Shown here: positions 1 through 64,000 of the stretch, piece after piece
Layout of the letters: each line of letters starts with the position of its first letter
How positions within the stretch are numbered: position 1 is the stretch's first letter
Origin: a virus
Virus record (IMG/VR): IMGVR_UViG_3300020420_000013
Coordinates: 4,325 to 68,324 of that record
Length of the DNA stretch: 64,000 nucleotides
Reading direction: 5' to 3' (one strand)
Notes under the pieces: generated by a model
Seen by the model: the letters and a program-made list of their open reading frames with translations, nothing else
The model's database searches: none
Told to the model about the DNA's origin: nothing
Translations under genes and position numbers: made by a program

Positions 1-2936
1 GTGCCGTTTGCTCTTAATTCTAAATCTGTATTTGAATCAGTAGTTGTAATATAATTGTCATCAATAGCAATACTGTCAACGTTTAATCTTCCTGTGTATA
101 AATTTGACCATTGCTTTGTTGATGAACCTAAATTATAAATTCCGTCTGTGCTTGGTACTAGATCACTTTCAATACCTGCTGTTATTTGTATTGTATCAGA
201 TGCCGCATCACCTATTGTAATATTTCCGCCAATGGTTAAGTCACCTGACACATCTAAGTTTCCTGTGATAGATACATTGTCATTAAAATTAATTTTACCT
301 GATGCGTCAATATTTAAATCACCTGATAGTGATTCAACAATGTTTGAACTTAATTTTACATTTCCAGTTTGGACTTTTGATCCATCAATAGTAGTTGTAC
401 TAGAACCATCTGTAAAAGTTACGCCAGTTGTGGTATCAATATTAAAGTTTGCATTTGTAAAGTTTACTGTACCTGTCTGTTGATCCACATGGAATAAATC
501 ACCAACTCTAAAATCACCTTTATGGTCAACAGAATTAAAATAAACTCTTGCACCGTTAAGTTCAGTTGTTTCTTGTGCTTGAATAACCTGTGTTGGATCA
601 TTGTCGACTTCTTTGCCTAAACCAATGTATGCAAAGTTTGTACCAATTAGGTACATTGTTACACCGTTACCACTACCATATGCTCCGTAGTTTCCGTAGA
701 TACAAGCACTTGCTATGGATCTAATCTCTCCACCAAAGTCTGTATAGTCAACCAAGTCCATAAATTTAGCAGTTGCACCATTACCACATCTAATATCCTG
801 TTCGTATATACCGTCATCAGTAAATGTTGTTGATGCATCTGTTTGGTCATTGAATCTTAAAACTAATCTTACATATTCATCGTTAGCAATTTCACCAGTT
901 GGTGGTGTAAAGTTTCCTGTGTATCTGTTTATTCGAGATACTCTAATGTCGTCCATGTGTCCTATAAAGTCTTCAGTACCATCATGACTTGCTCCTATGT
1001 ACATAGGTTTTGTAGTTCCATAATTATTTGTATCTGTATAGTCACTTGCTAACTTACTTCCATCTAAAAATAATCTTGTTACGCCACTTAATCTTGATAC
1101 TGCAACATGATGCCATGTATTCACTACCACAGTACCGCCCGTAATTTGTGTTGTTCCGCCTACATTATAATTTAATGCACCCGATCCGTTAATTTCTAAA
1201 GTAGGTGCTGTATCACTGTCAGAACCTCCTCTGAAATCAAATATTGTTCTGTTACCTGAAATGTTTGTACAGTAAATCCAACCTTCAAATGCAAAGTCAC
1301 CTGTGCCGAATCCAAAGTCATCATTAGATGCTATTGAAAGATAATCATCTGTGCCGTCGAATAATACTGATCCTTGTCCAAACTTTTTAATTGCTGTATC
1401 TATTTGCACATTACCGTTAGCAGTTACAGTTTTTCCAACCCTTGCACCTGCTTCAATTAAGTTTGCAATGTTACCTGTCAAGTAAACATACGCACCATCA
1501 ACACTTGCAATACTTCCGTTGGCTCTTAAATTACCGCCTTCGTAATAAGAAAAACTTTGTCCTGCTGTAAAAGTTCCTGATACATCTCTAAGTTTTACCT
1601 TTGTTTTACCAGCACCATATAAACCTGTTGTTCCATTCTCTGCTAATATACCTTTGTCTGCAAAATATGTAAATGAATTTAACCATTCTATTCTAGTACC
1701 ATTCTTAATATGTAAAGCAGTTTGGTTAGGAGTAATAAATGTTACTGCATGAAATAAACAACCTGCTTCTCTACTTGAAGAATTTACTACTGATCCATCT
1801 AAAAATGCACCACGACCTGCATCATTTTGATCAAATCCTCTAGGATCACTTGCAGAAGTAACTGAACCTTTAGTTAATATTGTTAAGTTTCTAAGATAAG
1901 GTGATCTAGAAGTAACAAGCATATTATTTGCAAACTTAAATGCGTAACCTGTGTCATTTGAAGAGTCATAATAAAAATCTGCTATTGTTAAATCTTCTAT
2001 TGTTGACTCACCGTTTAAGTATATTGCATCATTTGTATTTGTTCCTGCTGTTGGAGTAATTTTTACTGATCTTAATCCTGTTCCTTTTACTGCAACGCCG
2101 GCTGGTATTGTTAAAGGAAATACTTCTTGATAAGTTCCTGGGTAAACGTAAACTGTATCACCAGCAGTTGCTACTGATAATGCTTTCGCAACTGTCAAAT
2201 ATGGATCTTGTGGGTGTGTTCCTGTTTTCGTATCATCACCATTTGCACCAACATAGTATAAATTACCAGGTGTGCTTACAAGATTAATACCTGAAAGTGT
2301 AATACTGTTTGAATTTAAAGTAGTTGTTGTAAGATTATTAATGTAACCATGCTTCCAACGTTTAGATGTTGTACCTATATCGTATGTGTTTGTTACATCT
2401 GGTATTAAATCACCGGCTATATCCGCATTAATTGTAAGTGTATCAGTATCTGCATCACCAATTACAATGTTTCCATCAGCACTTATATTTCCTGTTGCGT
2501 GTAAATTACCTGTAATATTTGTATCACCAAAGAAATTAACAGTACCAGTACCTTGTGGTCTAAATTCTAAGTTTCCATTAGTGTTTGTTGCTTGGATTAT
2601 ATTACCGTCTAATGTAATATTATCTACTACAATCTTATTTTGATATACAACTGAGTTAGGTGTACCAATGTTCAAACTAGCCGCTGATGTGCTAATTGTA
2701 TTTGTTGATCCATTGATTGTGATATTTCCTATTGGTAGATTAGGAGTTAAAATATCTAAATCTGTAATTCTTGCTGAACCGTTGACGTCTAATGGGTGTT
2801 GAGGAGTGGTAGTCTTAATACCTACTCGGCTATTACTTACATCTAGATATAATAGGTCTGTCTCAAAAGCCAGATCTACGCCATTACGCAATAGATTGGA
2901 CTTTAAGAGTGGACCCGAAATACGACCAACTGCCAC
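1..2936 (-). CDS. Partial large virion fibre/spike protein (beta-helix-like region with inserted LamG/concanavalin-A-like domain); paralog of 3097..5940; runs off the window
   Basis: Not in the ORF track because it has no stop in the window. GTG at 2936 with AGGAG (2943-2947) upstream. N-terminus MAVGRISGPLLKSNLLRNG matches MSLGRISGPLLQSNLQ of the neighbour. LamG-type motifs read manually: FDGTDDYLSI, FGFGTGDFAFEGWIY, WHHVAVSR, FIGHMDDIRVSR. Confidence 0.8.
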   Translation of the reverse strand, partial: MAVGRISGPLLKSNLLRNGVDLAFETDLLYLDVSNSRVGIKTTTPQHPLDVNGSARITDLDILTPNLPIGNITINGSTNTISTSAASLNIGTPNSVVYQNKIVVDNITLDGNIIQATNTNGNLEFRPQGTGTVNFFGDTNITGNLHATGNISADGNIVIGDADTDTLTINADIAGDLIPDVTNTYDIGTTSKRWKHGYINNLTTTTLNSNSITLSGINLVSTPGNLYYVGANGDDTKTGTHPQDPYLTVAKALSVATAGDTVYVYPGTYQEVFPLTIPAGVAVKGTGLRSVKITPTAGTNTNDAIYLNGESTIEDLTIADFYYDSSNDTGYAFKFANNMLVTSRSPYLRNLTILTKGSVTSASDPRGFDQNDAGRGAFLDGSVVNSSSREAGCLFHAVTFITPNQTALHIKNGTRIEWLNSFTYFADKGILAENGTTGLYGAGKTKVKLRDVSGTFTAGQSFSYYEGGNLRANGSIASVDGAYVYLTGNIANLIEAGARVGKTVTANGNVQIDTAIKKFGQGSVLFDGTDDYLSIASNDDFGFGTGDFAFEGWIYCTNISGNRTIFDFRGGSDSDTAPTLEINGSGALNYNVGGTTQITGGTVVVNTWHHVAVSRLSGVTRLFLDGSKLASDYTDTNNYGTTKPMYIGASHDGTEDFIGHMDDIRVSRINRYTGNFTPPTGEIANDEYVRLVLRFNDQTDASTTFTDDGIYEQDIRCGNGATAKFMDLVDYTDFGGEIRSIASACIYGNYGAYGSGNGVTMYLIGTNFAYIGLGKEVDNDPTQVIQAQETTELNGARVYFNSVDHKGDFRVGDLFHVDQQTGTVNFTNANFNIDTTTGVTFTDGSSTTTIDGSKVQTGNVKLSSNIVESLSGDLNIDASGKINFNDNVSITGNLDVSGDLTIGGNITIGDAASDTIQITAGIESDLVPSTDGIYNLGSSTKQWSNLYTGRLNVDSIAIDDNYITTTDSNTDLELRANG

Positions 2937-2947
2937 CTTATTCTCCT

Positions 2948-3047
2948 AACACGGGGATCATTAATGTCCCACTAACCTATCTTGACCTACCCAATCGCTG
3001 GTTAACCGCGGTTTGTCCTGCAACGGCTTGGTCGGCCATTGTTGCAT
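2948..3047 (-). promoter_or_regulatory. GC-rich structured 5' leader of the fibre gene (candidate cis-regulatory RNA)
   Basis: Lies between a late promoter (3054-3059) and the RBS. Minus-strand stems UGCAAC/GUUGCA, UAACC/GGUUA, GGGA/UCCC. Much more GC-rich than its flanks. Confidence 0.5.
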
Positions 3048-3053
3048 TACTAT

Positions 3054-3059
3054 TATTTA
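3054..3059 (-). promoter_or_regulatory. T4-type late promoter core (cATAAATA)
   Basis: Intergenic TAAATA oriented toward the downstream structural gene; a gp55 gene is in the window. Confidence 0.65.
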
Positions 3060-3096
3060 TGTGATTTTGGTAAAGTAGTTAAGTAAGCAGTTCTTT

Positions 3097-5940
3097 TTAG
3101 CCTAGTAAAGTTGCCCACAAAAAGTTGATATCTTCTGCATATTCCTGTGTCACAGAAGCACCACCTCCAGCCGCTAAAACCCATTGTGTCCCGTTCCAAG
3201 TTTCTAAATATCCTTGGTCTTGATTCCAACGTGTAGTACCTTGCTCCGGTGTTCCAGGTCTGTTTGAGTTATTACCTGCTGGTACAACTAGTCCATATAC
3301 ATTGTCAAACTTCAAATAACTGTAAGCATCTGCAAGTCCAAATGTAAACGGAGTGTTTAGTTTGTTGGTTACAGTTTGTCCTTTGAATTCAACATCTTCA
3401 AATGGAATTCCGCCTGTACCATTAGCAAATAAGTTAATATCTGCATCTGCTGTTGCTGATGTTATAGTATTTCCATCTAAACTAAACTTATTATCACTTG
3501 TAAACTTGTTTGTTTGTAATATATGTTGATTTAATAGTGTATTTTGTTGGTTTGCAGTAACAAATCTAAACTGATTATCATTTAAATTAATATATGTGTC
3601 TCTATCTCCATCACGCATAGTTGGAAAATACACTGTACCGCCGTTGTTACCTTCAAATTCTCCTATATCTAAATTATATCTTAAATCTGCAACTTGGTTT
3701 TTACGTTGTACTGTACTACCTGTAGGCAATTCTATAGATCCATTAGCACTTATTGTAAATGATGTGTTTGCATTAAGTCTTAAATCAGTTGCATTTGTAC
3801 TTGCTAAAGTATCGCCACTTGCTGTAATGTTATCAAATATAACTTTTCCTGTTCCTTGCGGATTAAGTTCTAAGTTTGCATTTGTTGATGTTTGTTCTAT
3901 AACGTTATCATATATTCTAAAATCATCTACTAGTGTTTGTGATAGGTTACTGTTCAACCAACGTTTAGTTGGACTACCTAAATTGTAAACCATATGCTGA
4001 TTAGGTTTTATATCTTGTGCAAACGGAGTATTAAAGTCTATTGTATCACTTGGATCATTACCAAAGTTAATCAAAGATCCTGCTAAAGTTACATTACCAC
4101 CGGTAGTAATACTCGGTGCTGTTACATTTGTTTTTAAATTATGCTGTCCTGTTATAGAATTAAAAGTAATATCTCCATCAATACTAGAAACTGTATTAGG
4201 ACTTTTTACTCTTATGTTACCAGTTTGGACTTTTGACCCATCTAAGAAAGTTTCTGCTGTACCTGTGGTAATTTTTAAACTAGTAAGTCCACCTGCAATA
4301 GAACTTGTATCAATACTTGTTGTTCCTTTTTCAAAATCAATAAAAAAGTCGTCGCCTACTCTAAAGTTTCCGCTTTGATCGACAGTTTGATAGTAAACAT
4401 TTCCACTGTTTAATTCTATAATTTCATTTGCTTGATTAATTAATGTTTTATCATTAGTTGGTTCTTTACCTGCACCAACATAAGCCATATTATGTTGTAT
4501 CAAATACATTAAACAATTGGCACCATCTGCCTTTGCTCCTATGTTTCCATATACACAGGCACTTCCAATGGATCTAACCTCTGCTCCTTTAATTAATACA
4601 CTATCACTTCTCCATCTTCCTGGACCATTTAAAGCATACATTCCTGTATTTGCAAAATATGTAAAACAATTTAACCACTCAACTCTTACACCGTTTGTCA
4701 TTGTCAGTGCATCAACACCAGGAGTAATAAATGTTGCCGCGTGGAATAACATACTTGCTTCATTTGTATCATGATCACAAACTTCTCCGTCAACATATAC
4801 GCCTTTTCCTGCGTCTCCTTGTGCAAAACCTCTTGGATCACTTGCAGAAGTAACTGAACCTTTTGTTATTACAGTTACGTTCATTATGTAAGGCGACCTT
4901 GACGTAACCTTTGCACCACTTCTAAAGCGGAATGCGTATCCTGTGTTGTCTGTACTGTTATAATAAAAGTCTTTGATAGTTAAATCTGTTACGGTAGTTT
5001 CACCATCTAGTAAAAAACAATCTTTATCGTTTGTTGCTGTTGTAGGTTTGATTATACAGTTTCTTAAATCTCTACCTTTAATGGTTACGTTTGCTGGAAT
5101 CTGTAAAGGAAATTGTTCTTCATATTCTCCAGGCTCAATATTAATAACTTGTCCTGCTGTTGCAATCGTTAATGCTTTTTTTAAAGTCCTAACTGCACCT
5201 TGTACTGTGTCTCCAACGTTTGTATCTAATCCATTTGTTGCAACATAAATGTTTCCTACACGTTTTGTTAAATCAATACCTTGGTAAATTAAGTTTTCTG
5301 TAAAAACACTGTTGGTTGTTATTTCTTCTGCATACAAACTCATACGTTTTCCTGTTACACCTAGGTCATATGTGTTTGTTACGTCCGGAACTAAATTACC
5401 AACTATGTCAGCATTGATTGTAAAGTTATCTTCATCACCTGTACCAGCAATAATAACACTACCATCGAATGTAATGTTGCCAGTTGCTTTTGTATTACCT
5501 GTTACAGTTACAGTCTTTCCTGCTGTTACAATTTCATTAGTTCCTATTCCATCTGGTCTAATATCAATATCACTATTTGTATTGTAAGTTGAAATTACAT
5601 TGCCGTCTATTTTAATTTGATTAGTTGCTAATCCACCAACGACAATATCTGTTCCTGATTGTAAGTTTATAGAACCTGTTAAACTGTCTATACCTGTTGT
5701 GCTTAATGTTAAATTACCTAAAACTACAGAATTGTTTATGAATAAATCTGGTTGTCCTGCTGTTGCATTTCTAAACTTTGCTGTACCATCAATGGTAAAG
5801 TCTCTAGGTCTAGTAACAGTCTTGATACCAATCTTACCGTCAGAATGACCAATATACAATAGATTAGTTTCTATTGCTAGATCAGTTTGTCTTTGTAAGT
5901 TGCTTTGTAAAAGCGGACCGGATATTCTTCCCAGACTCAT
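3097..5940 (-). CDS. Virion structural fibre/spike protein with parallel beta-helix-like region (947 aa)
   Basis: IYVATNGLDTNVG...RTLKKAL...I.IEPGEYEEQFPL motif typical of beta-helix N-caps. G/T/N-rich repeats. C-terminal PAGNNSNRP...GTTRWN...WNGTQW fibre motif. SD AAGGAG. Confidence 0.7.
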   Translation of the reverse strand: MSLGRISGPLLQSNLQRQTDLAIETNLLYIGHSDGKIGIKTVTRPRDFTIDGTAKFRNATAGQPDLFINNSVVLGNLTLSTTGIDSLTGSINLQSGTDIVVGGLATNQIKIDGNVISTYNTNSDIDIRPDGIGTNEIVTAGKTVTVTGNTKATGNITFDGSVIIAGTGDEDNFTINADIVGNLVPDVTNTYDLGVTGKRMSLYAEEITTNSVFTENLIYQGIDLTKRVGNIYVATNGLDTNVGDTVQGAVRTLKKALTIATAGQVINIEPGEYEEQFPLQIPANVTIKGRDLRNCIIKPTTATNDKDCFLLDGETTVTDLTIKDFYYNSTDNTGYAFRFRSGAKVTSRSPYIMNVTVITKGSVTSASDPRGFAQGDAGKGVYVDGEVCDHDTNEASMLFHAATFITPGVDALTMTNGVRVEWLNCFTYFANTGMYALNGPGRWRSDSVLIKGAEVRSIGSACVYGNIGAKADGANCLMYLIQHNMAYVGAGKEPTNDKTLINQANEIIELNSGNVYYQTVDQSGNFRVGDDFFIDFEKGTTSIDTSSIAGGLTSLKITTGTAETFLDGSKVQTGNIRVKSPNTVSSIDGDITFNSITGQHNLKTNVTAPSITTGGNVTLAGSLINFGNDPSDTIDFNTPFAQDIKPNQHMVYNLGSPTKRWLNSNLSQTLVDDFRIYDNVIEQTSTNANLELNPQGTGKVIFDNITASGDTLASTNATDLRLNANTSFTISANGSIELPTGSTVQRKNQVADLRYNLDIGEFEGNNGGTVYFPTMRDGDRDTYINLNDNQFRFVTANQQNTLLNQHILQTNKFTSDNKFSLDGNTITSATADADINLFANGTGGIPFEDVEFKGQTVTNKLNTPFTFGLADAYSYLKFDNVYGLVVPAGNNSNRPGTPEQGTTRWNQDQGYLETWNGTQWVLAAGGGASVTQEYAEDINFLWATLLG

Positions 5941-5959
5941 AGTTAGTACTCCTTAACTA

Positions 5960-5965
5960 TATTTA
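5960..5965 (-). promoter_or_regulatory. Late promoter core (gATAAATA)
   Basis: TAAATA about 20 nt upstream of the 5940 start, followed by an SD. Confidence 0.65.
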
Positions 5966-5973
5966 TCGGAAAC

Positions 5974-6186
5974 TTATTGCCAAGGACGACCAGTTTTTAA
6001 TGTACCTGTTGTGATTTGTTTTAATTTACCAGAGTCGTTATTGCTAGGTGTGTATAGTGTAGGCACTAAACCTTTTTTAAGTGTAGATCTTTTACCTGTT
6101 GCCGCACGTTTTTCTGCCGCAAGTTTTAATTTTGCTTCTTGACGCTGTCTTTTATATGTTAAGTGTGATATACCGTTGTCGGACAT
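5974..6186 (-). CDS. Small basic hypothetical protein (70 aa)
   Basis: ATG overlaps the upstream stop (TAATG). K/R-rich, ends GRPWQ. Confidence 0.7.
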   Translation of the reverse strand: MSDNGISHLTYKRQRQEAKLKLAAEKRAATGKRSTLKKGLVPTLYTPSNNDSGKLKQITTGTLKTGRPWQ

Positions 6187-6689
6187 TATTTGTCAAAGTT
6201 GTGTAGGACCGTTACAGGCTTTCCTAATGGTACTGCTGTTGTAAAACTAATATAATAACCTGCGGCTTTACCTGCCGGGTTTTGTACAAGTGTATAGTTT
6301 GTTGTTGATAATTGAAAAACGTTTTCAACTAAAACAATTACGTTCTGTGCCGCACTAGGAACAGGAAAAGCACTATCGCCACTTGCTAACGGACCAAATA
6401 CTGTTTCAGTACCGTCGCCATTACCTAAACTTTGTTGTGTTATTGAAGTAGGTTCTTGTAATCTAATTGGTTTCCAAACACCTGATTGGTAAAACTCAAC
6501 ATAGTTTTCTTGTGTGTTGTATCTTATCTGTCCAATTTGAGCAGTGTTAGGTCTTTGTGCGTTATTTCCTCTTGGTATATTTAATGAGTTTGTAGACTCC
6601 ATACGTACACCTTCATCGGCATCGAAATAAATTCCTTTGCCGTGTTGGATACCACGTATATTAGTAGTTTGAGCCTTCAAAAATTTCAT
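6186..6689 (-). CDS. Virion structural protein (fibre-associated)
   Basis: IPRGNNAQRP...GQIRYNT...W motif shared with the fibre genes; GNGDGTETVF motif; operonic. Confidence 0.65.
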   Translation of the reverse strand: MKFLKAQTTNIRGIQHGKGIYFDADEGVRMESTNSLNIPRGNNAQRPNTAQIGQIRYNTQENYVEFYQSGVWKPIRLQEPTSITQQSLGNGDGTETVFGPLASGDSAFPVPSAAQNVIVLVENVFQLSTTNYTLVQNPAGKAAGYYISFTTAVPLGKPVTVLHNFDK

Positions 6690-6690
6690 C

Positions 6691-7023
6691 TTATACCTCT
6701 AAAAAACTAACTGTCGCTGACAAGTTTAACGGTGCTTGTGATACAGCAACAATGGAATCACCTGGACTTAGGACCATTTTTTCTGTGTCAAATGTAAATG
6801 TTTCTGCGCCAGTAACATTTATTTCTTTACAAACTTGGTTTACTGCACCAATACTTTGTCCTGAAGGTACAAAGTGTAAATCAAATTTACTGTCATTACT
6901 TCCAGTTGGATCTTCTGCCGCAGTATTACATACCATTAAAGTCAAAATAGCATACTGTTTTCCAGCAGGGACAACTACTACGTTTGTGTTAGTTGCTCCA
7001 ATTAATGAATTCGCTAGTGCCAT
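6691..7023 (-). CDS. Small beta-rich structural protein (110 aa)
   Basis: SD GGAGG, operonic with neighbours, beta-strand pattern. Confidence 0.65.
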   Translation of the reverse strand: MALANSLIGATNTNVVVVPAGKQYAILTLMVCNTAAEDPTGSNDSKFDLHFVPSGQSIGAVNQVCKEINVTGAETFTFDTEKMVLSPGDSIVAVSQAPLNLSATVSFLEV

Positions 7024-7032
7024 TTGTCCTCC

Positions 7033-7998
7033 TTAAAATAACATTCCGTAAAGCAATGATCTATTCCTACTAATAAGTTCATCGCGTTCACTATTACTAT
7101 TTACATAATATATACCAGTATTACCATTACCTTCGGCTTTAGCATATATTTTTACCCCATCTGTTGGTGCCACTGGATCTATTGTATTATCGTCTAGTCC
7201 TGGTGTTGAGTTGATATGTATTGTATCATCTATTCTTACACTTCCAGTTCCTGGAGATTCTAAAACTAAATCACTATTACTTAGATATGAACTAATTGTA
7301 GAACCTTTGATCATTATGTCAAATAATTCTGTTCTTTCCTCAAAGAATGTTGCAGTACGTTGCCCGTTAATATCTACAAATGCTTGTGATATAGTACTGT
7401 CTTCACTTATATCAGTTACTTTAACCTGTGTATCACCGCTTGTAATTTGAGGACTTGAAAATCCTAAAAAGGCATTTTGAATTCTGTCAACTACAAATTT
7501 TCTGTTTGGAATGTCATCATCAAATTGTACTTGGTTTTCGTAGTTGGCTGTTCCAGATACATTAATAACACCTGTACCTTGATTAATTAAATTTAAATTT
7601 GATCCGCCTGTAGCAATGTGTGTAAGAAAAAATCCTACGTTATCATTATTTTGATCTTTAAATTTAAAAGCACCTTGCTTGATAGTTTGTGTTACAGGTT
7701 CATTGTATGTTATTGTTTCATCAAATACCAATACTGCATCTGGTAAAGTACCTCTGTCTATTCTTATACCAGAAGTTCCTAACCCTACACCTGCTCCAGT
7801 TTCGCCTTTGTTTAAAGTTATGACATTATCTTTTATGTCTATGTCTGTAGAACTTACAAAAGTTGTTGCACCTTGTACTGTAAGATCACCCGTAACAATA
7901 AATTGTCCTGATGCAACTCCAGTGTCCATAGTGATGGTACCACCTGGTTGAACAGTAACTTTATAATTTCCATTTGCTACGTTTACAAATTTTGACAT
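7033..7998 (-). CDS. Virion structural protein (fibre-like, 321 aa)
   Basis: GDLTVQGATT...DIKDNVITLN motif also seen in 56497..58560 (GDLTVLGNT...IVDKNIEL). Confidence 0.65.
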   Translation of the reverse strand: MSKFVNVANGNYKVTVQPGGTITMDTGVASGQFIVTGDLTVQGATTFVSSTDIDIKDNVITLNKGETGAGVGLGTSGIRIDRGTLPDAVLVFDETITYNEPVTQTIKQGAFKFKDQNNDNVGFFLTHIATGGSNLNLINQGTGVINVSGTANYENQVQFDDDIPNRKFVVDRIQNAFLGFSSPQITSGDTQVKVTDISEDSTISQAFVDINGQRTATFFEERTELFDIMIKGSTISSYLSNSDLVLESPGTGSVRIDDTIHINSTPGLDDNTIDPVAPTDGVKIYAKAEGNGNTGIYYVNSNSERDELISRNRSLLYGMLF

Positions 7999-8021
7999 TC
8001 TATAAATTCCTAATTATACAA

Positions 8022-8043
8022 TGTAGGGGATTGCTCCCCTACA
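8022..8043 (-). terminator. 9-bp hairpin with GCAA tetraloop (weak terminator or processing/stability hairpin)
   Basis: UGUAGGGGA-GCAA-UCCCCUACA just after the 8056 stop; poor U-tract. Confidence 0.55.
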
Positions 8044-8055
8044 CTATAAACTTTA

Positions 8056-8673
8056 TTATGACGCCTGTGCGTCTACAACAATACTTCCACTAGTTGCCGC
8101 CGCCTTAGTTGCAACACCACCTGATGTATAAGCAGTGTAACCTGAACCGTCAACACCTGATAACTCAAATGTATTAGTTGCTACGTTGGCTAATGTAAAT
8201 GCAGTTTCTACATTTAATTCAACCATACCAACAACACCTCTGATAGAGATCTTGTCGCCGTTACTAAAACCATGACCGGCTGATGTAATTACAACTGGAT
8301 TTGCCGCTGTCGCTCCTGTGATTGTTTTTTCAATCGCAGTTGAGGCACCTGCTGAATTACGTGACCATTTGTGTCTAGTCGCGCCTTCAAGTTGCATTTT
8401 TCTGTTGTACATTTTTGTAATTTGTTTTGTAACACCGTCACTGTCTGTAACGTTAATACAAAATTCACTAGCGCCTAAGCCGCCAATTGATTTGTTTACA
8501 AGTGTAACAACTTCTGTTTTACTTCCATCAGTAACTGTAAATTTGTTTGCTGATCTTTGATTTATAATATGTGACTCAGTAGTAATTTCTCCACCTGCCG
8601 CGAACTTAACCGCAGTTACTTGGATTTTACCTGCTCCATCACCTATATGTTTTTTATTAATTGGTCTTCCCAT
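8056..8673 (-). CDS. Virion structural protein with E1-FCCH-like beta domain (possible head decoration)
   Basis: ITGATAANPVVITSAGHGFSNGDKI.I.GV.GM.ELN...FEL.GVDGSGYTAYTSGG pattern; strong SD AGGAG. Confidence 0.65.
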   Translation of the reverse strand: MGRPINKKHIGDGAGKIQVTAVKFAAGGEITTESHIINQRSANKFTVTDGSKTEVVTLVNKSIGGLGASEFCINVTDSDGVTKQITKMYNRKMQLEGATRHKWSRNSAGASTAIEKTITGATAANPVVITSAGHGFSNGDKISIRGVVGMVELNVETAFTLANVATNTFELSGVDGSGYTAYTSGGVATKAAATSGSIVVDAQAS

Positions 8674-8690
8674 TTTGTTTCTCCTTTTTT

Positions 8691-8763
8691 AGAGTCCGAT
8701 GCAGGTTCTATCTGCTACGGGGTTTTGTCCCCATAAGTCCACCAAAATTATGTGGCACACTCT
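8691..8763 (-). promoter_or_regulatory. Four-way-junction structured 5' leader (candidate cis-regulatory RNA)
   Basis: Closing stem AGAGU/ACUCU encloses CCAC/GUGG, UAUGGGG/CCCCGUA and GCAG/CUGC hairpins. Sits between a late promoter and the SD. Confidence 0.6.
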
Positions 8764-8774
8764 CATGACAAAAG

Positions 8775-8780
8775 TATTTA
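8775..8780 (-). promoter_or_regulatory. Late promoter core (gATAAATA)
   Basis: Overlaps the stop codon of the upstream gene. Confidence 0.6.
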
Positions 8781-9200
8781 TCCAATATGTAATAATGGAT
8801 TAGGCTTGCGGACACTTACATTAATGAACTTACGAATGAAGTTAAAATTACCACTTAATGCTTCAAAGAGGTCGCTGTGTAGGTGTTTACTGCACTGGGT
8901 ATAACTTGTACTACCTATCTCTACAAAGTAACGTACAGACACCTTATTTTCGCAATATTCAGGGAATACACCTGTAAGGAATAGAGCACTATCTCCTAGT
9001 TCTTTTCCTTTCAAACGATTATTTTGGATTCCGAATAGTTCTTGAGCAAATGTTGTTTTGGGTAAAAAGTTTGGTTGATCTATTTTATCAGCAAGGAGCA
9101 TTACTACATAGGACTCAATCTCTAAAGGTAATTGATAACCTGTAGTCTCGGATGCCTCCTTGACAATGTCGTGAAAGGCCGATGTGTATTCGTCTTTCAT
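8778..9200 (-). CDS. Hypothetical protein (140 aa), resembles an uncharacterised bacterial helical family
   Basis: Clean ORF with motif ELGDSALFLTGVFPE...YFVEIGSTSY. TAAATA 5 nt upstream of the ATG and no SD. Confidence 0.7.
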   Translation of the reverse strand: MKDEYTSAFHDIVKEASETTGYQLPLEIESYVVMLLADKIDQPNFLPKTTFAQELFGIQNNRLKGKELGDSALFLTGVFPEYCENKVSVRYFVEIGSTSYTQCSKHLHSDLFEALSGNFNFIRKFINVSVRKPNPLLHIG

Positions 9201-9224
9201 ACATATATTTATCTGGGGAAAATA

Positions 9225-9453
9225 ACTTAAACACTACTTGGGAGGCCTTGCTGTGAACTCACCTCCAACTTTCGATAAGCAGATCACATCTGAATTTTGC
9301 AAGGTTTAGATATGATACCTACTTCCAACTACCTCCGCCTAAACCTAGCCACTTGGCCGCGTAAAAGACTTTAGTATGCATTAGGCCCCTGCCGAAGCCT
9401 TATTCTGCCACAAGTGCTAAGAGTTAATAACTCTCTTAGTTTGTGTTAAAGTT
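9225..9453 (-). ncRNA. Candidate ~230-nt structured phage ncRNA
   Basis: 5' AACUU.AACAC pairs with 3' GUGUU.AAGUU. Five internal stems. Own sigma70 promoter; upstream gp23 terminator; no ORF in the track. Confidence 0.65.
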
Positions 9454-9459
9454 AATATT

Positions 9460-9488
9460 AATATAACATTGTTTGAAATAAAAAGCAA
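9460..9488 (-). promoter_or_regulatory. Sigma70-type promoter for the candidate ncRNA
   Basis: TTGCTT (9488-9483), 17 nt, TATATT (9465-9460), with extended -10 TG. Confidence 0.6.
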
Positions 9489-9537
9489 CCAGAAAAGTGA
9501 AAAAGGTTTACCAAAATGTATATTTTGATTCAGTCAT

Positions 9538-9566
9538 AAAAAAAGGGCGACATAAGCCGCCCTTTT
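9538..9566 (-). terminator. Rho-independent terminator after the major capsid gene
   Basis: GGGCGG-CUUAUG-UCGCCC followed by U7. Confidence 0.85.
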
Positions 9567-9583
9567 AATAAGTTTACAAACTC

Positions 9584-10747
9584 TTATGAGAATGTTACGT
9601 TTGCTACACTAACTCTTGCTAGGTAGTCTGCCGCATTACCTAATGAAGAAGCAGTGTTGTTTAACTCAACATATCCGTATCTAGTCATGAAAGACACAAC
9701 TGGTTCGAAAGATGATGGGTCAAGTACAACGCCACTTGACATTAATGGAATGTATGGACAGTAGAACGCCGCCGCATCTGCTTCTGAAGTACCTTTGTAA
9801 CCTACAAGTACGTCAGTTGAGTCACTTGCGTAAGCATCAACGTACACTTTCATTGCACCATTTAAAGTACCTACTAATTTAGTATTAGTTGGTGCTTCGA
9901 ACGTACCTTCAGTTGTTCTTGCGAACGCTGAAGTTGTTGCAGACTGAAGAACTGTTAACGTATGCGGTGATACCACTGCAAAGTTACCAGCACCACGTCT
10001 TGTACGTTGTGCAATTTTGTTTGCCGCTCTGTTTATCATAACAGCCAACGCCGCGTGTTCATCACCCACGAATGTTGCTGTACCTGATACTGCGTTTTGA
10101 TCGTATTGAACGTCTGATTCAGCCGAACCAGCAAGTGTTCTTAAAGAATTAAGAACTTCTTGGTCGATTTCAGCAGTAATTTCTTGGGCTAATGCCGCCA
10201 TAATTTCTGCTTCGATATCGATACCTTGCTGTGCTTGAGCATCCTGAGCCGCTTCAAAAGTCCAACGAGCACTCAATTTACGAGTTTTCGCTTCAACTGT
10301 TTGTTTCAAGATCTGAATGCTTAGACGCTTACCAGCAATACCTTCTAAGTTTGCTGTTGCATCTGCTTTATCAGTAGATCCGCCACCTGAGTAACCTAAA
10401 CCAATTTGGAAAGGTGATAGTGCTTCTTCGCCTGCTGTTACGTCATCAAACGAGTCTGCATATCTTACTCTTAGTGTGTGGATTTGTCCAACTGGACCAG
10501 TCATTGGTTGTACACCTACGATTTCATTAGCGATAACCGTTGGCATAACACGTCTAATTACTGGTAGGATAACTCTGTTAAGAGTAGCAACGTTACCGGC
10601 GCTAGAGGCACCTGCAGTAGCCGCCTCTGCCAAATACTTTCTAGTATTTTCTAGAGTAGCGGACATCACAGACTTCTTATTGCCTGTTAGGCCTTCGAGC
10701 AACGCAACTTTTGTATCCTGCCATTTACTTTCTAAAAGTTCTGACAT
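9584..10747 (-). CDS. gp23: Major capsid protein (T4 gp23 family)
   Basis: Motifs LPVIRRVMP..IA.EIVGVQPMTGPVGQI, VEAKTRKL.ARWT.EAAQD, EITAEID.E, FYCPYIPL, F.P...FMTRYG. Confidence 0.97.
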   Translation of the reverse strand: MSELLESKWQDTKVALLEGLTGNKKSVMSATLENTRKYLAEAATAGASSAGNVATLNRVILPVIRRVMPTVIANEIVGVQPMTGPVGQIHTLRVRYADSFDDVTAGEEALSPFQIGLGYSGGGSTDKADATANLEGIAGKRLSIQILKQTVEAKTRKLSARWTFEAAQDAQAQQGIDIEAEIMAALAQEITAEIDQEVLNSLRTLAGSAESDVQYDQNAVSGTATFVGDEHAALAVMINRAANKIAQRTRRGAGNFAVVSPHTLTVLQSATTSAFARTTEGTFEAPTNTKLVGTLNGAMKVYVDAYASDSTDVLVGYKGTSEADAAAFYCPYIPLMSSGVVLDPSSFEPVVSFMTRYGYVELNNTASSLGNAADYLARVSVANVTFS

Positions 10748-10757
10748 TATTTTCTCC

Positions 10758-11855
10758 TTAATTTAATCCTGCAAGTCTTCTAATATCTACAACATTATCA
10801 ACTTTTGCAGAATTACTTGCACTCGAACTATTTTCTTCTTTATCGCCTGTTATTTCTTTTGCCTCGGTAAGTGTTGCCTTCTTTGCTACTGACTTGCCAT
10901 CGATTACAGCAGTTATGTACTTGTCAAACGAACCTTTTAGTTTGTCTGTTGCTACTGATTCTAGTAAGTCTTGCATAATTTCTTTCTGTTCTTTGCTCAA
11001 AGGAGCAACTAGTTCAGAAATTGTCTCTTTTCTCTTTGCGGTTTCAACAGCATTTTTAATTTCAGCATCTTTGCTTTCAACTAATTTTGCTTTATTCTCA
11101 GCATTCGCTTTCGCTTCCGCAAGTTGTTTATCCTTCAAATCAACCACTTTAAGTAGTTTTGCAGTTTCGCTCTTCTCATTCATGTATGACTGATTGTACT
11201 CTTCTGCAAACGTCTCGAAAATCTTACGACCAAAGTCGTTTCTACGTGCTGTGTCGATGTCTTCTTTCAATTGACTAATTTCATTGTTTAATGTCTTAGC
11301 AACTGTTTTCTCTACAACTTTAGCACCTTTTTCGATGAAGGATGTTTTTACTTTACTTAAATGTTCTTTGGCTTCACGAATTAATCTAACCTTCGTTTCT
11401 GCCAAATCTTTTTTGTCTTCGTGGAACTCAGCAATTTCTTTTGCAAGAGCATCGACTACAAATTCTTCAAGTTTGCCAAATTTACTTGCCATAACTTTTT
11501 GATCTTCATGTAGTTCAGAAACTTCTTTGCCTAACTGTTCCATTACAAAACCTTTAAGTAGGTCTGCGTTCTCACGCATTGCTACATGGTATTTTGCTCT
11601 GGCTTCAGCAAGTTTATTTCTATCTTCAGCAAATTCTGAAATTTCTGCTTGTAATTTTTCATCTAACATTTTTTCCACGGCTTCTACCATATTGGCTTTA
11701 TCGTGTTCATATTTAGATGCAAACTCTTCACGTAATTCCGCTGTAATCTGCATTTGATTTTCTTTAACTTTGGCATTCCAAGCCTCTTCGATGTCATTCT
11801 TGATCTCTTCTGAAATTGCATTTGTTTCAAAAAGTGATTTTAAAGCGTCTAACAT
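10758..11855 (-). CDS. gp22: Prohead core/scaffold protein (T4 gp22-like)
   Basis: E/K-rich coiled coil between the protease and capsid genes; FGRKIFETF motif. Confidence 0.8.
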   Translation of the reverse strand: MLDALKSLFETNAISEEIKNDIEEAWNAKVKENQMQITAELREEFASKYEHDKANMVEAVEKMLDEKLQAEISEFAEDRNKLAEARAKYHVAMRENADLLKGFVMEQLGKEVSELHEDQKVMASKFGKLEEFVVDALAKEIAEFHEDKKDLAETKVRLIREAKEHLSKVKTSFIEKGAKVVEKTVAKTLNNEISQLKEDIDTARRNDFGRKIFETFAEEYNQSYMNEKSETAKLLKVVDLKDKQLAEAKANAENKAKLVESKDAEIKNAVETAKRKETISELVAPLSKEQKEIMQDLLESVATDKLKGSFDKYITAVIDGKSVAKKATLTEAKEITGDKEENSSSASNSAKVDNVVDIRRLAGLN

Positions 11856-11865
11856 CTGGTTCTCC

Positions 11866-12501
11866 TTATTTCAAACCTTTAATAACTGTGATTAAAGATT
11901 CTTTGATGTACTTTTGTGCCTTTGAGTCGCCTTGGACTTCTTTTGCCAAGTTTAAAGCCTGATAGCCACCACGGCTATTTAATAAGTGTTCGTAAATAGG
12001 CGTTGGATACGCCCCTGGAGCACTTGGTTGTGCGACACAGTCAACAGTAATGATTTCAAAATCTGAAACCGTATTGCTTCCGTCTTCGCTAACATTCCCT
12101 GAACCTCTTGATGAGACTCCTAATTTAACTCCGCTTTCAAGCATTGTTTTAACTAGGATTCCCATCGGTGTAGGTAATATCTTCATCTTTCCATAACCAT
12201 TTGGTCCATCTGTCCACATTTCTGTGATCATATGGCTTACACGGTCTAGGTTAATATTGAGTCCTTCTGGATGATCAACTTCGCCAAGAACTGAATATCC
12301 TCCGCTTATTTGATCATTGAGAGTGTTGACAGCCCTACTAATTTCGCTTACAGGATAAACACGTTGGTTTGCATTACGCACACCACCCTGAATACAAATT
12401 CCTTTTAAATAAAGGTCTTTGCCTCCCTTGTCGTTCTCAGTAGTTTCAACGACCATCTTCGCTTGGTCGAATGTCAAGTTCTCACGTAAGTTTAACACCA
12501 C
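11866..12501 (-). CDS. gp21: Prohead protease (T4 gp21 family)
   Basis: LKGICIQ..VRNANQRVYP, LGEVDHP, RVSH, GVSSRGSG, DCVAQPSAPGAY. Confidence 0.95.
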   Translation of the reverse strand: MVLNLRENLTFDQAKMVVETTENDKGGKDLYLKGICIQGGVRNANQRVYPVSEISRAVNTLNDQISGGYSVLGEVDHPEGLNINLDRVSHMITEMWTDGPNGYGKMKILPTPMGILVKTMLESGVKLGVSSRGSGNVSEDGSNTVSDFEIITVDCVAQPSAPGAYPTPIYEHLLNSRGGYQALNLAKEVQGDSKAQKYIKESLITVIKGLK

Positions 12502-12520
12502 TAAAAGTCCTCTATACTAA

Positions 12521-13507
12521 TTACGAACCGATAATACTTTTACTATCAGTTCCTGTTTCGCCACTGCCTTTTTTCTCAGCGCCGTGACCTTTGGAGTCTG
12601 CCTTCATAGACTTACTTGCTTTACCACCTGGAACATTCACGTTACCCATGTTGTCCTCTTTTGGTGCCATTGCAGATCCGCCTTTTTCTTCTGCAGAACC
12701 TTTTGCGATGTTAGAAGCAGTTCCACCCATATCGTTTTTACCCGCTACTGGTGATTTTGCTTTGTTATCTTCGCCTTTTGGCTCAGCAACTTTTTCTACA
12801 TACTCACGCATTTGTTCTGTATTAGATTTTGCAGTTTCATCTTTCGACTCAACTGGCATTTCTTCAACTCCAAGTTCGGAAGTTGGCATTACTGCTTCAT
12901 CTTCCTTTTCTTCGTCACCCATGTCATCCATTGGTGCTTCAGAATCTTCTTCGTCACCTTCTTCATCTTTGTCGCCCATCATTTTTTCAAATTCAGACTT
13001 AAGATCGTCTAGTGCATCTTCTAAATCAACGACTCTGTCTTCAATGTCTTCGTCGTCTTCACCTTTATCTTCGTCGCCTTCTTTGTCGTCGTCCATTGCA
13101 TCTTCAACATCATTCATCATGTCATCTGCTGGATCGCCGCCCATTTCAGGTGCTTCAGGTGTAATTTCTTCAATACCTTCTTCAGTTTTTTCATCTTCAT
13201 CAGTTGCTTCAGTAGTTTCTTCATCTTTATCTTCTGATGCTTCGTCTACTTTATCTTCATCTGCTGAATCATCTTTAGACGCTTCGTCAACTTCTTTGTC
13301 ATCATCTTCTTTTGATGCTTCGTCAACTGCTTCGTCTTCTTTTTTCGCTTCATCAACGTCTAATTCTTTAACGTCGTCTGCTAATAAATTTTCGTAAATG
13401 TTTCTTGATTTTTCTACCACTATTTCGTGGAATAATTCCTCAGCACCTTTGCGGTCTTCGGAAACTAATTTTTCGAGCATTTCCTCGAATTTGTTTCTGT
13501 CTGCCAT
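12521..13507 (-). CDS. Highly acidic prohead core protein
   Basis: D/E-rich with repeated VDEAS units; SD GGAGG; in the head operon under a late promoter. Confidence 0.7.
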   Translation of the reverse strand: MADRNKFEEMLEKLVSEDRKGAEELFHEIVVEKSRNIYENLLADDVKELDVDEAKKEDEAVDEASKEDDDKEVDEASKDDSADEDKVDEASEDKDEETTEATDEDEKTEEGIEEITPEAPEMGGDPADDMMNDVEDAMDDDKEGDEDKGEDDEDIEDRVVDLEDALDDLKSEFEKMMGDKDEEGDEEDSEAPMDDMGDEEKEDEAVMPTSELGVEEMPVESKDETAKSNTEQMREYVEKVAEPKGEDNKAKSPVAGKNDMGGTASNIAKGSAEEKGGSAMAPKEDNMGNVNVPGGKASKSMKADSKGHGAEKKGSGETGTDSKSIIGS

Positions 13508-13552
13508 TGTAATACCTCCTATAAGTAAAATTTTTGGTAAGGCTGTCAGTAA

Positions 13553-13558
13553 TATTTA
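13553..13558 (-). promoter_or_regulatory. Late promoter core for the head operon
   Basis: gTAAATA in the intergenic region upstream of 13507. Confidence 0.6.
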
Positions 13559-13613
13559 CATATAATGAAGAAAATACGCTGAATATAGGCTCAAAACACG
13601 TTATTTTGAAACC

Positions 13614-14219
13614 TTAATGTGATTTCGTGAACTGTTTACAGAAGTCTGTAACAGTCATATGGGTTATGTTACTAAAGTTTTTTAGACTTTTAGGACAAAA
13701 ATCCTCCCCATCCTTAACTACTCTTATATATCTCGTTCTGTGATTTCTTTGGGCAATTATACCCGTTTGACGTTCCCAGTTGCCAAAATATGTCGCATTA
13801 TCCTCGGGTCTTTTATAATTTAATGTGCCTGCATATAAGTTGTTTACTTTATCTTCATTTCCACCTGTGCCTGTAGTACCCCTAAAATCAAAGCCTAAAA
13901 TATATATTGTATCGTGTTTATGCCATGTTGCTAGATCCAATGCAGTAGGGCCACTGCTCCAACCCTTGCTAGGATCAAAAAAGTGTAAACCTTCTATGTC
14001 TTTGAAAGATTTATTAGGATTAGTCCATACTTGATGTTTCAATTGATAATTGCTTTGACAAATTTCAAGCACCATCTTGGCATCAACGGCAATTAAGTAA
14101 TCGCTATCGAATGATCTATACAATGCATTGCAACCGTAGATTGCTCCGTGACTTCTTAATGGTTCTAATGGGATGTCTTTACGACTTGTTCCGTTTCCTA
14201 GCACGAATGCTATTGACAT
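13614..14219 (-). CDS. Rossmann-like DUF115/MptE/Maf-type putative transferase
   Basis: AFVLGNGTSR, IYGCNALYR, LIAVD, WSSGPTAL, IYILGFD motifs. Confidence 0.6.
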   Translation of the reverse strand: MSIAFVLGNGTSRKDIPLEPLRSHGAIYGCNALYRSFDSDYLIAVDAKMVLEICQSNYQLKHQVWTNPNKSFKDIEGLHFFDPSKGWSSGPTALDLATWHKHDTIYILGFDFRGTTGTGGNEDKVNNLYAGTLNYKRPEDNATYFGNWERQTGIIAQRNHRTRYIRVVKDGEDFCPKSLKNFSNITHMTVTDFCKQFTKSH

Positions 14220-14222
14220 TTA

Positions 14223-14465
14223 CTACACCTCGGCTGTATTAGCGGCAATTCCGTACATTTGTCTTACGAAATCTAAATCTTTCTCCTGCTCTTCTTTATG
14301 TAGTTCAGATGCCTGTCTTGCTTTATTGATTTGGCGTAGTGTAAGGCGTGTTTTACGTGTATCTGTTTTCTTCATGATACTATCGTCCATTGAAGCATCA
14401 TAGGACTTATCTTCTATTGGCTCCAGTGATTCTTTATCAAAATAAAATAACTCTCTCAGTATCAT
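14223..14465 (-). CDS. Small head-associated hypothetical protein (80 aa)
   Basis: Directly after the portal gene; begins MILRE; TRKTRLTL..IN..R motif; TAAATA 5 nt upstream. Confidence 0.7.
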   Translation of the reverse strand: MILRELFYFDKESLEPIEDKSYDASMDDSIMKKTDTRKTRLTLRQINKARQASELHKEEQEKDLDFVRQMYGIAANTAEV

Positions 14466-14479
14466 ATAATTATTTAGCC

Positions 14480-16216
14480 TTATTGCTGTGGAGTAGTGCC
14501 AGCGCCACCTACTGGTGTACCTGTCGCTGTATCCGGTGGAGTCGCTTCACCGCCTGCTACTGGATCTGGCTCTGCTTCTGGATCAACATCTTCTGTACCA
14601 CCTAAGTCGGCAGTAATACCTGCACCACTTACACCAACGCCACGCATTTCACCTGCGGCATCAGTTGGAGGAGCAGATAAGTTTTCATCGTTCTCTTCTT
14701 TCCAGTAACGTTCATTCTCAGCAATCTCTTCTGCTGACATTCCTAAGAAACGTTTCATTGCATATCTATTACTTACAAATGGAATAGCCTGTATCTGTGT
14801 AAATGTACCAATACGTTGATTGTCTAATTCACTTTGTCTGTAACTTGCAAAGTTTTGAGGAGTTTGAAATTCTAAATCAAACATAGCAAAGTCTACGTTT
14901 GCACCTTTTTCCATCAAGTAACGTTTAAACTCTTGATCAAATTCTTCTGTAACTAGATTTTGTAAACGTTCACAATACTTGTTGAACCTTAATTCTTGGA
15001 TATATGCAGTACCTACTCTACCATCATTGAATTGACTTTGTCCTTCATCTTGTGCGGCACTTGGTAAGTATGAACTTGGAATACGTAAACCTCTAATTAG
15101 TTTATTAGTAAAGTATTTAAGATCATCAATCTCACCTAAGTTAGTACCACCTGGTAATGTTTCAACTTTAGATCCACGTCCTTCTGCTGTTTGCGGAAAG
15201 AAGTAATCTTCGTTTGTTGATAACGGATTGTATGCACTATCAATTACGTTTGTAGATCCACCTGATGCACTTGGAATACGTCTTTGGTGTATTTCTGTTT
15301 TTACACGTTCAACGAACTGCATAGCAAGGTGTGATGGCATATTACCTACATCAATATAAAACACTCTACGTTCTGGTGCTCTTTGTGTTCTGTAAATAAT
15401 AATTGCATCTTCTAATAATTCTTTTTGTTTGTAAACTTTAAAAATACTTTCAAGCAATGAATTACCAAATGGGTAATTGTTATCTAAACCTTCACTTAAA
15501 CTTAAATGTACAATATGATCTGCATCAACGGCAATCTCTCTTTGATCTGTTTGAAATCTACTGCCTGCTTGTGATTGTGCATTACCAACCATACCTCTAA
15601 CACCACCTGTTAAGTAGCCATCGCCACCTCCAGTTACATTGCCGTTAGTTGTATATGGTGTTGTTGCAACCTGTTCTCTAAAATTAAGGTTTACATCTCT
15701 TACTATATATTGTTCAGGTTTTTTACCTTCTGATTCGTTTACAATTATACGTGAAACTTTTGCTGGATCAACATGGAACCATTTTTTAGTTTCTGGATCT
15801 CTAATAAAGAAAGCATCACCATACTTAAATACGTTTCTTAATATACGGAACATCTTAGTTCCAAAGTTATTTAATTTACACCATTGCTGTAAGTATTTTT
15901 GTAATACTGTTATTTCTGAATTAGTTGCTTTTTGTTTAAAATTAATTTTAAACGAAGTTCTGTTTTGATCGTTCTCTTGTGAACAAAATTCTGCTAATAT
16001 GTCTAATGCCGCATTTACTTCACTGTCGTTATCCATAACGTTATATTGTCCATAACGTTCAACGCGGTTTGGACTACCTACATATACATCTGGTAGATAT
16101 GAAGAATAATTTGATCTTGCAGGTCCCGGCCCTTGGCCTCGTCCATTAATTGGACTATAACTTGTTCCTGCACCGTCTCCTTGTTCAACTGGTGTAAAAT
16201 ATCTTTTCCAACTCAT
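14480..16216 (-). CDS. gp20: Portal protein (T4 gp20 family)
   Basis: LLEDAIIIYR..RAPERRVFYIDVGNMP, EDYFFP...GRGSKVETLPGG.NLGEIDD..YF..KL..GLRIP. Confidence 0.96.
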   Translation of the reverse strand: MSWKRYFTPVEQGDGAGTSYSPINGRGQGPGPARSNYSSYLPDVYVGSPNRVERYGQYNVMDNDSEVNAALDILAEFCSQENDQNRTSFKINFKQKATNSEITVLQKYLQQWCKLNNFGTKMFRILRNVFKYGDAFFIRDPETKKWFHVDPAKVSRIIVNESEGKKPEQYIVRDVNLNFREQVATTPYTTNGNVTGGGDGYLTGGVRGMVGNAQSQAGSRFQTDQREIAVDADHIVHLSLSEGLDNNYPFGNSLLESIFKVYKQKELLEDAIIIYRTQRAPERRVFYIDVGNMPSHLAMQFVERVKTEIHQRRIPSASGGSTNVIDSAYNPLSTNEDYFFPQTAEGRGSKVETLPGGTNLGEIDDLKYFTNKLIRGLRIPSSYLPSAAQDEGQSQFNDGRVGTAYIQELRFNKYCERLQNLVTEEFDQEFKRYLMEKGANVDFAMFDLEFQTPQNFASYRQSELDNQRIGTFTQIQAIPFVSNRYAMKRFLGMSAEEIAENERYWKEENDENLSAPPTDAAGEMRGVGVSGAGITADLGGTEDVDPEAEPDPVAGGEATPPDTATGTPVGGAGTTPQQ

Positions 16217-16225
16217 CTACAATCC

Positions 16226-18406
16226 TTATGCACTCGAATACATATCCGACGTGTTACTTTTTGTTGTTCTCAGCAATGCACGAAGTAATTCATTTTGCTC
16301 TTGTAAGAGTGCTACTTGCATTCCACTTGCACCGCCATCAGTACTATTTACCGACTTACTTGCATCGGCCGATGCTTTACTGGCCTGCTCTTTTGATTTT
16401 TTCTCTGCTTCTTTGGATGCCTCCAGTGCCGCTGTTACAGTATCATCTGATACTTTGGCCGCTGTTTCTTCAGCATTATCTGGCACTTTCATCGCAGTTT
16501 TCTTGATACTTGGAGCATCTGGTGTATAGGCTTCTGAGACTTTTTGTTCTTGTTTTTCATCGTCTCCACCAAACCAATTTAAAGGATTAAGTTTGCTACC
16601 AAAACTTTTGATTGATTCCCAAAGACTTCCAAACCATTCTCCCATCCAACTAAACATACCTTTAATTGGTTCCCAAATGTATTCGTTACCTAATTCTAAA
16701 ATCTTATCCATTCCAAATACTAATGCCAACCCTGCACCAATTGCCAAGAATGGTCCTGTGAATATTCCAAGTGCAAGTGCTAACAGTCCTGTTAAAATAC
16801 CTGCAATAATTTTTGTTCCTAATCCGTCAAACATACCAAAGAAGAAATCGCTTACATAAGTTTTTATTTTTACTACAATTTTATCAAATGTGCCTTTAGG
16901 ATCTGCCATAAAGTCGTTTACAAATGCTGTAAAACTTTTTATGACTTCTTCTACATGAGGTTTTAATTTTTCCATCATTACACTGACATCTTCAGTCTTA
17001 GGCATTAATTCGCCAAGTGCATCAGTGACCATTTTAAATATATCACTTTCTAAAAATGCTGAAAATAAGTTACCTCTAATAGTTGCAAGGTTTTGTTCTA
17101 CCTGTGCTAGGGATTGTGTAACTTTATCTCTTTCTTCATTTTCCTTTTTAATTTTTTCTCCGTCCTTTTTAGTCAATGCTAATAGGTCTGTGTTTGAACT
17201 TAAAATTTTGTATAAAGCAGGATTAGTTTGTTCCAATGCTTGTAATTGTGCGGCATTCATTTGCCCAACATTCTTTTCGATAAGTGGAGCAAGTTCCATT
17301 AACCTGTTGTTTAGTTCTGCAGGATCAAGTTCACCTGATGCCATTTCTTGTGCAAGTTTAACAAAATCGTCACCGCCCATAGCCATTAACATCATACCTT
17401 CTTCAGTTTGTGCGGCACCGTCTGCCAAGTCTTTAAATGCATCTGATAAGCCAGGTACTTTGTTGTCCAAGAATGCTAGACTGTTTGTTAAGTTTTCTCT
17501 TGCTTTACCTTCTAACTTATTGATCATATTTCTCATTCTAGCATCGCTTTGTTGAGAAACCCTGGCCGCTTCTGCCTCTTTACGAGTCATACCTGTTACT
17601 TTTGCTAACTTGTCAAGTTCAGTTAGATAGACACTTGCACCTTGGGTTAATTGTGCATCACTCATTCCACGTAGTCTACCTGCTCTTGCCATCTCTTCGG
17701 TGTACGCAATAAGTCCTTCGTTTACACCTTCCATGGTATAACCCATGCCTAAGAAGTCTTCTTCACTAGTTCTTAAATTTTTACTAATTCTACCAAAACG
17801 TTTAGCACCTTCTGTAACACTAACACCTAACATTGACATTTGTTGTGAATTGTTTGCTATTGTTTCTGCAAACATACCTAATGGCATTTCTGCTTTTGCG
17901 GCCGCTCTGGCAATATTGAACATATTATTACCAAAACCTGCTCCTGATTCTGATAAGTTTCTAAAATTATCTACAAGTCCTTCTGCTAATCCAACCAATG
18001 ATCCTAACGGACCTCCAACAAGCGGGATAGCACTTGCTAGATCACTCATTCTGTTACCAGTGAACAGTAATGTTTCTCCAAAATCGTATGCTGATCCTAT
18101 TAGATCACCAGCAAATCCTAATAATCCTTTGGTTGCTTTTCTAACACCCGAACCAAAATCATCAACTAAAGTTGTTGTGTTTGCAATACTTTTACTGAAA
18201 TCGCCAGTTTCTTTATTGGCTTTCTTCATGCTTGGGCCTAATCCACCGGCTCCGCCGCCAGGACCGCCTGCACCACCGCCGGATCCACCGCCACCAGTGC
18301 CACCGCGACCTTTCAGTGCTTTCAAGATTTCCTGTAAAGTACTGTCTTCCGCCGCATTTTTGGCTATTACGTTACCAACTCCCGGAATGTCAACTTGTAC
18401 TGCCAT
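16226..18406 (-). CDS. Putative tail tape-measure protein (726 aa)
   Basis: Long A/L/M/E-rich helical protein with a hydrophobic segment (IIAGILTGLLALALGIFTGPFLAIGAGLALVFG) and W/F periodic repeats; adjacent to a chaperone-like frameshift pair. Confidence 0.6.
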   Translation of the reverse strand: MAVQVDIPGVGNVIAKNAAEDSTLQEILKALKGRGGTGGGGSGGGAGGPGGGAGGLGPSMKKANKETGDFSKSIANTTTLVDDFGSGVRKATKGLLGFAGDLIGSAYDFGETLLFTGNRMSDLASAIPLVGGPLGSLVGLAEGLVDNFRNLSESGAGFGNNMFNIARAAAKAEMPLGMFAETIANNSQQMSMLGVSVTEGAKRFGRISKNLRTSEEDFLGMGYTMEGVNEGLIAYTEEMARAGRLRGMSDAQLTQGASVYLTELDKLAKVTGMTRKEAEAARVSQQSDARMRNMINKLEGKARENLTNSLAFLDNKVPGLSDAFKDLADGAAQTEEGMMLMAMGGDDFVKLAQEMASGELDPAELNNRLMELAPLIEKNVGQMNAAQLQALEQTNPALYKILSSNTDLLALTKKDGEKIKKENEERDKVTQSLAQVEQNLATIRGNLFSAFLESDIFKMVTDALGELMPKTEDVSVMMEKLKPHVEEVIKSFTAFVNDFMADPKGTFDKIVVKIKTYVSDFFFGMFDGLGTKIIAGILTGLLALALGIFTGPFLAIGAGLALVFGMDKILELGNEYIWEPIKGMFSWMGEWFGSLWESIKSFGSKLNPLNWFGGDDEKQEQKVSEAYTPDAPSIKKTAMKVPDNAEETAAKVSDDTVTAALEASKEAEKKSKEQASKASADASKSVNSTDGGASGMQVALLQEQNELLRALLRTTKSNTSDMYSSA

Positions 18407-18435
18407 TAATTAAATACCCATATAATTAGACTCTA

Positions 18436-18463
18436 TAAATACTAATGCTAATACACTTATTTA
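18436..18463. promoter_or_regulatory. Face-to-face late promoters: (+) TAAATA 18436-18441 and (-) TAAATA 18463-18458
   Basis: Both lie in the 71-nt gap between divergent genes; the (+) copy is a full TATAAATA. Confidence 0.6.
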
Positions 18464-18477
18464 GCAGGAGAAAAAAG

Positions 18478-19371
18478 ATGGATAATAAAAATGTACCACT
18501 GGCAGGAACACCGATTCAACCCTTGGGACAAAATCCGTTACAGAAACACTTTAGACAGCCAAAGATCTATCTGAAGTTGCCTAGTCAAGGACGTTGGTAT
18601 CCCAATGGTGCGATTGATTTGCCTGAGAACGGAGAAATACCAATCTACTCTATGACGGCAAAAGATGAACTCACGTTCAAGACACCTGATGCACTTTTAA
18701 ATGGTCAATCAGTTGTTGATGTGATTCAAAGTTGTGCGCCAAACATTAAAAATGCTTGGGCCGTACCGTCAGTGGATTTAGATTGTTTACTTGTCGCAAT
18801 TAGAATGGCTACCTTTGGTGAAAAACTAGAAGTAAATGTAAACATACCAAACACTGAGATTCAGAAGACCTACGAAGTAGATTGTAAGTTGTTGATCGAT
18901 AGATATATCAATGCAAAATTCCAAGACGTGATGCACATTGACGGATTTACCGTAACACTTAAACCTATTAGTTATAAAGTCTTTACACAGATGGCTATTA
19001 AAACATTTGAAGAACAAAGACTTTTATCAACAGTCAATAATGAAAATATTGATTCTGCTAAAAGACTAGAACTTTTTAACAAAAGTTTTCAAACGTTAAC
19101 CGACATTAATGTACAAATTATGAAAGATGCAATAGTTTCTATTAGATGGCAAAATGAAGAGGAAGTAACAAATCCTACACACATTGCTGAATTTATTGAT
19201 AGTGCTGATGCAAAAGTTTTTAATGGAGTCAAGAAACATATTGACGAAAATAAAAAACAATTTCAAGTACAACCTATGCAGGTAAATGCCACTGATGAAG
19301 AAATTAAAGCAGGTGCACCTAAACAATTTGATGTGCCTATATCGTTCGACCAAGCAAATTTTTTCGTATAA
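18478..19371 (+). CDS. gp26: T4 gp26-like baseplate hub/tail assembly chaperone
   Basis: NPL..HFRQPKIYLKLPSQG..Y, MTAKDEL..KTPDALLNG, D.D.LLVAIR.ATFG. ATG 18478 preferred over 18445 because of SD AGGAG. Ends NFFV at a slippery site. Confidence 0.7.
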   Translation: MDNKNVPLAGTPIQPLGQNPLQKHFRQPKIYLKLPSQGRWYPNGAIDLPENGEIPIYSMTAKDELTFKTPDALLNGQSVVDVIQSCAPNIKNAWAVPSVDLDCLLVAIRMATFGEKLEVNVNIPNTEIQKTYEVDCKLLIDRYINAKFQDVMHIDGFTVTLKPISYKVFTQMAIKTFEEQRLLSTVNNENIDSAKRLELFNKSFQTLTDINVQIMKDAIVSIRWQNEEEVTNPTHIAEFIDSADAKVFNGVKKHIDENKKQFQVQPMQVNATDEEIKAGAPKQFDVPISFDQANFFV

Positions 19372-19429
19372 GGATCTTAACGTGGCCAGTCAAGAAAATT
19401 CTTGATGAGGTAAGGTCCATGGAAGGCCA
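19356..19429 (+). other. Programmed -1 ribosomal frameshift signal (slippery site plus pseudoknot)
   Basis: A AAT TTT TTC in the zero frame, 6-nt spacer, stem GGATCTTA/TAAGGTCC, TGGCC/GGCCA pseudoknot; the -1 frame is open into the next ORF. Confidence 0.75.
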
Positions 19430-19595
19430 GTGTAAGGAACTGAAACATACAATCGGAAAAATAATCTGGTTTATGAGAGGAAGTGTAACCTTGACTGAAG
19501 CATACGAAATGGGTCCTGAGGATCGTGAGATTCTAACTAAAATAATTAACGATAATTTAGAAACAACTAAAAAGACAAAGATGCCTTTCTTTTAA
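19419..19595 (+). CDS. gp51-like small ORF (58 aa from ATG; -1 frame continuation of the gp26-like gene)
   Basis: Not in the ORF track. MEGQCKELKHTIGKIIWFMRGSVTLTEAYEMGPEDREILTKIINDNLETTKKTKMPFF; frame is open back through 19356. Confidence 0.75.
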   Translation: MEGQCKELKHTIGKIIWFMRGSVTLTEAYEMGPEDREILTKIINDNLETTKKTKMPFF

Positions 19596-19637
19596 TATGG
19601 AAGAACTTATTTTAATAATTGTATTGATTTTACTGTT

Positions 19638-21878
19638 TTAAGCAGTAGCGCCTTGAGCCTGTGCGGCTTTACTTACTACTTTCTTAGCAACTGCGGCTTG
19701 TGGTGTTCCTGCTTTAACACCAGGTGCACTTATTTGATCTTTAACAAGAGCGCCAACTCCTGCTTTTTCAATTTCTCTTGCCAACTCTGCTATTTTAGGA
19801 TTACCTAATTTTGCGGCTGTACCTTTGTCTGCAATTTTACCAGTTTTAGTATTGATCCACTGTGCGCCTTTCCATTCAAAGTCACCACTAACAACACCTA
19901 CGTTTGTACCTTTAGGTGGTTTTGATTTCATATCAAATGGTCCATCATTCTTAGGATCACTGCCTGTTGCACTTGCTTGTCCGCCTGCTGGTGCTGTACC
20001 GCCTGTTGCTTTAGCATCTCCAGTTCCGCCTGTTGCTTTAGCATCTCCAGTTCCGCCAGTTCCTGCGTCACCTGTTCCACCTGTTCCTGTATCGCCGGTT
20101 CCACCTGCTGTGTCTCCACCTGCTGGTGCATCAGGAGTTGTTGCTGTTGCTGGTGCTTCTGGTTGTTTACCGTCTGGTGTTTTTTCAATTGAAACGTTTG
20201 CTTCTTGTCCTATTGCTTGAATGTTATCATTGGATATTCCCATTGATGATAATAAGTTGTATATAGATCCACTATCTGTTGGTGAACCCATTTTTTCCCA
20301 TTCAGAGTTTAATTTTTTTACTGTGATTTTTTGTCCTAGTTCTTTAGCAGTTGATTTAACAGCACCGCCTACTGCACTAGCACCTTTTTTGATTGCACCA
20401 CCTACTTTACCTAAAGCACCTTTAATACCTCTACCTGCTTTAGCACCTAGTGTATTAGGATTGTTTAATGGTAATTCACCTTGTGCATCTGCTGTTGCTG
20501 TTGCCGCCGGTGCTTCAGCCAAATACTGTTCGTATAAGTGTTCGTATGCATCTGCATAAGAAACTGATTCAGTTCCTCTTACTGCAACCTTGTCATCTGC
20601 TGGATTGTCTTCTCCACCTTTTAGTGCTAATTCTAATTGCTCTTTTTCTTTTGGATCAATTGGTTTGACTTTAATTTTTTCTTTTTTGTTATCATCAACT
20701 GTTTGGAGAGCACCTTGTGCCGCCGCCGCTGATGCACCACCTATATCTAGAATTTTTTCAATGGCTTCATCTGCATTGTCTAGTACTGCAATCGCTTGAT
20801 CAATTTGACCACCAGTTATTGCATCTTTTGGAATTTCTTTAATTGTTTGTGCAAGTGCAGAAAGGCTTTCGTTTGCGTCTTGTGTTGTTGATAAGAAACC
20901 GTGTAATCTACCTGCCGCTTCATAATATTCTGGACTGAATGTCTCAGCGGCATTTGCCGCGGCTGATAAGTTTTGATATGTTGCAACTTGATCAGCAGTC
21001 ATTGTTAAATTATAATTGTAAAAGAAGCCGTTGATGTTACCAGACATCTTTAAGTTTCTAGCACCGTCAAGCACACCTGCATCAAATCCTGCGTCTGCTA
21101 CTGCTTTGTCTACTGCCGCAGTGAAGTTGGCTTCTTCAAAGCCTTTCATCATTGCATCTGCTTCTGCTTCACTACCTGTTGCAATGTTATCAGCCATGCC
21201 GTCAGTTAAGCCTTGGATAGCCAAACCAGCAAGAGCACCATATGCCGCTGTTTTAACTGACTTACCAACTGCTGTTGAAAGTTTTTCACCTTGTAATAAA
21301 TCTTTTGTTGAACGTAAAATCAAACCAGCGGCCGCACCACCTAATGGTCCACCTGCAAACGCCGCCACAGTTGTAAGGATACCAACGGCAATACTTGCCT
21401 TGCCTGGATTTTCTTTTGCCCAGTCACTTACTTTTTTAATACCTTGTACAATCTTTGAGTCTGAATTTTCTGCTTCAATTTTCTTTTTTAGTTCATCAAA
21501 CTTTTGATCCATGTTTTTAATAGGACCAGCATTCTGAGCCATTCTGCCAAGTTCATTTATTTTAGCATCTACTTTTTTAGCAAGATCCACAGGAAGTTTT
21601 GCAACGGCTCCTGCCGCACTTCCTACTTTACCTAATGCAGTTTTATTATCTCCACTTGCAATACTTTGTGTTTCTGCACCTTTAAATATTGATTGTATTT
21701 CGTCAGCAGTTAAATTTGCTTCTGAAACTTGTTTGAATTCTTCTAGTAATGGCCAAAGTTCTTTTTCCCATCTGCCAAGATATACTCTTTGCGTTTCTGT
21801 AAGATCTTTGTAACCTTCTGTAAGGATACTTGCTGTTCTATTTGATTTTGGAAATTGATGTACTTCAGTTATTTTCAT
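19638..21878 (-). CDS. Large Ala/Gly-rich protein, putative internal head/ejection protein
   Basis: Begins MKITE...ILTE; glycine-zipper hydrophobic helices; GGTGD low-complexity repeats. Confidence 0.6.
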   Translation of the reverse strand: MKITEVHQFPKSNRTASILTEGYKDLTETQRVYLGRWEKELWPLLEEFKQVSEANLTADEIQSIFKGAETQSIASGDNKTALGKVGSAAGAVAKLPVDLAKKVDAKINELGRMAQNAGPIKNMDQKFDELKKKIEAENSDSKIVQGIKKVSDWAKENPGKASIAVGILTTVAAFAGGPLGGAAAGLILRSTKDLLQGEKLSTAVGKSVKTAAYGALAGLAIQGLTDGMADNIATGSEAEADAMMKGFEEANFTAAVDKAVADAGFDAGVLDGARNLKMSGNINGFFYNYNLTMTADQVATYQNLSAAANAAETFSPEYYEAAGRLHGFLSTTQDANESLSALAQTIKEIPKDAITGGQIDQAIAVLDNADEAIEKILDIGGASAAAAQGALQTVDDNKKEKIKVKPIDPKEKEQLELALKGGEDNPADDKVAVRGTESVSYADAYEHLYEQYLAEAPAATATADAQGELPLNNPNTLGAKAGRGIKGALGKVGGAIKKGASAVGGAVKSTAKELGQKITVKKLNSEWEKMGSPTDSGSIYNLLSSMGISNDNIQAIGQEANVSIEKTPDGKQPEAPATATTPDAPAGGDTAGGTGDTGTGGTGDAGTGGTGDAKATGGTGDAKATGGTAPAGGQASATGSDPKNDGPFDMKSKPPKGTNVGVVSGDFEWKGAQWINTKTGKIADKGTAAKLGNPKIAELAREIEKAGVGALVKDQISAPGVKAGTPQAAVAKKVVSKAAQAQGATA
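19999..20057. repeat. Perfect 27-bp tandem repeat (2.2 copies) in coding sequence
   Basis: ccgcctgttgctttagcatctccagtt x2 plus ccgcc, encoding GGTGDAKAT; degenerate copies follow to ~20120. Confidence 0.85.
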
Positions 21879-22540
21879 GCTATCAATCCTGCTAATTGTT
21901 TTTTCTCTCCAGGAGTCATTTGGTCTAACTGTGTTTGTATGCTTGGTGGAATTTCTTTAGCACTACCTACAGTTGATCCGTTTCCAGTTGGTGGAGCCTT
22001 ACCAGCGGGTGTTTTTGCTGATCCTGTACCTTGTTGTGCAGGTGCACCTCCGCCTACATTACCAGCCGCCTGTGCAGTACCTTGTTGTGCAGTACCTTGT
22101 TGTTGACCTTGTTGTGCTTTACCACCTTGTGCGGGAGCCTGTCCTGTTTGCTTTATTGCTCCGCCTTTGCCTTTGTAACTATCTTGCACTGCTTTCATGA
22201 TATATTCATCAGCCTGCTTTTTAGTAATTACACCGTCTGCCGGAACGTTTACTGTTGGAATTTTGTTTTGATCTAGAAAGTTCTTTAAACTAGATGCCTG
22301 CATAGCATTACCGTATTTTTCACCAGTTTGTCCCATATACGTTCTAAATTGTGTGTATAATGCATTGGCCTTGTCAGCGGCATCTGCCTTACCGGCCATG
22401 CCGGCCGCGGTGTTTTTAGCACCTACTTTAGCCAAAACCTTAGCACCTATCTTACGTGCAACGTTGCCTAACCCACTTGCAGGCTTCTCATTTACAGTCT
22501 GTTTGCTAGATTCGTATATAATTTGGTGTACTTTCATCAA
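21875..22540 (-). CDS. Ala/Gly/Gln-rich protein, putative internal head protein
   Basis: Begins MKVHQIIYE; overlaps the next gene (ATGA); late promoter at 22571-22566. Confidence 0.65.
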   Translation of the reverse strand: MMKVHQIIYESSKQTVNEKPASGLGNVARKIGAKVLAKVGAKNTAAGMAGKADAADKANALYTQFRTYMGQTGEKYGNAMQASSLKNFLDQNKIPTVNVPADGVITKKQADEYIMKAVQDSYKGKGGAIKQTGQAPAQGGKAQQGQQQGTAQQGTAQAAGNVGGGAPAQQGTGSAKTPAGKAPPTGNGSTVGSAKEIPPSIQTQLDQMTPGEKKQLAGLIA

Positions 22541-22565
22541 ATAATCCTATTTCTTTAACTAATAC

Positions 22566-22594
22566 TATTTAGTCTCAGTAGTTCATATTAAATA
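22566..22594. promoter_or_regulatory. Back-to-back late promoters: (-) 22571-22566 and (+) 22589-22594
   Basis: Two TAAATA cores in a 61-nt divergent gap. Confidence 0.6.
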
Positions 22595-22601
22595 ATTAAC
22601 T

Positions 22602-22787
22602 ATGGAACAACCAAATACGAAGTTCGTAGTTCTTAAGAAGGGCGAGGGTACTCTGTTGAATAGTTTCGACGAAGCATCGCAATACTTGGGGATAATGGCG
22701 GATCAGCACCCAGAAGAAGAATATGAGATTCTGGAAGTTCATCCTCCGCGACCTAGAGGAATGGGACGAGATCCCGATTTACATTAA
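22602..22787 (+). CDS. Hypothetical protein (61 aa)
   Basis: ORF fills the gap; TAAATA 7 nt upstream. Confidence 0.6.
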   Translation: MEQPNTKFVVLKKGEGTLLNSFDEASQYLGIMADQHPEEEYEILEVHPPRPRGMGRDPDLH

Positions 22788-22790
22788 ACT

Positions 22791-22973
22791 ATGAACAAAA
22801 AAGAAGTTGTAGAATTAGAAAGTGCGTTTCTTGAATTTATGAAAAAAGCAGAAAGTTTAGGCTTTTATTTTTCTAGAGATAGCATTATCACTGCAAAGCA
22901 TAATACAGGAACGAAAAATCAGATTAACACGGAAGTAAGACTTGTGCCAAATGATTATTTAAAGGACGTTTAA
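22791..22973 (+). CDS. Hypothetical protein (60 aa)
   Basis: Follows the previous ORF after 3 nt and ends at the 22974 hairpin. Confidence 0.55.
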   Translation: MNKKEVVELESAFLEFMKKAESLGFYFSRDSIITAKHNTGTKNQINTEVRLVPNDYLKDV

Positions 22974-23386
22974 AGTTGATCTAAAGATCAACTGTGTTTT
23001 CGCTTTCGCTCTAACACTATATCTGTGAAACATTAAGTTGCGTAAGCAACTGCTATCATGTAGATAGTTGAGCCATACTTCGCCCGTCTCCGGGCAAAGT
23101 AAGAAAGCCATCATGTGAGATAAGCGTCCCATCTTAACAAAAAGGATTACATAATAATATGTATGGAAGCGGTAACCCGTCAACTCCCTACCTTAGCCTT
23201 CGCATAAGTTACGGAACATTAATATATCCTTGTTAAGCAAAATATATTAACGGTGTGGTTGCTTTTTCTCAGAGCCACGATCTTTTAATACCTAAGTTAG
23301 TATCAACCTTGCAACGCACGAGAGTCTGATCACAAGATCCATGTGATCTCAACGTGAGTCGAACTATTCCGACCAAACAGTGTTGC
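22974..23386 (-). ncRNA. Candidate ~410-nt structured RNA immediately downstream of the GIY-YIG gene
   Basis: At least ten stems. Mismatches in three long stems become G-U pairs only on the minus strand. GAGA and GAAA tetraloops. 8-bp loop-loop complementarity. Confidence 0.7.
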
Positions 23387-23811
23387 TATTTTAAGCCTTG
23401 AAGTGCTTCTTTAAGAATTTTTGAGCCGCCTACTCTTACGTTTATAATGCCATTGTAATAAGTGTCAGTTTCTAAAACTTTTCTTTCGAATTGTTCTCTT
23501 GCCTCTAAGTAACTTGCTACGCCTCTGCTAGGACAAATATATAAAATTTCCCTAGTAAATTTATCAGTGCCTAATTTTTCTACGTCTTCTTTTAAGTGAT
23601 CATTGGAACCCCAATAGTCTTTCCAGTCACTTTCTACTTTGCTTCTACGTTTGTTTATCTTGCCCTTGAGTGGTGGGCGTGTCTTTTTGAATTTAGCGAG
23701 TTTTTTGCCTACGTACTTACGTCCATTGGTTGTATTTGTAATAAGATATACAAAGGCTTCACAACCAAGAGGTAATTCTTTTACTACTTTTCCTTTGTAA
23801 GTCCATTGCAT
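23386..23811 (-). CDS. Stand-alone GIY-YIG family endonuclease (~141 aa)
   Basis: AFVYLITN..NGRKYVGKK (GIY-YIG strands), YWGS, FTREIL, YLEAREQ (catalytic Glu), YYN. ATG 23811 preferred, with TAAGTA 5 nt upstream. Confidence 0.8.
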   Translation of the reverse strand: MQWTYKGKVVKELPLGCEAFVYLITNTTNGRKYVGKKLAKFKKTRPPLKGKINKRRSKVESDWKDYWGSNDHLKEDVEKLGTDKFTREILYICPSRGVASYLEAREQFERKVLETDTYYNGIINVRVGGSKILKEALQGLK

Positions 23812-23828
23812 ATGGATACTTACCAAGT

Positions 23829-24044
23829 CTATTTGTCCTGCTCGTCTTTTTTGGAATCTGCTCTGCGATTTACGTAACTGTCTTGAACTTCGTTCATTCG
23901 TATTTTGGCTAGATCACGTATTTCTCTAAGCCATCGTCTGGTTTCACGTCTAGGTCTTATTCCACCTGTCTTCTGATAACTTTCGTGTGCTTTAAAATAT
24001 TCTAAATATGCTTTTACTAGTTTGTCGTGATTATCATCAGTCAT
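23829..24044 (-). CDS. Small basic helical protein, histone H1-like (Hc1-type) resemblance
   Basis: R.RRWLREIRDLAKIR..EVQ resembles the RARK.L.EI.KL.K..R pattern of Hc1-like proteins. Confidence 0.55.
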   Translation of the reverse strand: MTDDNHDKLVKAYLEYFKAHESYQKTGGIRPRRETRRWLREIRDLAKIRMNEVQDSYVNRRADSKKDEQDK

Positions 24045-24048
24045 TGTA

Positions 24049-25188
24049 TTATGCCAGTAATGTTACAATTTTCCCTGCAAGTCCTTTAAACCATTCTTCA
24101 TCATGACCTCTTGTAGTTTCTGCGGCAGTACCAATTCTGATTCCACTTGTTTCAACAAAAGATCTTGGATCATTTGGAACTCCATTCTTATTTACTGTGA
24201 TACCATTTTCCTCTAATAGATTTGCGGCATCCTTACCTGACCATTTAGTGTCACTCAAATCTAACAATAGTATATGACTATCTGTGCCATCTGTTAATAA
24301 TTTATACCCTTCGTCTTTAAAAACCTTTGCCATTGCCTGTGCATTAGCAACAACCTGTTTCGAATATTGTTTAAATTCATCTGTGTTTGCTTCAATGAAT
24401 GCCTGTGCCTTTGCGGCAATGATATTCATCAATGGACCACCTTGTGTGCCAGGAAAAATTGCACTATTGATCTTTTTAGTATAATCAGGATTGTTCCATA
24501 AAATTATTCCGCCTCTTGGACCTCTTAATGTTTTGTGTGTTGTGCTTGTTACAAAGTCTGCGTATGGTATAGGACTTGGATAGGCATCGCCGGCAATAAG
24601 TCCTGAGTAATGTGCCATATCAACTAATAAGTATGCTTTTACCTTATCTGCTATGTGTCTAAACATTTTAAAATCTATTGCTCTAGGATATGCACTAGCA
24701 CCTGCTATAATCATCTTAGGTCTTATTTCTTGTGCCTGTGCCATTATGGCAGGATAGTCTAACAAACCCTTTTCATTTACACCATAGTGATGTGCGTCAT
24801 AAACTTTTCCTGAAATGTTTACCTTAGCACCATGACTTAGATGTCCTCCACTTGCAAGATCCATTCCTAGGATTTTATCTCCTGGTTTAAGGAACGCAAG
24901 ATAAATTGCCGTGTTTGCGTTTGCTCCACAATGTGGTTGCACGTTTGCAAACTCACAACCATACAATTCTTTTAGTTGATCTATTGCAAGTTGTTCTATT
25001 GAATCCATGTGTTCACAACCGTTGTAATAACGTTTGCCTGGATATCCTTCTGCGTATTTGTTTGTAAATACCGATCCTGCAAGTTTCATTACATCTTCTG
25101 ATGCAAAGTTTTCACTTGCAATAAGTTCTACGGTAGCATTTTGTCTACCTATCTCTGAGTAAAGTATTGAAGTTATTCTTTTATCCAT
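24049..25188 (-). CDS. glyA: Serine hydroxymethyltransferase (auxiliary metabolic gene)
   Basis: LIASEN, NKYAEGYPGKRYY, GGHLSHG, DMAH, TTHKTLRGPRGG (PLP lysine), FPGTQGGP, SGIRIGT. Confidence 0.97.
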   Translation of the reverse strand: MDKRITSILYSEIGRQNATVELIASENFASEDVMKLAGSVFTNKYAEGYPGKRYYNGCEHMDSIEQLAIDQLKELYGCEFANVQPHCGANANTAIYLAFLKPGDKILGMDLASGGHLSHGAKVNISGKVYDAHHYGVNEKGLLDYPAIMAQAQEIRPKMIIAGASAYPRAIDFKMFRHIADKVKAYLLVDMAHYSGLIAGDAYPSPIPYADFVTSTTHKTLRGPRGGIILWNNPDYTKKINSAIFPGTQGGPLMNIIAAKAQAFIEANTDEFKQYSKQVVANAQAMAKVFKDEGYKLLTDGTDSHILLLDLSDTKWSGKDAANLLEENGITVNKNGVPNDPRSFVETSGIRIGTAAETTRGHDEEWFKGLAGKIVTLLA

Positions 25189-25585
25189 TTTTTGCTATTC
25201 CTATCATACGTTCTACTAAACTGCCAAAGCCAACTTGTCTTTGCATTGTTAAAAGATTTCTGATACCTAACCCTTCAAAACTTTCTAAGGTTAAGTGTGC
25301 TATTTCGCTACGATGTTCACCGTCTAAAAGGTCTACTAAAACTTTTGCAGTACCTTTTGTTATCCAAGCATCTGCATCATGTTTATAGGACATTGTTCCG
25401 TCTTTGTTTATTGTTCCTACTACCCACAAATTACTTGCACAACCTCTGATTTTATTATCGTCTATTTTTTCGCTGTCGTCTAAAGGTTCAACTTCTCTTG
25501 CTATATCAATAAGATATTGTAATCGATCATGCCCTTCTAATGGAGCCATTTCTTCGCCACGTTCTTTTATCTTATCTAATATCAC
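25181..25585 (-). CDS. sufE: SufE-family sulfur acceptor (Fe-S cluster assembly; auxiliary metabolic gene)
   Basis: DRLQYLID, IRGCASNLW (conserved Cys), DADAWITKG, L...RQ.GF. Confidence 0.88.
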   Translation of the reverse strand: MILDKIKERGEEMAPLEGHDRLQYLIDIAREVEPLDDSEKIDDNKIRGCASNLWVVGTINKDGTMSYKHDADAWITKGTAKVLVDLLDGEHRSEIAHLTLESFEGLGIRNLLTMQRQVGFGSLVERMIGIAKNG

Positions 25586-27357
25586 TGTTCCACTATTTCA
25601 ACATCATTTGCATAACTTGTAAAGCCGTTTTCCTTAATAACCTTTAATACATTGTTTACCCGACCTTGCAATTCGTCCTTATGCGAAATGATATAAATGT
25701 TTTTATCTCTTTCTCTACCCATCTTCTTAAGTACTGCTAAACTAGATTCTACACCAGCAGTATCCATACCACTATCAATAAGTTCATCAACAAACAATAA
25801 GTTAATGTTTTGATATAAGCCTTCCCATACATCTCTAAATGCCCAACTTAATCCAAGTATAAGTCTATTACGTTCACCTCTACTTAAATTGTCAAAGTCA
25901 AGGTCTTGACCTAACTGTGTTATTTCAACTGCTAGGTCATTTTTAAATACCACAGAGTGTGGAAGACCAAGACGATCAAGATAGAACGTAAGTCTGTTGT
26001 TAAGATATGCGAGGTTCTGGTCGATTATCTTCTTACGTATAAAACTATCTTTGTTTGTGAGAAGTTTGTATAAAAATTCTTGATGTTCTTTATGACTTGT
26101 AAGGTCATTAACTTTATTCCAATTTAATTCTTGGATTGCAGTATTTTGTAATTCTTCAATTTGTTCTGTGTAAGGATCTTTATCTTCCTTTGCTCTTTTC
26201 AATGCGTCTTTTAAGTTTTCAATATTACTTCTATGATCATATGCTTCTTTGGCAGTTTCATAGAATGTGTTTGGCTTATCAGTAATTTCACCAATCTCAT
26301 CTAGTTTTGCTTTTACTTTTTCTGCCTTTTCATTTATTTCAATCAAGTAGGTTGTAGTTTCACCATACTCAGTTTGAAGTTTTGTTTGTATTTCTTCTAC
26401 CTTTTCATCTGGCAAATCTTGCCCACAAGCATAACATTTTGCATCTTCAAGATCATCTAATTCTTTGCTTACTTTTGCAAGGCGTTTGTCAGTTTGAGAT
26501 AATGCACTCTCTAACGTTGCTTGTTCTTTAATTAAGTTACGTTGATGTTTTTCTGTTTCATTCCAACTCTGTAACTTTTCATGGTCTGCAATTTCTTTGT
26601 CTATATCAATATGTTCAAGTTCATCTACACCGCTATCAAGTTTTTTAATATTTGTTTCACGTTGTTGTTCCCAAGCACTTAATTTAATCTTTAAACTTTC
26701 AACACTTTCTTTTACACGTTCATTACTTTCTTGTATTGCATTTATTTTTGCATTTTCTTCTGTAATACTATCCCTAGTTACTTTCATGTGTTCACGTAAC
26801 ACATTTGCTTTTTCAGATAGGATTGTAATACCTAATAACTGTTCAATAATCGCACGTTGATCATTTGGCTTCATTGCAAGGAATGGCTCTGTATATGTGT
26901 TTAATGCAATTAAATGCTTAAACATATCGTGACTCATTTGTAATAATGTGTCTATTGTTTCTTGTGTTTTACGACTATCTCCTTGCGACTCATCTGTAAG
27001 TTCTTGCTCTTCTTCATCAACAAAAAACTTTAGTGTGTTTGGACTTCTACCTCTTTCAACTCTATACTTTGTATTATCTTTTTCAAAGTTAAGTGTAACT
27101 AACATTCCTTTATTATTAGTCTTATTAATTAAATTATTTTTACGAATGTTTGTCAGTGCCACACCATACAACGCATAAGATAGTGCGTTGATGATGGTGG
27201 TCTTACCTGTACCGTTTCTTGAGCCTGAATCGTCTCCCCCTTGATCTAAGTTCTCTCCTAAAACTAGCGTCAGTTGTCTATTACTAAAGTCAACTGCCTG
27301 GGTTTGATTTCCCACACTCATAAAGTTCTTAACGGTTAAGTCTTTAATCTTTATCAT
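25582..27357 (-). CDS. gp46: Recombination nuclease ATPase subunit (T4 gp46, Rad50/SbcC-like)
   Basis: KNFMSVG, Walker A NGTGKTT, zinc hook CYACGQ, signature LSRGE, Walker B LLFVDE, ISH. Confidence 0.95.
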   Translation of the reverse strand: MIKIKDLTVKNFMSVGNQTQAVDFSNRQLTLVLGENLDQGGDDSGSRNGTGKTTIINALSYALYGVALTNIRKNNLINKTNNKGMLVTLNFEKDNTKYRVERGRSPNTLKFFVDEEEQELTDESQGDSRKTQETIDTLLQMSHDMFKHLIALNTYTEPFLAMKPNDQRAIIEQLLGITILSEKANVLREHMKVTRDSITEENAKINAIQESNERVKESVESLKIKLSAWEQQRETNIKKLDSGVDELEHIDIDKEIADHEKLQSWNETEKHQRNLIKEQATLESALSQTDKRLAKVSKELDDLEDAKCYACGQDLPDEKVEEIQTKLQTEYGETTTYLIEINEKAEKVKAKLDEIGEITDKPNTFYETAKEAYDHRSNIENLKDALKRAKEDKDPYTEQIEELQNTAIQELNWNKVNDLTSHKEHQEFLYKLLTNKDSFIRKKIIDQNLAYLNNRLTFYLDRLGLPHSVVFKNDLAVEITQLGQDLDFDNLSRGERNRLILGLSWAFRDVWEGLYQNINLLFVDELIDSGMDTAGVESSLAVLKKMGRERDKNIYIISHKDELQGRVNNVLKVIKENGFTSYANDVEIVEQ

Positions 27358-28358
27358 AATTCGCCATATATTTCTAATAGTTTCTGTTTGTTATAATTCT
27401 CAGAATCTATTGCATCGATTTCATGTGTAACGATTTGATCAACACTTTCAAATTTTGTAATATCAATATCAGTATTAATTTCATCTACTTGCTGACTTGG
27501 TAATAACGTAATCTCTCTACACTTATATTCATTAATAAAGTTTTCTTTTATAAAACTTGCTTCTTCAAAACTTATATCAATATCAAGTGTTACTCTAAGA
27601 TAAGTTTTAGTACCAATAATTGTATCTTTTTTATCAATTAATTCGCTTAACTTAATAGTTCTATACTTTGGACAGTTAGGCCAATTTAAATATCTTGGTT
27701 CTCCTCCATATTCAAAAATCATCATACCACGTTCATCGTCCCACGTATCAGCATAGTTGTGAGGCATTGGATTACCAATATATGTTACGTTACCGTGTGT
27801 TTGCCTTTTGTGAAAGTGTCCACTAAAAACATATTGTTGATGTTTAAAGTGTTCAGACTTCAATTCGCCTGTGTCTGGCATTTGTACCATTGCGTTCATA
27901 TAGAAGTTTGGCAGTTCAAAATGTCCAAACATATATTTTGCTTTAATCTTAGGAATCTTTTTCCATTCTTCACCAACCAACCACGGAACAAGACACACAT
28001 CATCTTTTTCAGTTATTTCATTTACAACAGTTATACCTTCAATGTGTTTTGCATATTCTACAGAATGAACATCACGTTTGTCTTTATAATACAAATCATG
28101 GTTGCCTGGAAAATAAAAGAATTGATCAAATGCTTTTCCTAACTTTTCTAAACAACGGATAGAGTAATCCATTGTTACTACATTTAAACTATTTCTATTG
28201 TGATGCCAGTCACCCATAAAGATGCCTGTCTCACAACCTTCTTTTTTTGCTTGTTCGATATACCAATCTACAAATTCTTCACAGTCATCATTATGGACTT
28301 TTGAATTAGACTTTAGTCCAAAGTGTATATCCGTGAATACAGCCGCTTTTTTAAACAA
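27354..28358 (-). CDS. gp47: Recombination nuclease subunit (T4 gp47, Mre11/SbcD-like)
   Basis: DIHFG, GDWHH, GNHD, GHFE, SGHFH phosphoesterase motifs; TTG start with GAGG SD. Confidence 0.95.
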   Translation of the reverse strand: MFKKAAVFTDIHFGLKSNSKVHNDDCEEFVDWYIEQAKKEGCETGIFMGDWHHNRNSLNVVTMDYSIRCLEKLGKAFDQFFYFPGNHDLYYKDKRDVHSVEYAKHIEGITVVNEITEKDDVCLVPWLVGEEWKKIPKIKAKYMFGHFELPNFYMNAMVQMPDTGELKSEHFKHQQYVFSGHFHKRQTHGNVTYIGNPMPHNYADTWDDERGMMIFEYGGEPRYLNWPNCPKYRTIKLSELIDKKDTIIGTKTYLRVTLDIDISFEEASFIKENFINEYKCREITLLPSQQVDEINTDIDITKFESVDQIVTHEIDAIDSENYNKQKLLEIYGEL

Positions 28359-28380
28359 TTTTAGAACCTCACTTTATTAC

Positions 28381-28409
28381 ATTATACAACAAAAAATTGT
28401 AAATGTCAA
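28381..28409 (-). promoter_or_regulatory. Consensus sigma70 promoter for gp47-gp46-sufE-glyA
   Basis: TTGACA (28409-28404), 17 nt, TATAAT (28386-28381). Confidence 0.85.
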
Positions 28410-29240
28410 CTATTTCTTCTCAGTTTTCTTATATGCATCAGCCACCGATTTTTCCCATTGTCCTTGCATCTGTCTTGTAAAGGACGGACTCATGTCGTTC
28501 ATTTCTAAAATGTCATCTCTTATATTTTGATTACGTTTTTCAATGTTTATAACTCTAACAAACGAATTTGTTACAGCCGCGGTGTAGTAAGCAAAAGGAT
28601 TGTTTGATTTTGATTCATCAAACTGTAATCCGATTTGTGTTAATTGTAATATTGCTTGACCTTTCATTTCGTCATTGTATGTGTAACCTCTTACGTTACC
28701 TCTTGTAGCATAACGTTCACAAAGTTTCATCCACATACGAGCAAGTTTTTCTGTAGTCTTACCATGCTCTTTGTTAAAGTTTCCATTTGACATACCACCT
28801 TCCCAGTGGGATTTGCCTACAGTCATCAATTTGTCTGTTGATGTAAACTTAAAATGTTGAAATGGTGGAAAATTTAATTTTTCTTTAGTATCAGCAATAG
28901 TTTTTGGGTTTTTCTTCCTGCCTTTATCTTCTGGGATATGATCATACGTCATAATCCTAAAGATCAACTCATCTTTCTTAATTTTTCTATAATCAATGGC
29001 ACATTCAGCCTGTTTTACTTTTTCCCCTAGTTCTTTACGCCTTTCATACTCTGCGGTAGATAATCTCTTTGCCTTATTCCTTTTGGCTTCAGCAATGGTT
29101 CTAACGTTGATTTTGTCTACACTTGGCAATATAATGTCATATTGTGCATGATCATCGTCAGTATAACTGCAATAAGAGGTTTTGCTCTTATGTATTTCTT
29201 TCAAAAGGTCCTTATTATTAAGGTAATTGACTCTTTTCAT
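28410..29240 (-). CDS. gp55: Late-transcription sigma factor (T4 gp55 family)
   Basis: NYLNNKDLL, YTYNDEMKGQAILQL, FDESKSNNPFAYYT...NSF.R.I..EK; adjacent to gp47 as in T4-like phages. Confidence 0.88.
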   Translation of the reverse strand: MKRVNYLNNKDLLKEIHKSKTSYCSYTDDDHAQYDIILPSVDKINVRTIAEAKRNKAKRLSTAEYERRKELGEKVKQAECAIDYRKIKKDELIFRIMTYDHIPEDKGRKKNPKTIADTKEKLNFPPFQHFKFTSTDKLMTVGKSHWEGGMSNGNFNKEHGKTTEKLARMWMKLCERYATRGNVRGYTYNDEMKGQAILQLTQIGLQFDESKSNNPFAYYTAAVTNSFVRVINIEKRNQNIRDDILEMNDMSPSFTRQMQGQWEKSVADAYKKTEKK

Positions 29241-29263
29241 ATTTTTTCTCCAAACAAACTCTT

Positions 29264-29292
29264 ATTATAATATACTCTGTTAATTTTGTCAA
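29264..29292 (-). promoter_or_regulatory. Consensus sigma70 promoter for gp55
   Basis: TTGACA (29292-29287), 17 nt, TATAAT (29269-29264). Confidence 0.85.
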
Positions 29293-29298
29293 TAAATA
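29291..29298 (+). promoter_or_regulatory. Late promoter (aATAAATA) for the baseplate operon
   Basis: About 25 nt upstream of ATG 29323; overlaps the -35 box of the divergent gp55 promoter. Confidence 0.65.
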
Positions 29299-29322
29299 CA
29301 TATACCAAAAGGGGATTTTTTT

Positions 29323-30171
29323 ATGGAACCAGATATCGTAGCCAATAGTACAGTAAGCAGTAGCCAGTCGGGTAGTAATGATACTACTCTACCAAAAGAA
29401 ACAGGATTTGCCGCAAAAGCAAATGGTTTCATGAAGAACATACGTTCTAGGCTTTTACCAGTAAATGGTGAACCTACACAAAATTTTAAAGTAGATGCTT
29501 CGTTTAGTTCTGCACCAGGTGAAAAAGATTGGCGTGTCAAATTATCTATTCCTAATATACAAACTTTTAATAATAGTAAAATGTTGGCACCCCTTAATGA
29601 AACTAATGGATTAACTTTTCCATATACGCCAACAATTATCTTATCACACACAGCAAATTATTCGCCGATATCGCCTGTACATAATAATTATCCGTTCTAT
29701 GCTTACAACAATTCAAGTGTGGATCAGATGACAATTACAGGAGAATTTTTTGTACAAAATTCCGCAGAGGGTTTATATTGGATTTCAATGCTACATTATT
29801 TAAGAAGTGTAACAAAAATGTTTTATGGAGAAGGTGAATTCCAAGGAGCACCTCCGCCCGTAGTAAAATTAAATGGTTACGGAGATTATGTTTTTAAAAA
29901 TGTACCAGTAGTGGTTACAATGTTTACTTTAGATATGCCAACTGAGATTGATTACATTGCAGTTGATATTTCTAAGATTGGTGAAGTTGCTTCAGCAAGT
30001 GAAGGAGCAAAAGACAATACAAACATATCAGGCACTGTTGCTTATGTTCCTGTGCAGTCGCAGGTTACTGTTACAGTACAACCAATCTTTAGCAGAACAG
30101 ATGTACAAGGATTTAGTTTAACAGATTTTGTTAATGGTGAATACATTAGTAAACAAAAAGGATTCATTTAA
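29323..30171 (+). CDS. Baseplate tube initiator/cap-like protein (gp48/gp54-like)
   Basis: FPYTPTI, H.NYPFYAY..S.VD...ITGEF, GAPPPVVKLNGYG...F.NVPVVV tube-fold motifs; precedes the LysM gene. Confidence 0.65.
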   Translation: MEPDIVANSTVSSSQSGSNDTTLPKETGFAAKANGFMKNIRSRLLPVNGEPTQNFKVDASFSSAPGEKDWRVKLSIPNIQTFNNSKMLAPLNETNGLTFPYTPTIILSHTANYSPISPVHNNYPFYAYNNSSVDQMTITGEFFVQNSAEGLYWISMLHYLRSVTKMFYGEGEFQGAPPPVVKLNGYGDYVFKNVPVVVTMFTLDMPTEIDYIAVDISKIGEVASASEGAKDNTNISGTVAYVPVQSQVTVTVQPIFSRTDVQGFSLTDFVNGEYISKQKGFI

Positions 30172-30476
30172 TGGCAAAGGCATATTACAAAGATACAAGT
30201 CCATGGAAAGCAACTAGGTATGGTAACGGATATCTTGATACCTTAACTATTAGACCGATTCCAGCAGAAGCAGATGATGTGCTATACGAAGTAGCACCGC
30301 AGTATAATCATAGACCAGACTTACTTGCTTATGACTTATATGGTACACCAAAACTTTGGTGGGTGTTTGCACAAAGGAATATGAACTCAATAAAAGATCC
30401 GGTATTTGATTTAGAATCAGGAATAGAAATATATCTACCAAAAGGCGACAAATTAAAAAGACTGTTGGGGATTTAG
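30171..30476 (+). CDS. gp53: Baseplate wedge LysM-like protein (gp53-like)
   Basis: RPDLLAYDLYGTPKLWWVFA.RN...DP. Confidence 0.8.
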   Translation: MAKAYYKDTSPWKATRYGNGYLDTLTIRPIPAEADDVLYEVAPQYNHRPDLLAYDLYGTPKLWWVFAQRNMNSIKDPVFDLESGIEIYLPKGDKLKRLLGI

Positions 30477-33053
30477 ATGATTGGAAAGATAAAGCCAATT
30501 GATACTAGCATTAGGTCAACGAAAAATGTAGAAGGTGATCTTATCCTAGTTGAAATGGGAAGTGCATATGACGAAGTGCTGACCTATCCAGAATTTGGAA
30601 TGTTTGGAGAGTTCAGTGACAGAACCTATCCAGAATTTAAAAACAGCGACAATGTTGCAGTTGGCGGAAGTAAATTAGCAACTGACACAGTTGAAAATCA
30701 AGAAAAAAATATTGCAAACAAAACACCAGCAAATGAAAAAATAGAAGGTGATGAAGTTGCACCTGTTAAAAAAGAAGAAGTACAAAGTAAAGTATTAAAA
30801 ATTGTACCTGGATTAGATTTACCCTTAGAAAATCCTTTAAATGACTTTGCTAGTTACAATTATGTTTATACCATTGGTTGTTTAACAAATGACGAATTAA
30901 ATAATCCTGATAGTACATATAGGATGAAAGATCCACAAAACGTTTTGCTTAAGACAGGAGGTAGCAGTGGAGTAAAAGGTATTGCACGTACAGCCTATGA
31001 ACAGAACGGTGTTAAACTAGAATATTTTATTGATAACTTAGAAATCCAAACATATATTGCACCAAACCCTAAAAGTAGAAACACACAGGCTACAAGTTTT
31101 TCATTTGAAGTACATGAACCCTATTCAATGGGATTGTTTTTACAAACACTTCAGTTATGTTCATTGAAAGCCGGCCACGAAAATTATCTACAAGCACCTT
31201 ATGTTATGATAATAGAATTCAAAGGTTGGGATTCAGACGGTAATCCAATTTATCCTGATAGTAGTTTAGGAATGAGAAAGGTTATGCCTTTTAAATGGAC
31301 CAATGCAGGATTTAGTGTTGAGGCATCAGGAAGTGTATATAATGTAAAAGGTGTTCCGTGGAATGATGTAGCATTCAGTGACCAAGTACAACAATTACCA
31401 ATTGACATACAGGTATCAGGAAACAATCTTGAAGAACTTTGTCAAAGTGGTGCTAAGAGTATTGCAACAGTTTTAAACACACACTTGCTTGAACAAAAAG
31501 AAAAAGGCGATGTAGTTGAGCCAGATGAGTATGTAATTTTATTTCCGACAGCAGGAAGTTTTGCAAGTAATAAAAATAGTGTAGGGACAAATGATTCAGC
31601 ATCTCAAAATAGTGCAACAGTTTCCAATGATGGTAGTAGTGCAGGCACGGCACCTAAAGTAACCACACAAGAAGCATGGCAATCAATTACAGGACAAGAA
31701 GGCGAAGTACCTGCAAACTTTGACGAGTTTTTAAGTAAACAATTAGGCTTTACTGTATTACGTAGTAAGGTATCCGAAGGGATTAAAAGCAGAGGTACTG
31801 CTAAAGTTAATATAAATGAAATAGGCAATGGTGAAATTGCCAAAGGCAGATTTGAATACGGCGCCGCCGGCGCGGCTCCTTTTGGACTTGCAAAATTTAC
31901 CTACAATAAAGAACAAGGTATTTTTGAAAGAGGAAAGATTAAAATTATTCCAGGCAAGAATATGGAAATCAAATTTCCACAAGGCATGACAATACAAAAA
32001 ATATTAGAAGAGTTGGTAATAATGAGTGACTATGGTCAAAAAATAGGATCAAATGCACCTACTGACGAAATGGGATTTAAGGATTGGTTTAAAATAGAAT
32101 CAAGTGTATATAATGTAACAAACAAAGAACAAGAAAAGAAATCAGGTAGACCACCTAGAGTTTACGTATATAAAGTAATTCCATACAAGGTACATAGTTC
32201 TAAATTTGCTCCACCAACTGCTCCGGCAAAAGGCACAGAAACTTTAGAAAAACAATGTGTAAAAGCATACAATTACATATACACGGGTGCAAACAAAGAT
32301 GTATTATCATTTGATATAAACATTAATACTGCATTCTATACAAGTATTGCCAAGAACACAGATAATTCAGGCACAAACAAAATTGAAACAAGTGGAACAG
32401 CAGAAGATGTTTCAGATACAAATTTTGTGCAAAGTGACGGAACAGATTCTACACTGAAAGACGGTGTTGGTGCGTCACTACCAGATGTTGAAAACAAATC
32501 AGACTCCGCGGGTGCTGTACCGGAAACTCCAGAAATGGCGGTTGCTAGACGTTTCCATAATGCTATCATAGATAGTGGATCAGACCTTGTTACAGCGGAC
32601 ATGGAAATATGGGGAGATCCTTACTTTATCGCTGACAGTGGAATGGGTAATTACAATTCAGAGCCTTTACCCGGAACCATTAATTTAAATGCAGACGGAT
32701 CAATAAACTATCAAAGTGGTGAAGTTGATTGCGTTGTTAATTTTAGAACACCGGTTGATTTTGGAGAAAATGGCATAATGACATTTCCAGAGTCAACAAT
32801 AAAAGTAAATGCTTTTTCAGGAGTGTATCAAATAGTAAAAGTTACAAATGTTTTCCAAGGTGGACAATTTAAACAAACACTTAACATGGTGCGAAGACGT
32901 AACCAACTTACAAATGTAAGTGCAACAGATTCAGACACACAGGCATACCAAGAAGGTAAGAAAAAAGATGAAGTTGGTAATGAGGTCAAAGCAGATGGCA
33001 CAACAACAACTGACACTAACCAAGAAGCAAGAGGCGGGGAGATACTAACGTAA
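30477..33053 (+). CDS. Baseplate hub protein (gp27/GpD-like)
   Basis: Position between gp53 and gp5; C-terminal MEIWGDP...FSGVYQIVKVTNVF.GGQFKQTL motif. Confidence 0.6.
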   Translation: MIGKIKPIDTSIRSTKNVEGDLILVEMGSAYDEVLTYPEFGMFGEFSDRTYPEFKNSDNVAVGGSKLATDTVENQEKNIANKTPANEKIEGDEVAPVKKEEVQSKVLKIVPGLDLPLENPLNDFASYNYVYTIGCLTNDELNNPDSTYRMKDPQNVLLKTGGSSGVKGIARTAYEQNGVKLEYFIDNLEIQTYIAPNPKSRNTQATSFSFEVHEPYSMGLFLQTLQLCSLKAGHENYLQAPYVMIIEFKGWDSDGNPIYPDSSLGMRKVMPFKWTNAGFSVEASGSVYNVKGVPWNDVAFSDQVQQLPIDIQVSGNNLEELCQSGAKSIATVLNTHLLEQKEKGDVVEPDEYVILFPTAGSFASNKNSVGTNDSASQNSATVSNDGSSAGTAPKVTTQEAWQSITGQEGEVPANFDEFLSKQLGFTVLRSKVSEGIKSRGTAKVNINEIGNGEIAKGRFEYGAAGAAPFGLAKFTYNKEQGIFERGKIKIIPGKNMEIKFPQGMTIQKILEELVIMSDYGQKIGSNAPTDEMGFKDWFKIESSVYNVTNKEQEKKSGRPPRVYVYKVIPYKVHSSKFAPPTAPAKGTETLEKQCVKAYNYIYTGANKDVLSFDININTAFYTSIAKNTDNSGTNKIETSGTAEDVSDTNFVQSDGTDSTLKDGVGASLPDVENKSDSAGAVPETPEMAVARRFHNAIIDSGSDLVTADMEIWGDPYFIADSGMGNYNSEPLPGTINLNADGSINYQSGEVDCVVNFRTPVDFGENGIMTFPESTIKVNAFSGVYQIVKVTNVFQGGQFKQTLNMVRRRNQLTNVSATDSDTQAYQEGKKKDEVGNEVKADGTTTTDTNQEARGGEILT

Positions 33054-34588
33054 TGGCACAGGAAAAACGTACAGTTGACGCCGGTGGTTTAAGTCGTAGA
33101 CATGGAGTCTACATTGCAAGAATAGTTTCACACCTTGATCCATTAAGCAAAGGTGACCTTGAAGTTGAAATCCTAAAAACAACAACATCAGGCAATGACG
33201 AAGAAGCATCAGGACAGATCCTACACGTAAGATACATGAGCCTGTTTGGTGGACAAACAACAGTAAGAGCAAACAGCAAAAACGAAGGTTACGCAAATTC
33301 ACAGATGAGTTACGGTATGTGGTTTGTACCACCCGACGTTGGCACTCGTGTTATGGTTGTGTTTGTTGAAGGTTCAGTTAACCAAGGTTATTGGATAGGT
33401 TGTGTACCAGATGATTACATGAACTTTGCAGTTCCTTCAGGAAACTATGCGGCAACGACATTTAATGAATTAAACAATGCAAAAAAATTACCAGTTACCG
33501 AATACAATAAATTAACGGAAAAAGGACGCAGTGCAGATCCTACACAGTTTATTAAACCTGTATCACCACAAAGCACAGTATTAAGTTCACAAGGATTATT
33601 GGAAGACGAGATACGTGGTATTACATCATCAAGTTCAAGACGTGAAATACCTAGTGCGGTATATGGAATAAGCACACCAGGACCTTTGGACAAGAGTCCA
33701 GGAGCACCTAAAACAGCATACGGACCCAAAGGAGCAAAAGCACAGATACATTCAATGAGACTGGGCGGATCCAGTTTGGTATTTGACGATGGTGATGATA
33801 AGTTTCTACGTAAAGGACCAGCAGGTACAACAAAGTCAGAGTATGCTAATTTAGAAGCAGGAGACAAGGACGGAAACGTTGCATTACCAATGGGCGAAAG
33901 TGTAAGGTTGCGTACACGTACAGGACATCAAATACTTTTACACAACACAGAAGACCTTATATACATAGGAAATGCCCAAGGAACCAGTTGGATAGAATTA
34001 AGTAGCAATGGTAAGATAGACATATATGCACGTGATAGTATAAGTGTGCATACGGAAAACGACCTTAACTTTACAGCAGACAGAGATATCAATTTTCAAG
34101 CGGGAAGAGAATTTAATTTAAAGACCGCCTCTAATGTAAACATTGACACTGCGGCGAGTTTACGAGCCTACGTGGCAGTTGACAACACAATTACTACACT
34201 TGGTAATTTAGATATAAACACACTAGGAGCAAACAAGTTTACAGCAGGTACAACTACAGATATATTAAGCACAGACAACCATACTGAGACTGCGAAAGAG
34301 ATCCATATGAATGGCCCTACTGCCGCTACCGCTACCGCTACAACTTCGTTGTCTACACATAAGTTACCGCAAGCCGCCAGCGGATATACTTCACGTTATC
34401 CGTCTGTCGCTACCGCTATCGCGGACGCTTCGCTTTCCAAACGTCTACCTCAACACGAACCGTGGACACATCATGAAAGCATGGATCCTACTATATTTGT
34501 TGATACTAAAACAGATAGACAAAAACCAGAAGAATTACCGGCACAAACAGTTGCCTTAACAGTTGATACATTCAAGAAAGGACAATAA
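33053..34588 (+). CDS. gp5: Baseplate central spike (gp5/VgrG-like OB fold plus beta-helix; no lysozyme domain recognised)
   Basis: DPL..G.L.V, SYGMWFVPPDVGTRVMVVF..G....GYWIG, RTRTGHQILL, SWIEL..NGKIDIY, EIHMNGP. Confidence 0.8.
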   Translation: MAQEKRTVDAGGLSRRHGVYIARIVSHLDPLSKGDLEVEILKTTTSGNDEEASGQILHVRYMSLFGGQTTVRANSKNEGYANSQMSYGMWFVPPDVGTRVMVVFVEGSVNQGYWIGCVPDDYMNFAVPSGNYAATTFNELNNAKKLPVTEYNKLTEKGRSADPTQFIKPVSPQSTVLSSQGLLEDEIRGITSSSSRREIPSAVYGISTPGPLDKSPGAPKTAYGPKGAKAQIHSMRLGGSSLVFDDGDDKFLRKGPAGTTKSEYANLEAGDKDGNVALPMGESVRLRTRTGHQILLHNTEDLIYIGNAQGTSWIELSSNGKIDIYARDSISVHTENDLNFTADRDINFQAGREFNLKTASNVNIDTAASLRAYVAVDNTITTLGNLDINTLGANKFTAGTTTDILSTDNHTETAKEIHMNGPTAATATATTSLSTHKLPQAASGYTSRYPSVATAIADASLSKRLPQHEPWTHHESMDPTIFVDTKTDRQKPEELPAQTVALTVDTFKKGQ

Positions 34589-34596
34589 ATATTGCT

Positions 34597-35043
34597 ATGA
34601 GTACACAAGAAAAAGATGTAATTAAAACAGTAAAAGTCCAAACAGCAAAAAGGGCCAAACCACCTATTACTAGTCGTGCTTACCGTGGTACTAGCACTGT
34701 TGATCCTAATGCAAATAGTTTTAACTTGTATGATCTTGCACTAATCAAACAGGACATTATTAATATGTTTCATATTAGACAGGGTGAAAAGTTAGAAAAT
34801 CCTGAATTTGGAACAATAGTGTGGGACGCATTATACGAACCACTAACAGAACAATTAAAAGAAGCCATAGCAGAGAACGTTACACAAATTGTAAACTACG
34901 ATCCTAGGGTAACAGTAAACAACGTTACAATAGATCAATACGAAAGTGGATTACAAATTAATGTTTCAATGACATATTTGCCTTATAATATATCAGAATC
35001 ATTGCTTTTGACATTTGATCAAAATGCAGGATTTATATCATAG
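34597..35043 (+). CDS. gp25: Baseplate wedge/sheath initiator (gp25 family)
   Basis: LIKQDIIN.F.IRQGEK..NPEFG..VWD.LYEP, YDPRV. Confidence 0.9.
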   Translation: MSTQEKDVIKTVKVQTAKRAKPPITSRAYRGTSTVDPNANSFNLYDLALIKQDIINMFHIRQGEKLENPEFGTIVWDALYEPLTEQLKEAIAENVTQIVNYDPRVTVNNVTIDQYESGLQINVSMTYLPYNISESLLLTFDQNAGFIS

Positions 35044-35071
35044 AATTAAGTACGCAGATAATGGTTTCAGG

Positions 35072-35077
35072 TAAATA
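35072..35077 (+). promoter_or_regulatory. Late promoter core upstream of gp6
   Basis: gTAAATAc followed by SD AAGGA. Confidence 0.6.
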
Positions 35078-35096
35078 CAATTAGTAAGGAAGCATT

Positions 35097-38000
35097 ATGT
35101 CAACAACATATAGACAAAATAGATTATTGTTAGCAGAGGACTGGAAAAGAGTTTACCAGTCTTTTAGAAACGCAGATTTTCAAAGTTACGACTTTGACAA
35201 TTTACGTAGAACAATGATCAATTACCTCAGAACTAATTATCCTGAGGACTTTAATGATTACATAGAATCAAGTGAATATCTTGCTTTAATTGATCTTATT
35301 GCTTTCTTAGGTCAAAACATTGCTTTCAGAGTTGATTTAAATGCTAGAGAAAATTACTTAGAACTTGCAGAACGCAGAGAATCAGTTTTAAGACTAGCAC
35401 GTTTGCTTTCTTACAATCCAAAACGAAATCAACCAGCAAATGGATTACTTAAATTTGAATCAGTAGCAACTACTGAAGAAATATTTGATAGTAATAATAT
35501 AAACCTAGCAGGTCAAACAGTTGTTTGGAACGATCCTGCAAATACTAACTGGCAAGAACAGTTTAGAAAAATACTTAATGCCGCTCTGCCAAATAATGGA
35601 ATCATAGGTAAACCGGTCAAATCAGATACAGTCAATGGTATAACTGTTCAGCAGTATCGATTCAATGCCACAAACGCAGATGTTCCAGTTTATAGTTTTA
35701 CAAAAACAGTAGACGGCAAGAGTACAATATTTGAAGTAGTAAGTTCAGACATAGGATCAGGTGACATAACAGAAGAAGCACCATTGCCTGGAAATAGATT
35801 AGCATTTTTATATAGAGAAGATGGTAAAGGTAACGGAAGTACTAACACAGGTTACTTTTGTTCATTTAGGCAAGGAATATTAGATCAAGGACAATTTTCT
35901 ATTACAAATCCAGGTAGCAATCAAACAGTTCAACTTGATGCAACAAATGTAAATGATAGTGATGTATGGTTGTACAGATTAGATAATAACGGTGCTGAGA
36001 GTCAATTATGGACTAAGGTAGATGCAGTTGAAGGAAATAATGTAATCTACAATAGTGTAAGCAAAAGAATAAAAAATATTTATAGTGTATTAAGTAGAGT
36101 TGAAGATAGAATTAGTTTAATTTTTGCTGACGGTACATTTGGTAATTTACCACAAGGTAATTTTAGAGTTTATTATAGAACTTCTCAAAACAGAAGTTTT
36201 GCAATACAACCAGATGACATGATTGGTATTACAGTTACTATTCCTTATACAAGTAGAAACGGTGTAGGTGAAACTTTAACTATCGACATGGAATTAAAAT
36301 ACACAGTTGATAATGCATCAACTAGTGAAACAAATGAAAGCATTAAAAATAATGCACCAGCAACTTACTATACACAAAACAGAATGATTACTGGTGAGGA
36401 TTACCAAGTAAGTCCTTTAGCAATATCACAAGAAATTATAAAAGTAAAAAGTGTTAACAGAACATCAAGCGGAATATCAAGATACTTTGATTTGATTGAT
36501 GCAACCGGAAAATATTCAAGCACAAACATTTACGGAAATGATGGAGTACTTTATAAAGAAGATAAAGACGAAGTAACAAGTTTTAACTTTACAACAAGAA
36601 CTGATGTAGAAGGTATAGTAGAAAATACTATTACACCTTTACTAAAAAATACTAATGTAAATCATTTTTACCTAAGCAAGTTTGCAAAAATTGTAACAGG
36701 CGACATAGGTGCAACTTGGGTACAAAGTAATTCAAGCACAAATAATTCAAACGGATATTTAAAAAATGTTAATGATGATGCTTTACAGGTAGGAACATTT
36801 ACAGGTAGTTCTTTAAGATATATAACACCAGGTGCACTTATTAAATTTACAGCACCAGCAGGACAACATTTTATGGCAAACAACAGTCATGCTTTAATGA
36901 CTGGTAATGCTGATCATCCTCAAGCAGTTACTTACAAATGGGCAAAAGTTGTTAGTGTAGCAACAGATGGAACAACAGTTACAAATGCTGTTGGACCAAT
37001 TGTTTTAAATGATATTATTCCATCAGGTGCAATAGTAAGTGAAGTAAGACCTAAACTTGCAAATGCAATAGGCTCAGCAGTTAAAAGTCAAGTAATAGAT
37101 CAAATTTTTGCATACAATACTTTTGGTTTACGTTTTGATGTAAACACAGAAAGTTGGAAAGTTATTAAACAAGAAAACTTAAAAACAGCAGGAACATTTA
37201 GTCAAGGACAAACAGGTGACGAATCACAACAGTCATTAGATGGTAGTTGGTTATTATTGTTTCAAACTGACGGTGTTAATTACACATTAACTTATAGAAC
37301 AACTAGATATGTTTTTGAAAGTGATAAAGAAATTAAATTTTATTATGATTCAACAGATAAAATTTATGATAGTAGAACAGGAAAATTAATTAAAGATAAA
37401 ATTAATATTTTGTCAATTAATACAAAGCCAGATTCTTTAGGATCTTTTACAACAGATTTCCTATGGCAAGTTAATAAAGAGTATAGAGATTCAGACAATT
37501 ACATCAATAGTAAAAAAGTTGAAGTAAGTTTTTATGATAACGATAGCGACGGTGTAGTTGACAATCCAGATATTTTCGAAGAGTATGTAGATACAAACAC
37601 AAACCCATTAACAAAATATGTGTTCATGAAGAAACAATCAACAACAGACCAAAGTGAAATCTTTGTATATACACCAAGCAATACTATTACAGTAAAACAA
37701 AATGAAGGCGCAGTTGGTACAAGAAGTAGTTACAATGATGGTACAATATTTTATCTTGTTGATGAAGACGTATTTAAAGTACTAAATTCAACTACACTTG
37801 CATTGGCGTTGTCAACAGATTATAAAGCATTTAAAGGTAGAGAAACAATTAAGTTTCAATACGTACATAGTGCTGACGACTCTAATAGAATTGACCCAAG
37901 TAGCACAAATATAATTGACACTTATATATTAACTAAATCTTACGATACTAAATTTAGGAAGTATATTGCAGGTACACTTACTAGTAAACCTTTAGCACCA

Positions 38001-38612
38001 AGCACAGATGAATTATATACAAGTTACGGACAAAGTATTAATGCTATTAAATCAATTAGCGATGAAGTAATTTATCATCCAGTAAAATATAAAGTACTAT
38101 TTGGAGATAAAGCAGATTTAAGTTTACAAGCAAAATTTAAAATTGTAAAAAATACAGAAGTAGTTGTTAATGATAATGATTTAAAAGTAAAAGTCATTCA
38201 AGCAATTAATCAATTTTTTGCTTTAGATAATTGGGATTTTGGAGATAAATTTAGTTTCACAGAAATGGCAACATACGTAATGAATCAAACAGCACCAAAT
38301 TTATTAACATTTGTAATAGTACCAGTTGAAGCAAATAAATCATTTGGTAGCCTATACGAAATAAATTCAGAATCCGATGAAATATTCATAAGTGGTGCAA
38401 CTGTTGATAATGTTGAAATCATTGACAACATCACTGCTACTAGATTAAAGTCTGAAGGTCAAGTAGTAACATCAACTACAACCTCAACAGGCGGTGTTTC
38501 AAGTAGTGCTTTCACTAGTGCAACTTCGTCCACAACTTCTTCTAGTAGTTCTAGTTCATCGAGCAGTAGCAGTAGCAGTGGATCAAGCGGATCTAGTGGG
38601 AGCGGATACTAA
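35097..38612 (+). CDS. gp6: Baseplate wedge protein (gp6 family)
   Basis: [65 protein letters not shown]. Confidence 0.88.
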
Positions 38613-41600
38613 TGGCATACGACAATAGTCAAAACGAAACTCCATTACCAACAGGAAAAAACGGAAACGAAACTCGTAAAGCGAGTAAGTTCTTACCTAG
38701 ATATTTTAGAACGGTTGCTAACGAAAAGTTTATTAGTTCTACATTAGATCAATTAATAAGTTCAGGTACAGTTGAAAAAGTTAACGGATATATTGGTAGA
38801 AGAAATGCCAAGGCATTTAATTCAACAGATAGTTATATTAATGACATTTCTAATTTAAGACAAGACTATCAATTAGAACCAGCAGTAGTAGTTGATGATA
38901 ATATAGGTAACACAACATTCTACAAAGATTACCAAGACTTTATTAATCAAACAAAAGTGTTTGGAGGCAATGTTGCAGACCATAGTAAATTAAATTCACA
39001 AGAATACTATGCTTGGAATCCGCATATTGACTGGGACAAATTTAGCAATTACAGAGAATACTATTGGTTACCAGAAGGTCCACAAACTTTAACTGTTTTA
39101 GGACAAGCAAAAGGAATCACTAGTACATACAAAGTAACAGTAGAAGACCAAGGCGATAATATGGCTTTTATTTTTACACCAGATGGCAAAACTGCTAATC
39201 CAACTTTAAAACTTTATAAAGGTCAAACATATAGGTTTGTTATAGATACACCAGGACATCCTATTGCGTTTGCAACTAATAGAGTGTTTACACCAGGTGC
39301 GGCTATTGTAACTGAAACCGTTGAGGGTGTTTTGGCGGCAGGTATATATGATAGTAAAATTTATGATAGTGCAAACTTTGACCAAAATGGATATCTTGTT
39401 AATCCTGTAGTTGGCGGTGTTGAAGGATATGAAGCAGGAAAAAATATTAGTACACTTTATAATAAAGGTGTTACAACTAGTGACGGTGTTGTATATGTTG
39501 AAAAAGGCGTATTAGAATTTACTATACCAGATGATGCTCCAGAAAAATTATTTTATATTAGTAAAAATGATGTAAACACTTCTGGTAGTATGAACATTTA
39601 TAATATTGAAGAAAACACTGCTATTGATGTCGATGCAGAAATAATTGGTAAACAGACATATACTACAGAGTCGGGTGTTTCATTTTCAAACGGTATGAAA
39701 ATTAGATTTGGCGGAGAAGTTACTCCGGCAACTTATGTAGGTAACGAATATTATGTAGAAGGTGTAGGCGAAGAAATCCAATTAGTCAATGAGGCAGACT
39801 TAGAAATTCCAGGATCGAGTACAGAATCAAAACAAATACCATTTGATACAGAATCATTTGATAGAGTACCTTTTAGTAATGCAAACAATTATCCTACACA
39901 AAAAGAATATATTGTTTTCAACAGAGCATCACCAGATAGAAATCAATGGTCACGTTTTAACAGATGGTTCCACAAAGATACTATTAGCCAAATTGCAACA
40001 GCAACGGGCACTCCAGAAATTTTAGATCAGACTGGTAGAGCAACAAGGCCTATTATTGAATTTGAAGCAGGTGTAAAACTTTATAATTTTGGTACAAAAG
40101 CAAAAGCAAATGTTGATCTTATTGATGTAAAAACAACAGATGTAATGAGTACCATTGAAGGTTCAATTGGTTACAACGTTGACGGAATAGATTTAGTAGA
40201 AGGTATGAGAATACTTTTCACAGCAGACACAGATAGTTTTGTTAAAGGTAAAATATTTAAAGTAAAATTTATAAAACATAGAAATAGTACATTTATAAAT
40301 CTTAAAGAAGAAACTGATGCATCTCCATTACAGAATGAAACAGTACTAGTTACTAATGGTACAAAATATATAGGTAAAATGTTTTGGCACAACGGTACTA
40401 CTTGGATTCAAGGACAAGATAAAACAGGTACAAACCTTGCACCAACATTTGATTTATTTGATGAAACAGGAAATAGTTTTTCAACTTACACAAATAATAA
40501 CTTTACAGGAACAAAACTTTTTAGTTATAAAGTAGGAACAGGAACAGCAGACACAGAATTAGGATTTGCATTATCATATCAAAATGTACAAAACACAGGT
40601 GACATAGTATTCAACTATAACTTACTTAATGATAGTTTTACTTACAATTTAAGTGGTGTTACAACAACAGTAAAAACTGATACAAGTGTATTACGTAAGT
40701 ACACAGATAGAACAGTGTTTACAAGTGTTACAGGTTGGCAAAAAGCAGACACTTTAAGTACTCAAGAAGTTGTAAGACAGTACGACACATCAGTAAAACG
40801 CAATGACTTTCCAATTGATGTATATAACTTCAGTGGCGATTTAAATAATTTAACTGCTAAAGTATATGTAAACAATCAAAGAAAAACCGAACTTACTGAT
40901 TATCAAATTAATAGAATAAACAGAGTTGCATATATTACTTTTACTACAAAATTAAATAACGGTGATAAGTTAGTAATCAAAACAACAAGTGAAGCCATAA
41001 AAAACGATAATGGATTTTATGAGTTTCCTAGTAACTTAGAAAATAATCCGCAAAATGCAAATTTAAATGAATTTACTTTAGGCGAAGTAAATGATCATGT
41101 ACAATCAATTGTAGATAATGTTCCGGGATTTTCAGGAACAAATCCAGGTACTAATAATTTAAGAGATTTAGGATTATCATCTAAGTACGGTACTAAATTT
41201 TTACAACATTCAGGTCCTATGAATCTTGCTTTGTATCACATGACAAGCAAAGATGCAAATATTATAAAAGCCTTAAAGTATGTTAAAAATGAATATTCTA
41301 AATTCAAAAGAAATTTTATTTCAACAGCAGAAGGATTAGGTTATGAAGGTCCTGCTAAACAACACGTTGATAAAATTCTTGCTAAAATGCATAATGAAAA
41401 AACAAAAGATAATGCATTTTATTTTAGTGATATGCTTGGGTCTGCAGATACTACTAGAAAAGAATACACAGTTGTAGATGCCGACGCACAATATTATGCA
41501 ATTAGTTTTGTACATAACTTAACGTCTTTAAGTAATAAAGCAGTTTACGTTTATCTAAATGGTAAGCAACTTGTTCATGGAACAGATTATACTTTTACAA

Positions 41601-44600
41601 CACAAGGCTTTGCACAAATTACAGCCACGTTGGCTATTGGTGATAAGATAGAAATATTTGAACACACAACAACTGATGGTTGTTATATTCCACAAACACC
41701 TAGTAAACTAGGTTTATATCCTGCTTATGTTCCGCAAAAATACAGCGATAACACTTATCAAACAGCAGTTGATGTAATACAAGGTCATGATGGAAGTATT
41801 ACAAAAGCATACGGTGATTTCAGAGACGATGTATTATTAGAATTAGAAAAAAGAATTTACAATAATATTAAAGTTCCATATGATAAAGAAGTTGTAGACA
41901 TACACGAATTCAAAGGTTCGTTTGATAGAGATACAGGATTTTCAAGAGATACTATTAACAGCGGTATGATGGCTGAATTTATTCAGTGGTTAGAAATAGT
42001 TGGTAGTTTAGATTATACAACAAGTGAATTTTATAGTAACACGGATACGTTTACTTGGAACTATGGTGCAATGACTAATCCAGATGGTGTTACTTTACCA
42101 GGCTATTGGAGAGCAGTTTACAAGCAATGGTTAGACACTGATAGACCACATACACATCCTTGGGAAGTATTAGGATATCACACTAAACCAACTTGGTGGG
42201 AAACTACATATGGCCCTGCACCTTACACAAATGAAAATAGAATATTATGGGACGACTTAACAGAAGGTAGAGTGCGTGAACCTAACAAAACTATTGTATA
42301 TAGAAATAATTACAAAAGGAAAAATTTAAATTTAAACATTCCTGTAGATAGCCAAGGACAATTAATTAGTCCTCATGATTGCGGATATGCACAAAACGTT
42401 GTTGTTCCTTTAACAAGTAATAACTTTGTGTTTGGCGACGAAGCACCTACTGAAAGTGCTTGGAGAAAAAGTTCAGAATATCCATTTGCGTTAATGATTA
42501 GTTGGTGTTTAAATCAACCTACAAAAATAATAGGATTAGGATTTGATAGATCAAGAACTATAAGGAATAGTGCAAAAGAATTAGTATATAGTGCAACAAA
42601 TAAAAGAATTGCATTAGACGATATAGTATGGCCTAATACTGCTACTGATACCACAAGAAGTCAAACAGCAGGATTTGTTAATTACATCTTTGATTATCTT
42701 TATGGAAGTATTACAACAACGATTGCAGATTACAAAGAAAACATTGCTAATCTACAAAACAAATTAGGTTGTAAACTAGGAGGCTTTACACAAAAAGATA
42801 AGTTCAAACTTATCCTTGACAGTAGAACACCTACAAACGAAGGTAATGTTTTTATTCCAGAAGAAAACTATAAAGTTATTTTTAATACAAGTTCGCCAAT
42901 TGATGCAGTCAGTTACAGTGGTGTCATTGTAGAAAAAGCAAAAGGCGGTTACATAATAAAAGGTTATGATAATACTGCACCAATGTTTAAATATAACAAG
43001 CCACTCGAAGTTGCCGCTGATCCTGTAAGAACAGTTGGCGCAGTCAGTGAAACTTTTGTTAAGTTCGAAGTAGGTCAAACTTATTCTGCAGGTACATTGG
43101 CTGAGAATGGACAAAAATATTACAGAGCAAAAGTTACTCATACAGCAACAGCATTCATAGAAGATAATTGGACACCGTTACCAGCACTACCTAGCAAAGG
43201 TGGACGTACTGCAATATTTAGATCTAAGTTTGAAAACACTGTAAGCACACTTCCTTATGGTACTACATTGTTAACAATTCAAGATGTAGTAGACTTTTTA
43301 TTAGGATATGGAAAGTACCAAACATCAATTGGATTTACATTTGATACATTTAATAGAGAATTAGAACAGGTTGAAAACTGGGATTTAACAACTAGAGAAT
43401 TTTTATTCTGGACTACACAAAATTGGCAAGAAGGTGCACTTATTACATTAAGTCCTTCAGCACAAGAATTAAACTTTAGTAGACAGTATGCGGTAGTTGA
43501 TGATATATTTGATCCATTCTATGATTACAGTTTACTTAAAGCAGATGGTAAAAAACTAAAAAGAAATTTCAGTAGTACAAAAAGAGATAGCCTTAATGAG
43601 TTTGGTTTGCAAGTTAAAAATAGTGCAGACGGAATATATCATTTAAAACTTCCATTAGTACAACGAGAACACGTTTTAATTATTGATAATAAAACTGTAT
43701 TCAACGATATAATTTATGATATTACACCTGGTTATAGACAAGAGAGAATTAAAGTATTAGGATATAGAACTGAAAAATGGACAGGTGGATTGAATATACC
43801 TGGCTTTATATATGATAGTGCAAGTTGTACAGAATGGGAACAATGGAAAGATTATGCAATAGGTGATATTGTACAGCATAAAACTTTTTATTATGTTGCG
43901 AATAAAAAAATCGCAGGCACTAGTACTTTTGCAGATCAAGATTGGAATGTATTACCTAAAAAACCAGAGAGTTCATTAATACCAAACTTTGAATACAAAA
44001 CAAATCAGTTTAGTGATTTTTATGACTTAGACACTGACAACTTTGATAGTGAACAACAGCGTCTAGCACAGCATTTAATTGGCTACCAAAAAAGACAGTA
44101 TATACAAAACATTATTAATGACGATGTTTCGCAATACAAATTTTATCAAGGAATGATCCAAGATAAAGGAACGTCAAATGCACTTACAAAAATGTTTGAT
44201 GCATTAGGTAGTGCTAACAAAGACAGTTTAGAGTTTTACGAAGAATGGGCACTTAAAAGAGGACAGTATGGAGCCTCACAAGGATTTGACGAAGTTGAAT
44301 TTTTACTTGACGAAAGTAAATTTAAATTAAGTCCTCAACCTGTAGAGTTGGTTAACTTTATAGATCCTAGTGCAACTGATTTAATTATAAGACAAGTACC
44401 AAGTGATGTTTATCTAAAACCACAAGGATATGCACATACTCCTTTCCCTACAAATTATTTTAGTGAAGGTTTTATAAAGACAGCAGGATACGTTAACGAA
44501 GATGATGTAAACTTTACATTAACAAATTATGATGATATATTAAACTTAGACCCTGCTAATGTAAATGTTAACAGTTATGTTTGGGTAGCAAAAGATTTAC

Positions 44601-47600
44601 AAACTTGGAATGTTTACAAGTATGCACGAACTAATATTAAAGTATTAGACTTAACAACTGATAGTGCAGGAGTAACAAGTATTAAATGTGTTAATGCACC
44701 TAATGTAGTAAAAGATGAAATTGTTGGTATAGGAAATGTAACAGGACAAGAGAAGTTTTTCAAAGTTGAAAGTGTATCACTAGATACTATTAAAGCAAAG
44801 GCTTCAACCGCACCTACTGCCGATGCTACTAACATAACAGGCTTTCTTACAAAATTTGAACTTGCTAGATTACCTAACTTAATCAAAGCAAATGAATTTG
44901 TTGGTAAAAGAGAAATAGAAGTAGGATCAACTGTTTGGGTAGATGATGACGATTCTAATAGATGGGTAGTATTAAAGAACACAGGCGGTTACGACTTAAA
45001 ACAAAACATATACAATGATAGCACAAATTATACGCAAGGAATAGAAAAGAATTTTGGTGCTAATGTTCATGCAGACGGAAATAACCAAACACTTGCAGTA
45101 GGTTCGCCAGACATAACTGGTAGAGGTAAAGTTCATGTTTATTTCAGAGGTAGTGAAAATATTAATCATATAATCACGCAAACAATTATAGAACCAGAAT
45201 ATTTCGCAGATGCTAATAGTGGATTTGGAACAGCAGTACATCTAAGTGAAGATGCAGAATACTTAATAGTAGGAGCACCGTTTGCCTCAAATGTTCGTAA
45301 CAAATTTAAAGGACAATTCAGCGGTGCATCAACTTATGCAAAAGGTGAAATTGTTAAATGGCAAGAACAGTTATGGAAAGCAACTGCAATTATATTACCT
45401 AAAGATGATAGCATAGATTACAATTCATTTAGATCATCTGCACAAGGACACCAAGCAATTAAGGATGCCAACACAGCAGGAACTTACATTGACATAAAAC
45501 ATATTGTTACAGGTAATTACGGATTAGTAAATCAGTCAACAGATCATATTTTAATTAGAGCACCAAAGAATCAATACAGAGGAACGCAAATAGGTGATGT
45601 ATTACATACAAAATGGAATAGATTGACTACTAGATATCCAAGCGGAAGAGATCCTTTTAATAACGATTCGACTTTAAATGCCGCGTTCTTTACAGGTACT
45701 CATACTATCAATGAAAAGGTTGATCAAATTTTATTAGTGCCAAGCACACAATCAGGGGTTAGCATTGGAGATATAATTGAAACTAGCGATGCTAGAGGTA
45801 AAGTCGTTTACACATTTACAAACGCAGATAACGAATCTGTAATTTATGTTAATGATGTTAATGGTACTTTTGCAACTTCCGGTGATTTATATTTTGGAAA
45901 TATCTTAATTGGTGCTTACACTTTACCTATTGTTGAAAATCATGCATATTACGATGGTTGGTGGAAAGTACAAATAGGATCAACAATTACTCCTACAACC
46001 AATGAAGAAAAATACTTTGGTCTAGTAATTAAAGATATTATTAAACTAAATGAATCAAGAACTCCAGATATCTATACAAATATATTAGATAACAAAGCAG
46101 TTGATGTTGCAACGGCTAATACGAAGAGCAGTCATTTAGAAACAGTTAGTCATACAGGCGCCACTGGTGCAGTAGTTGACAACAGAGTAATGATTAGAGC
46201 AAGTAAAACATTTAGTGATAGTCTTAATACTAGTGATAAATTTAGTTTATGGTTAAACAGCATTCCACTTACTAATGGAACAATACAAAATCCTAGTGCT
46301 ATTGCACTTGATTGGGCAACACTTAATTACACAGAATTTACAGTAAGTGACAAATGGGACGGATATTTAGAAATAGCATTTACAAACTTTGATACAGTTG
46401 GTAACAATAATCCTAGTGATCCTAATTATAATCCTAATTACGGTAATCCTTTCTTTCCTGTCGTAGGAGATACTATTAGAGGAAAAACTACAGGCACAAC
46501 AGCCACGGTTGCTTATGTAAAACAAGATTCAATTGCAGAGGCAAGAGTTTACTTCAAAAACAAAAGCGGTGACTTTAAAATAGGTTCAACGCAAAATGAT
46601 ACAGAGATTATAGAAATTACAACTTATACTCCATTAGGTGGCGGCGCTGATCAAATACTTGATATGGGTAGTATAACTGAAAGACACGCCGACAATGCCA
46701 ACGCAGGCAAACTACTTGTATTTGATTATGGAAGTAATATTACACCAGGTTCAAATGATAAGTTAGTGGACTTAGAATATTGGTTATACAAACAAAAAAT
46801 TATACAAGGTATTGCTAGTGATAGTAATCCACCAACTGATGTTAACAATGAATGGCAAAGGGTTTATAACATTCCTGTTGAACCTGCGGCAACATTTGTA
46901 GGTTATAATAAAGAAGGTTACTATGCAATCTATAAAAAGAATGCAAGTGGATATTACACATTACTAAATGCATACACACTTCCAGATGCAAATAACTTTA
47001 AGCATTTAGGAAACAAAATTAAAATTGTTAAAAATACATCAGGTTATACTGCAATTATTACTGAAAAAGGAAATAATACTTTTGCTGAACCAGGTAGAAT
47101 ACATTTTATAGATAATCCAGCAGGAACAGATAATTGGCAACTTGGTGCAGACACAAACTACAAAGGTCCTTGGAATTCTAATTACAGTTATTACACAGGA
47201 AATATTGTTATATGGAATAACAATTTGTACAAAGCAAAAACAAATATTGTACCTAGTGCATTTAATTCAAGTCTATGGACATTACAAACTGAAGAAATAG
47301 ATCTAGTAGGTTACGTACCAAATGATAGTGGCTTTACTATTGCCGGCGGCGATAGTGCAATTAATCAAACTAACATTTTAAGTTTCGGTGGCACTATTAG
47401 TGTAAGCAGTGATGGAAACGTTCTAGCAAGTACTTTAAAATATGGCGACCAAATTGATAGTAGTTTATCAAGTCCAAAGATTGCAATTTATAGACTTAAC
47501 CAAGGCAGATACCAATATGATCAACTGATTAGTGCTGAGTATGTTGATGAACAATTTGCAGAATCAGTAGCAGTAAGCAATGATGGAAAACTTGTTGCCG

Positions 47601-50600
47601 TAGGTGCACCTTACAATAGTGTTACTGTAAACAACGGTGGTTGTGTTTACATCTATAAAAATAATAACGGAACGTTTGTGTTAAATCAAACTATAAGAGG
47701 TCCTGGCGATTTAATTAATGAAAGATTTGGTACTAAAGTAGAGTTTGATGGTAATAGACTTGTTGTAAATTCAAGTGGCGGCGATGTACAAGATACTACA
47801 ACCTTTGATGGTAGTAAAGTAGGAAACGCATCTCCTATAACATCATTTGATAACAACTTAACAAACTTCACAACAACGTTTTCTAATACAGGAGAAATAC
47901 TTGTATATGAAAGAATTAATGATACTTTATTATTTGGTCAATCATTAGACTTTGATAATTTAGACTTTGATTCAACTATCACTGGTAAGAGCATATCGTT
48001 CTTTGGTGAAAACTTACACATACAAAACAACCACATTTATATTGGACTACCTAAACTAAAAAATACTGATGCGTCAGTTCTAGGCAGAGTTTTAGACTAT
48101 AGATTGCCTGCTACTACTAACATATGGACAAAACACAGAGTTGCAACTGATCAGGTGGATCTTAAAAAGTTAAAAGGTTCATTCTTATATAACACAAAGA
48201 CTAAAAAGTTTATAACATATTTAGATTACATAGATCCAATACAGGGTAAGATTGCTGGTCCGGCTGAGCAGGAACTTTATTTTAAAGTTGATTATGATCC
48301 TGCTATCTACTCAAATGGTACTGCAGGTTTTGTAGATACAACTAACTTTAATGCAGATGACTTGGTTGGTAAACTATGGTGGGATATAGGAGCAGTTAGA
48401 TTCCTTGATCCTTACTCAGGAGGTATTATTAATGTATCAAATAGATTTAATAAAAAGTTTACTGGTACTAGTGTAGATATTTACGAATGGGTAGAAAGTA
48501 GTTTACTTCCAAGCGAATGGGACGCACAAACAGATACTGAATCAGCACTTGCTTTAGGTATAAGCGGTACAAGTAAGTACGGGGATAATGCGTATTCAAT
48601 AAAAAGAATTTACAACAAAAACACAGGTACATTTACAAATTACTATTATTACTGGGTAAAGAACAAAAAGACAACACCAAATATTCCAAGCAGAACTATA
48701 AGTGCATTTGATGTACAAGCATTTATTGACTCTCCTGAAAAACAAGGATATAAATTTGTAAACTTATTAGGTAACAATAAATTTTCAATTCATAATTGCG
48801 AAAGTTTAATTGAAGGAAAAGATGTTGCAATTAATTTTAGATACTGGACTATCGATAATCAAAATATCAATATTCACAATCAGTATCAACTATTGACAGA
48901 CAGTTACGCGGCAAGTAAACCAAACAAAGATATTGAAAGAAAATGGTTTGATAGTTTAATAGGATTTGATGAACAAGAGAGAATAGTTCCAGATCCATTA
49001 GCAAGTCCAAAAGAAATGTATGGTATTCTTAATACTCCAAGACAAAGTATGTTTGTTAACAGAGTTGAAGCAATCAAACAAGTTATAGAACGTGTAAACA
49101 GAACACTAAAAGAAAAAGTTATGGTTGATGATTTCAATCTAACTTCTTTATCGAAATATGAAGGTGCTCCTGCAAGTGCGGAAGGATACTATGATAAAAC
49201 TGTAAACACTTATGCAGAATTATTATTAGTAAATGTTACAAAGAAAACTCAGGCTACTTTAAATCCTATCATTGTAAACGGAAGAATAACTGATGTATTA
49301 GTAGATGAAGCAGGTAGAGGATATACCACTGCACCTAGAGTAGCAATAACAGATCCACAAGGTTCTGGTGCTGAAATAAAACTTACAATAAACGCCATTG
49401 GGGCAGTTACAGGTGCAACAGTTACTAAACAAGGTAATGGTTATACAGATGCAACTAGTTTACAGGTTAGAAAATATTCAGTGTTAGTTTCAGCAGATGA
49501 AAATTATAACAATAGATGGTCAATATACGAATATGTAGGCGCAACTTCTCCTTGGAGTAAAACCAAAGGACAAAAATATGATGTAAGACCATATTGGAAT
49601 TATGCTGATTGGTATGCAACAGGTTACAATGAATTAACAGGAATTGATCATACTGTTGGACAAAGTTATGAGTTAGGAAGTTTAGAAGCAGACATAGGAG
49701 ACATTGTTAAAATCAATACTGTTGGAACAGGCGGTTGGTTATTGCTTAAGAAAAAAGATAGTCAAGTAACAAGTGATTACACAATTAACTTCACTACAAT
49801 AGGTAGACAGAATGCAACTATACAATTTACAAATGCTTTATATGATTATGCTAACAGCGAAGTAGGATTTGATGGAATAAGTTATGATGAAAATAGATAT
49901 GACTTACAGCCTGCAAAAGAAACACGTATAATTTTAGAAACTTTAAGAGATCATTTGTTTGTAGATGAATTAGAAACAGAATATAACAAGTTATTCTTTA
50001 CAAGCATACGTTACTTACTGTCAGAACAACCATTTGTGGATTGGTTATTTAAAACTTCATTTATAAAAGCACAACACAACGTTGGTGAATTACGTCAAGA
50101 CATTACATATAATAATGATAACTTACCTAGTTACCAACAATATGCAGAAGAAGTTAAACCTTACAAAACTAAAATTAGAGAATTTATTAGTAACTATGAA
50201 AAAATAGATACTACTGGTACAACTGTAACTGACTTTGATCTACCTCAATACTACTTAGATACAGAAGGTAAAATTGTACCACAAGAAATTACAGTAACAG
50301 ATAATGAATTCTTTAGTACAAATGCACAAACAAGTGTATATCCAAGTAAACATTGGTTAGACAATGCAGGATTTGAAATAGAAAAAATTGCTGTATCAAA
50401 TGCTGGTTCAGGTTATACTATTGCACCAGTAGTAAGAATTACAGGCGGTGGCGGAACAGGCGCAACTGCTATTGCATACGTTGGTGGCGGAAAAGTTACA
50501 TCAATTAAAGTTACAAATGGTGGTAGTGGATATAAGAGTGCACCTACAATTAAATTAGATGGCACGGTTTCTTCAAGTGGTGTAGAAGCAAGTGCATCTG

Positions 50601-53600
50601 CACAAATAGGAAAAGGTAAAACTAGACAGTTTAAAAATGTAATTAAATTTGATAGAACAACTGACGATCTAGTGTTTGGTAAATTTGATGTAGCATATTC
50701 AACAGGTGCTAGTGCTATCCAAGGCGGACCATTACAGGTTGCAACTACTATTCCAGGTAGAGAACTAGAACAAGACTTTAGTGGTACAGGATCACAATTC
50801 CAGTTTAATTTGAAATTTCCTATTACACTTGACAAAGAACATTATAGAATTTTAATCAAAGACAATAATAATCCATTGAATGTTTGGACAGAAGTATTAC
50901 AAACAAGTTATACGCCAAGCAATGAAGAAGATATTGCTTTAGGAAGAAGTAGACAAAGAGGTAGAATTACATTTGATACTCCACCTGCAAACAATACGAC
51001 ATTAAGAGTAAGATATCAAGTAGATAATGCATTCTTAACTTATGCAGATAGAGTACACTTCTTGTACGAACCAATCGCAGGTATGCCTGATAAGTTATTT
51101 GATCAACTAATGAAAGGTATTGACTATGGTGGAGTTCAAGTTAAGAGTTTTGACTTTGGCGGCGGAACTGGTTGGTCAAGTGATCCGTACTATACATCTG
51201 CTTTTGACACTTATGATACTACATATGAAGATGAAGTATTTAGAATAGATAATAGTACAAAGGTGTTTACATTTAAAAAACCTCTTGAAACAGGTATTGT
51301 TTATAATGTATATAAAAATAATGTAAGAATAGATGATCCAAACTTTGGAACTGCAAATCAAACAAATGTAAATGCAAAGATTACAAGTATTACAGGTGCA
51401 GGTCAAACAGGAATCGCACTTACAGACGACCAGACATATACAAACCTAGTTGTCATAGACGAACAAGTTGTACCAACAGCAGACAATGATGTAATTGTAC
51501 TCAGAAAAACTACAAGTGATGGTTCGTTTATTCCTGATCCAAGAGCATATGATACAGCATTAAGTGGCGGTAATTTAAATTATGGTACTGCAACAGGACT
51601 TAATGCAGAGGACATTGTTGTAGACGGTGACGGGTTTGTTACACCTACGTCAAGTGGCGGCCCAGAAGAATTAGTTCAAGGACAAGTTCTTGACACTCTT
51701 GACATAAAAGTTTATGACAGAATAGGCGAAGGTGGTAGTATCGTTGATACTAGATCATATGATGTAGACACAGCAGGAACAGGAGTATTTGACTTTGGTG
51801 TTTATCCTCAAAGTAAAGAAGGAATATTTGTTAAGAAAAACAATGTTATACTTGGCCCAAGTGCTTATACTGTAAACTTTAGAACAAAGAAAATTACAAT
51901 ACCAAGTTTATCTCTGAATGATAGAATTAATATTATTACAATGAGTGGTAATGGTGAAAAGATACTTGATATGGATCAGTTTACTGGTGATGGAAGTACA
52001 TTACAATATGTAACACAGGTTAATTGGCAAACAGGTTTAACATCTTTTGTTACAGTAGATGGACAAATAGTAGATTACGTAATAGAAACTACCGACAGCA
52101 CATATGATACAACTAATAAAGTTGCAATTACATTTGGTGCTCCTCCGGCAGTAGGTGCTGTTATAGATTATATGATTTATGCAAGTGAAAGTAAAGTATT
52201 TTCTGAAATTAAAAAAGATACATTTACAGCAGATGGAAGCACTCAAGTATATACAATGAGTGTAACGCCATTCAGTTCATTACCTAGCACACATAACGTA
52301 ATTGTAGAAACGTTTACAAATGCAAATGATAGAAAAGTATTAAATGCAGGATACAATGAACAGTTTACAGTGGAGTCAAATAAGTTTGAATATCAATTAA
52401 AGAACTGGCAACAACCAGGAGGTACTTTAGGTGCTACAGATATAGATGTCTACTTGAATGGTGTTGCTCTAACTTATACTTCAGACTTTATCTTTAAACC
52501 TGCAAATACAAGTATTGAAATATTTGAAAATGTTGCAAACGTTGGTGACATATTAGAAATATTTGTTAAGACAGATGGTCAATATACTATCAATGGCAAC
52601 CAACTAACATTGTCAACTCTGCCTGCAATAGATACAAAAGTTGTTGTAACACACTTTAGTAAACATGATATCCAAGCAATAGAAAGAACAAACTTTGATA
52701 TTGTGTCAAGATCTACTTTGAATGTTGGCTCTAAAGATGATTTAGAATACAAACAGTTACGCAATGGCTTGATTAAATTAAGAAAACAAGCATACGATAC
52801 TGAATTTGTTTGGTTAGTTGTAAATGGTAAAGTACAAACACCTAATGTTGACTACACATTAACAAACGATAATAAATTTATTAGAACACTTAATCCATTT
52901 GCGGACAATGATGTTGTAGAAATAATTGAATTTGCAACAGAAGGACCTATCACTGGCAAGTTCGGATATAGATTATTCAAAGATATGTTGAATAGAACAG
53001 TTTACAAACGTTTGGGTGATAGTAACTCTTACAGACTTGCTAAAGACTTAGGTGTATTTGATAAAGAACTTGAAGTAGATGACGCTACTAACTTACCAAC
53101 TCCAGATATAACAAACAATATTCCAGGTATTATCTTCATAAATGCTGAACGTATTGAGTATTTTGTTAAGTCTGGTAACAAATTAAGACAACTTAGACGC
53201 GGTACATTAGGTACTGGAGTAAAAGAATTACATAAAAAAGGTGATGAATTGTTCAACCAGGGTATAGACGAGACCATACCATATCAAGATAAATTATTAG
53301 TACAGAACTTTACTACTACAAACAGTCTTGTTAGTGGAAATTATGTGGAAAGAGAATATACGTTGGATTGGAATCCAGCAAGTCGCAACGAAATGGAAGT
53401 ATTCTTAGGTGGACAACGTTTAACCAAAGGATACCTAAACACAGGCGGCAGTGCAGTTAAGGACATATTCCACCCAACTACTGGAATGGATAGTCCAGAT
53501 GGTGATATTACAGTAACATTACCAAATTATCCTCAAACTTGGGGACTAGAACGTGATGGATTTAGAGTACAATATGACTCTAGTACAAATAGCACTAAAA

Positions 53601-53764
53601 TTTATGTATATTCACTGGCAGATGGAGAGAAATTAACAGTGATTCGTAAGCAAGGACAACTTTGGAACGATATTGTAGACAGTACAAGCACAAAGAGTTT
53701 GGGTAGATCCCAAAATCCAGTGGCTCAGTTCATTCGTGCAAAGGAAGTGAAATTGCCAAACTAA
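38612..53764 (+). CDS. Giant (5050 aa) baseplate/virion protein at the gp7 position, multi-domain
   Basis: Uninterrupted ORF coupled to gp6 (TAATG). Cupredoxin-like segment, CBM5/12-like repeats, FG-GAP-like repeats, GSGYT.AP.V.I.GGGG repeats, FT(G/A)DGST repeats. Confidence 0.8.
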
Positions 53765-53770
53765 TAAATA
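53765..53770 (+). promoter_or_regulatory. Late promoter core
   Basis: aATAAATA right after the stop codon, upstream of SD AGGA. Confidence 0.6.
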
Positions 53771-53788
53771 CAATGTAGGAAAGATAAA

Positions 53789-54403
53789 ATGACAGACAAC
53801 ATATTTGACAAATCCGGGTTTAGTGTTCAAGGACATATACATATCTTTGACAAAGACTCTGGCGAAACTATTATTAATAAACGCAACGCAATACACTATG
53901 AAAACATGAGTATTGCTTTAGCAGAATCACTATCTAATGCTGGACAAGGCTTTGTATATCAAATGGCATTTGGAAACGGTGGTACTAGTGTTGATCCTAC
54001 AGGCATTATTACTTACTTGACTCCAAATAGCACAGGTGTTAATGCAAGTCTTTACAACCAGACATATATTAAAGTTGTTGATGATCAGAGTGCAAACAAT
54101 ACTGATCCAAATAGAAACAAGATTGAAACAAGACACGTAACAGGAACAAATTATACTGACATATTAGTTAGTACTATATTAGATTACGGTGAACCATCAG
54201 GGCAAGATGCAAATGATACTGCACAAAATACAGCAAGTAATTTTGTATTCGATGAATTAGGCCTTGTAAGTTATTCACCAGCAGGAACAGGAAAACTTTT
54301 GACACACGTTATATTCCATCCTGTGCAAAAGAGTTTAAACAGATTAATCCAAATAGATTATACACTGAGAGTACAAAGTTTAACTGGATTTAACGAGGGG
54401 TAA
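53789..54403 (+). CDS. Baseplate/fibre-attachment structural protein (204 aa)
   Basis: MAFGNGG, FDELGL, LLTHVIFHPVQKS.NR...IDYTLR pattern resembles fibre-anchor domains. Confidence 0.6.
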   Translation: MTDNIFDKSGFSVQGHIHIFDKDSGETIINKRNAIHYENMSIALAESLSNAGQGFVYQMAFGNGGTSVDPTGIITYLTPNSTGVNASLYNQTYIKVVDDQSANNTDPNRNKIETRHVTGTNYTDILVSTILDYGEPSGQDANDTAQNTASNFVFDELGLVSYSPAGTGKLLTHVIFHPVQKSLNRLIQIDYTLRVQSLTGFNEG

Positions 54404-54406
54404 TAA

Positions 54407-56497
54407 ATGGCATATACCATAAATTATACTGACTCCACTAAAGGTAGTATAGTAATCGAAGACTCTACTATCGATAACACAACCAGTTTAAGCATACCTG
54501 GTAAAAATACAACGGAGTACGGTACACAAATAGGACAAAACTTTTTGCGAATGTTGGAAAACTTTGCAAACGATACTGCTCCTACAAGTCCTATCGAAGG
54601 ACAGTTATGGTATGACAGTACAGCAGGAACAGATACATTAAAAGTTTATGATGGAACAAGTTGGCAAGAAGCAGGCGGAATAAAACGTGCCTCAAGTGCA
54701 CCAAGTGTAGCAAATAGCAATACAGGAGACCTTTGGGTTGACACTGATAACCAACAATTATATTTGTTTACAGGTTCCGGTTGGGTATTAGTAGGTCCAG
54801 AATTTAGTCAAGGTTTAGCCGCAGGTATTAAACCAGAAGTAGTTGTAGGAAACGATGATATTAATTACACAATTCTTAAAATGGAATCAGGTGGAAACCT
54901 AATAGCGGTAATTAGTGCTAATCAATTTTCACCAAAACAAAAATTAAACGGTATAGACAATCCAGTAAAAGTTGGAATAAACTTATCAACTGCAAATCTA
55001 AACAGTAATGGTGTTCCTAAATTTTACGGAACAGCCGACTCGGCAGATAACTTAATGGTAGGAACTACTAAAGTTAGTTCTGCTAGTTTTCTAAGATCAG
55101 ATCAAGAGTCAACAGCAACATCAAAACTTAATGTAAACACAAACTCAGGTATAATAATCGGAAGTGATGCAAAATTAAGTATTGGTATTGAAAATACCGC
55201 TGGTACTATTTCACAACAAACTTCAGGATCACCAATTGACTTCAAAACAAATGACACTGGAAGTATTGCAACAAGATTAAGAATAGATTCAACTGGACAA
55301 GTAGGTATAGGAACATTAAGTCCTGCCGCAACAGTTGATATTGCAGGAACATTAAGAGCAACAGGTGTAATAACAAATACAAACATTACACAATCATCTA
55401 ACACAGGTACAGGTTCAATAGTAACTGCTGGTGGTGTTGGTGTTGCAAAAAGCGTTTACATAGGCGAGGCTTTAAATGTTGCTGGTAGTGTTACAACAGG
55501 TGACATTATTCCGCAAGTTATTAATAATAAAAACATTGGAACTTCAGCAAATAAATTTGCATCAGTACACGCAACAAATATTTTTGGTGAATTAACAGGA
55601 AACGTTACAGGAACAGTTTCTGGTAGATCAGGATCAACAGAAAAACTTGCAAGTAGAACAACTTTTAAAGTCCAAGGTGATGTAAGTGCCGCTGATATTC
55701 AGTTTGACGGGCAATTTGCAGACACAGGTGAAACTACTTTACAAAAAGTTTTTCAAACTTCAATAGATCCTGCTTTTATATCTAACAAGCCAGTAGTAAA
55801 CGCATCACAATTTGATGACGAGTTTTTAATTACAAGAGTTACTGACATAGATGGTAATGGTACAGGTGTTAGAAAGATATCAAGAAACAATTTATTTAAT
55901 GCACTACCAGTTAATCCATTAGGAATGGTAGTACCGTACGCAGTACCAGAAGCAAAAATTCCATCAGGCTTAACTGCTTGGCAATTATGTGATGGTAGAG
56001 AACTGTTTATTTCATCATACAGTGAATTATTCACACTAATAGGTTATACTTACAAAGCACAGAGTGAAACAACTGCTGGTAAATTTGCTTTACCAGATAT
56101 GAGAGGTAGATTTCCATTAGGTAAAGATAACATGGGTGGTACAAGTGCAAATAGAGTACAAAGTACATCAGCAGATAGCGAAGGTTTATTTGCAGGTGGC
56201 GAAACTAAAGTTATTAGCATAGACAAGTTACCAGATCATGAACACGATTTTAAATCTGAAGAAAATTATCAATTTTATGCAATTAGAGATGGTAATCCTG
56301 CGAACAGTATAGGACAAGGATCTTCAGTAATAGTTTACGATGCACCTACAGGAACAAATGCCGGTCAGGCATATCCTAGGTCAGGTGGATTAGTTTCATC
56401 AACAGCAGTAGGACAACCACAAGACGTAATGAATCCATACTTAACTATGAATTACTTAATGTACACAGGTAATCCGGAAGGGTCAGGAGCAGTTTAA
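54407..56497 (+). CDS. Tail fibre with phage tail-collar domain (short-fibre-like)
   Basis: PLGMVVPYA...WQLCDG......YSELF.LIG..Y....FALPDMRGRFPLG, LP.HEH, NPYLTMNY. Confidence 0.85.
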   Translation: MAYTINYTDSTKGSIVIEDSTIDNTTSLSIPGKNTTEYGTQIGQNFLRMLENFANDTAPTSPIEGQLWYDSTAGTDTLKVYDGTSWQEAGGIKRASSAPSVANSNTGDLWVDTDNQQLYLFTGSGWVLVGPEFSQGLAAGIKPEVVVGNDDINYTILKMESGGNLIAVISANQFSPKQKLNGIDNPVKVGINLSTANLNSNGVPKFYGTADSADNLMVGTTKVSSASFLRSDQESTATSKLNVNTNSGIIIGSDAKLSIGIENTAGTISQQTSGSPIDFKTNDTGSIATRLRIDSTGQVGIGTLSPAATVDIAGTLRATGVITNTNITQSSNTGTGSIVTAGGVGVAKSVYIGEALNVAGSVTTGDIIPQVINNKNIGTSANKFASVHATNIFGELTGNVTGTVSGRSGSTEKLASRTTFKVQGDVSAADIQFDGQFADTGETTLQKVFQTSIDPAFISNKPVVNASQFDDEFLITRVTDIDGNGTGVRKISRNNLFNALPVNPLGMVVPYAVPEAKIPSGLTAWQLCDGRELFISSYSELFTLIGYTYKAQSETTAGKFALPDMRGRFPLGKDNMGGTSANRVQSTSADSEGLFAGGETKVISIDKLPDHEHDFKSEENYQFYAIRDGNPANSIGQGSSVIVYDAPTGTNAGQAYPRSGGLVSSTAVGQPQDVMNPYLTMNYLMYTGNPEGSGAV

Positions 56498-58560
56498 TGG
56501 CATATCAAATTAATAAAACAGACGGCACACTATTAGTTCAACTGGTAGACGGAAGTATTGATACTGCTACAACTGACATTACATTAATTGGTAGAAACTA
56601 TTCAGGCTTTGGGGAAAGCATTAATGAAAATTTTGTTAAGATGCTTGAAAACTTTGCCAATACTGCGGCACCGAGCAATCCTTTAACAGGTCAACTGTGG
56701 TGGGATAAATCAGAATCAAGATTAAAGATATGGAATGGAACAGCATTTACAAGTGCTGGCGGTCCTATTGTAAGTTCATCACAGCCTACTATGGTTGCAG
56801 GAGACATTTGGATTGATAATTTAAATAATCAACTTTATTTTTATGATGGTTCGGATTTAGAATTAGCAGGACCAATTTATACAAGCACACAAAAAAGATC
56901 AGGATTCAAAGTTGAAACTTTACAAGATTCACAAAACTTAGATAGAGTTATTATTAAGTTTTTCTTAGGCGGAACACTTGTTGGTGTGTACAATAATGTT
57001 GCTTTTACTCCTAAGGCAGGATTTGAAATAACAGGACTTACAGGTATTTTACAAAAAGGATTTACATTAGTTGAAAGTGATTTTAAAGTACATGGTACAG
57101 CAACAGCGGCAGATACTATTGTTAACGCACAAGGTATTAAGAAAAATGCATCTCAGTTTATGCCTACTGATGCAAACGCAACTTCAAATGGTTCAATAAC
57201 AACAATTAATAATTCAGGTATTATTGTAGGACCAGAAAACAATATACAAATTTTAATAGATGCACAACAATCAGTTATACAAAATAATGTTGCTGATAGA
57301 GATATTTTTGTTAAGACAAGGAAGACAACAGGATTTGAAAATGCAATACACATAGATTCAAGTGAATCTAAAATAGGTATATTTAAAACAAATCCAATAG
57401 CAACTTTAGACATTAACGGAAGTACACGAATCAGCGGTGACCTAACAGTTTTAGGTAACACTATTTCAGTTGAATCGCAAACTTTAAAAATTGTTGACAA
57501 AAATATTGAACTTGCTTTAGGTTCTGATAGTACACTGCTTACTGATTCACAAGTTGACGACGGTGGTATATTAATTAGAGCAACACCAGATGATAAAGAA
57601 TTTTTATGGAAAAATGCAACAAACAGTTGGACAGCAAACGTAAATTACGACTCTACAAAAGGTTACAAGTTTAACGGTAATGAAATGATAACACAGGTTG
57701 GATCAACTCCAACTATGAAACATATTCAATCAGCACCAGACCTTACAAATGTTGGAACACTTACAAGTTTAACTGTTGATAACACAACCATTGATGGCAC
57801 AACAATTACTACAGGAAGCGGTAATCCATTATCATTTACAAGTGATGGTCCTATTACAATTACTAATAGTCAAACTATCAGAGGCTTACCTACTCCTTCA
57901 CAGGCAACAGACGCCGCAAGTAAAAGTTATGTTGATGATACTGTAAACGGAGAAAGAGTTTCATTTAGTATTGATATTACTGGATTAACAGATGCACAGA
58001 TATTATTAGTAGTTGAGGATATTGTTCCTGCAAGTACTAAAAAAGAAGGTACACAGGCTTACTTACATTGTACAAGTACTACTGGTGCAACTGCAACATT
58101 CTCAGCATCTACACTTAATAATGCATTAAGTAAAACTACAACATCAGTAGATAAAACAATTACAGCATCACCACAAACTGTGGTAAGTGTTGTAAAACAA
58201 GCAAATACAAGATTAACACTTGGCGGAACACATGGATACGAAGGTGGACAATCAGTAACAATTACTGGTGCTACTGGTTTAACTGCTTTAAATGGTACAC
58301 ATACTATTTCAAACATAGTTGACGCACAAACAATAGAAATTAACTTAGATACCGCTTCAAACGGTAACACTTATACTGGAAGTTCAGCAACTGTATCAAG
58401 GGTACCTGTAACAGGAAATGAGAACCAATCTGTTGTATCAGACTTTACATTTAGCCAAGCAGTTGGTAGTGTTGTACTATCTTTAGCAAGATCTGTTAAG
58501 ATATGTACCATTACAGGCGGTGTTTGGACTGGACCCGTAAACGGTAGTTCTAGTGTTTAA
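56497..58560 (+). CDS. Tail fibre paralog
   Basis: Shared N-terminus MAY.IN.T...ENF..MLENFA...P..GQLW.D; DAASKSYVD motif. Confidence 0.75.
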   Translation: MAYQINKTDGTLLVQLVDGSIDTATTDITLIGRNYSGFGESINENFVKMLENFANTAAPSNPLTGQLWWDKSESRLKIWNGTAFTSAGGPIVSSSQPTMVAGDIWIDNLNNQLYFYDGSDLELAGPIYTSTQKRSGFKVETLQDSQNLDRVIIKFFLGGTLVGVYNNVAFTPKAGFEITGLTGILQKGFTLVESDFKVHGTATAADTIVNAQGIKKNASQFMPTDANATSNGSITTINNSGIIVGPENNIQILIDAQQSVIQNNVADRDIFVKTRKTTGFENAIHIDSSESKIGIFKTNPIATLDINGSTRISGDLTVLGNTISVESQTLKIVDKNIELALGSDSTLLTDSQVDDGGILIRATPDDKEFLWKNATNSWTANVNYDSTKGYKFNGNEMITQVGSTPTMKHIQSAPDLTNVGTLTSLTVDNTTIDGTTITTGSGNPLSFTSDGPITITNSQTIRGLPTPSQATDAASKSYVDDTVNGERVSFSIDITGLTDAQILLVVEDIVPASTKKEGTQAYLHCTSTTGATATFSASTLNNALSKTTTSVDKTITASPQTVVSVVKQANTRLTLGGTHGYEGGQSVTITGATGLTALNGTHTISNIVDAQTIEINLDTASNGNTYTGSSATVSRVPVTGNENQSVVSDFTFSQAVGSVVLSLARSVKICTITGGVWTGPVNGSSSV

Positions 58561-58563
58561 AGA

Positions 58564-58569
58564 TAAATA
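58564..58569 (+). promoter_or_regulatory. Late promoter core
   Basis: gATAAATA upstream of SD GAGG. Confidence 0.6.
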
Positions 58570-58592
58570 TATACAATAGAGGGGTTATAACT

Positions 58593-60068
58593 ATGGCATA
58601 CATAATTAATAAAACTAACGGGACGCAGATAGCAGTAGTAGAAGACGGTACTATCGATCAAACTACTGATCTAAAACTTGTTGGTAAAAATTATGCTGGT
58701 TATGGAGAGATACAAAACGAAAATTTCGTGCATTTGCTTGAGAATTTCGCTAGTGCAAACCAGCCGGCTAAAGCAATCGCCGGTCAAATGTGGTTTGATA
58801 GCGGCGCAAGTAAACTAAAATTTTACGATGGTACAAAATTCAGAACAACAGGTGGTGCAGAAGTAAGCACTACTCAACCTTCAGGACTTACAACTGGTGA
58901 CTTTTGGTGGGATAGTGGCAACAGTCAACTATACGCAAACACAGGATCAGGCTTTATATTAATAGGTCCACAATCACAAGGTTCTACAGTTACTCAAATG
59001 TTAACTGCAACTGTACGTGACAACGCACAGGTAAACAGAACAGTGATGAAGGGTATCATTGCTGATGAAACAGTATTCATAGTAAGTGCAGTAGAATTTA
59101 CAATCGATTCAACAGACTCCAATAATGCCATAACAGGTTTCGATGTAGTACGTGCAGGACTTACTTTAAAAAATACAACAAACGCAACAGGCGGTGTAAC
59201 ATCAACTGCTCACAGATACTACGGTACATCTTCTAACACAGATAAGTTAGGTGGATTTGCGGCTTCTGATTATGTAAGAGGTTCAGTAGCAAACTTTAGT
59301 ACAATAGTAAGATTTGCTGATGCAGGTTTTACAGTTGGTGATTCAAACGATTTAGCAATTAAAATTGAAAATGATAATCAAGGTGTTATTCAAAATGACA
59401 TTGGACAGATTATTAAATTCAAAGTTGATAATGCAAGTGCTCAAGTTAAAGAGCCATTAAACATAACAGCAGATGGTATTCTTCCAAGTGCTTCAGCAAC
59501 GTTTAACGTTGGTTCGAGTGCATTGAAATGGAATATTATGTATGCTAATGAGTTTAACGGTAAGGCAACGGTAGCAAGTGCAATGGAAGTTCCAGTAGGT
59601 AGTGGAACAGCAAATAGAACGGCTTCAACAGCGGCATCAAACGATACTGTCGCAGTAAGAGATGGAAGCGGTGACATTTATGCAACTAACTTCCAAGGTA
59701 CTGCTTTAAAGGCAAACTATGCTGACTTGGCTGAGAAATATGTAACTGACACACAGTACCCAGTAGGTACTATTATGACAGTTGGCGGCGAAGGCGAAAT
59801 GACATCATGTGCAATGACAGAAGTACCATGCGGTATTATTTCTAACAAACCAGGTGTTGTTTTAAATTCAGATGCTGAAGGACAAGCAATCGCACTAGTA
59901 GGTAGAACACCATTGAGAGTAATGGGTCCTGTTGAAAAGGGTGATAAACTTTATGTTGGTGCTAACGGTACTGCTCAAAAGGCTCCAGAAGGAGATATGG
60001 TAGGTATTGCTTTAGAGGCTAACGAAAGATTCGAAGAAAAATTAGTAGAAGTTTTTATAAAAATATAA
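58593..60068 (+). CDS. Tail fibre paralog with C-terminal autocleaving-chaperone-like (peptidase G2-type) domain
   Basis: Same N-terminus as the two preceding genes; YADLAEKY, GIIS..P, IALVGR.P..V.G.V.KGD.L, VGIALE. Confidence 0.75.
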   Translation: MAYIINKTNGTQIAVVEDGTIDQTTDLKLVGKNYAGYGEIQNENFVHLLENFASANQPAKAIAGQMWFDSGASKLKFYDGTKFRTTGGAEVSTTQPSGLTTGDFWWDSGNSQLYANTGSGFILIGPQSQGSTVTQMLTATVRDNAQVNRTVMKGIIADETVFIVSAVEFTIDSTDSNNAITGFDVVRAGLTLKNTTNATGGVTSTAHRYYGTSSNTDKLGGFAASDYVRGSVANFSTIVRFADAGFTVGDSNDLAIKIENDNQGVIQNDIGQIIKFKVDNASAQVKEPLNITADGILPSASATFNVGSSALKWNIMYANEFNGKATVASAMEVPVGSGTANRTASTAASNDTVAVRDGSGDIYATNFQGTALKANYADLAEKYVTDTQYPVGTIMTVGGEGEMTSCAMTEVPCGIISNKPGVVLNSDAEGQAIALVGRTPLRVMGPVEKGDKLYVGANGTAQKAPEGDMVGIALEANERFEEKLVEVFIKI

Positions 60069-60081
60069 GGAAGTAAAGTAA

Positions 60082-60993
60082 ATGGCATTAATCACAGCCT
60101 CAAGGTATAACACACTACAAAGTTCAGTAGACGGTATCATGGGTAACGGTTCAGGCGATTCAGGCTATGGACAATCTTTAGCAAGTAGTCAAGTTGCACA
60201 AGGTACAGTGATACAAGCATCACATATGGCTAACCTTTACACTGATATGATTAAAGCACGTAGACACCAAACTGGTACTACGCCAAACACACTTGCATCA
60301 ATTACAGTTGGTAATGAAATAAAAGAAGATGATGTTGCCGGTGGTAAAGGAATTAAGCAATACGAAGATCTTGCTATTCTAATTAACACAGGTAAGTTAA
60401 GCATTTACACAGGTGATACAAGTCAATCAGATCAAGTTCCATTAGTAAGTTCAACAAGAACAAATACATGGAACGGTACTATTACACACGAGTTTACAGC
60501 AACATTTACAAGTGCAGATGCACGTAGACACTTTTTCAATGCAGGTGGTAAATTGTTATTTACAGCAGACATTACAAACGGTAGTGGAGCAAAATACAAT
60601 GACTGGAACACATTATTAAGTTCAATGGGAACAGTAAGTTTTGCCGCTCATGCTACTAGTTCAAATGGTGGCGTACCTGGAACAGGTTCTTCAATTGGTA
60701 ATTATGAACTTACAGGAACATACCAAAAAGTATTCCAAAAAGATGGTAGTGGCGTGTATGCAGAAAACGATTACAATATTCACGTAAAAGAAAATAATAC
60801 ATCAGCAATCCAAGTTAGAATTCAATTTAGAGATGATGACCTAGGTGATGATACAAACAATGACGGTGCTATCGATCCTCAAGATGAAGATATTAATGGC
60901 GATGTAGCATCATCAGTAGTTTCACTTAAACCACATGGTAGTGATGTAGCAGTGGCGGCACCAACTGGTGCTAACGTAACCACACTTCAATAG
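60082..60993 (+). CDS. Virion structural protein (303 aa)
   Basis: SD AAGGA; GYGQ, ARRHQTG, ARRHFFNAGG motifs; G/S/T-rich. Confidence 0.65.
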   Translation: MALITASRYNTLQSSVDGIMGNGSGDSGYGQSLASSQVAQGTVIQASHMANLYTDMIKARRHQTGTTPNTLASITVGNEIKEDDVAGGKGIKQYEDLAILINTGKLSIYTGDTSQSDQVPLVSSTRTNTWNGTITHEFTATFTSADARRHFFNAGGKLLFTADITNGSGAKYNDWNTLLSSMGTVSFAAHATSSNGGVPGTGSSIGNYELTGTYQKVFQKDGSGVYAENDYNIHVKENNTSAIQVRIQFRDDDLGDDTNNDGAIDPQDEDINGDVASSVVSLKPHGSDVAVAAPTGANVTTLQ

Positions 60994-61011
60994 TCCCCCA
61001 AAAATAATGCT

Positions 61012-61017
61012 TAAATA
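61012..61017 (+). promoter_or_regulatory. Late promoter core for the glycosyltransferase operon
   Basis: tTAAATA upstream of SD GAGG. Confidence 0.55.
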
Positions 61018-61034
61018 GTAGTGAGGTTATCACT

Positions 61035-61400
61035 ATGGATGAAAAGTTACAAAAAGCATTAGAATTCGCAAATTACAGCACCACTCTTAATAACCAAATT
61101 AAAATGGCAAAAGAACGGTTTGCTGAACAAACAATTTATTTTACCAAAGGTGGACAGTTTACTATTACCAAAGAGTTAATAAACTTCTGTCAAACATTAA
61201 TTGGTAATGGACAAACAAGTTTTATTTTAATTGATGACAATGACGTTCCAATTGATATAGAATATATAGATGATTTTAGAGAAGAAATTTTAAACAAGTA
61301 TTTTGTTGCTACCAATGAGTACCTTGCAGAATATAAAAAAATTACAAGCAAAAGATCAATACCGGATATTGTAGATGTTGAAACAGAAACAAAAGAGTAA
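61035..61400 (+). CDS. Hypothetical protein (121 aa), possible fibre assembly chaperone
   Basis: SD GAGG; GGQF.IT.ELI.F, LIDDN..PI.I motifs; follows the fibre genes. Confidence 0.7.
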   Translation: MDEKLQKALEFANYSTTLNNQIKMAKERFAEQTIYFTKGGQFTITKELINFCQTLIGNGQTSFILIDDNDVPIDIEYIDDFREEILNKYFVATNEYLAEYKKITSKRSIPDIVDVETETKE

Positions 61401-61566
61401 ACACAAAGACTTTCCTGGAAATTTAATCAAGTTAAATTTCATAGAACAGGAAATTGAATACGCAAAAAGTCAATTACAAGAAACAGACACCGGACATATT
61501 CATACTGCTATAAGTTGGATGGAACACAGAAAGAATCAACTAAAGGGCATAGAGGACGATGAGTAA
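61375..61566 (+). CDS. Hypothetical protein (63 aa)
   Basis: Fills the operon gap; DTGHIHTAISW motif; start uncertain. Confidence 0.55.
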   Translation: MLKQKQKSKHKDFPGNLIKLNFIEQEIEYAKSQLQETDTGHIHTAISWMEHRKNQLKGIEDDE

Positions 61567-62386
61567 AGGTGTACTATTATTTGCAAATAACAATAGCCAG
61601 ATTGATTATGTTAAGCAGGCCTGTTATCTAGCAAAGAAGATTAACAAACATTTAAAAGTACCAGTCAGTTTAGTGACAAGCGATAAGAAACGTGTAACTG
61701 ATTATTATCCATATGAAGTCTTTGACCAAATCATAGAAAAGAAAAGTAAAAACAATTTTAGTAAACGTTACAATGATGGTGCTTTAAGTCATAAGAAATT
61801 AGAATTTAACAATGATCTTAGACCACAGGCATACAAACTTACACCATATGATGTAACTTTAATGATGGATACAGATTATATTATTTGTAACGATTTATTT
61901 AAAAATGTATTTGATACTGAACATGATTTGTTATTATATAAAGACAGTACAGATATTACTTTGCACAGAGACTTTACAGAATTCAAAAGAATAAGTGACA
62001 CTAGTATAGACTTTTATTGGGCCACTTGCGTAGTATTTAAAAAGACATACTTTACTAAAACATTCTTTGAATTAATAGAACATATTAGACAGGAATGGGT
62101 ACATTATGCAAACGTGTATCAATTAAGCCAAAGAGTATATAGAAATGATTATAGTTTTAGTATTGCAGTAAATTTAATGGACAATCATAAAATAGGATCA
62201 ATGCCAGGAAAAATGTTATACTCAACGGATAAAGATGTTTTGTTTGAGGTAGAAGAAGATAAGTTAAAATTTTTAGTAGAGAAAAAAGATAGACTAGGAC
62301 AATATACCGCAGTATATACAGATAAACTAAATGTCCATGTGATGAATAAGTTTAGTCTGAACAGAATGATAGATGGAGTGATGTAA
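61559..62386 (+). CDS. Glycosyltransferase-like protein (GT-A fold)
   Basis: GVLLFA.N, Y...A..LA, TPYD.TL.MDTDY (DxD), RND.SFSIA. Confidence 0.7.
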   Translation: MSKGVLLFANNNSQIDYVKQACYLAKKINKHLKVPVSLVTSDKKRVTDYYPYEVFDQIIEKKSKNNFSKRYNDGALSHKKLEFNNDLRPQAYKLTPYDVTLMMDTDYIICNDLFKNVFDTEHDLLLYKDSTDITLHRDFTEFKRISDTSIDFYWATCVVFKKTYFTKTFFELIEHIRQEWVHYANVYQLSQRVYRNDYSFSIAVNLMDNHKIGSMPGKMLYSTDKDVLFEVEEDKLKFLVEKKDRLGQYTAVYTDKLNVHVMNKFSLNRMIDGVM

Positions 62387-62574
62387 TGGATATATTATGG
62401 GTATTATATTTGACCGTATGCGGAAGTTCGCAATGTGTAACTCAGGAAGTACAGCAGTTTGATCACAAAGCACAATGTTTGGTCAAACAAGAATTGCATG
62501 AACAAATACCAACAGATGGGCAATGGAAAACTATTGATTATTTTTGTAAACCAAAGGATAGTATAAATGCCTAA
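62386..62574 (+). CDS. Small four-cysteine protein with hydrophobic N-terminus (62 aa)
   Basis: Coupled start (TAATG); ILWVLYLTVC....C. Confidence 0.6.
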   Translation: MDILWVLYLTVCGSSQCVTQEVQQFDHKAQCLVKQELHEQIPTDGQWKTIDYFCKPKDSINA

Positions 62575-63406
62575 TTTTACTTTCCTAGCACAGAATAATG
62601 ACAAGGATAGTTATGTAAAACAAGCCTGTTTACTTGCAATGAGCATTCATGCTACAAATAAGGATAGTAAAATTTGTTTAATAACAAATGACGAAGTGCC
62701 TGCAAAGTACAAAGGTTTATTTGATACGATAGTGCCTATACCTTTTCAAGATGTTGCTAAACATGACAAATGGAAAGTACAGAATAGATGGAAGATATAT
62801 CACGCAACACCATATGAAGAAACTTTTGTAATGGATACAGATATGTTAGTATTACAGGATCTATCCAATTGGTGGAACTTAATGAAAAATTATGAAGTGT
62901 TTTTAACTACCAAACCTAAGACATATAGACAAGAAGATATAAAAGATAGTTATTATCGCCCTAGTTACATACTTAATGAATTGCCTAATGTGTATTGTGC
63001 AATACATTATTTTAAAAAGAGCAAGTTTGCAAAACAATTTTACACTTGGTTAGAACTAGTAATGAAAAATCATGAAACTTTTTATAGGCTTTACAGTCCT
63101 AAGAAACAACAAAGTTTTTTAAGTGTAGATACTAGCATGGCTATTGTTGTAAAGATGTTAGGCATAGAAGAAAAAGTTACAAATAAAAAAATTAACTTTC
63201 CAAACTTTGTGCATATGAAACCTTACATACAAGACTGGAAACAACCAACAGAAGATTGGACTAATCGTGTAGGAACATATTTAGATGGACAATTAAATCT
63301 ACGTGTTGGAAATACTTTACAACAAGGTGTATTCCATTATACTAAAAACAGTATAGTTGATTCACATATCTTTAAAACTTACGAGGATTATCATGGAATC
63401 GTTTGA
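62567..63406 (+). CDS. Glycosyltransferase-like protein (GT-A fold), paralog of 61559..62386
   Basis: YVKQACLLA, TPYEETFVMDTDML (DxD), FVHMK. Confidence 0.72.
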   Translation: MPNFTFLAQNNDKDSYVKQACLLAMSIHATNKDSKICLITNDEVPAKYKGLFDTIVPIPFQDVAKHDKWKVQNRWKIYHATPYEETFVMDTDMLVLQDLSNWWNLMKNYEVFLTTKPKTYRQEDIKDSYYRPSYILNELPNVYCAIHYFKKSKFAKQFYTWLELVMKNHETFYRLYSPKKQQSFLSVDTSMAIVVKMLGIEEKVTNKKINFPNFVHMKPYIQDWKQPTEDWTNRVGTYLDGQLNLRVGNTLQQGVFHYTKNSIVDSHIFKTYEDYHGIV

Positions 63407-63965
63407 TTTTAAACCAGTAGATATACAACCAACTTATGTAATCTTTAATCCACAAACAGGAGACATACTAAGATTAACAGGCGATAAGCACAAGACAGAT
63501 TGTTTAGAAATTACTAATGACAAATATAAAGAAATAAGTGCAAATGGTTTAACAAAATATAGAGTTGAATTTAATCCAGCAACAACTGTATATGAAATTG
63601 TAGATAAAAATAAAAATAGTAATAGTGAATTTTTAGTTGATAATTTATTACATCTAGTTGAGGAAACAAAAGAAGAAACAGATATTATACTTGTTAAAGA
63701 TTATCAATCAAACAAATGGAAATTAAAGTTTGGAAAAACTTTTGGTTTACAACTTAAAGAAAAGAATGTACAATTAAAGATTACAAAGCATTTTAGTATA
63801 ACGCAAGAGAATGATCCTCATGTGTTATATAGAAGTTTAGAATTTAATTTAGATAGTGGTAATTATGAGATTGATTTTGATAACTTAGATAGATCAAATA
63901 AGTTTTACTCTATATATACATATAAAAGGTTTAATAGTTATGGACATCAAATCGTGCAAAATTAA
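63393..63965 (+). CDS. Hypothetical protein (~190 aa)
   Basis: ATG 63393 with SD GAGGA, in frame with track ORF 63357..63965. Confidence 0.65.
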   Translation: MESFDFKPVDIQPTYVIFNPQTGDILRLTGDKHKTDCLEITNDKYKEISANGLTKYRVEFNPATTVYEIVDKNKNSNSEFLVDNLLHLVEETKEETDIILVKDYQSNKWKLKFGKTFGLQLKEKNVQLKITKHFSITQENDPHVLYRSLEFNLDSGNYEIDFDNLDRSNKFYSIYTYKRFNSYGHQIVQN

Positions 63966-64000
63966 AGATGTAGATATAATTTTCTTAAGTTATGACGAAC
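63940..64000 (+). CDS. 5' fragment of a probable further glycosyltransferase-like gene
   Basis: MDIKSCKIKDVDIIFLSYDE runs off the window; only 20 codons are visible. Confidence 0.45.
   Translation, partial: MDIKSCKIKDVDIIFLSYDE

Follow-up and report, generated by a model that had tools for sequence, protein, structure and literature searches.

What is made from the non-coding block between the major capsid gene and the next open reading frame of this phage, and would its product serve the gene that follows or act as an RNA in its own right? In the window (the whole 64,000-nt stretch of IMG/VR record IMGVR_UViG_3300020420_000013 analysed here), the upstream capsid gene (Pfam Gp23, E 8.9e-99) ends at 9584 and is followed by a terminator-like hairpin with a stem at 9562-9556 / 9551-9545, a UUAU loop and then T7 at 9544-9538. 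A consensus scan did not flag this hairpin; its counterpart in locus L005 has another stem sequence that is still complementary, a compensatory change. Behind it lies a TTGCTT-17-TATATT promoter with a TGn extension, directly upstream of a non-coding RNA of ~230 nt at 9453-9224 on the minus strand. The initial annotation had placed this extended-TG promoter after the capsid-gene terminator, and it can be read directly in the sequence; it is absent from the output of the consensus scan because its -35 box matches TTGACA at just 3/6 positions, and homologues elsewhere carry TTGACA, TTGACT or TTGACG at equal distance. A model of the RNA, R1, reaches 280 bits on 9216-9455, which is its sole copy in the window. 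The coordinates of all features are collected in the table.

Table. Features of the RNA gene and its flanks, in window coordinates.
Feature	Coordinates	Strand	Remarks
Intrinsic-terminator-like hairpin of major capsid gene	9538..9562	-	GC-rich, read by eye
-35 box TTGCTT	9483..9488	-	read in sequence
Extended -10 TG-n-TATATT	9460..9468	-	hexamer 9465-9460; 17-nt spacer from -35
manA-like RNA, ~230 nt	9224..9453	-	predicted +1 = 9453; last paired base = 9224
P1 5′ strand	9443..9453	-	pairs with 9234-9224; AACUUUAACAC with GUGUUUAAGUU
P2 hairpin	9417..9439	-	9439-9433 / 9423-9417; 5/7 pairs change on both sides
P3 5′ strand	9411..9415	-	pairs with 9240-9236, encloses core; 3/5 pairs change on both sides
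P4 5′ strand GGCAGA	9404..9409	-	pairs with UCUGCU at 9283-9278
P5 hairpin	9383..9400	-	9400-9394 / 9389-9383, loop GGCA
Central domain	9328..9379	-	P10 9379-9373 / 9333-9328 around P6 and P7
P6	9369-9366 / 9340-9337	-	inside P10; 3/4 pairs change on both sides
P7	9358-9355 / 9350-9347	-	inside P10; 2/4 pairs change on both sides
Pseudoknot PK	9303..9345	-	GGUUU 9345-9341 with AAACC 9307-9303 in P8 loop
P8 hairpin	9284..9315	-	9315-9308 / 9291-9284; conserved 16-nt loop
P9 hairpin	9241..9266	-	9266-9261 / 9246-9241; near-invariant loop UGAGUUCACAGCAAGG
Late-promoter-like box GATAAATA	9206..9213	-	before next ORF, ATG at 9200
Next ORF, 140 aa	8778..9200	-	no Pfam or PHROG family; begins 24 nt past RNA

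A conserved small ORF, which the initial annotation had named as a competing explanation of the block, was not found: inside the block the minus strand holds no ORF of at least 30 aa, and a UUG-initiated frame of 14 codons within the purine-rich part was rejected, since it is interrupted by a 1-nt indel in clade 2 (see below) and its changes are compensatory. On the 3′ side of the RNA the window has a U-rich run alone after P1 and no terminator hairpin. The late promoter that had been proposed for the next gene is matched by the late-promoter-like box, which stands 5 nt from the ATG of the 140-aa ORF. This ORF does not always accompany the RNA: tblastn found a relative of it in just 3/80 capsid loci (L001, L014 and L054), and in L054 the capsid gene is followed after 67 nt by the relative, with no RNA between them.

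Exact-pattern scans returned 21, 34, 38 and 40 stretches from IMG/VR and 47 from metagenomes, whose 77 full-length and 11 truncated copies reduced to 37 distinct sequences. Three of these, the metagenome pattern matches L216, L219 and L237, showed no alignment outside the pattern and were removed as chance matches before all counts, which left 34 distinct full-length homologues in three clades. Each of the 34 carries a sigma-70-type promoter (TTGnnn-16/17-TAnnnT) that ends 6-8 nt before the closing stem P1; a regular expression located the -35/-10 pair in 32/34, the remaining two (L201 and L228) being TTGACC-17-TATAAT by eye, and a TGn extension occurs in 26/34. The neighbours vary by clade and include a capsid gene, a gp32-like SSB gene, an exonuclease gene and a radical-SAM gene, the last two being those of clade 3. 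In all seven clade-2 loci the RNA precedes an ORF of ~330 aa, with a second full sigma-70 promoter between the two; the two such ORFs tested (L104 and L109) encode gp32-like SSB (phrog_1192, E 3.5e-69 and 5.3e-69). The RNA moves together with its promoter among unrelated genomic neighbourhoods, and the presence of that promoter in 34/34 homologues, whatever the adjoining genes, supports the earlier view of a stand-alone RNA with a host-type promoter that is not merely a leader.

Folding of the single sequence is unremarkable (z = -1.72; 10/200 shuffles fold equally well), and the case for the predicted structure is the comparison of homologues. Alignment A4 (n = 34) yields 58 pairs and one pseudoknot, with 97.7% of cells pairing when counted on the same 34 sequences from which the structure was derived, compared to 40-52% when the partners are slid by 1-3 columns. 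Changes on both sides affect 21/58 pairs versus 0-8 after sliding, the covariation score is 0.299 versus 0.057-0.089, and none of 500 shuffles reached the observed structure values. Structural conservation, for which the initial annotation had proposed a homologue search in related contigs, is present throughout the 34 homologues.

The end-to-end duplex P1 is formed by at least six different sequences and is complementary in 34/34, with energies of -8.4 to -14.4 kcal/mol against shuffled means of -2.7 to -5.9. Pairing of the ends had been predicted from the window sequence; the partners AACUUUAACAC (9453-9443) and GUGUUUAAGUU were correct, and the 3′ coordinates, one base off, are here corrected to 9234-9224. 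Inside P1, all cells pair in P3, P4, P5 and PK. P5 changes on both sides at 3/7 pairs (variants GGC/GCC, CGC/GCG and CCC/GGG) and P10 at 2/6, while P9 replaces A-U by G-C in 16/34 sequences. P8 pairs in 99.3% of cells, with one pair changing on both sides and three on one side, and PK exchanges G-C for A-U in five clade-3 sequences. P4 shows changes from A-U to G-U only and is counted as inferred because the helix is nearly invariant and has no change on both sides. Since they scarcely vary, P4, most of P8 and PK are weakly tested by the comparison, and the PK pairing may be formed within one molecule or between molecules, as the sequence fits either.

Eight helices had been proposed in the initial annotation, five of which are upheld. 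Along with P1, CUAAGAG/CUCUUAG, GGAGG/CCUCC and the ACUUG/CAAGU part of a CACUUG/CAAGUG helix are confirmed with compensatory changes among the 34 homologues; AGGUUUAG/CUAAACCU survives as its 5-bp core GGUUU/AAACC, which is a pseudoknot, its outer pairs failing in 10-12/34. The three remaining proposals did not hold: AAGGCUU/AAGUCUU and the long-range GGGGCCU/AGGCCUC pair in just 63.9% and 71.8% of cells, respectively, and CAGAU/AUCUG pairs in 94% but has no change on both sides and competes with the covarying P8. As for contacts between loops, CUUGC in the P8 loop (L8) is complementary to GCAAG in the P9 loop (L9) in 27/34 sequences (-6.2 kcal/mol versus about -2.4 for shuffled loops). The complementarity is lost in 7/7 clade-3 sequences, where kissing of L8 with L9 is not supported, the energies (-2.2 to -2.8 kcal/mol) being no better than those of shuffled loops. 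An all-against-all screen for column covariation was too noisy for tertiary pairs, given few clades.

To what known class might such an RNA belong? The Rfam search called for in the initial annotation gave no match at the block: at the gathering threshold the window contains freshwater-2 alone, at 8671-8755, and at E<=10 the interval 9100-9650 contains terminator-like noise only, with no match to the manA family RF01745. A relation to the manA class, overlooked in the earlier reading, emerged from the sister loci, 8/80 of which carry a different RNA in the same slot behind the same promoter type. Seven of the eight were scored against RF01745 (L043, a duplicate of L042, was left out), giving 75.4, 55.7 and 55.5 bits and, for four more, 44.7-49.8 bits, with a gathering cut-off of 55.2 bits. 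These canonical manA copies have their own promoter in 7/7 loci, and five are followed by an intrinsic terminator, identified by eye. RF01745 also aligns full-length and co-located to members of clade 2 (L264, 22.9 bits, local E 4e-4) and clade 3 (19.0 and 16.7 bits), scores that lie below the cut-off; no member of the family reaches it, and all are far below 55.2 bits. Conversely, R1 finds no match on the canonical manA copies, and because of this the relationship rests on the sub-threshold co-located alignments, the common end modules and synteny. No second manA-like RNA was found in G001 (306 kb, 87% complete).

The resemblance resides in the two ends. The 5′ module of manA (a hairpin, a 5-bp long-range helix, a GUG-aC-UGAAUAA junction, a further hairpin and UAAgGu) recurs in the window-type RNAs, and RF01745 places P2, P3, GUGGCGGAAUAA, P5 and UAACGC on L264 with high posterior probability; P2 falls on the model's first hairpin, as aligned on L264, and P3 on its long-range helix; at P4 the model has an alternative 2-bp pairing, GC...GC. 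A MAFFT alignment of seven manA and seven window-type 5′ ends likewise gives common columns in this module. The 3′ module, in which a 5-bp hairpin with a conserved loop runs straight into the long-range helix's 3′ strand, recurs as well, with P9, the counterpart of the last manA hairpin, and the P3 3′ strand aligning to model positions 152-187 and UUG.AGGUG...CAAG.CCU.CC being common to both 3′ ends (partly by eye, as the MAFFT rows are offset). The centres differ: the multi-stem junction of manA (three hairpins in a 6-bp helix and a long bipartite hairpin) is unaligned on L264, and the covarying P10, P6, P7, PK and P8 describe another topology. The P9 loop has 16 nt compared to 11 in manA, and window-type copies occur in jumbo phages of ~350 kb, as opposed to the T4-like cyanophages of manA; both are marine, phage-borne RNAs of ~200 nt that share slot, promoter type and the order of 5′ hairpin, long-range helix, GUG..GAA.AA junction, hairpin, UAA, terminal hairpin and closing strand. 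The 34 distinct sequences in three clades are a family with manA-like ends that Rfam does not detect. We lean, jointly with the action in trans considered below, towards regarding this RNA as a divergent structural variant of the manA class in which the end modules are common and the central domain is different.

The distribution of the RNA is patchy. It is present in just 2/80 capsid-related loci and is single-copy in G001-G003; R1 had no match in five further related records, all fragments (G004-G008), or across the full records of Pseudomonas phage PA5oct and Vibrio phage 2.275.O, and distant-mode blastn of 9150-9620 had none among 50,697 phage records. An exact pattern with 20 specified bases, which would miss more distant copies, revealed no bacterial copy in genome contigs; its sole match there, inside an 842-aa ORF, scored 8.7 bits with R1 and was judged a chance match. 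ARAGORN scans of the window and of 14 homologue loci turned up neither tRNA nor tmRNA. Six record numbers were absent from those supplementary files of PMC10690425, a collection of 10,006 unnamed candidate RNAs, that were searched.

Transcription of the block is suggested by RNA-library contigs from three seawater metatranscriptome studies (196, 184 and 198 nt), which lie wholly within 9244-9441; they are contigs that carry no strand, end or level information and may include DNA carry-over. Because these contigs begin and stop at the borders of the conserved core, they do not map the ends of the RNA, and no contig of the three studies covers 9478-9523. In a further metatranscriptome run (X3) the next ORF was covered and the RNA had no contig. 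Judging by the promoter type, transcription should be early: the sigma-70-type promoter would be read by the host polymerase early in infection and drive what we take to be an independent RNA gene of a marine jumbo phage at window 9453-9224, minus strand. The transcript is predicted to fold into the closing stem P1, the side hairpin P2 and the long-range helix P3, which would enclose a pseudoknotted multi-helix core (P4-P8, P10 and PK) and the terminal hairpin P9. Its modules in common with manA comprise, at the 5′ end, a hairpin, a GUG-GC-R-GAA-Y-AA junction, the P5 hairpin and UAA, and, at the 3′ end, a UUGG-R-GGUG...CAAGG-CC hairpin and then the closing strands.

Such a fold could also be that of a cis-acting leader or riboswitch, in which a P1-closed aptamer senses a metabolite and controls the downstream gene, here the 140-aa ORF. 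Weinberg et al. 2010 (PMC2864571) rated manA as a riboswitch candidate in 5′ UTRs, aptamers typically have such a P1-closed, pseudoknotted fold and invariant junction bases, and the window has no terminator hairpin between the RNA and the ORF, so that read-through, and with it a leader role, may occur. However, the downstream genes are unrelated across clades, ranging from the 140-aa ORF to the SSB, exonuclease and radical-SAM genes and, in L112, a freshwater-2 RNA that directly follows; the next gene has a full second promoter in the clade-2 loci and its own GATAAATA box in the window, and canonical manA copies in sister loci end in intrinsic terminators. Neither a constant 5′ UTR place before related genes nor an alternative expression platform, terminator or SD-sequestering helix was found, and we regard control in cis as unlikely. 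A protein sponge, an anti-defence decoy and a ribozyme had been offered in the initial annotation as possible functions. Long invariant unpaired blocks (GUGGCRGAAYAA, UAAYGCACA, GGUGGUU and the P9 loop) could instead be recognition surfaces for a protein; the RNA would then sequester a host factor or defence protein, as a decoy or sponge, or form the scaffold of a phage ribonucleoprotein. An early-type promoter and a patchy, accessory distribution like that of counter-defence genes (2/80 capsid loci, 0/5 further records) would suit this role, which nevertheless seems rather improbable given that no protein gene co-occurs, that Rfam reveals no resemblance to known protein-binding RNAs and that the SD-like GGAGG boxes vary, reading GGGGG or AGCGG in other clades. 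An SD mimic or anti-SD sponge was rejected on this last ground.

A ribozyme, self-processing or other, would fit the compact, pseudoknotted core and its many invariant unpaired nucleotides, and would account for defined ends, which would be needed where a terminator is absent. We give it very little credence, as no Rfam ribozyme family matched at E<=10, no conserved cleavage-site signature was identified, and a preprint (bioRxiv 10.64898/2026.07.01.735769) reports the manA relatives solved as intact assemblies. Resemblances to RNase P, SRP RNA and the L11-binding region of 23S rRNA had no support from Rfam and were set aside. On balance, we favour a manA-class RNA that stands alone, is transcribed early and works in trans, perhaps through self-assembly. 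Its most likely mode is that of a folded RNA particle acting in trans, not that of a leader or riboswitch, and by analogy with canonical manA the RNA would probably assemble with its own copies through loop-loop contacts.

Several known systems are relevant to this reading. ROOL and GOLLD are, like the manA oligomers described below, self-assembling RNA cages or oligomers, and with these the window-type RNA shares its association with phage and a highly conserved non-coding fold with conserved loops; it differs in that its candidate L8-L9 complementarity is absent from clade 3. The phi29 pRNA, also phage-encoded and ~120-170 nt long, is transcribed from an early promoter of its own, has paired 5′ and 3′ ends and oligomerises by loop-loop pairing; it is not known to match the window RNA in sequence or structure. 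The packaging machinery of this phage is T4-type, a type not known to require an RNA. For manA itself, the 2026 preprint reports self-assembly in vitro into a 60-mer, a decamer and an octamer, visualised by cryo-EM, and variants that keep the core and differ in contact-making peripheral helices (bioRxiv 10.64898/2026.07.01.735769); the conserved ends and different centre seen here match that pattern. This oligomerisation is reported by that one preprint, for RNA in vitro.

Tentatively, the window-type RNA might represent a third architectural type of manA, a short phage RNA gene that the host polymerase would switch on early when ~350-kb jumbo phages infect marine bacteria, and that would build symmetric RNA-only particles (rings or capsid-like shells) in the cell through its own loop contacts. 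If this were true, manA-type RNAs as a group would work in trans as self-assembling particles instead of being riboswitches. Since 2010 the class has had the status of an orphan riboswitch candidate, and the preprint presents its 60-subunit cages without biological context. In these jumbo phages, manA-type RNAs appear to form transcription units of their own, each with a promoter and a closing stem, often joined by a terminator in the canonical copies. The choice between leader and trans-acting particle is now directly testable, and the family supplies natural variants with which to learn what elements of the fold determine assembly geometry.

The slot behind the capsid gene is a variable RNA island in this phage group, in which freshwater-2 (RF02980) and the glutamine riboswitch (RF01739) are also found, both with folds unrelated to that of the window RNA. 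In sister loci the GATAAATA box also precedes downstream genes or freshwater-2 RNA. Freshwater-2, preceded by such a box, directly adjoins a start codon and resembles a 5′ UTR, unlike the window RNA with its own sigma-70 promoter and closing stem.

The minus strand is the coding strand for the genes in this part of the window, where a prohead protease gene (Pfam Peptidase_S77) precedes the major capsid gene, and the RNA with its promoter lies between the capsid gene and a 140-aa ORF. No ORF of at least 30 aa occurs on the minus strand between that promoter and the ATG of the 140-aa ORF. A consensus scan for terminators and promoters listed neither the hairpin 3′ of the capsid stop nor the promoter of the RNA, and ARAGORN, run on the window, returned nothing at the RNA. 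The Rfam search suggested in the initial annotation matched no family at this site in the window, with no match to manA (RF01745) for the window copy at E ≤ 10; the family is absent from Rfam 15.

Features of the window, RNA-library contigs and sister-locus sites
Feature	Position	Strand	Remarks
Major capsid protein ORF	10747-9584	-	Pfam Gp23, E 8.9e-99
GC-rich hairpin and T7 run	9562-9538	-	3′ of capsid stop; read by eye
Conserved ~50 nt	9490-9537	-	capsid terminator to -35 box
-35 TTGCTT	9488-9483	-	17-nt spacer to -10
Extended -10 TG-n-TATATT	9468-9460	-	
RNA 5′ bases	9453-9443	-	complementary to 9234-9224
140-aa ORF	ATG at 9200	-	no known family
RNA contig 1	9244-9437		196 nt
RNA contig 2	9258-9441		184 nt
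RNA contig 3	9244-9441		198 nt; variant with CCC/GGG form of P5
GATAAATA box	5960-5967	-	
GATAAATA box	8775-8782	-	freshwater-2 starts 20 nt after it
GATAAATA box	9206-9213	-	
GATAAATA box	58562-58569	+	
freshwater-2 RNA	8671-8755	-	RF02980, 68.1 bits; ends at ATG (8673)
5,050-aa ORF	38612-53764	+	
Glutamine riboswitch, L006	3754-3803		RF01739
Glutamine riboswitch, L047	3972-4021		RF01739
Glutamine riboswitch, L017	4166-4213		RF01739

A capsid protein search of IMG/VR gave 598 related stretches; the closest isolated relatives are jumbo phages of ~350 kb (67–71% identity), namely Vibrio phage 2.275.O, Serratia phage BF, the Erwinia pEa_SNUABM phages and Sinorhizobium phage Phosso. The window's own record measures 68 kb and is rated 19% complete. 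Among the best 80 of the 598 capsid loci, the DNA 3′ of the capsid gene is highly variable and the RNA block is present only in L001 and L005; in L054, 67 nt separate the capsid gene from a homologue of the 140-aa ORF, with nothing between. Exact-pattern scans with conserved blocks located the RNA in 21, 34, 38 and 40 stretches from IMG/VR and 47 from metagenomes. The pool (the window and loci L175–L261) held 77 full-length and 11 truncated copies, 37 of the full-length ones distinct; L216, L219 and L237 were only pattern matches and were dropped, leaving 34. The window and three larger records, one of them 306 kb long and rated 87% complete, each contain one copy of the RNA. The RNA was not found in the available parts of five further related records, all fragments, or in two complete genomes, those of PA5oct and Vibrio phage 2.275.O; scanning 185,579 species genomes with a pattern produced one match, judged to be chance.

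The 34 distinct copies form three clades that differ in their neighbours. In clade 1 the RNA follows the capsid gene. In clade 2 it has small kinase-like ORFs on one side and a ~330-aa ORF on the other; both loci tested (L104 and L109) encode a gp32-like single-strand-binding protein at this ORF (phrog_1192, E 3.5e-69 and 5.3e-69), and in 7/7 loci a second sigma-70 promoter stands between the RNA and this ORF. In clade 3 one record has the RNA next to an exonuclease gene, another next to a radical-SAM gene. A TTGnnn-16/17-TAnnnT pair ends 6–8 nt before the closing stem in all 34 copies (32 by regular expression; L201 and L228 by eye, as TTGACC-17-TATAAT), with a TGn extension in 26. Outside clade 1 the −35 element is TTGACA, TTGACT or TTGACG, nearer to consensus than the TTGCTT of the window. 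Since the sequence 5′ of this promoter is unrelated between clades, promoter and RNA travel together. The host-type promoter of its own that had initially been proposed for the RNA is supported.

The fold of the window sequence alone is not remarkable (229 nt, −65.6 kcal/mol, z = −1.72, with 10 of 200 shuffles as good). Structure was counted on the alignment of the 34 distinct homologues, as ten helices with 58 pairs (P2–P10 and one pseudoknot, GGUUU/AAACC). Standard pairs filled 97.7% of 1,970 cells versus 40–52% with the 3′ partners slid by 1–3 columns, 21 pairs changed on both sides versus 0–8, and the covariation score was 0.299 versus 0.057–0.089; because the structure derives from the very sequences counted, these slid controls are flattered. 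The observed values were reached by 0 of 500 shuffles, and the both-side changes are the robust part of the structural evidence. They fall in P2 (5/7 pairs), P3 (3/5), P5 (3/7), P6 (3/4), P7 (2/4), P10 (2/6), P8 (1/8), P9 (1/6) and the pseudoknot (1/5); P4 has none and is therefore inferred. P1, the closing stem of the two ends, was assessed sequence by sequence because its length varies: in 34/34 copies its two strands pair with each other at −8.4 to −14.4 kcal/mol, versus shuffled means of −2.7 to −5.9, and it is built from at least six different sequences. Long invariant blocks lie between the helices. The paired structure is thus retained among homologues, and of the eight helices in the initial annotation P1, P2, P3 and P9 were kept. 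The core of AGGUUUAG/CUAAACCU stands as the pseudoknot while its remainder does not, and three proposals were abandoned: AAGGCUU/AAGUCUU (only 63.9% paired), the long-range GGGGCCU/AGGCCUC (only 71.8% paired) and CAGAU/AUCUG, which has no both-side change and competes with P8.

Seventeen seawater or marine metatranscriptome runs match part of 8650–10000, and four of these, from four studies, were compared. In three, a short contig (184–198 nt) lies wholly inside the RNA, with no contigs over 9478–9523 and almost none over 9202–9243; in the fourth, the 140-aa ORF is covered and the RNA is not. As assembled contigs, these attest that the RNA occurs in RNA libraries and is separate from its flanks; they do not report strand, ends or level, and they stop at the limits of the core conserved between strains. 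The RNA is judged a real, conserved and, on these contigs, expressed RNA gene.

Eight loci among the best 80 of 598 carry a different RNA in the same slot, behind the same promoter type. Rfam scores were obtained for seven of them, L043 being a duplicate of L042, and the slot RNA proved to be manA, at 75.4, 55.7 and 55.5 bits (cut-off 55.2) in three loci and at 44.7–49.8 bits, under the cut-off, in four more. Searched with RF01745, clade-2 and clade-3 members gave full-length alignments exactly on the RNA (22.9, 19.0 and 16.7 bits), and the homologous locus L264 reached an E-value of 4e-4 when only its 301-nt region was searched. In the RF01745 alignment, the first hairpin of manA corresponds to P2, its long-range helix to P3, GUGaCUGAAUAA to GUGGCGGAAUAA, the next hairpin to P5, UAAgGu to UAACGC, and the last hairpin and closing strand to P9 and the 3′ strand of P3, whereas the central junction and long hairpin of manA have no aligned counterpart. 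Alignment of the ends of seven manA and seven variant members revealed the same common motifs, including similar P2 loops (AGUAAUUA). Canonical manA copies were not found in a search with the model built here for the RNA family, and the RNA falls outside RF01745 in its present definition. Its end modules are homologous to those of manA, with which it also has slot, promoter and closing stem in common, whereas its centre differs; we therefore class it as a divergent manA-class variant, structurally new within a known class. No other manA-like RNA occurs in the 306-kb record, which fits the variant replacing manA rather than adding to it. Outside the papers cited here, the full-text literature search turned up no comparable RNA. 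The family may be among 10,006 unnamed candidate RNAs predicted from IMG/VR, of which 12 sit immediately 5′ of GP32 genes (PMC10690425).

How such an RNA acts depends on whether it is a leader or an independent particle, a question on which the promoter, closing stem and terminators of the manA copies bear. In 2010 manA was put forward as a candidate riboswitch lying in 5′ UTRs of assorted genes, both in marine bacteria and in T4-like cyanophages (PMC2864571). A 2023 cyanophage paper restated this proposal without test (PMC9964418), and a July 2026 cryo-EM preprint describes manA as a 60-subunit icosahedral-like cage, decamers and octamers, assembled from pentamers joined by kissing loops, its variants having a common core and differing peripheral helices (bioRxiv 10.64898/2026.07.01.735769). 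A leader or riboswitch for the 140-aa ORF is possible in the window, where no terminator hairpin follows P1. In this phage group, 7/7 manA copies carry a promoter of their own and, beyond the limits of the Rfam model, a closing stem; after five of the seven comes an intrinsic terminator read by eye. The variant family likewise keeps its promoter while its neighbours change; together these features favour a particle acting in trans over a leader. A putative protein-binding RNA and a putative ribozyme are other possible readings. Under the favoured reading, an early-type promoter would drive the RNA, which would act in trans as a self-contained, possibly self-assembling, RNA particle. The P8 loop CUUGC is complementary to the P9 loop GCAAG in 27/34 sequences, but the match is lost in the seven clade-3 sequences, so this candidate contact is a lead only.

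Canonical manA RNAs in these sister loci are independent genes, not 5′ UTRs; those 3′ of the capsid gene in L063, L017, L047, L042 and L009 have a TTGACT/TTGCTT-16/17-TATATT promoter, and an example of the closing stem is AUAAGCA...UGCUUAU. The conserved ~50 nt upstream of the −35 box (UAUGACU..AAUCAAAAUAU..UUUUGGUAAACC) recur in L001, L005, L006, L009 and L014, even where manA replaces the variant, and may serve the RNA cassette as a recombination joint or as an UP-like element.

Downstream genes in clade 1 and the sister loci are preceded by a GATAAATA box, which resembles the T4 late box TATAAATA. On their own strand, all four boxes in the window lie 5–25 nt ahead of either the start of an ORF or the freshwater-2 RNA, and their count is not above chance (4 versus 4.85 expected). 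They are likely late promoters, in which case the 140-aa ORF would be almost leaderless. The freshwater-2 RNA resembles the 5′ UTR of a late structural mRNA, its ORF encoding a 205-aa major-tail-like protein (phrog_584, Pfam E1_FCCH), and it follows manA or the variant in L001, L006, L017, L042, L047, L063, L112 and L114. In sister phages, glutamine riboswitch aptamers (47–60 bits) stand between the capsid gene and manA, with a 65-aa ORF after the one in L006; structured RNAs form an island in the stretch 3′ of the capsid gene. Elsewhere in the window, the single 5,050-aa ORF and the ORFs of 1,171, 858, 696 and 687 aa around it are typical of jumbo phages.

Follow-up and report, generated by a model that had tools for sequence, protein, structure and literature searches.

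The 64,000-nucleotide stretch of DNA analyzed here (the window) carries on its minus strand, at 22971-23387, a real and intricately folded predicted noncoding RNA (ncRNA) gene, its product built from no fewer than 15 helices plus two pseudoknots. The RNA, of approximately 415 nt, runs from a conserved AGCAAC at the stop codon of a GIY-YIG nuclease gene to a predicted terminator hairpin and short U tail, and RNA position p corresponds to window position 23388 - p on the minus strand. It is probably a trans-acting ncRNA of mobile elements; because it also occurs without the nuclease, it is most likely free-standing and not a guide for the adjoining protein. The original prediction that the nuclease gene is followed by 410 nt of noncoding, structured RNA was borne out: no conserved open reading frame (ORF) was found within the approximately 400 nt across 80 loci, a 74-amino-acid ORF at 22959-23183 of the window was absent from relatives, most of the helices covaried, and the minimum free energy z-score was -4.85, with 0 of 100 shuffled sequences being equally stable. 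The description of this region as almost fully paired was an overstatement, with 216 of 424 nt lying in helices that have support.

The helices described below are all on the minus strand. The 5' domain (23311-23387) is formed by P1, which follows a conserved AUAG and closes P2 and P3, with P3 bearing a further hairpin, P3a. The closing helix P1, in which GCAAC pairs with GUUGC (23382-23386 with 23311-23315), had two-sided changes at five of its five pairs and was paired in 97.8% of cells. This pairing had been proposed at the outset and stands, but the fact that P1 runs into the stop codon, which had also been remarked upon, is incidental, because approximately 70 nt separate the nuclease stop codon from the RNA in some relatives. 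P2 (23357-23374) was 100% paired, P3 (23353-23356 with 23317-23320) changed on both sides at four of four pairs, and P3a (23329-23348) covaried in the RNAalifold register, its hairpin forming in 25 of the 28 sequences. Some relatives carry other 5' domains in place of P1 through P3a. The P4 hairpin (23285-23306), which has a conserved CUAACU-type loop, was found with at least 4 bp and differing stem letters in 27 of the 28 sequences; its column counts were not usable, since the MAFFT register was too shifted.

The conserved core, at 23130-23288 (RNA positions 100 to 258), comprises P6, P7, P8, P10, P11, and both pseudoknots and was built into a covariance model, R1. P6 (23255-23278) is a GUGG/CCAC helix around a near-invariant internal loop, CUCUGAGAAAAAGCAA; the letters of this loop were invariant in 28 sequences, while three of the four helix pairs, 100% paired, occurred as up to four pair types. 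P7 (23217-23252) is a hairpin of 14 bp, rather than the 13 bp originally counted, and all 14 pairs had two-sided changes in 72 distinct sequences. Its loop contains the 5' strand of the first pseudoknot, PK1 (CUUAACA, 23231-23237), which pairs with UGUUAAG at 23133-23139. Two-sided changes were detected at six of the seven PK1 pairs in the first core alignment and at seven of seven in the 72 distinct sequences, and PK1 was not part of the model behind the alignment that shows this covariation. The loop-loop or kissing contact foreseen here, CUUAACA(A) with (U)UGUUAAG, was thus confirmed. The second pseudoknot, PK2, is formed between GUAACU (23207-23212), directly after a conserved CCG, and 23172-23177 in the P8 loop; four of its six pairs changed on both sides, and it was 100% paired in the first core alignment and 91.5% paired in the 72 distinct sequences. 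P8 itself (GGGAGU/GCUUCC, 23165-23188) was 99.3% and 95.5% paired. P10 (23191-23194 with 23142-23145), which closes P8 and P11, showed two-sided changes at four of four pairs and was 96 to 98% paired, and the P11 hairpin (23148-23163) had two-sided changes at four of six pairs and then at six of six in the 72 distinct sequences.

Toward the 3' end, P13 (23077-23100) is a 10-bp hairpin with a GAGA tetraloop followed by a near-invariant segment, GUAUGGCUCAACUAUCUACAUGAU; it was 89.9% paired, with mostly one-sided changes. The P14 hairpin (23036-23051) formed in 24 of 28 sequences with differing stem letters, and it is separated from P15 by an A/U-rich variable linker (23018-23035) that ranged from 0 to about 45 nt in the aligned relatives. 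P15 (22994-23017; UGAGCG..AGCGAA) combines a tandem G-A internal loop with a GNNA-type loop of 4 nt, GAAA in the window; it was a hairpin in 27 of 28 sequences, its inner GC pairs were 94.4% paired, and it was common to all subtypes of the RNA, even those with a different 5' half. The terminal hairpin P16 (22974-22993) changed on both sides at seven of eight pairs. All 11 of the stems first listed were present, with the qualification that the hairpin at 23053-23067 folds in the window and its confirmation in relatives was not obtained; that list had missed P2, P3, P8, P10, and the second pseudoknot (23207-23212 with 23172-23177). Several other pairings were considered: AAGAU/AUCUU, a helix that would close the core, was discarded because its competitor P10 covaries, and AUGG (23129-23132) with CUAU (23064-23067), together with three alternatives within 23053-23134, were set aside as candidate pairings.

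We compared the pairing of the proposed structure with that expected from control alignments. In the MAFFT alignment of 28 sequences, RNAalifold gave 53 pairs, 40 of which had compensatory changes, so that the check for covariation among homologs came out in favor of a conserved structure. For the full 108-pair structure, 80.5% of cells were paired versus 68.2% in shuffles, none of 500 shuffles reached 80.5%, and slid controls gave 38 to 50%. The core taken separately was 93.7% paired versus 74.4% when shuffled, and in the 72 distinct sequences it was 88.0% paired versus 60.2%. Cells with G-U combinations numbered 155, compared to 19 cells with A-C, and this excess indicates an RNA on the same strand as the nuclease. 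The sequence data therefore supported the earlier reading of this element as a putative minus-strand RNA, not a DNA cruciform.

The RNA was found at the end of a late-sigma, SbcD (gp47), and SbcC (gp46) gene string in uncultured marine T4-like phages, and also on other viral contigs and, in a few Proteobacteria, in islands with integrase or resolvase genes. With one exact 18-base word it was counted on at least 120 viral contigs, and within the near-invariant stretch after P13 an exact 29-mer was common to 66 viral contigs. By blastn, 68 of 80 related viral loci keep the RNA 3' of their GIY-YIG gene, and no match to three variants of it was detected among 50,697 records of cultured phages, a set from which close kin of the window may be missing. 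The R1 model, constructed on sequences of the window type, matched 61 of the 80 loci derived from GIY-YIG searches and, among the matches listed, 79 of 80 viral loci derived from the motif. R1 also gave full-length matches at 10 bacterial loci, with scores of 25.8 to 114 bits. The bacterial copies adjoin integrase or resolvase genes, three of five bacterial contexts have HNH type IV restriction-like genes no more than two genes away from the RNA, and in one bacterial family the RNA was present in only 1 of 101 genomes. By their record titles, isolates with a copy include a Methylophilales strain, an Endobacterium cereale strain, and an Erythrobacteraceae strain.

At Rfam gathering scores, the only match in the whole window was freshwater-2, located elsewhere, and permissive scans of the region returned nothing meaningful; the RNA of the window thus matches no family of known, unrelated function. 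Among nine bacterial relatives tested against the Methylobacterium-1 motif (RF01712, cutoff of 40 bits), one scored 49.9 bits and two came near with 35.3 and 31.1 bits. These scores and the R1 matches fall at the same place in the bacterial loci, and the bacterial relatives extend well beyond the 103 nt of RF01712. The window RNA itself gave no RF01712 match at the gathering score, nor at an E value of ≤10 over either 1.6 kb or 141 nt, and 10 related T4-like loci gave none at an E value of ≤0.1. By inspection rather than by score, the RF01712 consensus of a hairpin, a short helix with a large loop, a long hairpin, and CCGU corresponds to P4, P6, P7, and the conserved CCG-U at RNA positions 174 to 177. 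Through intermediate sequences, the RNA core is homologous to this orphan motif. A second motif, Polynucleobacter-1 (RF01718, gathering score of 37 bits), matched directly 5' of the R1 core at three loci (L201, 91.5 bits; L186, 80.3 bits; L191, 38.7 bits), which makes it a likely alternative 5' domain within one RNA class. It had no match in the window, where the 5' domain P1 through P3a is a different fold.

In the paper that described both motifs, Methylobacterium-1 is presented as a likely RNA that is not cis-regulatory, from Methylobacterium and marine sequences, and Polynucleobacter-1 as a motif from Burkholderiales and fresh water or estuaries (Weinberg et al. 2010, PMC2864571). A literature search for the two motifs returned only this 2010 paper and one unrelated preprint. 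Compared to Methylobacterium-1, the window RNA is phage borne and four times longer than the 103-nt motif, adding the multibranch domain at its 5' end, both pseudoknots, and a domain on the 3' side. It is thus a predicted new and much larger phage-borne variant of an uncharacterized, sequence-diverse RNA class. A catalog of viral RNAs lists 10,006 candidates of 29 to 151 nt (PMC10690425); two words of the RNA were absent from six of its supplement files, though the catalog may include a piece of the window RNA.

The gene upstream (23386-23826, minus strand) encodes a GIY-YIG nuclease of 146 amino acids when read from TTG; the true start may be an ATG at an internal Met, residue 6, because homologs align from there. 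As had been predicted, the protein is little more than a GIY-YIG domain: the Pfam family SegE_GIY-YIG (PF19835; E value, 8.8e-34) spans residues 8 to 128 of the 146, and a Pfam search found no second domain. The protein also matched phrog_447 (E value, 2.8e-37). AlphaFold2 modeled it as a single compact domain (pLDDT, 89.2) for which the best fold in the PDB was the I-TevI catalytic domain (1mk0; probability, 0.97; E value, 0.07), while sequence and profile searches of the PDB gave no meaningful match. Y27, Y38, R60, E108, and N125, the presumed catalytic residues (Tyr, Tyr, Arg, Glu, and Asn, respectively), were invariant in nine homologs; R60 varied across 13 more distant ones. The protein shares the GIY-YIG catalytic domain of SegE and I-TevI but, unlike them, has neither a linker nor an appended DNA-binding domain. 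PADLOC labeled it "homing endonuclease" with weak E values. Homologs were found in 571 phage records, and the gene is near-constant in cyanomyophages, unlike sporadic homing genes; the homolog in P-SSM2 is labeled as a shared gene cluster, and the genomic contexts of the family differ among P-SSM2, phiM19, and Melnitz. The protein may be a stand-alone SegE/I-TevI-type catalytic domain belonging to a phage recombination and nuclease gene set.

We then considered how closely the RNA and the nuclease are linked. In the window's own phage clade, the expectation that the RNA follows a GIY-YIG gene held, with the gene directly upstream at 63 of the 66 loci carrying the 29-mer; the other 3 were cut by a contig end. 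The samples based on the motif require the exact 18-base word, so the proportions of neighbors that they yield are rough. Among the matches listed, these comprised 78 loci, with an upstream same-strand GIY-YIG gene at 52, a divergent one at 1, a PDDEXK_15 gene at 9, and other genes at 16. The same-strand GIY-YIG genes at the 52 loci lie 109 to 377 nt before the motif, apart from one at 859 nt, and the linkage persists at 38% protein identity (L191). At the nine PDDEXK_15 loci among the matches listed, this nuclease sits at the same site after gp46 (with the divergently oriented gene of L192, PDDEXK_15 neighbors number 10), and in the contigs of L155 and L169 an SbcC homolog (61% and 52% identical) directly precedes PDDEXK_15 and the RNA. 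Every T4-like RNA locus among the matches listed that lacks PDDEXK_15 has GIY-YIG instead, the two alternating as a discrete cassette that ends no more than about 16 nt from the 5' end of the RNA, and no T4-like locus with the RNA but without a nuclease gene occurred among those matches. The viral neighbors listed further include one weak Endonuclease VII-like gene and one downstream SbcD-like phosphoesterase. Overall, nuclease genes adjoin the RNA much more frequently than expected of neighbors drawn at random.

The partners nonetheless occur apart, which does not fit the proposal that the RNA is a scaffold or specificity partner of this nuclease. Among the matches listed in the motif scan, 25 of 78 RNA-bearing viral loci had no GIY-YIG gene in the flank, and 14 of 42 RNA sequence clusters lay behind unrelated or unnamed genes (porin-like, dioxygenase-like, phosphorylase, DUF6614, and others). 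Conversely, homologs of the same length were encoded in three complete genomes that lack the RNA, Melnitz-3 (71% identical), phiM19 (44%), and P-SSM2 (39%); R1 gave nothing in these genomes at an E value of ≤0.01, the best being 0.81. In P-SSM2 and phiM19 the next gene directly follows the nuclease, and in Melnitz there is a gap of 148 nt. The basic insert of the window protein is kept in these homologs. Strict linkage of gene and RNA, on which the original prediction had staked its refutation, was therefore not found, and the bacterial copies in integrase islands point the same way. The alternative named there, an independent ncRNA, fits best. We regard the original prediction as partly supported rather than not supported because several nuclease families recur beside the RNA.

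A guide-like segment was also sought. The RNA has no variable terminal segment, as both of its ends are conserved helices, P1 and P16. The one hypervariable stretch, the linker at 23018-23035, had no second match in the window on either strand with up to two mismatches; the nearest match was a single same-strand site at 34959 with three mismatches. Since the linker is internal and not terminal, it is not guide-like. At the 3' end, the hairpin at 22974-22993 was called as a plus-strand terminator, with the tail GUGUUUUC; read on the minus strand, it has only UUU after it and was not scored as one. P16 may serve in two directions, as the end of the RNA and as a terminator for the convergent genes. 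Parts of the stretch are contained in 16 RNA runs on record, and contigs from four marine metatranscriptomes over 22600-24100 cover both the RNA and its flanks at a depth of 2 to 7, such contigs being blind to ends and strand.

We favor the explanation that the RNA is free-standing. It would be made together with the upstream gene or immediately behind it, ending at P16. Its many invariant nucleotides that stay unpaired would let it work in trans, perhaps as a scaffold for another nucleic acid or a protein, perhaps as a ribozyme or a self-assembling RNA. The presence of PDDEXK_15 in the same slot in related phages suggests that adjacency comes from a conserved gene order, or from homing-type nucleases inserting next to a conserved sequence, and not from an RNA-protein machine; gene order shared by T4-like phages can account for their loci, though not evidently for every other one. 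A further comparison is with GOLLD and ROOL, RNAs of hundreds of nucleotides with many helices and pseudoknots that are carried by phages and integrated elements. The window RNA resembles these in size class, in its helices and pseudoknots, in its carriage by phages, and in having a loop-loop contact, which could in principle act between molecules. Unlike them, it lacks tRNA genes nearby in the window, where ARAGORN detected no tRNA or tmRNA, and neither it nor 39 related loci gave an Rfam match to GOLLD or ROOL. Both are described as large ornate RNAs that are often found in phages and prophages (PMC12286853).

Of the competing explanations, the first is that homing-type nuclease genes settle beside the RNA gene because it offers a conserved cleavage site, the function of the RNA being independent of them. 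SegB has settled inside the T4 tRNA gene cluster in this way, and homing endonucleases are built on GIY-YIG, PD-(D/E)XK, HNH, and Endonuclease VII-like folds, the same four fold families that neighbor the RNA. The PADLOC label with its weak E values, the cassette ending so close to the RNA, the differing contexts of the GIY-YIG family in the three phages named above, and the long invariant runs in the RNA, including the 29-mer exact in 66 contigs, all agree with such settling. It predicts empty sites, however, and the matches listed include no nuclease-free T4-like RNA allele; moreover, a gene that is near-constant in cyanomyophages (571 records) does not behave as a sporadic selfish gene, and the protein lacks the DNA-binding domain of the known Seg and I-Tev enzymes. 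We consider this explanation unlikely.

Next in probability is a module in which the RNA serves whichever nuclease adjoins it as a scaffold, specificity partner, inhibitor, or activator, so that mobile elements would possess an RNA-dependent device for DNA cutting or recombination. The resemblance is to the omega RNAs of IscB and TnpB (HEARO, OMEGA), long structured RNAs whose genes sit at the end of a nuclease gene and share its strand, as the window RNA is encoded 3' of its nuclease gene. IscB and TnpB are RuvC-type nucleases, with an added HNH domain in IscB, whereas the protein here is a GIY-YIG enzyme of 146 amino acids; RNA and nuclease each occur without the other, and there is no terminal guide and no transposon context. 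The constancy of the GIY-YIG gene upstream of all 63 testable 29-mer loci and of 52 of the 78 motif loci among the matches listed, even at 38 to 55% identity, speaks for a module, as do the filling of the gp46-site slot by PDDEXK_15 when GIY-YIG is missing, the further nuclease genes that flank the RNA in other contexts, and the want of a separate DNA-binding domain in the protein. Against this stand the same-length homologs, basic insert included, in three RNA-less complete genomes, one of them 71% identical, and the 14 of 42 RNA clusters, among the matches listed, behind unrelated or unnamed genes. Three or four unrelated nuclease folds would need to bind one RNA, the one hypervariable segment lies internally, with no second match of up to two mismatches in the window, and our literature search yielded no natural RNA-guided GIY-YIG system. 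On balance we find the module doubtful. A cis-acting role, either as a structured 3' untranslated region that stabilizes or terminates the operon or as a DNA element such as a replication origin, is very improbable: the RNA invariably closes a gene string on its 3' side and itself finishes in a putative two-way terminator, and no promoter of its own was identified, but two covarying pseudoknots and many invariant unpaired letters exceed the needs of a terminator or stabilizer, the strong preponderance of G-U over A-C rules out a signal in double-stranded DNA, and the same RNA follows unrelated genes and occurs in bacterial islands.

There is a small chance that the RNA represents something larger, either an RNA-dependent DNA-processing system with interchangeable nucleases (GIY-YIG, PDDEXK_15, and HNH) or a ribozyme or self-assembling RNA. 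If the former were true, the RNA would be a shared targeting, activating, or restraining subunit of mobile elements; if the latter, it would act on DNA ends, either during recombination-dependent replication or in conflicts between elements. To our knowledge, large intricate RNAs of bacteria and phages that lack an assigned function are rare, and each has opened new biochemistry. The failed linkage behind an RNA-guided GIY-YIG reading saves effort, and the recurrence of nucleases beside the RNA stays worth attention. Taken together, the results join two orphan Rfam motifs of 2010 as predicted pieces of one much bigger RNA class and give them a context, on mobile elements and often beside nucleases and integrases. 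This candidate RNA, with its long invariant single-stranded runs and two covarying pseudoknots, is common in uncultured marine T4-like phages, and the isolate genomes among its carriers offer hosts in which it can be tested.

The window comes from a viral contig of 68 kb in which a string of minus-strand genes leads to the structured element (22971-23387). The string runs from a gp55-like late sigma factor (28410-29240) through SbcD-like (27354-28358) and SbcC-like (25582-27357) genes, a 134-aa gene and then a serine hydroxymethyltransferase-like gene (both within 24049-25585), and a 71-aa gene to the 146-aa gene (23386-23826), after which come approximately 415 nt in which no reading frame is conserved and, beyond these, two small opposite-strand genes. 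The serine hydroxymethyltransferase-like and 134-aa genes (24049-25585, minus strand; families F14 and F12) are insertions that the window shares with just a few relatives, and the 134-aa product may resemble SufE, as judged by eye. A 60-aa ORF that separates the RNA from the convergent gene beyond it (22791-22973, plus strand; family F13) is present in some relatives only (4 of 32 loci), and one metatranscriptome contig jumps from 22799 to 22973 without it; this patchiness and the skipping contig indicate an insertion/deletion polymorphism. Elsewhere in the window, a 746-aa ORF (19638-21878, minus strand) with a long Gly/Thr/Ala-rich repeat run of the GGTGDA type had no match in PHROG and is overlapped by several long spurious ORFs on both strands, and a freshwater-2 RNA (Rfam RF02980; 8671-8755, minus strand) was matched at full length (68.1 bits versus a cutoff of 49.9), the match ending in a ribosome-binding site and an AUG.

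Residues 8 to 128 of the 146-aa protein form a SegE-type GIY-YIG domain (Pfam PF19835, E = 8.8e-34). PHROGs assigns the protein to phrog_447, labeled "NAD synthetase," a label also found in GenBank that looks wrong for this family, given that Pfam and the predicted fold both give a GIY-YIG nuclease domain. An AlphaFold2 model made from 13 homologues was confident (pLDDT 89.2), and its best solved counterpart was the I-TevI catalytic domain (probability 0.97 and TM 0.65 on the target, with an E value of only 0.07); sequence searches of the PDB with the protein gave no match. Five positions (Tyr, Tyr, Arg, Glu, and Asn) that we assume to be catalytic were invariant in 9 homologues. Unlike the Seg and I-Tev enzymes, the window protein is a catalytic domain only and lacks their DNA-binding tail, and the same holds for the whole family of homologues that have no RNA.

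Folded as a single sequence, the minus strand was more stable than 100 of 100 shuffles (z = -4.85) and the plus strand was weaker (z = -3.63), but the decisive evidence for the predicted RNA comes from its relatives rather than from this stability. Searching with the protein yielded 80 loci of viral origin, and blastn found the noncoding stretch in 68 of them, always directly downstream of the gene and on the same strand. When the window RNA was aligned by MAFFT with 27 diverse full-length relatives, RNAalifold returned 53 pairs, 40 with compensatory changes, which is the covariation by which the original prediction had proposed that the RNA be judged. A hand-built structure of 108 pairs scored on this 28-sequence alignment had 80.5% of cells paired, versus 68.2% with partners shuffled (0 of 500 shuffles reached 80.5%) and 38 to 50% with partners slid by 1 to 3 columns, and both sides changed in 70 of the 108 pairs. 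Four hairpins with loops of varying length are misregistered by MAFFT; when the sequences were folded singly, these formed in 25, 27, 24, and 27 of 28, with differing stem letters. Within the core, which comprises helices P6, P7, P8, P10, and P11 and two pseudoknots (RNA positions 100 to 258, where position p is window position 23388 - p and the count starts at the A of 23387), 93.7% of cells were paired, compared with 74.4% after shuffling, and changes on both sides occurred at 33 of 47 pairs. The first pseudoknot, PK1 (23231-23237 with 23133-23139), is the kissing pair proposed earlier; both sides changed at 6 of its 7 pairs in 24 sequences and at 7 of 7 in 72 distinct sequences aligned with a model that omitted it. 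PK2 (23207-23212 with the P8 loop at 23172-23177) changed on both sides at 4 of 6 pairs and was paired at 100% in the core alignment and 91.5% in the 72-sequence alignment. G-U occupied 155 cells versus 19 for A-C, an excess that identifies the folded molecule as the minus-strand RNA, in agreement with the original strand argument. All of the stems first listed were also recovered in place, whereas the description "almost fully paired" was too strong, since supportable helices hold 216 of 424 nt, about half. Several long single-stranded runs were invariant across the 28 sequences, and the many invariant unpaired nucleotides point to a specific partner, catalysis, or self-assembly. These comparisons establish a conserved, pseudoknotted fold, as predicted from sequence, for the minus-strand RNA.

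In the close clade, the RNA and the GIY-YIG gene are linked: 66 viral contigs contain one exact 29-mer of the RNA, 63 of them with the gene directly upstream, and the remaining 3 end 61 to 236 nt ahead of the motif. This clade has a common gene order (SbcD, SbcC, small gene, GIY-YIG), so the linkage alone says little. Two wider tests argue against an obligate pair. For the nuclease without the RNA, tblastn found homologues in 571 phage records, mostly of cyanomyophages. The next gene begins at the last base of the homologue in P-SSM2, the gap after it is 28 nt in phiM19 and 148 nt in Melnitz, and a search of these three complete genomes with R1, a covariance model of the RNA core, found no RNA (best match, E = 0.81). 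The Melnitz homologue is 71% identical to the window nuclease, and the three homologues are of about equal length. Their basic insert, a feature previously read as pointing to RNA dependence, is full in Melnitz and phiM19 and shortened in P-SSM2 and is therefore a family trait. For the RNA without the nuclease, the near-invariant loop word of P6 was scanned through the viral collection, which gave at least 120 stretches; 80 loci were analyzed, 79 of which matched R1 and 78 an nhmmer profile. Among the matches listed for the 78 loci, 52 had GIY-YIG upstream on the same strand, 1 had it divergent, 9 had a PDDEXK_15 nuclease (PF24608) in its place, and 16 had something else; by RNA sequence clusters, again among the matches listed, the split was 21, 1, 6, and 14. 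The other neighbors included porin-like, cysteine-dioxygenase-like, and nucleoside phosphorylase-like proteins, DUF6614, and several unknowns. The RNA and the GIY-YIG gene are independent in both directions, and the strict linkage first envisaged does not hold.

The P6 word was also searched for in prokaryotic genomes, one for each species, and 10 of the 80 loci analyzed, which were mostly chance matches, matched R1 at full length (25.8 to 114 bits). The carriers were recorded as Legionellales, Polynucleobacter, Burkholderiaceae, Dechloromonas, and Sphingomonadaceae MAGs, Oxalobacteraceae (two records), Erythrobacteraceae, and Methylophilales isolates, and Endobacterium cereale. At the same places, the Methylobacterium-1 RNA (RF01712) scored 49.9 bits in the Polynucleobacter locus (cutoff, 40) and 35.3 and 31.1 bits in two other bacterial loci. 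The counterparts of this 103-nt motif in the window RNA are P4, P6, P7, and the conserved CCGU, and the bacterial sequences align with the phage RNA well past it. The Polynucleobacter-1 RNA (RF01718) was clear directly 5' of the core in three viral relatives (L201:829-973, L186:1068-1210, and L191:812-961; 91.5, 80.3, and 38.7 bits), and the window RNA matched neither motif, nor did ten related T4-like loci. Because both match within the R1 family, these two orphan motifs, which come from a 2010 survey (PMC2864571), seem to be pieces of a single larger RNA class whose 5' domains can be exchanged. Roughly one in four GIY-YIG loci (type B; L014-L034 and L067-L075) have another 5' and central half. 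This different structured region of approximately 450 nt shares with the window RNA only the 3' domain of a repeated ACAUGAU word, P14, P15, and the terminator; the word occurs twice in all subtypes, and in another subtype both change in parallel to CGUGAU.

The five bacterial genomes examined carry 1 to 3 copies of the RNA each. The copies have tyrosine integrase or serine resolvase genes as neighbors, a tRNA gene immediately precedes one of them, and HNH proteins like type IV restriction enzymes are at most 2 genes away in 3 of 5 neighborhoods. An Infernal search with stricter filters of 101 genomes sampled from the family to which the Polynucleobacter genome belongs found the RNA in just one, the genome from which the search had started. 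This occurrence and the integrase/resolvase context indicate that the RNA is mobile-element cargo and not a housekeeping RNA, and the family is spread over phages and islands. On contig 27 of the Polynucleobacter genome, core copies at 65934-66089 (plus strand) and 110275-110431 (minus strand) lie inverted approximately 44 kb apart, one after a phage-type integrase and the other near two HNH genes, and could represent a single integrated element or two.

The RNA is, in our view, probably an autonomous RNA of mobile elements that does not act together with the GIY-YIG nuclease. The main fact that this reading does not fully account for is the recurrence of nucleases. In two contigs (L155 and L169), a homologue of the window SbcC (61% and 52% identity) directly precedes the PDDEXK_15 gene and then the RNA; the PDDEXK_15 cassette stops within approximately 16 nt of the RNA 5' end, and the RNA is retained, so that the slot between the SbcC region and the RNA in this T4-like group takes either of two unrelated nucleases. 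Other loci have a divergent PDDEXK_15 gene (L192), a weak Endonuclease VII-like protein below Pfam's cutoff (L175), or a metallophosphoesterase downstream of the RNA (L201), and none of the viral loci compared carried the RNA next to an empty nuclease slot. An available explanation is the conserved order of a recombination gene set, one nuclease having been replaced nonorthologously by another. Homing-type nuclease genes might instead settle beside a conserved sequence that serves as their landing pad, which would give the adjacency but seems unlikely, and the evidence could not separate this from conserved gene order. A true nuclease-RNA module, in which the recurrence reflects a real functional link, is slightly less likely still. 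A purely cis-acting element is very improbable, and the autonomous RNA would act in trans.

Sixteen runs recorded as RNA contain part of a 1.5-kb stretch around the RNA, and contigs of four marine metatranscriptomes, which show neither ends nor strand, cover it at ≥85% likeness together with flanking genes at a depth of 2 to 7. A promoter scan found no sigma-70-like promoter directly upstream of the RNA, and promoter-like sites of the minus strand close by fell only within the RNA itself. The RNA would be made either by transcription continuing from the upstream gene or from a start immediately ahead of P1, the helix at the nuclease stop codon, and would end at P16, the 3'-terminal hairpin (22974-22993), which scored as a terminator for convergent plus-strand genes. 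Literature searches with the Methylobacterium-1 and Polynucleobacter-1 names turned up the 2010 paper, an unrelated preprint, and nothing else, and those joining GIY-YIG with structured or guide RNA found nothing on this element. Three RNA variants had no blastn match in cultured phage records. A 2023 catalogue of viral RNA candidates (PMC10690425) contains candidates of 29 to 151 nt only, and two words of the RNA are absent from six of its supplement files; a fragment of the RNA may be listed there. The window RNA is a much larger, phage-borne variant of a kind of RNA that has already been named yet is uncharacterized.
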